A stretch of DNA of 61,499 bases, counting the filler, from Platydemus manokwari (Eukaryota), in assembly GCA_037951405.1 (NCBI GenBank). It is 6 parts of 6 records of this genome, joined end to end, with 100 filler letters (N's around TTAATTAATTAA, not from the genome) between each part and the next. Parts side by side here need not be neighbours in the genome. Positions count along the whole stretch, not along the records: positions 1 to 9,829 come from JBBMOY011199654.1; 5 more parts are not named here. One strand, given 5' to 3'. This document shows positions 1-61,499 of the stretch, piece by piece; within the stretch, counting starts at the first letter, position 1; every line of letters starts with the position of its first letter. Under the pieces are notes generated by a model. That model was not told the origin of the DNA. It saw nothing but the letters and a program-made list of their open reading frames with translations, and did not search any database. The position numbers were made by a program, and so were the translations under genes.

Positions 1-246
1 TTCAGCGTTATAACAATTTGTGTTAATAAAATACCTGCATAAAAACATGAATAACTTTTGACTCAACCTGGTATTTGATGACTTACAAATGCAAACTCAT
101 CCATTCTGCAACTCAGAACACAAAAGTCACCAAACTGATGAGTCAGTATCATGTTGCGTTATAGGGGTTATAAACTCTACCGAACAAATGAGTTCGATTC
201 AAGCTAATCAGATGTAAAATCAAATCAACCCTCTCGATAACAAAAA

Positions 247-1980
247 CAGTCAACCCTGTTCAATATGAACACTAGCGTTCATATTCTTTCAAATGTTCAT
301 ACTGAAAAATAATATGAACAGTTATTAACATAACAATATCAAATATTTCACAAAGAAGTATATATTATACATATTTATCGCAATTTTTATTTCTTTAACA
401 CATACTCAAGTCTGTGATTTTCAATTGTCTCGATTATTTTTCTCCTTGAATTTCTTTAATAAAATACAATATTTTGTTCATCTTATCAGGGATATCAGAT
501 TGAAAGTATTTTTCAAGTTTTCTTGCATATTCAGGCTTCAAATCCTGTTATTACTGTACCTTCTTCCAACTCTTCAACATAACTATCATTTGTTTCTTCA
601 TTTCCATACTTTTCGACTAAATTAAAAAAGAGGTGTTCGTCAAATTTTGGATTAATTTCACATAATGGAAAATCATAACATTCAATATTCACTTCTTTAA
701 CATTCGCATTTTCGATAGACTTGGTAAAACAGTTAGAAATACTCGCAGGTTTAACACAATTCCATGCTTTCGAAATCCAATCTACTGCTTGATATAAATC
801 ACCTTTTTACACTATATCTCCTGTGTAACGTTATTATCTAAATTAAAATACATTGACAGGCTCAAAAGTTTCTTATAATAGAGGTTGAATAATAGATGAA
901 GTATTTGGTGGGAAAAAGAATAATTCGATATTACTGAATTCAAAGTCTTTTTTCCGATTACCTGCTTTCATTGTATTGTTTAAATCTTTTAATCGACCTT
1001 GAGAAATTGCCAACGTCATCCAAGATTTTGTATTCCATGAATAAGAAGTAGTCAATTTACCTATATCAAAGTTTTTAAAACAATGAGATTTCTTCAATCT
1101 ACCTATTACTAAAGGCTTTAATTTTGATCCAAATATATTTGCTCGCATGAGTATAGTAATTCGATCGTTAGAAAACTTACCATTTAACTTATCCTCTTTA
1201 GAAATTGTATATGTTCTGTTTAAAGAGCATTTCCAGAACAGTCCAGTTTCGTCACAATTATAATCTAGATAATCTTTTAACTTTTCCATATACAATTCCT
1301 TAAAATTAAGAACATAATTTTCATTTACGGTTTAGATTGCCCAATATTTATTTTCGATGGTACCAAATATCTGGAAATAAAAGAATTAAGCCAACCATTC
1401 GATGCTTTAAAATCATGACTTTCTAAGTGATTTTCTAGTTCTAATGTTTTTTGTTGCAATATACCACAACTGATACTGATATTTCTTGTTCTCTGGATCT
1501 GAAACCATCCATATAAAATGACATCAACTTGATATTCACAACGCAAATGTGTTTTTCGCTTTTGTTTATTATTCAAGTTTGAATTCTAAACGGAATCTTT
1601 AGATTTCATTAGAATATATAAACAGCCTAATGAGAGATTATATTTTGATGAAAGAAAGCGTTGAGAACAACCTTTATCTTCATCGAATAATTTTAACTAT
1701 TTCTGTTTCTATTCGATACGTAAATCCTTTCTCTTTCGTTTTGAATTTGTGTTTATCATGTTCATAAAAGACAGTTAAAAATTAAATATTGAAACAATAA
1801 TTGCATAACTTATTGATTTATTTTACACTATTTTTTGTTCATTGTTCAAAAACAAACAGTGTTTGTATTACAAAACATAATTTGCAATGAAAACCATATA
1901 ATGTCCAATAATATTGACCTAAATGTTCACATTAAACTGTGTTCATATTAATCAGGGTTCATTTTGAACAGGGTTGACTG
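247..1980 (-). mobile_element. Tigger/pogo (Tc1/mariner superfamily) DNA transposon, both ends present, defective
   Basis: 24-bp terminal inverted repeats: cagtcaaccctgttcaatatgaac (247-270) and gttcattttgaacagggttgactg (1957-1980), 23/24 match. TA follows the right end (1981-1982); the left flank is AA. A broken transposase lies inside. Confidence 0.9.
600..1759 (-). pseudogene. Tigger-type transposase pseudogene (CENP-B-like HTH + DDE_1)
   Basis: Fragments DVILYGWF...FKASNGWLNSF (1325-1576) and YNCDETGLFWK...KSWMT...FFPPNTSSIIQPL (873-1295). Frameshifts and stops are present, and the segments expected to carry the second and third catalytic Asp are missing. The 3' boundary is approximate. 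Confidence 0.85.
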
Positions 1981-3312
1981 TAACTAATAAATAAATGTGA
2001 ATGCAAGGATTTTTATGTAGAAAAATCCCCTATTTAAAGTACAAACAAATGTTAAAATATTTTAATGATTTTACAATATAGAAGATGATTAATGTATTAA
2101 ATTAATTATCGGATCAACACAAAATGATTTTAGCTCCGACGATTTTTTGGTAGGGATAGGCGAATTCGGTATATAAGATAATATGTTAATATATAGATTT
2201 TAGAATATACTCTGAAACACGCAATTCTTTGTAAATTTTATACAAAATACAATATTGTCAAAGTTTTGCAATCGTTTCTTTTCGATTTTCTTGAGCTTGC
2301 TACTTCTATTCCTTTAAAGTCCAATTACAAAAAGCAATTTTTCTTTCCTTTTTAGATTGCGGTTTCAAGATGTTCTTCTTTGAAGTTTTTAATTCAATTT
2401 TTCTTGTTTAGATTTTTATGAGAAAAATTCTAATAATACATATTTCATGGTAAAGGTTAAAGCCAATTACATAAAAATTTAAATCAAATAGTTAAACCAA
2501 TTGTTACTATAAAACATATTCATGGTCGAACTCCTTATCTATGTCCACATGTTTGTGGAGTTCCTGCCATCTTGAGGAACTGGTCGTCGTCTCATCGAGA
2601 ATCGTCAGATCCATTTTTATTTGTTCGGTCTTTCTCTACGGATAACCTCCTTGGGTTTGTTTTCCCGACAAACGATGGCCTTTCAATTCCCTTTATATTA
2701 CAGCTCAATTCGTTGCTGAGTAGTGGTGCTTAGGAAACCTTTCCAACAATTAGTTTACAAAGTAAAATCTCAGTTGCAATTTAGTATTTATAAAAGAAAA
2801 TAATTTAATAGAAATTAATGGCGAACGAGTAAATGATATTATTAACAATGGCTTACGCATTTACACCTAAGGTCAAAATAGAGAACATTCCAGTAAGAAC
2901 GACGTGAACTCCAACTGCTTTAATGTCAACTTTGATCGAAGACGGCATGCGCTTAATCGGAAGACACAATAGCAAAATGTTGGGAATTAGTGTATCAGAC
3001 CAACTATGTGTATCAAAAATATAACTAAAAAGTGTCAATAAATAATCCGCAACAGTCATATAATGTTGGCACAGTATTATAGCAAATAATTATATTATGG
3101 TTTCTATTAGAGTCAAGATACAGTTGCTAATATATATTTCAATTTTAAAGGAAACACCAGAAATAAAAGAGTAAATTGGGATATAATTATATATATCTAG
3201 CCTACATATATGCACCGAAAAGATCAATATCAAACAAAAATATCAATATATTATATACAGATGAATCAAAATCACAGATATGAAAATAATCGATAAGCAA
3301 TATCTACATGTG

Positions 3313-6300
3313 TTAATCATTTGGCATGGACAGCTCCTAAGAAATACGAAAATTAAAATGGTCATTGGCAAATAAAAACCAACCAATAAGCTTTTATTAT
3401 TATCAGTTTTAAGGTGGATTTTATCACCAACTGTTTCGAATCTGAGATCAGTGCGAGGATCCATTCGAGGTAAAGAGACTCGGTTGCTCTTGGTGATGGG
3501 GATTGCTGATAAATTGATCTCATTATCTAAATAATCGATATCAAAATCAATCAATCCATCAATATTCTCACCCATAAATGACATAATGCAATCACTGGTG
3601 CTGTCATCGAACACGATCGATTCGTCGAGGCTTTTCACTTTCATATATCTGCTTATTGGAGTTTGTATCGATTCTTCGGAACGAATCTGAAACAGAATCG
3701 CATCAATGACGTCATCGTGATTAATCAATAATCATTACTCTTCCCTCAAAAACGACGTCAACGTAAAATTCTGATTTTCCTCGCTTGGAATTTGTAGAAG
3801 TGGATGAAGAGCTCGGTTTCAATTTATCAATAGGCCTACGTGGTTTATGTGAGTGCTGCATAAAATAGACAACAATAACAATTTTACAGAATATCGATAA
3901 ATTTGGTGAATAATTATTGACAAAATATATAATCAATACCTTTGATGTGTCATCGATATCTGTTAAATTAACTAAAAATAAACAATTAATGAATCAATAT
4001 ATAAATAAAATGAATATTTATTGATCTGTTACTTCTTAACTCCAAGTTATCCTTGAGACTGTTTTGATTGGCTAAAATTAAAATATAACAATTGATTTGG
4101 AATGACAATTTAATGGAGTAACCTTGACAACTTATCGGATGTTTTGAGAATCTTAATTCATTGGTTGGAATATTCTGAATAAACGGAGAAAAAAATCAAA
4201 AATTAAATCAATAAAAAATAACTTCTTTTGTTTCTGGTTCCTTGTTTGTCACTGAAGATCTCTTCGATTTCTTTGATGTTGCTGGTGATTGGCGAGTGGT
4301 TTTACTATTGCTTGGCGATTCAATGTGATTGTTTGATTGCGATATCGCCATGTTTGAGGCTATGCTTGATTGGCGGTGGGTTTTACGATTGTTTGATTGC
4401 GATATTGTTCTTTTATTTGATGTTATTTTTGACTGGCTGCGGGTTTTACAAGTGTTTGGCGATTCAATGTGATTGTTCGATTGCGACTTGGTTATATTTG
4501 GTGCTATCGGTGATTGCTGAAGATTTTTACAAATATTTGATGAACCGATGTCACTGTTTGACACATGCGCTTTAGTTTTTGTTGTTATCCTTGATTGGTG
4601 ATGAGTTTTACAAATATTTGATGAGTTTATGTGATCGTTTGATGTGGATATTGGCGATTGATCAAATTTTTCATTGTTCATTGATATTTCCAATGAACGT
4701 TCGTTTATCGATTCATTATTATCGAGAATGACATTATTACCGACTGATTTATTTTTACATGGCTTTTCCAATTTTTTCTCAAAACTTTTATTTAATTCCT
4801 TTTTTCCAATCGATAAACTGTGATTAGTGATCAGTTTCAAAGGACTTGTTTTAGATGACACATGTGGATCACTAATATAATCTAGATCAACACCGTCATC
4901 CTCATTTGAATCAATTTTTCTTCTTTTAGTTTCATCAATATTTTCCTTATCATCGCTGTCAGTTAAATCGATAATCAGATTATCAAAAGATTTTCGTTTC
5001 GAAACAGAGACCTTTTCTGATTGGTAATTTTGCTTCAACTTGCTTTCCAATGATTTTTCTCGAGATGTTCCAAAAGATTTTAAGGAAATTTTTAACGGTT
5101 TTTTGAAAACAGAGTTTTCTTGCGACTCAGAAAAAATATCCGAGATCGGTTCGAAAGACGGGCTACGAATATTTGATTTAAAAATTGACGAGTCATCGAA
5201 ATTGTAAATTGAAGTTGTCATGGTGGCATACCTAAATGGGTGTTATCGATATCAAAACGGAGAAATACGCGTTAAAATCATATGAGATATTGTCATATCA
5301 TTAGTCATGACCTGTTAATTTTAAAGAATTCAATAAATCGATTAAATCACACTCAAAATAAAGAAACTGAGAAAATGATTCTATTCCAACTCCACATACA
5401 ATATCATATGTGTCTTGAGATAAAAAAAAAATAACAAACACCCATTATAAACAACGGACATGTCATAATAATTAATTATAAATCAATAAATTAAAATATT
5501 TTCGTCGATATAATGTGCTGAGTGGAGATGAAAAATATTTTGCAGACCAATTTGATAAAAATATCAATTATTGTGACGAATAAATCAAGAGTAAAAACCA
5601 AATTCTCTCACAAACTCGTTCTCAAAACTGAAATTCACGCACAACTTTAATTCTTTATTTTGTCAAAATGCGCTACTTACAATTGCAAGTAGATAATACA
5701 TTGTGATAATGATATATTTGCAAATATAAATTATAATTGTACACAATATGAAACCACAGATAAATATCAATCAATATTAACCTCAATTTTGGACATTTGC
5801 AGATGACATGCATTATTGAAATGAGGTTCCTCCAATCATCTGGGATTTGATTCACGAAATAATATTGGAACAAGTCTAAATAGGCCGCATTCTCGGTATT
5901 TGGGTAACAGTTGGCAATACCGAATTTATACATTGGACCGAGCAGTTTGAAGCATTGTTTATTGGCAATGACCGATCTACCACCGTTACCCACCCATTCG
6001 ATCTCAGTGGGTTTCATTATGCTAATAGTGCAATGCGGTTGCTTCACTTTGAATCCTTTGATGAAAAATCGATCAGTGTTATCCTTTTTCATGATCGACC
6101 ATAAAATGATCAGAGAATCATCTTTGTTAAAAGTGGAATTCAGTTTTTTCCCTTTGGCGAACTGTTCATAGGAAATGGATTGGGAATCGTCGAGACTGCT
6201 TTGTCTGGCGAAAATCAATACAATTAGATTATAAAGGATAGCAGAATATTATGACGGATGGAATAATTACTTAATTGGAGTATGGGAAGTGCCAGTCATA

Positions 6301-8449
6301 GATTCGTTGATGGTCTAAACTGATTGTCATGGAAACAATATACAATGGTGATTATCATACTTGAAGAACGTCGAGTTTTTGACCACATTTTTTGAGAAAT
6401 TTTTTCAATGATTTCATCCAATCGCGCTCATTCTGAATGAAGCCGTTGAAAAATAATTCAAAAATCACCAATCAATATTCTTACTCGGCAATCTTTCAAT
6501 ATGTTGTCAATATCAATGGAAATATTATTAAAATCGTCATCAATATCTACTTTGGGTTTGTCGTGAAACAATGTCTTTGGAGCCCGATTTTTAACCAATG
6601 TTTCTAATTGACTCCGAGTGATATTTTCAATTGGCAATCTGAATAATTAATTCTTATTGGCTCTATTAACGATAATGTTTGTTTAAAAATTAAACATTTC
6701 AACAATTTTCTTAAATCAATCAATAGAATTTAATCAAATTTCTAAAAATTATTTGAATCATTCCAGTAACTTAGCAACAAGCCTTCGTATTTCATAATGA
6801 TTTTTTCAACAAATTAAATTTCACAATTTATTGAGAAATTTATAATTTTGAAAAATTATCAAAGACAACCAATCAAATGATTTGTTTCACTCATAGAAAT
6901 TTATCAATTTTCAAAAATGTACCTTTCGATTGATAGAAAACTTTTGTCGATTTTCGAAGATAAATTGACAATGTTGCGCAACCAGTTGTCTTGTGATAAT
7001 AATACAACCGATTCGTTGAATAATGGTGAAGATGGATGGAAATGTTTCTTAATACATTTAGTATCGGCATTTCCCACCAGTTTGTATTGACAATCAAGAG
7101 TAGAAACAGTTTTGTTGAGATCGTCATATTGCAATATTGCACCAGTAATGCGGGTTTTTAATTTGGAATTTTTGTGGATTTTCATTTCACCAATAATTCT
7201 GCACACACCATCATAGAATATTGGAAACCATGATCTAATTTCCAGATTCATGGCAGGATCTATCGATAAATCAGTGGTAAAATTTATTTATTAGCCCATA
7301 TAAGTACATGCCAGCTCAATATCAAAATAGAGGTGATAAATTATCATTCGAATGGATAAATATTTCATTTAAATATATATCTTCATGAATGTTTTTAAAA
7401 AGTGATTCTGTTATATATTGCTATGATATCAGATCAAATAATGACAATCCAGTATTGTGTAATCATTGTACAGATATTTCGAAATCACTGTCAAGTTATA
7501 AAATGTAAATTGATTTTGTTACAGCTTGGTCATATCATGAGGCTGTTGAAGCTATGTTTCAGTTTGATATGTTTTGTCGATTACAACATTAAATTTTCAT
7601 TCCAAACCATTAATAATTTGTCAATTATTTATTAATAATTAATAAATATTATTTACGAAAAGGATATTAATATTACAAATTTTATAAATATATCTCGATA
7701 ATTGTTTATAAAATCTAACCAGAAACAACAAAATCTTCAAAATCCTCGGATTGATTGCCTTCGTCTTTGTGAGATTCCATAATTTCAGACTCCACTGATT
7801 CTTCTGAACAATCTACAAAGGTTTGTGTTTCTCATTAAAATTAATCACTAGTTTATATTTTATAAATTCATCTTTATATCTTACAGCTTTAAGAATATTT
7901 ACATAATGTTACAAATTACTAAAAAAATTCTTTATAAAAATTATTATTATAAATAAAATTTATCAAGTTAATGTTTTTATTAATGAAGTATATACAATGA
8001 CATTTAACTGACTATTTTATGTTGAGACCAAATATTTAAAAATACTAACCTTCATCTATTGGATAAGGTCGTGTGGAGAAGCTAAGTAAATCATTAAAGT
8101 GTTTTATGCGTGGTTTATCCTGCAGACAGGTACTTAAACTATCAAATTCGAATTTATAATCCATGATATTTAACGGAAATTTAGCATCTTGTTCAGCTAA
8201 ATTATAGTAAGATAAAAAATTCTAATTATGATATCAAACCTGATATCGGATAATTTAGCTCTATTTCCAATTTACGCCTTTCAAGATCTAAAAATAATTT
8301 TGGAATTGAATATATCCATTTATTTTATTTACTTCTTTTAGCCAGTCTTTGATTACGATCCTTTATCTATAATTTGAATTTCAAGTCAATAAAAAATAAC
8401 TGAATAATATTACCGCTCTCTCAATAATTTTTGCATATTCATAGTCCAT
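3313..8449 (-). CDS. ~987-aa protein with two tandem SANTA-like domains and an S/N/K-rich repeat region; candidate KNL2/M18BP1-related protein
   Basis: 17 GT-AG exons in compatible phase: 8449-8414, 8366-8333, 8287-8240, 8196-8050, 7812-7720, 7259-6923, 6638-6485, 6432-6361, 6314-6271, 6204-5782, 5231-4223, 4174-4123, 4071-4033, 3971-3940, 3855-3739, 3686-3384, 3336-3313 (2964 nt). SANTA-like patterns: IRSW..IIG..TGAI..YKLVG..DNWLRNI and IILW..IKG..FKLLGPM..YPN..FVNQIPDDWRNLI. The last exon is uncertain. Confidence 0.7.
4270..4665 (-). repeat. Degenerate coding tandem repeat (~20-25-aa unit QSPI...SQSNNHIESPN.CKT)
   Basis: About 6 imperfect units, visible in the protein and in DNA (e.g. ggcgattcaatgtgattgtt recurs near 4314 and 4458). 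Confidence 0.75.
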
Positions 8450-8689
8450 TCAAAAAGTGGTTTTAACAGCAATGAAATATTGAAATATTTAAACAATTGT
8501 ATGCTCAATAAAGAAATAAATCATAAAAGTTATTCCAAACATGACAATTATTACATTTTATTTTAATTAATTTTATACTTGTACAACATGATATTGAAAA
8601 TATGTCAAAATAATTATAATTAACAGGACTTCATAATAAATTATTTATAAAAATTAATTTTTTTTAATAAAGATATAAAATTGATTAAT

Positions 8690-9780
8690 CCTTTGATACG
8701 TCCGGTAAGTTTGCTTGTTTGTAATTCTTAGAGAATTGCTCCATTGTCTAGTAGATAGAGTTACTATTGCTATTTTGTTGAATGCTCTTGACGAGGATGG
8801 TAGCTTGAGGTTTAGATTAGAGGCATCCTTTAGAAGTGTGCTGATTAAATAGCGGCTTAGTAAGTCCGATGTTGGCTTGGACTTTGTTGTTAATTGTATT
8901 CAAAGAACCGAAAACTCCTCTACAAAGAACGTCTAGAGAGGTTTCGAATCGGGACTTCGTTTTGATTTCATTGGCAATATGTCGGTATTTTTCATAATAA
9001 AGGAGACTGTGTTTATCGAAGTTCTTCATGATGTCGAATGGTACTATGAGATCAACAATGTAGGCATGTCTCTTCGCTTTATTTCTTATTATAAGGTTTG
9101 GTCGCAATTTTGTGTTGGTTTCCAGAGGGCTCGTGTCGATATCTGTAGTGATGTCATCAGACATAGCCAACCTAGTTTTGTTGGAGCGTACATGAATTGA
9201 TTGTTGCTTAAGTTTGAACCGTCCATCTTTAGTATTTTTCGGGAGGTGTGTCTGATTTTCTTGTCAAAGCTTTGGATTCGCTCGTTGTTTTTGGTTGTGA
9301 CTAGAACGCGAGAATCGAGTTTGATGGTGTCGACTTCTTGGATGTAGAGATGATAGGGCAATTTTGGGTGTAAGAAAATAGTATAATGCCTGAATTTCTG
9401 CTATGGGTGTAGTTGAAAGTCTGTAATTGCTTGATAGTCAGTAATGATGGAGCCTAGTATGATGTAGATTGGTGTTCTTTTTTGGTGTCCACAAGGGACA
9501 CCTAGATATCTGTAGAGTTTCTCGTTGTCTATAATTGGAACTGGTTCCTCGTTAATGGTAAGTTCTATTCTATTTCTGACGTTCTTGCTGTAGTAGCCAC
9601 ATTTGGAAGTATTGATTGTGAGTTGGATATCATTCGTTCCGTGGATTATGTGGTTCAGTCTGTGTTCGATATTTTCGCTGGAGTAGGCCAGGATGACAAT
9701 GACATCTTTGTAAGCAATATTGAGAAGTTTTAGTCGTGGATTGATAGCGATTTAAGTATACTGGTCGACAAGATGTTTAA
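8690..9780 (-). mobile_element. Degraded RLE-type non-LTR retrotransposon (NeSL/Utopia/HERO-like), 3' part
   Basis: RT motif IAYKDVIVILA (decayed YADD), INTSKC and YRYLGV; thumb LHP*QK...FLHPKL...FMYAPTKLG; then restriction-like endonuclease LRPNL...IVDLIVPFD...EKYRHIA...GVFGS. It runs up to the end of piece A. Confidence 0.85.
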
Positions 9781-9829
9781 CCCGGTCTTAATTAGTATAC
9801 ATTAAGGCGTTTTCCCAATTATTATTGTT

Positions 9830-9929
9830 NNNNNNNNNNNNNNNNNNNNNNNNNNNNNNNNNNNNNNNNNNNNTTAATTAATTAANNNNNNNNNNNNNNN
9901 NNNNNNNNNNNNNNNNNNNNNNNNNNNNN
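9830..9929. other. Artificial 100-nt join spacer (44 N + TTAATTAATTAA + 44 N)
   Basis: Fixed structure with a six-frame stop 12-mer at 9874-9885; identical spacers occur at four other sites. Confidence 0.97.
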
Positions 9930-12228
9930 TGACAAATAAATAATGAACAAATGTTTACATAAGTGATTAACATGCAGGGTTACATATCAGTAGTAGTCTA
10001 ATAATAAAAACGTAGACAAATATTAGACCGAAATATTACATTAAAATGTTAAAATAAAATAATATGGACAAATATAACTGAACTTTTAAATATTATTAAT
10101 CGTGTAGATTAAATATAAGAATAAATGTATGAAATCATGAAGGGAGATTTTTAGATAGTAGCAATAATGCAAAACCTACGATTCATTGAGGAAGCACACC
10201 GAATATCGAGCATGCTTCAAAAGTGGTATATATATACATAATTTCACCATTTCTCAATTAAAAAAGTAAGAGACTATGTATGTTTTTAAAGATTAAGATT
10301 TACAACTATTGTAGTAGTAAGGATTTAGAGTACCTATTGTATTGATAGTGTTGACCTAACATTAGTGCATATATATGCAATACAAAATTAGTAATGGGGT
10401 AGAATGAGTTTTTGAGATAGTATTTCCAGAACAAGTGTATATACTTAGTCCTTGTTTTGAATATTACAAATAAAAACATATATTTAAATCACTGAGTTCA
10501 TTGACTATCGTATGAATTTCTGGTTATTGAACAAGGAAATTATTTTTTTGATTTTGTCGGTTCGTTGAATGAACACAGTCGATTCTGAATTTAAATATTT
10601 AATTTTTACGTGGTGAAAACCACAGTAAAATTTATACTTACGGTGACTGGAAATACATTGTGTTAGTGTTGGGAGGCTATGAATTATAAGTTTTTGCATG
10701 ATTTTATTGATCACTTTGATTGAATTGGGAAAAATTATTTACAGTTCTTATTACACCACATTATTCACGATAAAGCTGGATTATATAATCTAATTATATT
10801 ATTCTAATTATATTATTCTAATTATATTATTTAAAGAATATCAACTACACAAATGCAAAAATTATAGCCAAGGAATTAAATTTCCGATAAAAAATTTATT
10901 GTAGCAAATCAAAAAATAAATACACGATAAGCATAAGAAAAATATTCCATGTTATTTTTAATACTAAGCATCAATTCAGTGACGAAAAATTAATTTGATA
11001 CTTTTCCCAGTCAGCTATATAAGGACATGAATAAAATATGAATTTTTAGTTCTTTCTATTTTTAGTGAAGTCTTTCATAAAGGTAAATAATCTACTCCTA
11101 CTTTCCAGATATTGTCGCCAAATTTTCAAAATAAAAATTTTCCAAAAAATTTTCTACATTATTTATAGTTTTCACAAGCTATATTTTCTAGTAGTCCTTA
11201 TTATAAAATGTACTATAAAATATTTACAAGTTTGTTTTCATGCATTCAAGTTTTCAAGTAATGTATAAAATGCTATCTGGAGATAGATTTAAATAAAACT
11301 TTTTATTTTACACTATACAATATATAAACATTTCTTACGTTTTGATTACGTAAACTTAATCTTAATTATATAAGAACCGTTAAATACCAGATAAAATTTG
11401 GCACAAGTATGTCGTGAAAATCATTTATATACTTAATCATGACGCTAAATTTTTAATATGGGAATGAAAGATCTGCGAGATAAACTATCAAAACATGCAA
11501 CAGTAGTCTACCAGTAATTTTAGCATTTAACTAAAGCGATGATGAGCTCAAGTTCATTAGTTAGTAAACTAAACAAGTGTATATTCTATGTTCTAGATAA
11601 ATTACTGTTTATCTATCAGTGAACTATTTATTAAGGATGTCTAAAAAATTATTCGATTATAAGTTTGACAAAAATTAACAATTATATAATCCTTAACACA
11701 ATAATTATCTTTGCATAATTACTGAGCTAATTTTTGTAAAAAATAAGCACAAATATTAAAACGAGATCCGGTCAGTGCTCCGAAGCAATTTTAAATTGAC
11801 CAAATTTCTACAAAGTAGGAAACAGTTCACAATCGATTAAAAGCGATTTCATTGGTTTAGACAACAACCAATGACAAATGAAATCATTTTCAGAAAGGTT
11901 CAATCACTAACCACACGAAATTGCTCGGTTGTATTTTCGAAACTGTTCATAAAACAGGAGTTTTCATATTGAAAATACATTTTAAATTTACAACCAAGCT
12001 CAGGTGTTTTCTTCAGAGCCCTATTTTCTTTTTATTTTCCTTGGAAGGGCAAATATAAAAACCCCACAACACATGATAAAAATCACAAATCCTTTACAAT
12101 CATTGTATAGTAAAAAAAATCAATGTGTTTTCAAAGTAATAAATACATAATAATAATAATAAATAATTTAAAATAATGAAAATAAATTCGTAAAATATTA
12201 TGTTGATTTTGAAAAATACAAAAATTAA

Positions 12229-19041
<6,813 letters not shown>

Positions 19042-19294
19042 TCATCTGATTAATCTACAAAGTAAACTTGTTCGTAATATCAACGTCATTTTTAAGTTAT
19101 TTATTAAAAAATTGAAACAATTAAAACTGATTTATAAATTAAATGAACAGATAATGTAAACTTACTTTTATCTAATAATTTCTTCTTTTCATGGTGACAA
19201 GTTTTAGACATTACTCATTAACTTTTAATAATAAGATAGATTATTTAAACACTAAATTAGGTTATTCAATTATTGAAAAATGTGTCGAAATTAT

Positions 19295-19394
19295 NNNNNN
19301 NNNNNNNNNNNNNNNNNNNNNNNNNNNNNNNNNNNNNNTTAATTAATTAANNNNNNNNNNNNNNNNNNNNNNNNNNNNNNNNNNNNNNNNNNNN
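19295..19394. other. Artificial 100-nt join spacer
   Basis: 44 N + TTAATTAATTAA (19339-19350) + 44 N. Confidence 0.97.
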
Positions 19395-19930
19395 CAAAAA
19401 TAAATCAGACGATTCTGGTTCAAAGGTTCAAAATGAAAATTGTGAAAAAATATCAATGGAGGATGCAGAGAAGTCCATGGAGATTATGTAATCATTTGCG
19501 TTGGAAAGAGAAATAGCTAAGCAGAAGTTTCAAAGCCGCCAAAATTCTGACCTTCATAACCTTGTTAAAAGCACTTTAGAGGCAGCCAAGTATCCAATAA
19601 ATGAGTTAGTCATTAATGGGCGGAAAGAGAAGAAGCCAGTACAACAGATGAAAAGAGATTTTATTTAGTTATAACACCAACCAAGCAGTCGATACTTAAA
19701 AGTGTATAAAATCACCAGTTATTCAGTTCAGAGAACACATTTCTTTATTAAATGTATGAAATGTATTTATTATCTAATTTTCTGTAAGTATCTCTAATTA
19801 TGTCCATGCAATTAACAAAATACACTTATTTGATTTGGTAAATCTTTTTTAAAACTAACTTCTTCCTGAAGCTGGAACAACACTCCAAAAACCGGGACAT
19901 TGAACTTGTTCCAGTTTTGGCAGTTGTAAT
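19395..19930 (+). mobile_element. Possible 3' remnant of a Tigger-like transposon
   Basis: Decayed acidic then basic reading frame ending KKPVQQMKRDFI*, similar to Tigger C-termini (Q.KI.DFF). No partner TIR is visible. Confidence 0.25.
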
Positions 19931-22900
19931 ATATGTGTGAGAGAGATTTTATCTTTTACTATATCCTTATCTATCCTAATTATTGGACTTTTACTTTAAT
20001 TTCATGGCTTGTTTTATTTATATGTATATATTCTTTTCATTTACTGTTCAGTTGTTTGCATTAAACAAAACTCTGTAAAACTTCGAAATTGCATAATAAT
20101 TACAAAAGACGTAACATCGTGTAATAATTTCAAGAAAGTCAATTCACCCAAATTTCTTAGAAATTCTGTGAAGATGCACATAAATTAACATTCATGAATA
20201 TTAAAATTGTATAGTAATGTAGATATCATTTACTTTTTAAACTTGATTATTGTTGTGGAGTCACTTAACATCCGTAATATAAATAGTTAAAATAATCGAA
20301 AAATTAAAAAATTAATTTACATATTTTCAAAATTTTTCAAAGATTTCTACCGGTTTTACAAAATCCTTAATTGGGCTTCTTTATTTAATGAGTCAGCATT
20401 TTAAAATGATCTTTGTTCTTTATTCAAAACAAACCCGCACATATTCAGTAATTCAATTGCTTTGTATATAAACTACAGAACAAAGACAAGTTTATTGGAA
20501 AATCAGTTTCCTTGTTGTCAATCACAAGGGCAGAGTTAAACAAATACAGTTTTACTGCAAAAGCTGACTATCCAGACAGTAATTCGCATAAAAATTATCT
20601 GAAAAATTATGAGTTTAATCTTGTTAGATTCTCAAAACAAATTACATCAGATAAACGTTCCGTGCAAATTTAAAGCATAATTTTCAAGCACCAAAGCACA
20701 ATAAGATCATTGCGCAAGAAACTTCTAAACGGATTATCATTTTATACAAGTAGTTATTAGTTTCGCTCTCAATCTGTTTATTTGGAAATATGAATCTTTA
20801 GGAGCACAGAAAATTTTAAAATCTATTGCTTTATCTATTTGAATGAAATGAGATAATTATTGGGTGGGATGAAGTGAAAAATTGATCCTGGAATTTGAAT
20901 GGCGATTTATTTTCAAAAGGGTGATTAAATAAATAAAATAAAACATTGTGACATGAGAGTAACATTCGTGTTATGTTGGGGGTCCTATTGTTTTTTATTA
21001 ACTTTTTATTTATACAATTATTATGGGGATTACACCTAATCTCTATTAGATTACATCTCTGATGACCCTCGGGATATATCGACCTCAATTTCATTTCTGC
21101 TCAACCGTAGACTCTTGTTTAAAGACAAGGAGAGCGGCTTAATAGTGTATCAATTATTTTTTTAATTTTTATTTTAATATAAATAACATTCACACCGTTA
21201 TAAAGGTGACGAGGTGACAAGATAATTTTTACTACAAATGAAATATGATCTTTAATCCTACAATAGCTGATTATTAAAACGATATTTCGTTATTGTAATG
21301 TGTTTATTATATTAAATTTACACCGATCCCTAAATTAACATTGATACGAATTTATTCAACAATATACTTGCATACATCGAAACGACAAATAAAGAGAATT
21401 CTTGGAAAGTTATGATATATGAGCCCCTTCTTGTTATTGTGGCAAAATGAATTACAAGGGCGAGCTTTGATCTATAATATGAAAATAATGGATGATGTAG
21501 ATTGTGGAATGATTAGACAGGAATCAGTATTACTTTTCCTGTGAAACGGAGTTGAATGTTCTTCTAGATGACCAGCGGGCATAAAACTTGATTTGAATAA
21601 CTTTGGACGCTGTAGATCGCTGATTGTACAATGGGCATCTTGAAATGGATTCTATCTTAATGCTTTCAATTGTTGTATTTGGAGTTTGTGGTTTCGAAAT
21701 AATTAATTGACCTATGTTTTTTGGTTCTAGTTATACTGCCTGGAATCTCCCATGGAAATTATTAGTCATTTCTAATGTACTGATTTATTTGCCGTTAATT
21801 TAATATTATAAGTTTTTATTCGAGCAAATGAAATTTATTGGGGTTTTTTGAGTGGGATTGTTATGAGTGTAGTTTATTATTATTATTGAATTATCTCTAA
21901 AATATCATAAAACTTATTCCTTTAAATTTAAAGAACATGTCAAATTCAAGGTCAAATATATATATACAAAAGAATGCCGGTTTATAAAATAATGCATGCA
22001 GGTGCTTTTATATATACAATGACTAAACGTATTTTCTTTCCTTAAAATGTCTTGAACCCCAACAATCACTTGACTAATTAACAGGCTTGTAATAAATTAT
22101 CGCATGATAAAGTCATTTATAACCACCAGTAAGAATAAGGTTCGAGAATTTAAGTGGAAAATCAGTTGAGATAAAAATAATTGACACTCAATAAAAGAAT
22201 AATATGTATGGAACAATCAAAATAGAGTTTTCACATAATTATGAAATCGAAAATTGAGAAAACATGATTTCCTTAAGAAGTCAATAAATAATCATATTTC
22301 TGAGATGCACAACTTGCGTAAATTTCTGACGATTAGAAAGTACAAATGTTCTAGTCATATCGTCATGGGCGTTCACCGATGTAGGAAGTCAGATTTCTTA
22401 ATTTTTAGTAAGATAAGTTTTCAAAATTTCCTACCAGGGACATAGGTTGAGCTTATATAATGGGTTGTTATCATTCATGTGTTCATTTCGTTATAATAAA
22501 CTTTAATAACCAGCAAACTGTGTTTCCATTTGCAGATATTTTATTATTGTTATGATTATAATGTGAGTTTACCAACGTTCATTTCCGTACCTTTATATTT
22601 GATTTTAGTACTCCCCATACCATTCGTAAAAAGACCGAAGCGTTATTTCGGTTTTCAATTTTAAAACTTATTAACATAAAAGTGAGTATTGATAACATAT
22701 TAAACAATCTTTGGTTGTTTCACATCATTGGTTGTTAGCAATAATTAAGCAATTCTTTAGATTCACAGAATCACATTCTATTGATCAAAATATCATTCCA
22801 ATCTTGATTCAGTAGTTGAAAGTGACCCTGCATGATATAATTATTAACAGGTATAAGTTCCAAACCGTTAACACAGTTAGGTTATCAGAGTTGATAAATT

Positions 22901-23427
22901 ATTTCGATCACAAATTCATTATCAAAGTCAGTAATTTAAAAAAAATAAAATAACTATGTTCTTATGATATAAATAATGTTGATGAAGTAAATTGAATGCC
23001 CAATCGAACAGTATAAATTGAAGATATCTAAGCGTCACTAAGCGCCATATATCTGATTTTCTATCAACGCGATTCTGATATGGAACCGCCAGGAATTAAT
23101 GGAGATTTTCTGTGATAAATTTTACACTCAAATCAAAAGAAACCCCAATGAAGAAATAATTTATTTCAGAGCCAACCATAAATAAAAAAAAAATTTTTAA
23201 GTCATTTTGTACATACATTTATTTTTCCAATCTTGAATCTTTGGAAATTTCTAAATTCACATAAAGATGAAAAGCAAAAAATAGACGATTTTCGAATTTA
23301 AAAATAAAAGTGAAAAATATTTTTTTCACGTAAAATGAGTTTTTCTTAATTAGAGATATTATTTTAAAAACAAGGCAACCGTTAACCAAAGTGATAATAA
23401 AATAAGCCATCTAAATTATCTTCAATA

Positions 23428-26400
23428 TCAGGAACAAAGGTTTTCCACATAGAATAACAGCGCTATAAAGCAGAATATATATTGTTGTGGCATTTGAATT
23501 GATCCGGATCGCTGAGTTCGCACTATCTTGAGGGTATCTTTTACGTTAACTTTTCCTTCGTATTTCGCACGTTTATGATTGATTGCTATTGTCACGAAAG
23601 TACCTTAAAAATACAATAATTTTGTGAAAATACTTTTAAGATAAACACAAATTATGTTAACCGTACAAGAATAACTTCCTGAATTCCGAAATGTAATATC
23701 GATTAATTGTAGGTGACAGACAAATAATGGAAATCAATAAAAAAACCAATCAAGTTACATATTATTTTATTTCTTTATTATAATCAAGATAATTGAAGTA
23801 ATTAATTTCAATGTGGAACTTCATTTTTATATCAAAAGGGTAACTTTCTCATATCAATTCCTAATTTAGTAAAAGCACAATTCCGATAATGTCTCATATA
23901 TCAGAAGTTTTGAAATGAATGATTTGAAGAGCTCGACAATTTCAAATTAAACCTTAACACGTACCAGCTATTATTTCAGGTTTGGAAATGTATCAAATCC
24001 TGTGTTCCAGCTATACATGGAACCAAATAACTCTGTCAATCATTTTACCCATAACAATAAAGCTTTAGATCGATTCCAATAAATCGATTCGAATTAAAAA
24101 AATTTGAAAAAAATCCTTCAAGATTCCCATCATCATATTTCATCGATTGCATCAAGCTATTTTGTAACTGGTGACTGTTAGAGCCATTTAATAAATAAAT
24201 ATTCACGGCACTATTTAACTGAGCTTCATAAAGTTTGTAAGAATTTGAAATTGAATTAAATTTTTAAAGATATTATTTAATATAAAATTATATAAATTTA
24301 TTTGAATATCTGTATTATATTATTATTACTATTATTGTTATTATTATTATCACTATTATTATCAGTTCATAATACTTTCCAATTCATATGGTGCCTTAGT
24401 AAGTTAAAATACTTGAGTAGGTTCAATGAAAGATATTCGTGCAAAAATATCATTTTACAACAAATTAAACCCCGATAATTGATTGCCAAACAAAGCAAAA
24501 CCAAGTCCAGACACAGCATAGAATCCACTAATGCCTGCCAGTAAAGTCACTATTTTGATGTTTGTAATATTCTAACTATGTTTCGTACGCCTATACCGGC
24601 ACGTAAATCGATAAAATTAGTCATAATAAATGTGATTTCTAACATTCTGTAGCTTGAGCTAAAATGGAGAAATAAGTATTTATATTTCGCTTTATAATTT
24701 TAATTAATCTTCCTTCATTTTATTATTAACTAAAAATTTCTAACTTAACTCACTTGATATCATTTACTATCAATAATCAATAAAAATTTATTCAATCAAT
24801 TAATATTAAATTATTTATTTTCTTAAATATTCAAATCAATATTTTTTCCTTTTTAAATTTTAATTTGGTAACATGCTCGAATTTAGAAATGTTTATCATC
24901 TGGTTGATAATTCTATTATTTTAGCTTCTTATTCATTCACAACATTATCGGGATTCTTTATTAACTATTCACCTTAACTGCATTAATTTCTTCATTTCTC
25001 CAGTTAAACCTACTACTCACTCTCATTTAGTTTTACTCGCTTATTTTCTGTTTAAAACAAAAATAAAACAAGTACCTGTGCGTCCTATACCAGCACTGCA
25101 ATGCACTAAAATGGGTGGTGGTGGAGCTTTACCTTCTGGAATGTAATACGTTTCTAGTTCACTTTCATAATTGTAAAGGTCATTTATAATTCTGTTGTAG
25201 CGATTATGAACAACCTCAATAAAATCAATGAACTCTTTTGGACTTTCAGGAACACCAAAATCAGGCCAATTAAGAAAATGATAATGAATAAACGAATGTT
25301 TGGAATTGGTCTAAAGAGCAAATATAACATAATTTAGATTATCGATTTTACTTTTGTATCTATGAGTTCAATATTTGAGATTTTATACGTGTTTATCGAT
25401 TTAACTTCTTTTGTGAAAACCTGAAACTCTCCATAAGTATTTGTACCATTTTCGGACATAGGTATATATCTAGCACACTTCTTAGTTTGGCCCTCACATT
25501 CCCTAAATACATTAATAAAGAGATGATTAAATATGTTATTGAATATATCGAACAGAGAAAGGGACAATATTTGATTGAAATAAATTTATATAGTAAATCA
25601 CATGATTATTGTGTACAAATACCCTGATTTTCTATGGCAATATCCATCGAAAACTGATTCTGATTTTGTGAGATTATACTATACTAGATGCTCGATAGAT
25701 CCGATAAATAGGGAAATTAAAGTAGATCAACAAGAAAACAATGCTTATAAAGCCCTGTATTGTTAGTGGATAAAACCTCCAAGTAATTTAAAAGCAACTA
25801 AAGATAGTATTATCATATTATCTTTCAGAAATGCACGTGGAAGATAATTATTAAAATTTGCTAATCGAAGAAAAAATTAAAGATCAATTGTTGAAAAATG
25901 GACTACAGAGAAAAACTCATGAAATGAAAATGAATAAAATTTATTTCTAAATTACAAAAACATTTTTTCATTAAAGAACACTTAGATGAAATATTTATTT
26001 TTAATGTGTTAGAGGTTCTATCATTAGAGGAAATTGACTGTGATTCGAATCTAAAAAACGATTCAATTACATATAATAGGATCTTCATCACTTATCACTA
26101 AGTTCAAATGTTTCGAAACAAATTGTCGTCAATATAATGACGGAGAATATAATTTTGAAAATCAATTTGTTAACAGATGAAATTCTTTCACTGAATTCAA
26201 GCAGTAACTGATAATAAACAATTATTTAATTATAAAATAATAATATATAAGAAATTTTATTTTCAAATCTTATAAAAATGAACATCAAATAATTTTAAAA
26301 TATCGAAAACGGGAAAACGGTCATTTTTAAAACATAAATTTTTTTTAGAAAATATTTTAACAAATATTTTTAAAAGATCATACAATGCTTTAAAAAATGG

Positions 26401-27834
26401 TTCAAGTGATAAAAAATTTTTAAATCATTGGTATCGATGAAATGTAAAAAATTATAAAATTCATTTAATAAATTATTAATATATTATTAACATTTTTAAT
26501 TATCGATATATTATTGAGCCATCATTATCAATCAAAACGACATCTACATATTAAATAATATTTACTACCAGCTCCGTTGGAATGACTATTTGCAGTCTGA
26601 CAGCAATAATATTTATCTCAAATTTTCCCTTCGTCAGCCGGTATTTTTGCAATAACTCTATCGTGGCAAATCAAATGATTTCTTTATAAATATATACTTG
26701 ATGTTTATTTTAGAATAGTAAAGCAACTGATATTTTACTCCTGTCTAATTTGAAATTAATTGATAAATCAGATGTGACAATTAATTTTCATAAATGTAGC
26801 TTTGAGATCGACAAAATCCTCATAACTGGATCAATATGAGAATATCAAAATTATCATTGCTTACACATGCAGTGCAATAGAGTATAATTGATTTTAGCCC
26901 AAGTATTTGGATGAAAAATTATTTAATCATCGTCATAAAATCGCTGTATGAAAAAAAATAATAACAAAATATTTATCATTTCATTTCATTATGACTTAAA
27001 AGACGTAATGTGACTTGTAATTTAATTCTTCTCTAGTATTAAAATTAAATTATTATGTTAACAATGTATTGGAGTTTGATTTATGAAGATTATTATCCAT
27101 ATAAGACGTCTTCGACTTTGAAGAGTGTCATAATTTATCAAAAAATGTAAAATCTTGATATTACTGCATAATCTATATTCTGTGCCTAATTAAATATCAA
27201 AATTACCGATAATTCAAAAGTCCGAATATAAGACAAGTCTTATTTTTAATGACTCATTCAATTCGGACGAATACTTATATTTGTGAATATCGTTGATTAA
27301 TCTCATTTTAAAAGAAGTATTTCCCAGTGATGATTCTTTCATGTTGTAATTCATATATGAAGATTTTCCAAAAACAATGAAAGACATTTAAGGTAATCAT
27401 ACAAATTATCTTGAAACCGTAAAAAATGCAACAAACATAGTTAACAGAAATGTTATTTTAAATGACTAGATATAGAGATATTTGGACTTGATTTTTCCAC
27501 TTATTTCTAACATATACATGAAGTTCACTTACGTAAGTATTGTACTAAAAATATACCAATGAATGAAATTTCATTTTTAAACAAAATGAATCAGACTAAT
27601 TCCATTATTAGATAATAATATAAAAGTTAGACAAATAATTTTTAAATTTTTAATATATCCAACTTCAAAATACAAAGCCATATATTCCCGCGTGCGTATT
27701 TAGAAAATTAAAAATGTGCGTTATCATTATTATTATTGTTTTAACATTTACTAACCTAGTGGTCATCACAACGATTGGAACTTTCTTATGCAGTATCATA
27801 TAATAAAAATCCCTTATTGTAGCTTCCAGTGGTC
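23428..27834 (-). CDS. Classical protein tyrosine phosphatase, PTPN9/MEG2-like; 5'-partial (last four exons)
   Basis: Exons 27834-27756, 25502-25352, 25310-25076 and 23603-23428 are in phase. Motifs GPL..T..DF, VVMTTR, KKCARY, WPDFGVP, PILVHCSAGIGRTG and RTQRSGSIQMPQQYIFC; MTTR and SIQ.P are typical of PTPN9. Confidence 0.9.
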
Positions 27835-28861
27835 CTAAAAATAAGTAGAACGTCAGATAATAATAAAACAGTAATAACTTAATATAAAATGGTTTATATA
27901 TTTATAATTGAAAATGGTAGTTAATACCACTCTCGTAACATACATATCTTTATTACATAAAGTTCTCCGAATTTAGATAGTAAAATAATGATCATTAAAA
28001 TAATTCTCCATTTTTATCTCGAAACCCTCTATTCGGGGAAATGGAAAACTAGGTATCTAGACAAACATTAAGTCCGAAAAAAGATTGCACGATATAAAAT
28101 CATAAGATGTTAAGAAATATGTCTTCCATTTTATTTTCAGCACACTTGTAAACTCTCGTGATTTATATTGATGGTACTACTGGACATTGTATTTGATAAT
28201 ATAACCACAATCTTTAAAAAGTTTTTGCAGAAAATTTATCGAGAACAAGAGGAACAATTTTTTATTATTTTCCATGATTGATGTTTTACGATTTCAATTA
28301 TAAATTGATTGCTGGAATAAGCCATAGGTCATATTTTAATGAATCATATCATGAAGTTTTCTTAAATCATGTATCAAACCACTTTATCAAAAAGCTTTGT
28401 AAATAATTTGATAATCCAAATCTGATTGGTAATTTTTTGATATTATAAAACAATTACACTAAAATTATAAAATAATTAAGTAGATTCCATATAAGTAGAC
28501 TAGGAATTATATTCATAAAATATCATTATTTCACACTCTGGAAGTGATCGCTAGGTTGAATCAAAGCTAGATAAAACAAACTTACGCACTGTAAATCAGT
28601 CCATTAATTAATTTTAGAACTTATTATTCAAATAAGCTTTGCCGTTAAAGAATATTTTATTGACATTCCGAAATGAAAATTAAAATCATTATTGTTTAAA
28701 ACAAATAATTATGATAGTCACGATTTATGTAAATCAAAAAAGATCGACATAAAATTATTAAATAATTAAATCATAATTTATAATAAAAATTTAAAGAAAT
28801 TGAGGGATTGTTTTCCAGATTTACTGAAAGAAGAACGGAACATAGGACGACAAGCTATGCA

Positions 28862-28961
28862 NNNNNNNNNNNNNNNNNNNNNNNNNNNNNNNNNNNNNNN
28901 NNNNNTTAATTAATTAANNNNNNNNNNNNNNNNNNNNNNNNNNNNNNNNNNNNNNNNNNNN
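28862..28961. other. Artificial 100-nt join spacer
   Basis: 44 N + TTAATTAATTAA (28906-28917) + 44 N. Confidence 0.97.
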
Positions 28962-28999
<38 letters not shown>

Positions 29000-29070
29000 T
29001 ATTATTTTTATTATTCTATCATTCTTGATTGATAATTATCCCTCAAATCTCAATAATTTAATAATTACAG

Positions 29071-32000
29071 ATTTAATGATTGGAGAATCCATGTAGATAA
29101 AGTTTTGTCTGAATTGTTAAGAAAAAATATCTTAGCACTGGCCCATTCAGAGAATTTTGCTTCCGAAACTATTTCTGAGGAAAAGATCGATGCGAGTAAT
29201 ATATTAATATTTATTTTAAAAAATAAATCTTTCAATTTTAATATTATCTTGTTATTATTATGTGGTTCACAGGGGATTTTCTGATGGAATCATTGACGAA
29301 ACTAGTTTTGTTGGCCTTACTTTTTATTGGTATTATAGCACGGGTGGCCAACCGGTCGATCGCGATCGACTGGTCGATCTTGAAACCAATTTTAGTTGGT
29401 CGCGTGAGATGTTATTCAAATGAAAAGTCGATCTTACGTACACAAAAGTTGGCCACCTCTGATATATAGGATATTGAATTCATTCATTCATAATCCCTTT
29501 CGGCCATTTCATCACTTATAAAATGTATTGTGGCTTTATATCATCATTTTTTTTAAAAAAAATTTTCACTTGATAAATTTAGTAAAATACGAAAATAGAT
29601 ATCTTATATATTTGTTTATAATAATGACTTCAAATTTAAAAATCTTACTTAATAAGATCCACAATGGTTTTGAAAAACTTTTACTTACAATTTTTGTTTA
29701 TCAAAAATACTTAATTCATTATCCAAATAAATTTTTATAAAAAATTAAAAAAGAAGAAAAAAAATTATTTTTATTTAAAATTATAAAAATATATGACAAC
29801 ATGGAACAAAATAATGATTTCAATAAAATAATGATTGGTGTAATCATTTATTGAAAGATAATTTCTTCATGTTTCGTTTCACTTCTTTACTGGACAGAAA
29901 ACAAAGAATGATAATGAATGAATTGAAATGAGACAGCAAGGTTCCGACGTCGATAATGATGGGACTAGTAAAGAGTGCCATAATTAAATTGATGATCCAC
30001 GTTAATCCACTAATAGAACAGAGTTTAATTACAATTAAATATTGATTATTGTTATTATTATTATTATTATTATTTTCCAAAGCTCTGGCTTTTAAATGAA
30101 AACAAATTCTTACACACACAAATGTGGTGTAGATAAGAATAAGCAAGGATGGAATGATATAAAACACGATTAAAGGAGGTATTTTAATGAACCAACACTT
30201 TTGTAATTTTAACTGTTGATGAAGAGGAGTTTGTAAGTATTTCTCACAAATCACATACCCAATGCAAAGGATCAATGGCACTACAATAGATAAACACAAA
30301 TATCGAACATTTCCTTTACTGTTTCTTCCATTGTAATTATAACTTCGTGGACTTATCAGTCGATTGATATCCAACCAAAAGCTGGAAATGTAATTGCTGG
30401 TACAAATCAATCCGGAAATGTGAAAATATTTGAGAAATATTAACAAAATTTGACACACTAAATTTTCGCAAATTGGACAAGCGAAATAGAATACAAGTAA
30501 ATCAACTATTTGATAGCACAATATATTGAAACCAATGGCAATAATCATACAGCTCGTTGATGGGTATGCAGCTCTAATGATAACATAAACAATTATCAGT
30601 ACTGCAGACGATATCAAAGTAATCATTGTAAGAGAAATGTGTAAAATATAAAGCCAATATATTTCTGAACCTACATCTTCACGATTCACGGTTTTAATGG
30701 AGTCATTTTTGTCATTTTTATTCGATTCGATTTTCGTTTGAAAATAAGATAAGATCTTATTAATTGCATGATAAAAGCTCCGTGTTCGTCCAGTTACGGT
30801 TTCTGTACAAGTGCCATTCATACGCTTACAACAATCCATATCATTAAATTTATACCAATGTGCTGATGATTGATTTTTTACAAAACCTATAATTGTCGAT
30901 AGACGATTTGTCGATTTCAATCCACAATTTTTCTCAATCAGAGAACAACCGAAAGTCTGTAACGTTTCCGAATCTAGTGCAAGCTCACATTGATGACCAT
31001 ATAACAACCAAGAAAAATAGACGTCATCTTTGATCGGATGGAATGATTTTTTCGGTTTATTACACTTAATTTGTGTGATTTCTGAAACGAATGTATATTC
31101 AGTGATATTGTTGCATTGAGCACAATATTTATTTCGAAATAAAATGCGTTTATTGGGCCCGTATATTGGTAGATAATCAATGATTGTAGTATGGAAAACA
31201 TAACTACTCTCGCATTTCTCTCTGATATCTTTGTTAATATACGTATTGGAGCATGTAGAAATCATAGATACCAATCTGTTATTCGTTAGTGGCCAACATA
31301 TTGGTTGCTGAGACCTATATATGGTTAAATGAGAAAGCAATACCGTAAAAACGAGGATATATTTTGATATTTGAATCATTCTGATCACAAATAATTATCA
31401 ATCGGGAAATTATCGAGATATATAAATATACGAATACGCCTGTTTAAAACTGATATAGTTTTATGATAATTGCTTTGAATCCGAACAAATAGTAATTTGG
31501 AACGAATTATAATTGTAGTCATAATAATTTTTATCAAGTAGATAAACTATTTATTACCATGAGAAGATTGTTATTTATTTTAGATATGTCTTATTGACTG
31601 AGCTGATAATTATATTAAATTGAAATAATAACAATAATAATAATAATAACTGTAATAATAATATTAATAATAACGATAATAACATTAANNNNNNNNNNNN
31701 NNNNNNNNNNNNNNNNNNNNNNNNNNNNNNNNNNNNNNNNNNNNNNNNNNNNNNNNNNNNNNNNNNNNNNNNNNNNNNNNNNNNNNNNNNNNNNNNNNNN
31801 NNNNNNNNNNNNNNNNNNNNNNNNNNNNNNNNNNNNNNNNNNNNNNNTTACTAATAAAAATGGTAATAATAATATTAACAAATAATAATAATAATGATAA
31901 TAACATTAATGATAATAATATATATTATTATATTAATATATTCGATTGTCTTTATTTTATTTTTTCTTGATTTTAATGTTGAAAATATACTTTTACTTAA

Positions 32001-35000
32001 GTTGAGGACGATCTTCGAGTGGACTTTGGTTTTGAGATAAATGAAATCATCACTGAAACACGAAATCTTGAATTGTTAGGATATAAAGTGCCTGAACTAG
32101 CAAGAAATGTTGCATTACAAGATGAATATTACAACAAAATCGTTGAAGGTCTGAACAGAATGATCGATAATTATCACCGTGTCATGAAAAGTCTCGAACC
32201 GATTGAAATAAAGATCCTTAATGATGAAATCAAAGAAATCAAACGAACCATTCGACCGGGTTTGAGACGATTGAACTGGAATAGTTTGGGTATCAGTGAC
32301 TATATCGAAAAATGCAATCTGCTATTGAACAGTTTCGAATCGAAAGTGACGACGATTCATAAAGTAACTTGGGACATAGAAGAAAAGCTGAGAGATATTG
32401 ACAATGCTAAATTGTTTAATATGCCTACAGGAAATAAATATTTGAAATGCAAAGTGATTTTTTCATTTTAATGATTTATCATGTCTGAGATGTTGGTATC
32501 AGGAATTTTTCGCTTTCATGGAAGCCGAAAGAACCAGTGATTTTGAACATTTAGGACGAAAATATTCGTCAATCGGTCCTCTGATAACGAAATTGCAAGG
32601 GGAAATTGTTGGTGACAAAGATATCGATCCTACGGAAAAGTTTCAGCCTTTCTATGAATTTTGGGAAAAACGAATTTTCAATAGAGTCTATAACGTAATT
32701 GATTTTGAAATATGCTTATTTTAATTGTATCTTTCTTTATTATTTTGAAGATTTTGATAAGAAAATATAATTGGAAAATATGTGGCATAATTTCATCGAA
32801 TTGTTTCTTTATAGATGGTTTTGAGAAATTTACAACAATATCAAAATGTTTTACGTGATGAAAACTATGCCTCGTGTTTGTTTGAAGTCGATTTGATGCT
32901 GGCTGGTACTGATGTGATTGGAAATCCTCAGACGACGGAAATATATAAATTAGCTATCCAAGATTTACGCGATGCCGTCGAAGCCACTCGGGTCTTTATA
33001 AGATGGAAGCGAAATTCTTGCATTCAAACCACCGGTATGAAAATCGAGGGTCAAGATGAATTATTTTATTTCACATTTTATCTCGACATTGGCAATAGTG
33101 TTGAAATAACTTATATTTGCGAACAGATCGCCATTTATTATAGAAATATTATCACCAAGTTACGAAAATATCAAGACAAATGGAAGAAACACAAACGAAC
33201 TTTCATTCCAAATAAAGTAAGGCATTGGTTTCAGAATTGGATAAGATAATTTTCTCAATTTTTTCAGCAAGCACAAATCGATAAATGGTTGGCCAAAGAT
33301 CCTGTCGTTATGGATTTTTATGATCGCATACGTGAAACGATGGAAAGAAGACAAGAACTAATTTGTCAGCCCGAATTCAAGAAAATCGGATTTATCTCTT
33401 TAAATTTAAAAACCCTTCTATCGCACGTTGGAGACCATTTTACAAAATGGAAAGATCTCTACTGTAACAGTTTATTTGAAACGGCTAAAACCAATTTAGC
33501 TGCCGTCAAAAGCGATATTGATGTATATATGATTCTATAATAATATAAATATTTATCATTGGTATATTGTGGTTTTATTAGGCTCAATTTCAAGATCTAG
33601 CTTTGATTCCCAGTAATCTTGAAGAACTAAAATCATTATTATTCACAATTCAAAATATTCAATTGTCTTCTCTTTATTATGAAAGCAGAATAATTGATGT
33701 CCAAGAACGATTTCGAGTATTACAACTGTCAAATTACGTTTTCGACAATGATGAGCTCAATGAATCCAACAAATTACGACAAGCTTTCGATGCGTTAACA
33801 TTCGAATCGAAAAATGTCAACTATCGTTTAACACCGGTGAAAAATAAATTCACTGAAATCACCAAGGCAGAAATCGATGATTTCGGTGTGAAACTGAATA
33901 TTTTCGCTGAGAAATTCAAAGAAGAAGGCCCGGTTTCGGTTGGAAGAGATTTAGATTTAGGTTTGATGAAGTTGAAAGTGAGTCGATTCGGTTTTTCAGT
34001 GGTAAAGAAAAACATTAGATATCTTCTTGATTAGAAATTCCACGAGGAATTAGCCGACATTGAACATAAACGACAAGAGCTCAGTGCAGCGGAACAGTTG
34101 TTCAATTTACCAATCACTCCTTATCCGGAATTGTTCAACGTACAGAAAGAAATGAAAAATCTGGATCTCATCTATGAAATTTATGATGCACAAAAGGTTT
34201 TGTTTGATTTTCATTGATTTACGACAATATTATTATTCGATAAAATATTCCACAGAAAACCCGTGAAAATTGGGCGGAAACATTGTGGAAAAATCTTGAT
34301 ATCAAAGTACTTGATGATGGAATTGAAGGATTTATGAAAGAATGGCGAAAGATGCCAAGAGAAGTTAAATCCATGGTAACAGCTAGAAATTTGGCAGATA
34401 AAATGAAAGAATTCAAAGATTCGTTGCCATTGTTTAGTGATTTGAAGCATGAAGCATTACGTGAAAGGTATGCATAGCAATTGTACATTCATTCGATGTT
34501 GATTGTTCGGTAAAACTTCGCACTAATCAGTTTCATGAGGCATTTTTAGTTGTAATTGGTCATGCGAAATATTTATTATTATATCATTATCAGTAATCAC
34601 ATAATATAATTTTTATTAAAAAAAGATTGATCCCAAAGCCCGTTATTATGAAATATACTTACTGAAACCACTCATCTGACCCAGAACTGTTTATCACAAG
34701 AGAGTTTTCTCAACTTAATCCTCATTTATAGTTTATAAGTCATTATATATAATCGAATCAAATGATCCAATATTAACTATGAATTTTATTAAATTACCTT
34801 ATCCAATTAAATTAAAGATAAATTTAGAAAATCAATATCATAACATTATTGAGTTCAAACGATAATAAATCAAGTTCAGATAAAACTATTGACAAACACA
34901 TGAGTCTTAATATTGAATAATCGCAAAAAGCTAAATATTTTAAACTTTTAGCATTATATCTAAAAACTTAGTTCTATAAAATTTATAATTTTATATCTTT

Positions 35001-38000
35001 CATCAATAAATAGACATTGGAAAGAATTGATGACGAAAACTGGTCAAAATTTCGATATCAATCCCGATACATTTACATTGGCCAGTGTATTTGCAATGGA
35101 ACTTCATCGATTCCAAGATGTTATTGCTGAGATCGTCACGTCAGCGTCTAAAGAATTGGGCATTGAAAAGGTATTATGAAAATGGTTCTCCTTTGTAAAA
35201 TAAATATTCCAATCCAATCAAATTAGGGTGTCAAAGAAGTTGAAGAAACTTGGATGTCGCTAAAATTTTCCGTACAGCCATACTTGAAAGGTGGAAAAGA
35301 AAGAGGTTATATATTGGGCACACTGGATGAAGTTCTTCAAATTCTTGATGATAATGCCATGAATTTACAATCGATGAGCGCCAGCAGATTCATCGGGCCG
35401 TTTTTGATGGCCGTTCAGAATTGGGAAAAGAATTTGAGTCACATTAGCGAAGTAAAGAATAAATTTTAAAATATATCAGTATTGGTTAATCGAATTTTAG
35501 GTGCTAGATGTGTGGATGGTTGTTCAACGGAAATGGATGTATCTGGAAGGAATATTCATTGGTGGTGATATCAGATCACAATTACCGGAAGAAGCAAAGA
35601 AATTCGACTCCATTGATAAGATTTTCAAAAAGGTTTGTCTTTTAATTGATTATTTCTGAATGGTATCCCAGGTGCTAGTCACATTAACGTATTGATTTTA
35701 GTAATGTTGCTCCAATACTAAATAATATTTTGACTATTTATAAAAATATCAACCATTTAACAATGTATTTTTATTTGCTGAAGATTTGTAAAAATGCTGT
35801 GGAACATGAATGGTATTATTTCGTCCGTTCCAGGAAAAGCAGTGATATTAACAGAGTTTACTCTAATATTATCGGAAATTAATTAAAAACCAATAGAAAC
35901 TAGTTCTAACATTTTACTGCGTTATTATGTAAACATAATATGACGAAATATCGTTTTCCCGTCAATTCAGCCAATCAAATTAAACCAAATTTGTTTAAGC
36001 GATATTGAATGTAATAAATTATGAATTATCTAGGTTTTAAAATGAAGATGATTGTAACTGAGTATTTTTCTTTAGCAAGGTGAAATTAATCGATTTCGAT
36101 TGGAGTTATATTTTGTTTAATAATTAGCTTTACATTGTTATCAGATAATAATTAATTATTTATATCAGATAATGACTGAAACTGCCAAACAGCCCATCAT
36201 TAAAATAGCCTGTCAAACTACCAATCGTTTAAGTGACCTGATTAATCTAAGTGAAGGACTTGAAAAATGCCAAAAGTCCTTGAATGATTATTTGGATTCG
36301 AAAAGGAATGCTTTTCCAAGATTCTTTTTCATTTCCGATGATGAATTGCTCAGTATTCTGGGTTCCAGTGATTGTGAATGCGTTCAAGAACATATGATAA
36401 AAGTTTTCGTCTTTATAATCGCAAAAGATAACGATTTCATTTATATCGATTTTTAGATGTTTGACAACATCAGTAGCTTGAGATTCGTTAAAGGCACAAA
36501 TCTGGAGATGTCAGCAACGGCTATGATTTCTAGTGAACAGGAAATTATGGAATTCAGGACTCCAGTATTGATTGAAGGTCGTGTTGAGGAATGGATGACG
36601 AAAGTTGAATCTGAAATGAGACGAACTAATAGACTAATAACCAAAGAATCTGTTTTCTTTTACAGAGAGAACAAAATTAGGTGAATCATTTTGCTTGACC
36701 ACAATCATCAAATTCTAATAATTTAGAAAAACCTTTACTTTGTTTAATGAAATCTTTGAGTATATATTTTAAATTGATGTTATCTTGTTTGTTATAATAT
36801 TTATTGTTTTTTTCAATTCAGAGTTCAGTGGATGTTTGATTACCAAGGAATGGTGGTTTTATGCACAAATCAAATCTGGTGGACATGGGAAGTCGAAGAT
36901 GTTTTTAGGAAAATAAAGATGGGCAAGAAGACAGCACTCAAAGATTATGCCAAGCTTTTACACAGTCAAATCGATGAGATCGTATTCAATGTTCGATCGC
37001 CTTTATCCAAAAATGATAGATCAAAACTCACGACCGTTTTAATTATTGATGTCCATGCCAGAGATATTGTTGATAGTTTCGTTCGAGACAGTATTATGGA
37101 TGCCAAGGAATTTGAATGGGAATCACAATTGCGATTTTATTGGTTGAAAGAGCCTGATGAAATACAAATTCAGCAATGTACTGGTCAATTTGGATATGGA
37201 TATGAGTATATGGGATTAAATGGAAGATTAGTTATAACTCCGTTGACCGATCGAATTTATCTGACATTGACTCAAGCATTGAGTATGTATCTAGGTGGAG
37301 CTCCAGCTGGTCCTGCAGGTACTGGTAAGACTGAAACAACGAAAGATTTGGCAAAAGCATTAGGTTTATTATGTGTCGTGACTAATTGTGGTGAAGGTAT
37401 GGATTATAGATCGATGGGAAAAATTTTCAATGGTCTCTGTCAATGTGGTGCATGGGGATGTTTTGATGAATTCAACAGAATTGAAGTTTCAGTACTTTCA
37501 GTTATCTCTACTCAATTAAAAACCATTCAAAATGGATTGATAATGAAATTAACGAGATTTCATTTTGAAGGTCAAGAGATCAAATTAGACAGCAGAGTGG
37601 GTATTTTTATTACCATGAATCCGGGTTATGCTGGAAGAACTGAATTACCAGAATCGGTCAAAGCACAATTCCGTCCAGTTGTAGTTATAGTACCGGATTT
37701 ACAACAAATTTGTGAAATTATGCTTTTCTCACAAGGATTTTTATCTGCTAAACTATTGGCCAAGAAGATGACCACTTTGTATCGATTATCGAAAGAACAA
37801 CTTTCCAAACAACATCACTACGATTTTGGCCTACGAGCTCTCAAATCTGTTCTTGTTATGGCTGGCGAGTTACGTCGAAACGATCCAGATTTGGGCGAAG
37901 ATAAAGTTTTAATGCGTGCTTTACGAGACATGAACTTGCCGAAGTTCATATTCGAAGATGTTCCTTTGTTTTTGGGTTTGATTCAAGATTTATTTCCGGG

Positions 38001-40441
38001 ATTAGATTGCCCTCGAGTGAGATATCCGGATTTTAATGATGCTGTTGAAGCTTGCCTTGAAGAAAATCAATATATTCTTCTTCCTGATCAAGCTGACAAA
38101 GTCGTCCAATTGTATGAGACAATGAAAACTCGTCACACTACTATGGTAGTTGGTCCGACAGGAGGAGGAAAATCAGTGGTAATCAAAATTTTGTGCAGTT
38201 CTCAAACGAAATTACAACTCGTTACAAAATTAATCCCAATGAATCCTAAAGATAGATCTGTAATAGAATTATATGGTATATTAGATCCAAATACCCGGGA
38301 TTGGACAGATGGGCTTCTTTCTAATATTTTCAGAGATATTAATAAACCAACAGATAAAAATGAAAGACGGTATATCTTGTTTGATGGAGATGTCGATGCT
38401 CTTTGGGTTGAAAATATGAATTCTGTGATGGACGATAACAAATTACTCACTCTAGCTAATGGTGAAAGAATTAGATTACAAAATCATTGTGCATTACTCT
38501 TTGAGGTTGGTGATCTTCAATATGCATCACCAGCCACTGTTTCTCGATGTGGTATGGTTTTCGTTGATCCTAAAAATCTTGGCTATGTTCCATTTTGGCA
38601 ATGCTGGTTAAATAAAAAGGAAAATCAATTCGAAAAGGAAACGTTGGGAAATCTTTTCAAGAAATACATCCCGGCTGCCATCGATAGAGTGATCGAAGGT
38701 ATCATGAATGCACAAGCGGTAGAGAAGTTGAAAACGATAATTCCATTGACAAGTCTCAATTTGGTGACTCAGCTATGCAATATGCTCGATTGTCAATTGA
38801 TTCGCGAAGGAATGAATGGAGAGACCATAGAAGCAATATTTATCCAATCAATTTATTGGTCCATTGGAGGAAGTTTGATAGAAGATTCCCAAATGAAATT
38901 TGATCAATTCATGAAAATGCTCTGTGCTATGCCTCAAGCAAACGATGAAGAAAAACTAGCTAAAGCTGGTGAACTACCGAGCAAGCATCCAACACTGTAT
39001 GATTATTTTTTCGATTGTAAAGAAGATAAACAGGAATGGATACCGTGGGCAAATCTTGTACCGCAATATATTCACAATCACGAGAAAAAATTTTCCGAAA
39101 TTCTTGTTCCAACGATTGATACTGTACGTTTAACTTGGTTGTTATCAGAACAAATTAAAATCCAAAGACCAGTTGTTCTGGTCGGTGAGACCGGTACTTC
39201 AAAAACGGCGGTGGCTCAAACATTCTTGAGAAATACTGATCCCGATAAATATGTTTGTTATTTGATTAACTGTTAGTATTGATAATATTTTTTCTAGATT
39301 TTACTATCGATAAACTTTTCTTCTCGAACAACATCACTGGATGTCCAAAGGAATTTGGAATCAAATGTAGAAAAACGTTCCAAAGACAGTTACGGTCCGC
39401 CGATGGGAAAACGCTTATTAGTATTCATCGATGATATGAATATGCCTCAAGTAGATCAATACGGTACACAACAGCCCATTGCCATGCTGAAATTGATGTT
39501 GGAAAGAAATGGATGCTTTGATCGAGGAAAAGATTTGAACTGGAAGAAAATGCAAGATATTGGATTTTTATCAGCCATGGGTAAACCTGGTGGTGGAAGA
39601 AATGAAGTTGATCCTCGATTTATTTCATTATTTTCGGTTTTCAATGCAACATTCCCTTCGAAAGATTCATTGTTTTCAATATATTCGTCCATATTAGATG
39701 GCCATTGTCAAATGTTCAGTGAGGAGATCAAAAGCATTGTCCCGATCATTACAAAAATGACAATGACAATTTATAAGTATTTTATTAGTGATTATTTTAC
39801 TTGAANNNNNNNNNNNNNNNNNNNNNNNNNNNNNNNNNNNNNNNNNNNNNNNNNNNNNNNNNNNNNNNNNNNNNNNNNNNNNNNNNNNNNNNNNNNNNNN
39901 NNNNNNNNNNNNNNNNNNNNNNNNNNNNNNNNNNNNNNNNNNNNNNNNNNNNNNNNNNNNNNNNNNNNNNNNNNNNNNNNNNNNNNNNNNNNNNNNNNNN
40001 NNNNNNNNNNNNNNNNNNNAGTCAATTAATAATCCAGTTGCCGCCAACACCATCAAAATTCCATTACATTTTCAATCTCAGAGATTTAAGTAGAATCTAC
40101 CAAGGCCTATGTCAGACCACATTAGATAAATTCACGAAAAAAGAACAATTTTTTAGAGTTTGGAGACATGAATTCACCAGAGTTATCATGGACAGATTAA
40201 TAAATGAGGACGATAAAGCATATGTCTATGTAAAAGATTATGAAATCTAGTTAATTGATTTGATATATCTTATCAGAAATCTATTGAAGAACAATTGACC
40301 GAACATGCGAAACCCGAAAAAGATTATGCTATGACGAATCCGATTTTGTTCGGAGATTATAGAAATGCTTTAGAAATCACGGAAGTCAGACTTTATGAGG
40401 ACATTGTTGACTATGAAACAGCCAAGAGACTCTTTCAAGAG
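29071..40441 (+). CDS. DNAH10: Axonemal inner-arm dynein heavy chain 10 (I1/f alpha), partial at both ends (tail, linker, AAA1-AAA3)
   Basis: About 17 exons, starting 29071-29195 then 32002 onward. Motifs VPELARNVALQ, FPRFFFISDDELLSILG, AAA1 GGAPAGPAGTGKTETTKDLAKALGLLCVVTNCGEGMDY (DNAH10-type), GPTGGGKS, GETGTSKT and PTPSKFHYIFNLRDLSR. Confidence 0.93.
29339..29461. mobile_element. 123-bp hAT (Charlie-like) MITE
   Basis: TIRs cacgggtggccaac / gttggccacctctg; imperfect 8-bp flanks tattatag / atatatag; internal gtcgatc repeats and the palindrome gtcgatcgcgatcgac (29355-29370). Confidence 0.75.
29844..31379 (-). CDS. Intronless 7TM receptor, family-B/adhesion/Methuselah-like, with signal peptide and Cys-rich ectodomain
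   Basis: 511-aa ORF from the ATG at 31379. Hydrophobic N-terminus, LPIYG...LFRNKYCAQCN ectodomain motif, seven hydrophobic segments, ECL2 CWF and TM6 KLCSISGLTW. Confidence 0.8.
   Translation of the reverse strand: MIQISKYILVFTVLLSHLTIYRSQQPICWPLTNNRLVSMISTCSNTYINKDIREKCESSYVFHTTIIDYLPIYGPNKRILFRNKYCAQCNNITEYTFVSEITQIKCNKPKKSFHPIKDDVYFSWLLYGHQCELALDSETLQTFGCSLIEKNCGLKSTNRLSTIIGFVKNQSSAHWYKFNDMDCCKRMNGTCTETVTGRTRSFYHAINKILSYFQTKIESNKNDKNDSIKTVNREDVGSEIYWLYILHISLTMITLISSAVLIIVYVIIRAAYPSTSCMIIAIGFNILCYQIVDLLVFYFACPICENLVCQILLIFLKYFHISGLICTSNYISSFWLDINRLISPRSYNYNGRNSKGNVRYLCLSIVVPLILCIGYVICEKYLQTPLHQQLKLQKCWFIKIPPLIVFYIIPSLLILIYTTFVCVRICFHLKARALENNNNNNNNNNQYLIVIKLCSISGLTWIINLIMALFTSPIIIDVGTLLSHFNSFIIILCFLSSKEVKRNMKKLSFNK
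31615..31940. repeat. (AAT)n-rich microsatellite flanking a true scaffold gap (N 31689-31847)
   Basis: Imperfect AAT runs on both sides of a 159-N gap that has no spacer motif. Confidence 0.85.
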
Positions 40442-40557
40442 GTAAAGAAATTTTCTCAATTTCCCCATTGTTTTCCCGATTATTATGCAATTTTTAAATT
40501 TATGAAATGTTCAAAGCTTTAAAGAGCATTTCACAGAATTTTTTTTATCATAATCTA

Positions 40558-40563
40558 TTGTTA

Positions 40564-40632
<69 letters not shown>
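40558..40632. repeat. (ATT)n microsatellite at the end of piece D
   Basis: Nearly perfect ATT run ending at the spacer. Confidence 0.95.
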
Positions 40633-40732
40633 NNNNNNNNNNNNNNNNNNNNNNNNNNNNNNNNNNNNNNNNNNNNTTAATTAATTAANNNNNNNNNNNN
40701 NNNNNNNNNNNNNNNNNNNNNNNNNNNNNNNN
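40633..40732. other. Artificial 100-nt join spacer
   Basis: 44 N + TTAATTAATTAA (40677-40688) + 44 N. Confidence 0.97.
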
Positions 40733-40984
40733 TATTATAGATGTGTTTCCAGATAATGGTAGATTAACAATTTGAGACTTCTATGATCCTGTAAACATGT
40801 CATGTGGATGGATTTATGTCAATTCTTTAAATCTTTTGTTCTTTAGACATGTCAAATTGTGTACTTATTATAAGCTATTATGTACCTCCAGAAACTGGAA
40901 TCATATTGAAACCACTCTTGGGTTTGGTACTATGATATTGGTTCCTAGAGACCTTTTTAATAAAAGATTTATTTCATTTTGTTT

Positions 40985-41190
40985 CGCAACCATAATATTT
41001 TTGGCTATTCAATAAACTCAAAGAACCGCTTCCGGAAAACGGTTTTTTATGATGCAAAGACAAAAGCAATATCAGAAGTGTGATTGCCATTCATGAAACT
41101 GACTTTCACAAACATTTCATGAATTGGAAAAAATATTCATTTTATCGGTCATGTGCAAATCCGGCAGTTTATATGGAGGAACTCCCAAAA
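40985..41190 (+). mobile_element. Mariner transposase C-terminal relic
   Basis: YFWLFNKLKEPL...AIHETDFHKHFMNWKK...CA...YMEE resembles the mariner end DF.LF..LK..L.G.RF ... W..RW.KC.....YFE; frameshifted. Confidence 0.6.
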
Positions 41191-43329
41191 TATAAGCACG
41201 CTTATATAAGTATAAAGCAGGTTTTTGTTAAAATCCGTCTAGTTTTGCAAATGTCACCAAATTAACAAACATTATTTCATTGTTTTGTCACCACCGGAGA
41301 ATGCGAAGAAGTAATAGTTTCACATATTACGAAATAATTTCCTTGATATTTCTTTGTATTCAAGGCCAATGATTTCGGGTTTTATATAAAAGCCATCTTA
41401 CCGATAAAATAAAAGTCGCTGAGTAATTATTGATCTAAGGAAATATAGATTTTAAAATATGTTTAACTTAAGTTTTGAAGCGCAAAATTTGAATATGCAT
41501 CTCTTGCCCATACACCTGTGTTGAAGTTTCTAACTTGGATTTGCTATCTGAATCACAGGATGAGAGCGAATGTGCACTTCAGCAACTATTTTTTGCAGTA
41601 ACAACTAGCTCCTCTTTGTGAACTTGATGATGTTCCATGACACAGAGAGCCAAGGCACTCAAATAACGCAAAGTTTACAATTTCATTGTTAATATAGAAT
41701 AGGAATCCTCTTTAATCGAAATGGCAATAATCTGTTCAATACTCATCAATAAAATCCTATATACAAGATGTGTAACAATTGGATATCAATAAGTATCAAT
41801 ATTTATACTAATCTGGTGAATTTTGCCTTAAGTATCTCATATACGATATTAATATCAAGAGGCTCTAAGTCCCGAGTTTAAAATCTGTATTCTGCGGACA
41901 CAATCAGTCAGATATGATAGTTGAAAACAAGAAAATGAAATATGAATTTAAAATTAAAACGCATTATATTATTTCTCGTTCTGCTGATATGAAAATGTGG
42001 CTGTATGAGAGCTGGTTATTTCTTTCTCAACAAGATTGATTGGCTTTAGTTGTTGTGGAAACTGTCTAAATGCAATCCACAAAATTTTAAAACATAACAA
42101 TTTCTGTTAGCAATTTGAGGATTATTATTATGCTAGAATTAAATTATTATATCAATATGATCATTTCTTTATTCATATTTCAGGCTGGACAATAAAGTTC
42201 TCGTCTGTGAGGACTTATAATAATTGGAAATTTTAATAATTTTAAGTCAGATTTTTATGAAATTTTAATTTGCTTGAATTATTGTAGTTAAATATAATTA
42301 GGTGTGGTGAATTTTCAGTAGTAGTGGTTTATATTGTTCTTGAATGAAAGTCGGTTATCCTTTGATTTTAAATATTTTTAATGCAAAAATATTCCAGGGT
42401 AGACAGTCTAAAGTAAAACAATTTATGCAATAAATGAGAAATATTTCATATAAATACAAAATGATTAGATTTTCTGCCATACTTTGCATCAGAAATTTTA
42501 TCTTTTTAGAAGTTCAACCGTAGTTAGCAGGCATTATTGAAATCTTCTTCCTCTGATTACAGTTCCTCGTCACTCACTTTTTTGAGGGACGACATCAAAG
42601 TGTGCACTAAGAAATACTTTTAGTGACTCGTTGCATCTTATAGTCTTATGGACTCTTATAAATCATTCAATAAGTCCCTCCAGATTTCCGCTACTCAAAG
42701 TTGAAAAGAAATTCCTACTTCCCTAAGCATTAATACCCAGAATCCTTTGGATTTATCCCTTTAATTAAATTTCTAGTTAGCTCTTATATAATGTAAAGAG
42801 GTAATAAGCATATAATAAACTTAATAAACATAAACAAAGTATTATCCACGGAATTGATAAAAACAACTGAAACCAAAAAACCTATCACTTTAAAATTGCC
42901 ACAGATATTTAGATTTTTGAATTTATCGCCGTTATTCTTGATTTCATATAGAGATTTCGTGGTGGTATGGGTTTTGTTTCATTTGTTAGATGAGCGAAAT
43001 AACGACTTTTATACTGATAATAGAAGAATCTATTAAAAAATGAGTATTCTTCAGCTTGGTATCCATGATTATCACATAAAAGATCATAATCAGCTCTTTT
43101 ATTGATTATAAGTGTTCTTTACATGTCAAATAGTTTAGCAATTGGACCTTGATATACGGAACGTATTCTAATGAAATCGCATAGAATGCTTTAAAGTAGT
43201 TAATGATGACGTAACTTATGGTCCACCATCTATATAATTGTATTTTATGTTTAGAATTAGTGTTATGATTTATTGAATATAAAATTCGGTTTTTGGATAT
43301 CTCCAAATAATTTATATATATATCTTTAG

Positions 43330-44608
43330 TACTGCTCTATCTACTCTGTTGTTGGCATACCGCTCTGATCTATTTATCTTCCTTCCAAATGTAACTTCGG
43401 CCGGACTAACATCAATCGTTTTTTGTACTGTGGCGTTCAACGTATATTCGATTTCTGGTAATATTGAAACCAATTTGTGTGTTGCCTATTCTTCACCGTC
43501 GCATTTATGTAATCTCTTATCGTTCTAAATTGTCGCTCAATCAATCCATTTGTATTGTGGTGATATGGACTAGAATATATTATATCTGTCCCCATTCTAA
43601 AAGCCATCTCTTTGATTCTCTGTGATTCAAAACATTTACCAATATCTACTATGTATTTCTTTAGGTGCACCGTACTCCAAAACCCATTGATCTCGAATCA
43701 CTTTCTCTATTGTTTCCTCATTCTGCTTACTTATTGGTGTAAGTGATATATATCTGCTAAATTGGTCTATGATGCCTAGTATATACTTTTCTCCTCTAAT
43801 CGATTATTTCCATGATCCACAAATATTTTCTCTAATGGTTCGCCGGCTAATAATAATTTCGGTTTCTCTTTCGTTGGACTAGTTCGTTGGCAAAACTTCA
43901 CATTTACTAATAACATCTTTAGTTATCTTTACCAAATCTTTCATGTCGAAATTATTTTTTATATGTCATGTTACTTTTTCAGATCCTGCATGACACAACA
44001 ACTCGAGTATATTCAACTATTTCTTTTCTTGTAATCCATTTTAAATCTTTCTTTTAAATACATTTTCTTTTTTACCCAAATTTTGTGCTCTTTTGTTTTT
44101 ACTATGTCTTCCTCAAGTATGTAATGACCATTTCGAGTTTTTCCAATTCCGTTTTTAATCATTTCTATTTCTTCATTATTTATCTGCCATTCTTTTTTTC
44201 CATTTTCTGTCATTATAGTCAAGATTCTGGTTTTCAATTTTCCTTTGCTTGGATCCTCATGTTTTGTTAAACATTGTGAACAGGTTTCACATGTGTTTCC
44301 TAATAGCATATCGGCATTTCGGTGATTAATACCCTTTCTAAATATCATGTTTATGTCCAAGCTACTTAAATAATTCAGCCATGTCTGAAATTGTGGTGTT
44401 ATTGGATTTTTTGTTTTTAGCATGAACGTGATTGCTTTGTGATCCGTTCTAAGTGCCAATCTCTTACCATACAGATAATGGTTGAAATGTTGACAGAAAT
44501 AATATATCTCCAGTAATTCTTTCCTAGTGATGCAATATCCTTTTTCATGTTTATTCATTGCGTGCGATCCGTATGCGATTACACGTTCATTTCCTTGTTC
44601 ATCAGTTG
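43330..44608 (-). mobile_element. Ty3/Gypsy pol fragment (RNase H + integrase), degenerate
   Basis: ERVIAYGS..YCITRKELL..RTDHKA..ADML; LCHAGS zinc-finger part; IIDQFSRY, VDIGKCFES and SSPYHHNTNGLIERQFRTI. RNase H precedes integrase, the Gypsy order. Confidence 0.92.
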
Positions 44609-44614
44609 ATAATA

Positions 44615-44970
44615 AAAATTTTATCTTTTAAAATTATAAATCGAGTTTGTTAATTACAGACATATTCAATAATATCAATGATTATTTGTTGTTAAATAAT
44701 TGTAAAACTCGAAGTATCTCTCAATTTACTTCTAATGTTAAAAAGGAGTCCTCGCTAATTTTCAGTAATTCGACCTAATTTGATTCCTTTTACAAATAAT
44801 AAGTTTTTAGGATATTTTAAAGCTCTAAAATATTTAATATTTGATTTCAAACAACTAAAACTCTTCTTAAGTACTTAAATCAAAAATTCAAATTTTCAAA
44901 TAATATAATTAACTAAACTAGAGATTTTTGTAATTCACTCAACTAATTAAAAATTTTATTTTATGACTTC
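44615..44970 (+). repeat. Dispersed ~350-bp AT-rich repeat, copy 1
   Basis: Aligns by eye with 55290-55670 (aattataaatcgagtt.gttaattacagacat; cctcgctaattttca; aattcgaccta; tttaatatttgatttcaaa). Confidence 0.85.
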
Positions 44971-45149
44971 CGTAAATTTAACCTTTTATTTTGAATAATA
45001 AATATTACACAATAGTCTGAATGAATATTTCTAACAAATCTCAAAATTTAAATGAAATAACTACCACCAACATGGACTTGGGCCGGAAAAATTCAGGCGA
45101 ACTAATGATTTTGAACAATTTATTAAAAGTAATAGATTTTTCGATAATA

Positions 45150-46170
45150 GATTTTCAAAACTATTGAAAAACATTATAAAACCTTAGTAGAAGTAATGCA
45201 AAGAATAGGAAAATCTGGGTTAAGGATAAATCCAGAAAAACTTAACATATTAATAAAGGAAATCAAGTTTCTTGAACACAATACACGAAGAAAGTATTAA
45301 AGCAGACTCAGATAAGATTAAAACAATGGCAAAGTTTGAGAGACCAAAATGCATAAAAAATGTAAGAAGCTTCTTAGAAATTTGTGGCTGCTTTAGGGAA
45401 TTCAAAGAGAACAGCTAAAAAAAATTCAGAACTTTAGAAGAACTATGTTGGAAAAATAACAATCAACTAATATGAAACGAAGCATGTGATAAGGCATTTC
45501 AGGAAATGAAAAAAGCTTTGTCAGAATCTCCAATTTTGATATTCTCAGACTTTAATAAAGAATTTTATGTTTTGACATAATAAGATCAATTTTATCACAA
45601 AAAGATGATCAAGGAAATGAACTTGTAATTGCACACGGATCCCATGCATTGAACACACATGATTAAGGTATTGCATCACTAAGAAAGAATTACTGGATAT
45701 ATATTATTTCTGTCAGCATTTCAACCATTATCTGTATAAAAGATTCGCATTTCGAACAAATCACAAAGCAATTACATTTATGCTAAAAACAAAAAATCAG
45801 ACATAGTTGAATTATCTAAGTATTTTGGACAAAAACATGATATTTAGAAATGGTGTTTATCACGAAAATACAGATATGCTATTAAGAAATACATGTGACA
45901 TATTCAGAATTCTTGACTAAACATGAGAATCCAAACAAAGGAAAGTTGAAAATTCCAATACTAACCATTATGACGAAGAATAAACGAAAAGAATGGCAAA
46001 TAAATAATGAAGAAATAGAAATGATTTAAAACGGAATATAAATAACATGAAATGGTCGGTATTTACTCGAAGAAGACATAGGAAAGACAAAAGAGTATAA
46101 AAATTGGATACCATCAATTGAAAGAAGAGAAATAATAGAATATTCTCACAAGTTGTTGTGTCATGCTAGA
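45150..46170 (+). mobile_element. Ty3/Gypsy pol fragment (RT end + RNase H + integrase start), same family as 43330-44608
   Basis: GLRINPEK, IKFL, VRSFL..CG, AFQEMKKALSESPIL and QGNELVIAHGSH, with DNA closely similar to the minus-strand copy; many stops. Confidence 0.9.
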
Positions 46171-46794
46171 ACAGAGGATTATATGTTATATTTCATTTTT
46201 CGATTTTAATTTATTCGAGAATTTTCATATTAATAAAAAATATCATAATTGAACTTATTAAAATGTTAAAATTACGATCTTCGAAAGAACCTTTCTTTAT
46301 GTGAGAACTAGCTCGGTATTTTTCCAGAATAGGTTAGCGTACTATTGTGCCGGTAAATAGTTGAATGCCAGCACTCATAGCAATTAATGGATAACCTGCC
46401 AGCTGAATTAGTTTTTCATTTTGATAACTGTTCAGCATCGCTGGACAATTTACTTCTTTATAGTTTTTTATAATTTCAGATGACTTTCTATTTGATAAGT
46501 CGTTATTTAATTTTATATGTAATCTTATTCTCTTGGTAAACATTATAGTTTAATAATTTTATTTTTTCTATTCAAGTGAAATTTGTCCCACTTTGTCTTT
46601 GATATTTATACTAAATTTTCTGCAGGATAATTTTATATAGGCTGAACCGTGCTTTGCGATTTTTAGTGTTTCAAAGCCATTTAGGATGTTAGTAATTAAT
46701 TTGGATATTAATTTTCATTAACTCACCTAAATTTATTTAGATTTAACAATAAATTTTGAAATATGATTATTTTGATTAATTTAATTTTTCCTAG

Positions 46795-48810
46795 GCACTT
46801 GGATTTGGGGTTGGCATCTGCTCATGCTCATTTGACTGGTTTTCTTGATCCAACAGGTTGGTTGACTAACAAGTTAATAATTTGTCATTGGAAATCTGAT
46901 TAAATTTTAAATTTTTATGATTTTTTTTTATTATAATTCATTTGATATTATGCAATAATTAGTTATAATTTAATTCTAGACAGTTTGTTAAAAAAAACAA
47001 GGATTTTCTATAGAAAAGCATTGTGAAATTTTAGAAGCTTAAAAATTCTCTATAGATGCAGCAGAAAAAGAGTCTAAAGATTATAATAATTAAAATTTTC
47101 GATTACACTTTTTTGCCAGAATTACATGAGTTTCATTGAATCTTTTTTGCAGATAGTTTTAAGATTGAAAATAAAAATACTAAGTGATTTCATATTGGTT
47201 CCTATTTCACTATTATCAATCTATATATGAGATCAATTTTGATTTTATAGGCCTTGGATTTATCGCAATTTTATGATATTTTCATATTTGCTTTTCAGTT
47301 TTTTTCACAATTTTTATCGAGAATAATAATATTATTTAAAAGACGATTCTAATATAAAAGAAAATTGAATAATTAGGAAGATATTCTATTAATTTTTGCA
47401 ATTTTTTATGAAATTGATTAATTTCGGAAAACTTTCATTTGATATTAATTTCAGACTATAATTTCTCTCACAGAATACGTCATTTTTCGTTTGGTGATCC
47501 AAATATAAATGTTTTCAATCCTCTAGATTCAGAAGAATCTATTGTCCAAACGAGTTAATTTTGAAAATCGATTTCATATTTTATTAATTATTGTAGATTT
47601 TCATATGTTTCAATATTTTATTCAAGTGGTTCGCACAAGGATTAGAACGTTTTCTATGAACGTCGATACATATCAATATGCCGTAACAGAACAGGTAAAA
47701 TGTTTTATTTATAATCAACATTTCATTATTGTTTATCCTATTTAAGTGCGATTTAATTTCGTTGATTTTTGCTATTTTTGTTTCTGTATATGTATAAGGT
47801 GAATAATTTTATCAATTAGAATGCCCTATAAGTTAACATTCAAATATATTTATCATAATTTTTATAAATATTTCTGAAATATCTACACTGCATCAATGCT
47901 TCAGATGTGTATTTCACGAATTTCAATAGATCTTCATTCTGAATTTTCTTTTTAAAGTTTCGCTCGATTTTACAAGATAAACAAATATGAGTTTTCAATG
48001 GATTTTATTGTATGGTGAATGAGAATTACGAGCACAATTATAGCTATGAATGAACCAAAGATGATCAATACGAAGGAAACAAGAATGTAACGAATTTTAA
48101 AATGTCTATTACAAGTTATTGTTTGTGTTTTTCATCTTTAACAAGATCTGAAACCATAAAAATATTTTTATGCTTTACGAGACCACTTCTCATTGATCAC
48201 GAATAATGTTATCCGAATTTATTCCAAAGTCGCAGATATAATCCTGAGGATTTAACTTGCACCGACAACCTCATGTTGGATTTTTTCGTTACATTTCTAT
48301 AAATGATTTTGATTTTATATTTTTATAAAACAGCTAAAGAAAATTTTTATTGAATTTCAATTTTGGACTCATTTTTACTGTAATTTAAAATTAAATTGTA
48401 CTTTAATTTTGTAAAAAATAGCTGTTTCCTGTTTCTCATAAATATTTTTCAGAAAACCCAGGCGTACTCGATTTTTAATTTTCTTAATTTTTTATGATTT
48501 TGTAATTATTTGATATAATTACATTCTTTATTAATATATTTAGAACCGTTCAATTGATCACAATCGTGGTAGTCACGGGATGCCTGGGATATTCATGCGA
48601 TATGATATTTCTCCAATGCTCGTTAATGTTTCTGAAGATAGGTCGAACATACCAATGTTTTTTGTTCGTCTCGCTGCTCTTATTGGTGGTATTTTTGCGA
48701 CATCAGGGTTTTTGCATTTAGTGCTTTCTGGAGTTTTTGATTTTGCAGCTTGCCAGTTAAAGTTTAATCGAAGGAAGACACTTCCACTTGATATAACTGT
48801 AAAAATGTGA
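46795..48810 (+). CDS. ERGIC2: ER-Golgi intermediate compartment protein 2 (Erv41 family), 5'-partial
   Basis: Exons 46795-46856, 47455-47553, 47597-47694 and 48544-48810 are in phase: HAHL, YNFSHRI.HFSFG, NPLD, MFQYFIQVV, DTYQYAVTE, GSHGMPGIFMRYDISP and FFVRL..LIGGIFATSG. Confidence 0.92.
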
Positions 48811-49496
48811 TATCAAAATGTATAAAGTATCTTTTATTTATCGAATTCTATTTTGTTCGATATATGTATGTGAGGTGTATTGTATTTTATCGGCCTTTTT
48901 ATGTTGTAAATCATTTTTATCTTTAACCACCATTCGATATGATGAGAAGGGTTAAGATTTTTTCTTGGTAATAAAATAAATAATTTTTTGATTTGTCAAA
49001 AATTTTGAAAATAATTTATGATTTATAATAATAACACATTATGATGGTTGTAATTATGCCAATATCTTTTTATGGAGTTGCCAACATTAAGATATAACGT
49101 GTTTCTGTAGTTGTAATTTTATATTAACATTAATTGATGTAATTCAGACTAGTATTTTTATGTAAACACATCTATGAGTGTTAAACCCATGTAATGTAAT
49201 TTGTTCAACTAGCCATTTTAGATGGTAAAATTGATTTGTATTTGGAACTTACGATCTGAAGATCATATAGAAATATGAATGAAGTAGGGAAAATAGTTCA
49301 AATAATAGTAATACGATGTTGTTATTAACGACATTATTTCAATGATTGTTGAGTTATTAAATATTTATCTAAATCATTTTATGAAATAATTAATTTAATA
49401 GCCTATAATAATAGGATTTAGTGTCAAATCAATAAAGATAAAGGAAACTTATGAAACAACATTTCTATCTGAACAACTTAAAATTAACAATAAGAT

Positions 49497-49596
49497 NNNN
49501 NNNNNNNNNNNNNNNNNNNNNNNNNNNNNNNNNNNNNNNNTTAATTAATTAANNNNNNNNNNNNNNNNNNNNNNNNNNNNNNNNNNNNNNNNNNNN
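49497..49596. other. Artificial 100-nt join spacer
   Basis: 44 N + TTAATTAATTAA (49541-49552) + 44 N. Confidence 0.97.
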
Positions 49597-49757
49597 ATAT
49601 TTAGTGCATCTGATTGCGCAGACTGGTGCATATTTTATATGAATAGGCAGGACTAAGTGGTAAAGTAATAGGTTCTAGTAATACATGTATCAATAAACTA
49701 TCTTATTTCCAAAAATAATAATGACTGTTATGAAGTATATATTATATATTAAGAGAG

Positions 49758-49758
<1 letters not shown>

Positions 49759-49793
<35 letters not shown>
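49759..49793. repeat. (GATA)n microsatellite
   Basis: Eight perfect GATA units plus a partial unit. Confidence 0.95.
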
Positions 49794-51820
49794 TACTATG
49801 AAAAATATTTGATATCAGAACTCGTAACTCAATAGTAAGCAACAAAAACAATATTTCACAAAATAAAAGGAAATTAAATCGAAAATTGTTGGAGATACAG
49901 TTAGTAATACAACAAAACTCTGCTTTTAGCAGACGATACTTAGAACCAATTGACCGTTCTATACGAGTTATTTCCGTACCCAAAAAAGCAAAATAAAATA
50001 AGAGGTCTCAATGTGCGTTAAGTGCATTTCGACATTTAAATAATTATTCCATTGAATTGATTTGTAGTGAAGAGAGAAGTTGTTTGAATCAAAGAAATTT
50101 TACTTTCGTCCGAATATGTTGACAGAGTTGAAAAATTGATAAAAATATTCTTTTCCTTAAAATCACTCTGCAATTGGTCTACATTTTTTGTAATGTTGAT
50201 TTCAAATATTTATTTCATAATTTGTGATTTCTACTAACTCTTATAAATTTCTGGTGTAAGCACATATATAAGGATTACAATCTGCCTCTAGTAATGATAT
50301 TATTATAGTGTATTGTCTATTTAACCTCCTCGATCACTGTCGATTATTGAATATTAACATTTGAATACTATTGGGTTGAGGCATAACTTCATGCAGTTTT
50401 TTACAATTATGAAAAATGCACACTGGTTAAGAATGAAAACCATGGAAAAAATTTCAGATAACAAAAGGAATTCATTATCCCATATATTCGTAAGATATAA
50501 ATTCTATAAGAAAAACAATTTAGAGACATTTTCTGAATAATTATATAATAACAAAATAAAATGGAGAATCTTTTTCCATTTGCTTGCTCACGATTTATAT
50601 GTAAATTGATTTTGGCAAGTATTTGAGCGAAATTCTTATTACTTTGAATATTTAATTGTATTGAAAGAAATAATCGGATTAAAAGATTTTCAGAGTGAAA
50701 TTTAACTAATCTTTAAATTTAGTTCATAAAATCCAGATAACTGTTTCGAAATTTTCCAGCCCACGCAATTAGTTTAAATTTGGAATAAATACTTCATAGG
50801 GAATTTATATTGATGATGATCATGAATAATTGATCTGTTTGTGTTGAATATTTTCGGATGTTTCAGTAAGTTTGAAATAAATATAATATGATTATGATTT
50901 TTGTGATGAATGGTCTATGTTCATAATCTGTATTCATCAGCTATATATTTGAAAAATTTGAGAGATATAATCATAGAATCAATGGAAATATCAATAAGTA
51001 TACAACACATTGATCGGTCTATCAGTACTGTGAACTCATCGGTATCTAATAGTACTTCGAACACTCATGACTTAGGCGTGAAGATATGATGTGATTGGAT
51101 TTTAGACTCATATTACTCACACATGGAATTCTGTAAATGTAAACTCTTCTAATTTGGATGCAAATGCCATGACATTTTTTGACAATCAGTAAAATCAGAC
51201 CGCATCAGACAAAGAATGTTAACAATATAAAGAATAATATAAAAAATTCTTAAGAAGAAAATTAAAAAATTTCGTACACCAAAAAACCGTCACTATACTG
51301 TAATCCCCAACTGAATTGATCAGAAATCAACTTATTAATTTGAATTTTTAATCTCAAAAAGATTGGCAATTTAATTTGTTGAACCAGCTGCGTATTTCGA
51401 TTTGACAATAATCAGAAAAAGCACTTTGTTAAATCAATATGTGACTATTCGATATTGTCAATACGCTCTCTCATGAAGATCAATCTTTATCGATTTCGGT
51501 TACAGTATAAAAATATTTTTCACATATTTTTATTTTTTTTTTTCAAACAACAAATATTATTTACGAAAAATAACTGTTCTAAGAAATGTATAATATCAAG
51601 AACTAATTCTAAATATTTTATTTAATTTTAACTAATAAAATACATATGAAAGATTTAGATTTTTATAATACCTCTGAATGGGTTTCTTAACTTTTAGAAT
51701 AAAAGGAGGTAATTCAATCACTGTCTCGTTAAAGTTAAAGTCAGATCTGATTCTTGAATAGAGCAAAAGGTGAACGTTATGTAAACTTATTTGAAAAGAA
51801 CATCAAATAATCAAATAGAA

Positions 51821-52268
51821 CAGTGGTTCTCAACCCCGGGGTCACAACCCTAAATGGGTTCGGCTAGCATTTTTAAAGGGGTCACCGAATTATGATACGT
51901 GTACCAATCATTACTTGTGAAACATCGGGTTTTATGATGTTGTTAAATAAAAAGTTTGAGATGCTGATTAAACTACTTCTGTGCACAACTACCTTGACTA
52001 CTACTGTTAAGTATTTAATAAGTAATGTTATTATCTGATAATCATATTATTATAGGTAATTCATTACGTTCCGTAAATCAATGAAATATAAATCAAATGA
52101 TAACTAAATATCATTTTATTCATAATATAATATATACTGTATATCAAATATTTTATTAAATATGGTGAGTTATGACTTATTTTTAGTAATATTGATTTTC
52201 TTTGGGGTCGCCAAGATCTTAAAAATTGGGAAATGAGTGGCCTTTTCAAAAAAGATTATGAACCGCTG
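51821..52268. mobile_element. Degenerate hAT/Charlie (SPIN-like ends) non-autonomous element
   Basis: Left end cagtggttctcaacc, right end (reverse complement) cagcggttcataatc, 11/15 match; internal ggggtc(a/g)c motifs near both ends; TSD is weak. Confidence 0.65.
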
Positions 52269-55200
52269 ATTTATAGTCAAATATTTGATATGAATTCGCC
52301 ACGAAATAAAATCGATTTTAAAAAGGTATAGAAAAACATTTCAGAAAATGTGAAAATCCATTTCATTAAACCTCAATTAAACATGATATGTTGCTTCAAT
52401 CCAAAAAGAATATCAAATATTTATTGTAATTATATGAAATAACAAATATTCATTTTGGCTTTTACCATTGACTGGTTATAGCAAATAAGCCTGAAACTCT
52501 TTACATGCTTCAATAAACGTACGAAAAGAGAAATGATAATATTCACGTCGAATTGAATGATTTACTTATGAATGAAATTTTTTTTTTCGTTATTATCTTT
52601 ACGCACAATTAATATGTCATACATTTCATTGGAGATTCATATATGTGATGAATATCGCTTTATGCTTTTCGGATTTAATAATTAAAATGTCATTTGTTCG
52701 TATAGATTTTCAACGACATTTTTTTATCGGATTATGTTTAAGAAATTATTACGAGAAAATTATTATTGTAAAAATCAATTTTCAAATTTTTCCAATTCCT
52801 CAAAATACGTCACATAAGATTTAGTGGAAAAAAAATTTATTAATAAGTAATAAATCAATAAATCAAAAATCGGTTGGTCTGTCTTTCGAGGAATGAAGTC
52901 CGCTTTGTAGACATCAAAGTGAAATTAATAAATGGAATATATATTTCGTCATGCAACGATTAAATGCCGAAGTTATTTCTTCGAGTAAACACGTATGATT
53001 TCTTGTACAAGCAAATAATCACAATATTACAAAACGGTTCCATAAAGAGCTTTATAAGTTTTATTAATTATTACTGAATCATTTAATTTTAGACAATAAA
53101 TTAATTTATTCCATTAATTGTCAAGTAATGAGGTACATGCCTGCACAATCATACAGGTTCGAAAAACGAGTGATCAAAGGCAACAAAGGTAACGAAGATT
53201 TCAATTTTGTAAAATATTATTATACATACACAGGGATTGGCAAATCTCGGTCATAGTAAATCAATAAATACTATTAGAATCGTGAAAACAGATCACCCAA
53301 TCTAAAAGTTTAGTTTGCAAAACACTAACAAACTTTGTTGTTATTATATGAACAATATCAAAATATTATTTTTAGGATTATGATGGTTCATTGATCAAAA
53401 TGTTAATATTTCTAGTGTGTTATCCAATTATAGAATTTCGTTATTGTTTTTACCAATCTAAAAATAGAATCAATAATAATCAATATTCGTAATTTTTGTT
53501 GTTATAATTAAAAATTTTATCGCTCAATATATTCATGAATCATTTGTGATCTATTCCATTTGGTTTGAAAATTTTCCCATACTACTGAGAATAAAATAAA
53601 TCGCGACCATTCCTTATATTTTATCATTATTTTTGTACAAAAAACATTTGTATGCAAAAATATAAGCACTGAAATTAGATTACGAATATATAGATATTTT
53701 TCAAGATTTTAATCGAGTTTTCAATTGTTTCATTATTATTGTAAATATCGTCATAGTTACCTGATATGAAAGTTTCGCAATGTGGAAAATTAGATACAAT
53801 AGACCAAAAGCAATGATCAAAACCGTTGGTACAACTTTCAAAAAGATAGGCACACAAACACAGTTACAAACATTCAAGTAGCCAATCAGAGGTCTTCAAA
53901 TCAAAATTTTCTGACTGAATCCCGACTTTCGATTTCTGTACAACTACTATAAACAAGAATTATCGAAAACCATTAATGACATTAGAGGTAGAAAGTAAAT
54001 CTTACCTTATGTAGGAACGAGGTTCTAACAAATAGAAAATCAAAAACACTAAACATTAAATTGACACACAGATCCAAGCATATAAACTGAAGCTGTTATC
54101 TGGGAAAATAGCCATTATTTCTAGTCGATAATTTTTGTTTAATGAACTCCTTTTGTGGTAATCTTTAACTTTTGATTCTGAGCTTGTGTGACGCTGTTCT
54201 ATCTGATTGCTTGGCTAATTATTTGTTATTGGTAAATATATTGATTAACATTTCAGTTTCATTGATATCCATCAAAAATTTGTAATTTCATTAATAATGA
54301 AAAATAATTATAATTAACGCATTATTAAAGTAATAAACGGATTCGATTGTCATTTTATTGACTTCATATTTCCGTGCATTATATTGACAAATCAGTAATG
54401 AGGTTTTATTGATTATTTTAATTTATAAATTATTTGAATCCCAACCATCAAAATTCATCATATAGCTAGAAAAGTTTCTCTTTAAATCCTCGTTGAAATA
54501 AAAATCTGCATCACATCCTAAACCCGAATTAAATTTTTAAAATAATAATTAAATCAGATATGCCCCATTCTAATATTTCAAGAAATATTCATATATACCT
54601 AATTTTCCATTTATCGATTTCATAGTTGTTGAAGTTTATTTTATGCATATTTATCTTGTCTGAATATCGCTTTTATGATTTTGGATAAGGAAAATTTATT
54701 GATTAATAATTTATTTAAAGGAAATATTGATGCCATCTATTTTGGACTTCACCGCTAAATAATGAATCAGAACTATTATTTAAAATCGATTTGAAATGTT
54801 AAAAAATAAATTTAAAACATTCAAGCCCATAGATTGTATTTTATGTCTAGCGATAACAGTTAGAATAACTCTGTAAAAAGCCAACGATAGATTTCATTCA
54901 TCATGTCATGAAACTCACTTACAAAATTGTCTTGCTGTGAACGAAGTTTGCTTTTTGAAACTCTGGCTTAGGTTATCAAAGTTGTTATTCAATTCAGGCC
55001 TTGTTTGTCAGTCTTTGTCTGAGATAAACCACATATTTTGGTTAAATTTAAGAAAAAAGTCATAAAATAAAATTTTTGGCTTAAGTTAAGCAAAAGGGTT
55101 CTTTGACCTACTTTCGTTATAATTAATTTAAGCGCATGAGATAACTTTATAACTTAATTTTATTTATAACTGCTATGTTTGATTTATTCGTATAATTCAG

Positions 55201-55289
55201 CTAATATCTAATTTTTTAACATGTCTAATAGTGACAAAACATAGTTCTAAAACCAAGTTCCCATTCTAATCACAACACTTCTATATGAT

Positions 55290-55670
55290 TATTTGAGTTT
55301 TTAAATTTAATTTTTTATAATTATAAATCGAGTTAGTTAATTACAGACATGCTTAATAATATCATTGCTTATTTTTATAAAATAATTATAAAAATTGAGA
55401 ATATCTTTCAATTTGCTTCTAATGTTAAAATAGTGATCCTCGCTAATTTTCAATAAATTGCAATTCGACCTACTTTTTTCATTTTTTCAGATAATCCAAT
55501 TTTATGAGATTTTGAAGCTCCAGTGTATTTAATATTTGATTTCAAACCAACTAAAATTCTTTGTAAGTACTTCAATAAAAGATTCGAAATCTTTTTAAAG
55601 AATATAATTAAATAAACTATATAGATTTTTGCAATACACTCAACAAATTTAAAATTTCACTTTAGGACCC
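55290..55670 (+). repeat. Dispersed ~350-bp repeat, copy 2
   Basis: Similar to 44615-44970 and, inverted, to 61150-61440. Confidence 0.85.
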
Positions 55671-56096
55671 TTTTTTCACTTTGGCCAAAATTTGTTTGAA
55701 AATGGATGTATTGACAAAACAGATTTTTTCGTTTCTGTTGTAAACATGACTTTTAATTTGAATATCAAGAATGAAGACATTTTGGCAACTAATAGGTTGG
55801 ATGAATAAACGAGAAATCATAAATTCCTCAGAAACTATACCAATCCGAAATATCAGGGCGAAATTTCTATCATTAATATTAATCCCAAATTTCCTATTGC
55901 CTTTAAAGTCACTTTTAAAATTAAAAATTTTGTAATTAAAATTGGAAATCTTTCAAGCAAAACAATTACGATTGGTGGCAATTACCGAAGGAATGCGATG
56001 AAGAATCATAAGATTGATTTACTATCTCCATATTAGCATTTGAAACTCTCAAATATAATAATCAATGATGGACAATTTCTTTACTTTTTCCTTTAG

Positions 56097-59000
56097 ATCC
56101 GAATCCGCATGTCGGCTTATTTCGTCAAATCCTTCTTTTCTCAATTTATCTCGAAGAAATTCAGAAAATAAATATAAATCCAATCACAGTCTTTCAATAC
56201 CTACTAAGCCTTCTATCAACGACAGGTATGTATTTTACATGTAGACACAATACGTTTTATTTCATAATAATTTTTCAATTTTTATTTCTAATATTTATTA
56301 TCGTGATATAAATAAACTAATTTCCGTGGTTGGAACCGCCTCAGTGCCTGGTTTTCAGAATAAATTGATCTCAAACGATTTTCGATTTGCAAATTAATCT
56401 TGAGGAAAATCAATAGTTGGGGAAAAAGATTTTATGAAAAGAATAAATGTTGAAATACAGTTTTGAGATACGAAAATTATATCGCATTTATGTATATATA
56501 ATTCAGCTACGACAGGATTTGTTTAAATATTTGGATTTCGTCATTATTCTCCACCAAATTATAGGTGTTTTAGTGGGGTCTAGACGAAACTGTCAGGATA
56601 CATTTAACTTGTAAATACTTTTCACAAACACAAGCTATTGTTTTGAAATGTTGTTCAATATAATTATCATAACACCATCAGAATTACTGATTTATTCGTG
56701 GCTACTTTGAGATTTTATTAGTTTCGTAATTAATAGTGTTTTATTGATATCACTGACTGAGAGTTGGCGTACGAGTTGATTGAGATTTATTATTATAAAA
56801 TTCCAGAACTCATTTCATACCGAATGTATGATTATTGGCTAGGTGATGATGATTTAATCGAAAGTTTGTGATCAATGTAGAAGTCGATTTTAAAAGATTT
56901 TTTTAATTATAATCTCTTCATAGATAGGTTTATTTCACTTATCGTTATTATCGTTGATCTTTTGCTGTGACTGGAAATAGTTTTGATAATAATAATATTA
57001 CTGTCTGGGTGTTATGATAATTTAATAGATGCACCGCAAATGAAAGTCTTCATAACGAAGTGATATTCAAGTGGTGAATCTAACTGGATCGAACAATCTT
57101 ACAAGCGATCAAAACAACTTTCTTATTTTGATAATTTTGTTTTATCCAAGTCCCGAATATATAATCACTACCACATCAAATTGTTTCCGATACACGAGCT
57201 TTCAGGACCAAAATCATTGAAAAATTTCTACAGGATTGTATTTTAAATAATTTTCAAAAAATCTTCAAATTTTTTAATGTTCTTTTATAATTTGAATTTA
57301 AATTTTCTGAATTTATGGTGGTATTTTTAATTACAAAAATTTGAAATGAAGGAAATATTCTGACCGGCATATTAGATCATTTTTTTAAGAACAAAAAATA
57401 CAATGAGAAAATTCTCTTGAGACACTCAGAAGGGCCAATTGAAATGACTGGTTTTTCATTTCTTATATTGTTGAAATGTTTGACTGAATAAATATATATA
57501 AACAAACTGAAGTGTATTTCGAGCTTAAATATATATAATTTTTTATTTTCTATAACATTGTCAAAAATCTCCCAAACAATAACCCTAGTCAGATATAAGT
57601 TTAACTTAAAAATATCTTACGGATTCCATTTTATTAAAATTATTAACCCTTTCGCTGTTCTGCACGTATATATTCGCAAAAAAAAACCTTGCCACATACG
57701 CTCCAAACGAGTATGTTCGCATATTGTTTCAAAATAGTTTGCTGCTCAATACGGCATTTGGACAGATTATGTCAAGACACTAATATTTGCTACTTTTGCG
57801 GCTACTTCATTTTAGCGATAATACTTCACCGCCCATTGAGGGTGATTCTTTACGAAATTTCAAGAAGCAATGCCCAACAAAAGGGTTAAAGGTCTCTTCA
57901 TCATCTAACTGTCAAAGAGTACCACTATTTATCGATAAAGATCGATTCAGGTGATTTTGAGTAGATAAAGCCTATTTTCATTTATCGCTCACAAAAGATA
58001 AATTATTTACAAATTTATTTCCAGTTTCAATGCCAGCAATAACGAGCTGGAAATTCCTCACAACCATATTGATAATCAATCTTATTGGAAACGATGTAAA
58101 AGTGACGAAAATCAAACCAAAATTTTCTGTGCTAATAATCCAATATCCAAATCAATGTTTCAAAGTGATTTTATTGTGGAATCATTGTTAAATTTATCAA
58201 TGAGTTTATCTTTTTGCAGACTGCATCGAAACAGAGGATTCATTTTGTTCAAATGAGCACGAGGTTTGATAGTCATAGCTATATAGATTAATTTTAAAGT
58301 CACCTTTATATATAATCGATATATACTCAATTGTTACAGAAAAATATAACGATATCATTGATATCTACTGAATTAACCGAAGACCAATAAAATTTAGTTA
58401 TAAACCCATCGATTCATTTGATATTTTTATTTACGTCACGATTTTTTGTAAACTACATAACATCTCTTCCCAATTATTTCCCCCATGATATGTAAACGTA
58501 TTTGTTTAAGTCATTTTAACAATATTAAAAAAGCAGATGTTCAAAATATTTTTCTTCCCGTCGTTATACGAGATAAACTCTTGTTTATGATAAATTGTGA
58601 ATATTTTTTTGATTAATTCTGATATGGAACCAGTACTTTTATCAAGTAATTTCTACTTCATTGTATAAGTTTATCTTAAAATATCTAAGGAAACATCTTT
58701 GGCATTCATGCAAAGAATTCTTTTGTAATTTTTAATATTGTTTATCTATTTTTTACGATTTCTATTTGAAGTCAAAGGTTTATATTCATTCATGTGAAAG
58801 AAAAGCAGTATTCTTCCAAATCTCATTTCAAAAAGACTTTCATTTTTAATATATTGTTTTCAAAATATTGGCTCTTTTCATTAATGTAAAAGAGATTTTA
58901 TTTTTCAAAAACTCGAGAACATAACTCTCTACAAGCCTTTTATCGGCTTAATGAGGAGCGTTGCATATTTTATTGTCAAGTTCATTCCATGTTGTCGCGT

Positions 59001-60181
59001 AATTGGAATTGAAAATATGCTCAGTACTAGTGGATTTTTGGGAAATTTTATTTTCAAATATTAATAAAAATAACCAAGCAAAAAAGATTGCGGGTGTGAT
59101 AAAAATCGATAAGGATAACCCGCTTATTCGCTCTAAATCTACTTTTCTAATGTTTATTTTTATTTCGAGGAAAAAAACTTTCTAAGGATCTTTCTTTTTC
59201 AATAATTTACCAAATGTCTTTTATAGGCACTAAAAATATTATTTTATAAAACATTATTTTATATTCTTTATTAATAAATATTTTTATAGATTATTATTTC
59301 TAGATAATATTCAACGACAATGAGAACAAATCAATTAAATATTTATTGTCTGCTTCGACTAGTAACGAAACCGATCCTTTTAGCTTAACTGATATTCGAG
59401 AGCCTGTCAATGATAGGGATAATCCAGATGTTATTAATTCATACCAGTATAATTATAATTATAATAATTATAATTATAATAATTATTATTACTATTATTA
59501 TTGTTATTATTATATATTATAATATTTAATTTTTTTCGAGGTTTTGATGAAGGAATCGCTGATAGTCAGCCAGTAGGCCGATTTCTATTTATTGGTAATT
59601 TTTAAGTCGACAAATCTCACCATTTAAAAATAAAAATTTGATTGATTCGAACACACAGTGATTTCACTTAAATATCAGCACAACTCTGATATAGATTTTG
59701 AGAAATATTAAAAAATTAGAAATAAACATTTAATTGAAATTATTTCAAGTTATTTTAACAAATAATACTTGTATATTTATAAAATGAAAATTCTGATCGA
59801 AATTGACATTATTTTAATTTCTGTTGGAAATTTGTTTGAATAATGAGTTTAATGGAACACATTTTAAAATAAGGCATTGATAATGAGGGAAATCAATAAT
59901 TCTGATAATTTCAATAATGTAGCTACTGATAACATAAATTATTTTACTAATTATAAATAATATATTATTATAATTATTTAATTTTTAACGCTTTACCAAG
60001 TCATAACAGAGATTGCAATCCAGATTGTGATGAATATGGATTTGTGCCAAATCTACTAGCTCAAATGTCGAAATTTGAATGCTCAAAACTAAATTTATCT
60101 CTGAGTTTTCATCAAGTTGATATTCCAGAATCAAATAGTTTCTCACAAGACGTTAGTTTTGATCTTTCAAATACAACATGA
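56097..60181 (+). CDS. 3' exons of an uncharacterised S/N-rich protein (5'-partial)
   Basis: Five GT-AG exons chain in phase without stops: 56097-56225, 58025-58164, 58220-58263, 59304-59446 and 60001-60181. The TGA overlaps an AATAAA. No domain recognised. Confidence 0.6.
57647..57885. mobile_element. 239-bp piggyBac-type MITE
   Basis: TTAA on both sides (57643-57646 and 57886-57889); ends ccctttcgctg and (reverse complement) cccttttgttg, 9/11 match. Confidence 0.7.
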
Positions 60182-61149
60182 ATAAATTCAATTGACCCTC
60201 ATTATAATTATCATAAATTATCGTAATTGGGCTTAAGTTTAGAAAAGGAGCTCTATGGTCTACTTTTATAGTTTAACTTTGAATATATTTTCTCTAAATT
60301 TTTTTAAAATTTATTTTGTTGGGTGAATGTGATTTTGTTTACTGGATCCTGACGATAAATAATATGTGATGTGATGTATTCCAGTGGTTTTCGTTAATCA
60401 GGTTTTAAGTGTATCGTGTTCCCTTTATTGACAAAACATATTGAATGGTTAACAATGTCAAGCTGACAATCAAATCTTGAAACACAGGTGTATGACCTCA
60501 AATAAAATATATAAATCATTTAACCGTTTTGTACATCTTCAATTGAATATTAAGTGTGATAGAACAAATTTTATCTTTATCTTCTATTTGCTTTTTTAGG
60601 AGCAAACGTGATTGATTTAGAGTTTATTCGATGATACAGTTTATGTGCAAACCCTTTATAAATAAAAGTAAGAGGTCGAAAATGGACAAAACACAATTGT
60701 TAAACCAATTTTTTTAAAAGCAACTCTCTTTATGATTCTTTGCATTTCCAATAAATTTTTACAGTGTTTCCGCAAATACACGACTCCGACATCTGTATCT
60801 AAGCTATTAGTTAAAAATTAATATGTCGACTTGACAATTTCCAGACATACTTAATTGATTAATCTTATAAAATAACCGAAATAGATTAGTGTATCTCTTC
60901 ACTTGGTTTTTATCTTAAAGAAAGATACCACCTCTAATTTTTATAAATTTATAATTCGACATATTTTGACTTGTCTATCAAATTAACATTTTCTGTGAAA
61001 TTTTAAAACTGTAGTGTTTATTTAATTTTTAATTTTCAGATTATTTAATCAAAATTTCAAAATATTTTTAATGAATATCAAGAAATATTCAATATAGTAT
61101 TTTGCAATACACAATAAATTAAAAAAAATTGATTAATATAAAGAAAATG

Positions 61150-61440
61150 GATCCTCAAATAAAATTTTTAATTTGTTGAGAGTATTTCAAAAATCTATAT
61201 AGTTCATTTAATTATATTCTTTAAAAACATATTAAATTTTTATTTAAGTATTTAGGAATAATTTTAGTTGTTTGAAATAAGATATTTAACAGACTAATAT
61301 TTCGAAATGTTCTAAGATTTTAAATTTTGAAATGTTTATAAAAAAATTTATGAAAATAAGCCATGATATTATTAAATATTTATAGTTCAGTAGCTCGATT
61401 TATAATTTAAAAAAATAATTTATTTTTAAAATAAGGTGTG
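61150..61440 (-). repeat. Dispersed repeat, copy 3 (inverted, internally deleted)
   Basis: aatttgttgagagtatttcaaaaatctatatag...ctcgatttataatt is the reverse complement of blocks in 55290-55670. Confidence 0.8.
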
Positions 61441-61499
61441 CCAATCCTAGATTTAAAACATTGTACGTTAAATATATAAATTAAGGTATTACTTGATAT

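Follow-up and report, generated by a model that had tools for sequence, protein, structure and literature searches.

Does a gene of Platydemus manokwari encode two SANTA domains in one protein, and could such a protein act at centromeres in the manner of KNL2/M18BP1? The question arises from a window of 61,499 nucleotides, filler included, made of six joined parts of assembly GCA_037951405.1. Judged by its sequence, the window holds a real, intact multi-exon animal gene. We consider it probable, well short of certain, that this gene belongs to the SANTA (KNL2/M18BP1) family as a fast-evolving member with tandem SANTA folds, A and B, for which we propose docking at the centromere.

Gene model and linkage of the two domain exons

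Our hand model of the KNL2-like gene runs on the minus strand from 7251 to 3313 and joins 11 exons into 852 aa, in frame throughout; it replaces the 17 exons and 987 aa of the initial annotation. The joins rest on splice sites and phase arithmetic read on the window sequence, and the linker exons are tentative. The features of the model are as follows.

Exon 1, 6923..7251, minus strand: ATG at 7251 and SANTA-like domain A; donor AG/GTACAT
Exon 2, 6485..6638, minus strand: tentative linker; acceptor and donor fit the phase of exon 1 (2 nt + 1 nt)
Exon 3, 6361..6432, minus strand: tentative linker; phase 0 at both ends
Exon 4, 6271..6314, minus strand: tentative micro-exon from splice-path enumeration; gives the 2 nt needed by the exon 5 acceptor
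Exon 5, 5782..6204, minus strand: SANTA-like domain B
Exon 6, 4223..5231, minus strand: long, Ser/Asn/Lys-rich; joins exon 5 in frame via AG/G
Exon 7, 4123..4174, minus strand: tentative; splice sites and phase
Exon 8, 3940..3971, minus strand: tentative; splice sites and phase
Exon 9, 3739..3855, minus strand: tentative, basic and Ser-rich; splice sites and phase, no Pfam match
Exon 10, 3384..3686, minus strand: contains a conserved C-terminal motif (3393-3503)
Exon 11, 3313..3336, minus strand: tentative; acceptor and short frame to a TAA stop

Both domain-bearing stretches are open along the minus strand. Their limits, given earlier as 7245-6970 and 6113-5820, were corrected to 7251-6923 and 6204-5782; a donor at 6970 for exon A was tried and rejected because the frame then meets a stop once past the 6638 acceptor. 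In favour of a real gene, exon B differs from a second copy (L010) at 1.2% of its bases, compared with 4.8% in the intron that follows. Exon 6, which encodes the probably disordered middle region of the protein, has no Pfam domain; in the orthologue P0001 and the P0001 contig L012 it directly adjoins domain B.

From the sequence, we infer that domains A and B lie on one transcript. The proposal that both exons share one spliced frame held: a frame-consistent path links them with three small exons in between (6638-6485, 6432-6361 and 6314-6271), and a direct splice from A to B is also in frame, which makes two in-frame paths in the enumeration. The intervening exons resemble parts of the orthologue P0007. 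The likeness of exon 2 to its N-terminus is weak and was judged by eye, exon 3 has a weak collinear tblastn match to residues 36-56 (E 1.9), and exon 4 has the length of 13 extra residues that P0007 carries at the same place. We regard it as very unlikely that exons 1 and 5 belong to separate transcripts or genes, so that the protein would hold a single SANTA-like domain. The tentative status of exons 2-4 speaks for such a separation, as does the fact that P0001, P0002 and P0007 stop short of the A domain, their contigs or models being cut off. At three further loci, however, A and B keep their order and strand, each time with an A-linker-B layout: L001 and L003, which are contigs C1163102/C1282907 of this genome and represent a distant paralogue, and L013, a soil-metagenome contig. 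Both domains also occur in a single chain in the deposited protein P0006. Further, domain A sits at the extreme N-terminus of our model, as it does in the paralogue proteins, and it is N-terminal with a start codon in P0006 and L003.

Origin of domains A and B

The presence of two SANTA-derived domains within this gene is supported by a chain of sequence homologies and by the predicted fold of A. The initial annotation had read a shared pattern in both exons (W, hydrophobic-G, I, [YF]xLxG and a late W), and these landmarks were confirmed. Five columns are invariant when 14 domains of the family are aligned jointly: the early Trp (W8 in window A), a Gly (G21), an Ile (I39), the [YF]xLxG Gly (G60) and the late Trp (W90). 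The N-terminal hydrophobic motif of SANTA, of the VxLxDW type in the statement of Zhang et al. (2006) quoted in PMC9210943, is also present, with its Trp invariant in 14/14 domains and alternating hydrophobics before it (LEIRSW in window A, LIILW in window B). Of the C-terminal FxxGFPxxW motif, the Trp is kept in every domain of the alignment and the Phe in nearly every one; window B (F-V-N-Q-I-P-D-D-W) retains the Pro and has lost Gly-Phe, and window A carries an insertion and retains the Phe and D-N-W alone.

Two matches to the Pfam SANTA profile (PF09133, gathering cut-off 21 bits) had been expected, and neither window exon matched it at E<=10. The link of domain B to the family runs instead through its relatives. 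Exon B shares 39-51% identity with the orthologues P0001, P0002 and P0007, which come from other samples, and the window-type B domains align to those of the paralogue type with an hhalign probability of 96% (E 2e-9). The paralogue-type B domains of L001, L003 and P0006 do match Pfam SANTA (24.5, 24.2 and 24.5 bits) over positions 5-91 of 92, and that of P0004 scores 17.5 bits. Language-model features of P0007 point in the same direction: its 10 best family-bearing matches share one family or clan, and its top three rows are SANTA clusters, the best with 190/256 features in common. The look-alikes of exon B itself were uninformative; the highest score, 0.77, went to viral clusters.

Of the four domain classes, domain A has diverged furthest, and its branch in the domain tree is very long. 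Window A aligns to the A-type domains of the paralogue at 95.5% (hhalign, E 1.5e-8), and tblastn with P0006 as query covers 7254-6925 (E 4.6e-6). We think it quite unlikely that B alone is SANTA-derived, with exon 1 coding for an unrelated small domain, rich in beta structure, in which the W...G...YxLxG...W pattern arose by chance or convergence, although several results lean that way. Pfam SANTA matched zero A-type domains among the window, the paralogues and the deposited relatives; window A alone is only weakly similar to B profiles (hhalign 7%, E 0.005); and A-type domains score just 43% against the paralogue-type B domains. They reach 79%, however, against the window-type B domains, and all A-type against all B-type domains align collinearly over 78 columns at 89.8% (E 1.8e-6), a score reached by 2/200 column shuffles. 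The five invariant columns, common to all 14 domains, also argue for a shared origin. As an illustration only, since it was a misplacement, MAFFT put B fragments onto the A domain of P0006 unprompted.

The predicted structure of A provides a further argument. For window exon A, AF2 gave a model (pLDDT 77) in which a beta-domain leads into three helices, with the last of them the longest, as in the SANTA crystal (PMC12953894). Foldseek placed 9R6H, the crystal structure of human M18BP1 SANTA, at ranks 1 and 2 (prob 1.00). In an exhaustive VIA-align search of 48,161 PDB representatives, 9r6h_B was the sole chain with Z>=5; its Z of 6.9 over 89 residues is middling by VIA-align's own note, and the runner-up scored 4.8. 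The match spans the entire domain, helices included, which opposes the idea of an unrelated exon 1. The model is nonetheless not independent of the B family, because its alignment mixed A-type and B-type rows and the B-type rows dominated. Domain B, modelled from a shallow alignment of 4 rows, reached pLDDT 43, which was unusable, and was left out of the fold search. The structural comparison proposed for each half speaks for A, and the claim of two tandem SANTA-like domains is supported by homology and the fold of A and fails on the Pfam profile.

Other structural matches to the A model are partial. The beta-barrel of DNMT1 RFTS superposes on its beta-part (Z 4.8-5.4) and leaves the three-helix tail uncovered; small bacterial DUF6634-like domains also superpose on the beta-part (TM 0.62-0.66, bacterial clusters). 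Both are likenesses at the level of the fold, without a sequence signal. Bacterial and phage proteins of the DUF6634-like kind have also been mentioned in connection with SANTA (PMC12953894). Sequence searches of the PDB with three domain profiles and the C-terminal exon returned chance rows only and did not reach 9R6H.

The proposed old internal duplication was borne out by the domain tree. A domains of both gene types form one group (support 99/98) set apart from every B domain, and the window-type and paralogue-type B domains are sisters. Because A and B domains group separately, the internal duplication predates the split into two genes. The paralogue L001/L003 and its relatives P0003, P0004 and P0006 share the A-linker-B layout of the window gene and are homologous to it class by class (hhalign 95-96%), yet identity is only ~20-30%, the linker differs and the paralogue B passes Pfam SANTA. 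The dN/dS between L001 and L003, 0.12 in A and 0.27 in B, also speaks for a real gene. The family is narrow: a set of 1.84 billion protein representatives yielded only six relatives, with flatworms as the source of the nearest named cluster, and the B-type profile retrieved no canonical M18BP1 from that set. Protein searches by word index, run with every exon and with P0007, returned nothing past P0007 itself, and two metagenome scans yielded just L013 again and L017, a bacterial chance match. We found no earlier description of a tandem arrangement of SANTA domains. Vertebrate KNL2/M18BP1 and the plant members have one SANTA per chain, where the window protein has two.

Recruitment motifs and the other SANTA genes

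The SANT/Myb domain is a feature of animal KNL2/M18BP1 and is absent from the plant members. Scanning the exons singly with Pfam, we found no SANTA, SANT/Myb or CENP-C family in any exon-sized frame, as the initial annotation had stated for SANT. Its companion statement, that a CENP-C motif is absent, stood for the most part. Residues 431-467 of P0007 map by tblastn to 3503-3393 (E 1e-4), and this C-terminal segment has an arginine anchor of the RSGR type and is spaced like CENPC-k, as that motif is printed in PMC9210943. The window reads S-N-R, with Pro-Arg in positions +8 and +9, and P0007 reads R-S-G-R, then P-L-D-P-R. Within chicken KNL2's CENP-C-like motif, R527 is followed by F535 and W536, 8 and 9 residues after it (PMC10015371). 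The window motif was therefore rejected as a true CENP-C-like motif, its defining Phe-Trp pair being absent, and it differs from vertebrate KNL2/M18BP1 in having the arginine anchor alone. P0007 likewise terminates ~15 residues past the C-terminal motif.

The SANTA domains themselves differ from that of human M18BP1 at one functional site. An exposed Trp-His pair (human W413/H414) is required for centromere recruitment of M18BP1. Read by eye in the 14-domain alignment, where its positions were equated with the human residues without direct alignment to the human chain, the pair before the S/P-x-I element is apparently missing from all four domain classes, those of the window protein included. 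By comparison, L002, a piece of canonical SANTA sequence from another place in this genome, carries it, in F-W-H-S-T-A-I. This piece and a second one, L004, score ~25 bits each over just 25-39 residues and lie on contigs of 313 and 553 bases, from which neither a single intact gene nor origin in the same organism is demonstrable. Together with the window gene and the double-SANTA gene L001/L003, they suggest that the genome has at least three SANTA genes. As one of these, the window gene is not necessarily the licensing factor, and because the double-SANTA classes lack the Trp-His pair that the L002 piece has, the canonical gene may do the licensing.

It is a real, if lesser, possibility that the architecture is as we describe it and that its function is no longer centromere licensing. 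The L002/L004 gene would then be the KNL2/M18BP1 orthologue, and the double-SANTA genes would be lineage-specific paralogues that bind peptides in another chromatin or nuclear task. The canonical pieces, with the Trp-His pair in L002 and its apparent loss from the double-SANTA domains, favour this reading, as do the missing SANT domain and complete CENP-C-like motif, the fast evolution and the very narrow family. Yet both plant KNL2 paralogues stay in CENH3 loading, beta-KNL2 with SANTA only (PMC13294675), and SANTA/KNL2 clusters are the nearest feature neighbours of P0007; the shortness of the L002 and L004 contigs also weakens the case for a separate orthologue. Plant beta-KNL2 and delta-KNL2 resemble the window gene as SANTA members that lack SANT and a complete CENPC-k and coexist with another SANTA paralogue, and the truncated first half of CENPC-k in grass delta-KNL2 (RRLRSGKV/I) parallels the half-motif of the window. 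The similarity of the window family to plant KNL2 was seen solely through the language-model features of P0007. If the gene has quit the centromere pathway, the SANTA fold would have been reused elsewhere, itself so far undescribed.

Proposed docking of a cis SANTA pair

Our preferred reading remains a tandem SANTA protein with an inferred part at the centromere. A tandem duplication would have produced A (exon 1) and B (exon 5) before the gene duplication that yielded the paralogue L001/L003. The protein would consist of A, B, a long disordered Ser/Lys-rich region and the short C-terminal arginine-anchor motif, and it shares with vertebrate KNL2/M18BP1 a SANTA fold toward the N-terminus followed by long disordered Ser/Lys-rich regions; human M18BP1 SANTA is also the best structural match of its domain A model. 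It differs from the vertebrate proteins in the second SANTA, in having no detected SANT/Myb and in escaping the Pfam SANTA profile. By analogy with other SANTA proteins, it may dock on centromeric chromatin or kinetochore proteins. In human M18BP1, SANTA is the only part found to be indispensable for recruitment to centromeres, and what it binds is not yet known (PMC12953894).

With a pair of SANTA modules in cis, the protein would have a built-in valency of two, supplied in humans by the two copies of M18BP1 on the Mis18 alpha/beta scaffold. The valency of M18BP1 matters, and in human cells dimerised M18BP1 bypasses Mis18 alpha/beta (PMC12953894); the dimerisation of M18BP1 on the Mis18 hexamer is described in PMC5245964. 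In plants, the SANTA-SANTA pairing predicted between alpha-KNL2 and beta-KNL2 would bring two units together in trans, unlike the cis arrangement here. The C-terminal motif may touch the acidic patch of the nucleosome, but it lacks the Phe-Trp pair by which the CENP-A tail is read. It is a speculative extension, and on balance an unlikely one, that the gene is a lineage-restricted KNL2/M18BP1 variant, perhaps of flatworms, in which the cis SANTA pair replaces Mis18-based dimerisation and an acidic-patch anchor operates without reading the CENP-A tail. If true, these centromeres would be marked through a differently wired route. A naturally occurring chain that carries SANTA twice would offer a ready-made test of the valency idea and a new handle on the SANTA ligand. 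Because an entire branch of the family escapes the Pfam profile, surveys of M18BP1 presence and absence across animals may under-call it. The genome also has four Yippee-Mis18 family matches, from a scan in which Mis18 and Yippee are indistinguishable.

Gene model in the window

The window is AT-rich eukaryotic DNA (G+C about 30%) from a highly fragmented assembly of 911 Mb in 1.99 million contigs. Reading of the sequence showed that the two stretches proposed in the initial annotation as tandem SANTA-like exons are minus-strand open frames with the named landmarks; both exons were retained, with their limits moved to 7251-6923 and 6204-5782. The 17 exons and 987 aa first proposed gave way to a hand model of 11 exons and 852 aa.

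Exons of the window gene (hand model)
Exon 1: 7251-6923, minus strand; ATG at 7251, AG|GTACAT donor at 6923; domain A
Exons 2-4: 6638-6485, 6432-6361, 6314-6271, minus strand; in-frame path by phase arithmetic and splice-path enumeration
Exon 5: 6204-5782, minus strand; AG|GTTAAT donor; domain B
Exons 6-11: 5231-4223, 4174-4123, 3971-3940, 3855-3739, 3686-3384, 3336-3313, minus strand; frame runs on downstream

A second in-frame option splices exon 1 straight to exon 5 and skips the three small exons. Domain A is N-terminal, as it is in the paralogue proteins, and exon 5 is linked to exon 6 by the orthologue P0001, in which domain B runs directly into the Ser-rich region. The window gene is well supported as a real gene; all searches and folds of it were run exon by exon, on single exons. 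In P0001 (contig L012, 413-1909), a block of ~125 residues occurs twice, almost in register, in the disordered region after domain B, and window exon 6 carries shorter Ser/Asn/Lys-rich repeated phrases in its place.

Homology of the two SANTA-derived domains

The check proposed in the initial annotation, the Pfam SANTA profile (PF09133; 92 positions, cut-off 21 bits), matched neither window exon, even at E<=10, and BLASTP found no similarity between exons 1 and 5. Scanned across the whole assembly, the profile gave full-length matches (24 bits, positions 5-91/92) on two contigs, C1163102 (L001) and C1282907 (L003). About 600 bases upstream of the SANTA exon, each carries an exon opening with the W-F-P...I-I-G signature of window exon 1, indicating a second gene of A-linker-B layout in this genome. 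A further profile scan of the genome revealed no additional copies. The Pfam SANTA scan also flagged contig C732745 (L006), a short repeat array encoding K-N-W-K-E-I-R-F-E-T-R units, which we rejected as a low-complexity false positive.

Word-index protein searches with each window exon as query returned no matches. A B-domain profile recovered six true relatives among 1.84 billion representatives, half of them orthologues of the window gene (P0001, P0002 and P0007; B identity 39-51%) and half of the paralogue type (P0003, P0004 and P0006). The deposited protein P0006 (276 aa) carries A, linker and B in a single chain, with a B domain that passes Pfam SANTA, and a soil-metagenome contig (L013) keeps the same three exons in order. 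As P0001 and P0003 came from a single sequencing run, both gene types are present in another species too; two metagenome scans added nothing beyond the known relatives.

Domain comparisons by hhalign
Window-type B vs paralogue-type B: 96%, E 2e-9, 96 columns
Window A vs A-type profile: 95.5%, E 1.5e-8, 60 columns
A-type vs paralogue-type B: 43%
A-type vs window-type B: 79%
All A vs all B: 89.8%, E 1.8e-6, collinear, 78 columns
Window A alone vs B profiles: 7%, E 0.005

The score of all A against all B was reached in 2 of 200 column shuffles, and the reversed profile scored 8.5 vs 40. Window A is the most diverged family member, and its match to B profiles is weak when it is used alone. Furthermore, tblastn aligned P0006 over the full length of exon 1 (E 4.6e-6), and MAFFT, unprompted, laid B fragments onto the P0006 A domain. 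In the joint alignment of 14 domains, the landmarks first read by eye are precisely the five invariant columns. The homology of the two SANTA-derived domains to each other is well supported. Language-model features of P0007 give an independent hint at the same family: the ten best family-bearing matches share one family or clan and SANTA clusters take the three leading rows, headed by a flatworm cluster (0.85, 190/256 features) and followed by plant SANTA proteins.

The four-row alignment gave an unusable fold of domain B (pLDDT 43). Exon 1, folded with the 14-row joint alignment (pLDDT 77, pTM 0.66), yielded a beta-domain of six strands with three helices after it, of which the third is longest; because B-type rows were included, the model speaks more for the family overall than for A alone. 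The same topology was described for the first SANTA crystal structure (PMC12953894). Among 350,542 PDB chains, Foldseek put the two chains of 9R6H, the human M18BP1 SANTA crystal, at the top two ranks (E 9e-3 and 3e-2; prob 1.00 and 0.99; TM 0.53 and 0.49). VIA-align, run exhaustively against 48,161 representatives, returned 9r6h_B as the sole chain with Z>=5 (Z 6.9, 89 residues, rmsd 4.5, whole domain covered); the RFTS domain of DNMT1 came next (Z 4.8), and Z was down to 2.5 by rank 50. In the ESM Atlas, the shape search recovered the flatworm cluster of the P0007 feature search (PF09133 in 27% of members, TM 0.57), with small bacterial domains alongside. After the SANTA crystal, the model of 6925-7251 matched the RFTS beta-barrel of DNMT1/DIM2/MET1 (Z 4-5.4), and small bacterial proteins, including DUF6634, also matched the model (TM 0.58-0.66). 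Such model-based matches may reflect a deeper fold relationship of SANTA.

Order of duplications and selection

The maximum-likelihood domain tree unites all A domains in a single group (99/98) and divides the B domains into window and paralogue types (90/92 and 92/92); the window A branch is long (2.45 changes per site). This grouping places the tandem duplication before the gene duplication. An old internal duplication, as first suggested, is therefore well supported by the separation of the A and B groups. Between L001 and L003, dN/dS was 0.12 for domain A and 0.27 for domain B.

Contig C983195 (L010, 1-2742) carries exon 5 a second time, together with the beginning of exon 6 (protein identity 96-97%); 1.2% of bases differ in exon 5 and 4.8% in the adjoining intron. 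On its opposite strand, upstream where the linker exons are expected, lies a frame whose CCHC zinc-knuckle pattern is characteristic of retroelement gag. Either L010 is an allele that carries an insertion, or it arose by recent partial duplication.

Accessory motifs and a possible centromere role

No exon-sized frame scanned matched the SANT/Myb family, in agreement with the initial annotation. The reported absence of a CENP-C motif held for the complete motif and not for its arginine-anchor half, which is present in the C-terminal exon and kept in P0007 (E 1e-4). The first half of this motif aligns with CENPC-k (K-R-S-R-S-G-R-V/L-L-V-S-P-L-E-F-W; PMC9210943). The arginine anchor of chicken KNL2 is R527, and F535 and W536, which stand at +8 and +9 from it, read the CENP-A tail (PMC10015371). 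The window motif has Pro-Arg at +8/+9 and so fails the defining feature of a CENP-C-like motif. We rejected it as a true one for want of the Phe-Trp pair; it would be an acidic-patch anchor at most, much like the truncated motif that grass delta-KNL2 has. The absence of both a SANT domain and a complete CENP-C-like motif is well supported.

Canonical SANTA pieces lie on short contigs with a G+C of 33-35%, which fits this genome: L002 (65-313, minus strand; 24.9 bits, profile positions 34-72), with a Trp-His pair in a Trp-His-Ser element, and L004 (106-267, plus strand; 24.6 bits, positions 68-92), with G-F-P-E-N-W. A weaker F-P-E-N-W piece lies on the short contig L005 (968-1189, minus strand). 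All three are likely to be exons from a conventional M18BP1/KNL2 gene. If L002 and L004 belong to one intact gene, the genome has a conventional SANTA gene besides the two double-SANTA genes. Recruitment of human M18BP1 needs the Trp-His pair (PMC12953894), which all four domain classes (window A and B, paralogue A and B) appear to lack on reading of the alignment.

We infer that the window protein would act at centromeric chromatin. By analogy, two SANTA units in cis could supply valency, an idea drawn from the bypass of Mis18 alpha/beta by dimerised M18BP1 (PMC12953894) and from the dimerisation of M18BP1 on the Mis18 hexamer (PMC5245964). The nearest parallel is in plants, where a pairing of alpha- with beta-KNL2 via their SANTA domains is predicted (PMC13294675), in trans rather than in cis as in the window gene. 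In full-text searches of the literature, no description of a tandem, double or two-SANTA arrangement came up, which does not in itself prove absence. A Yippee-Mis18 genome scan gave four matches, in a search that cannot separate Mis18 from Yippee proteins.

Elsewhere in the window, upstream of the gene, two overlapping minus-strand open frames (8817-9361; 117 and 90 aa) are without a Pfam match and were left out of the window gene; by eye, the 117-aa frame looks like the C-terminal portion of a retroelement polyprotein. At 876-1576 (minus strand) is the remnant of a Tc5/pogo-type DNA transposase, with DDE_1 (E 7e-14) and, in the next frame, the HTH_Tnp_Tc5 DNA-binding domain (E 2e-12); their separate frames suggest that the transposon has probably decayed.
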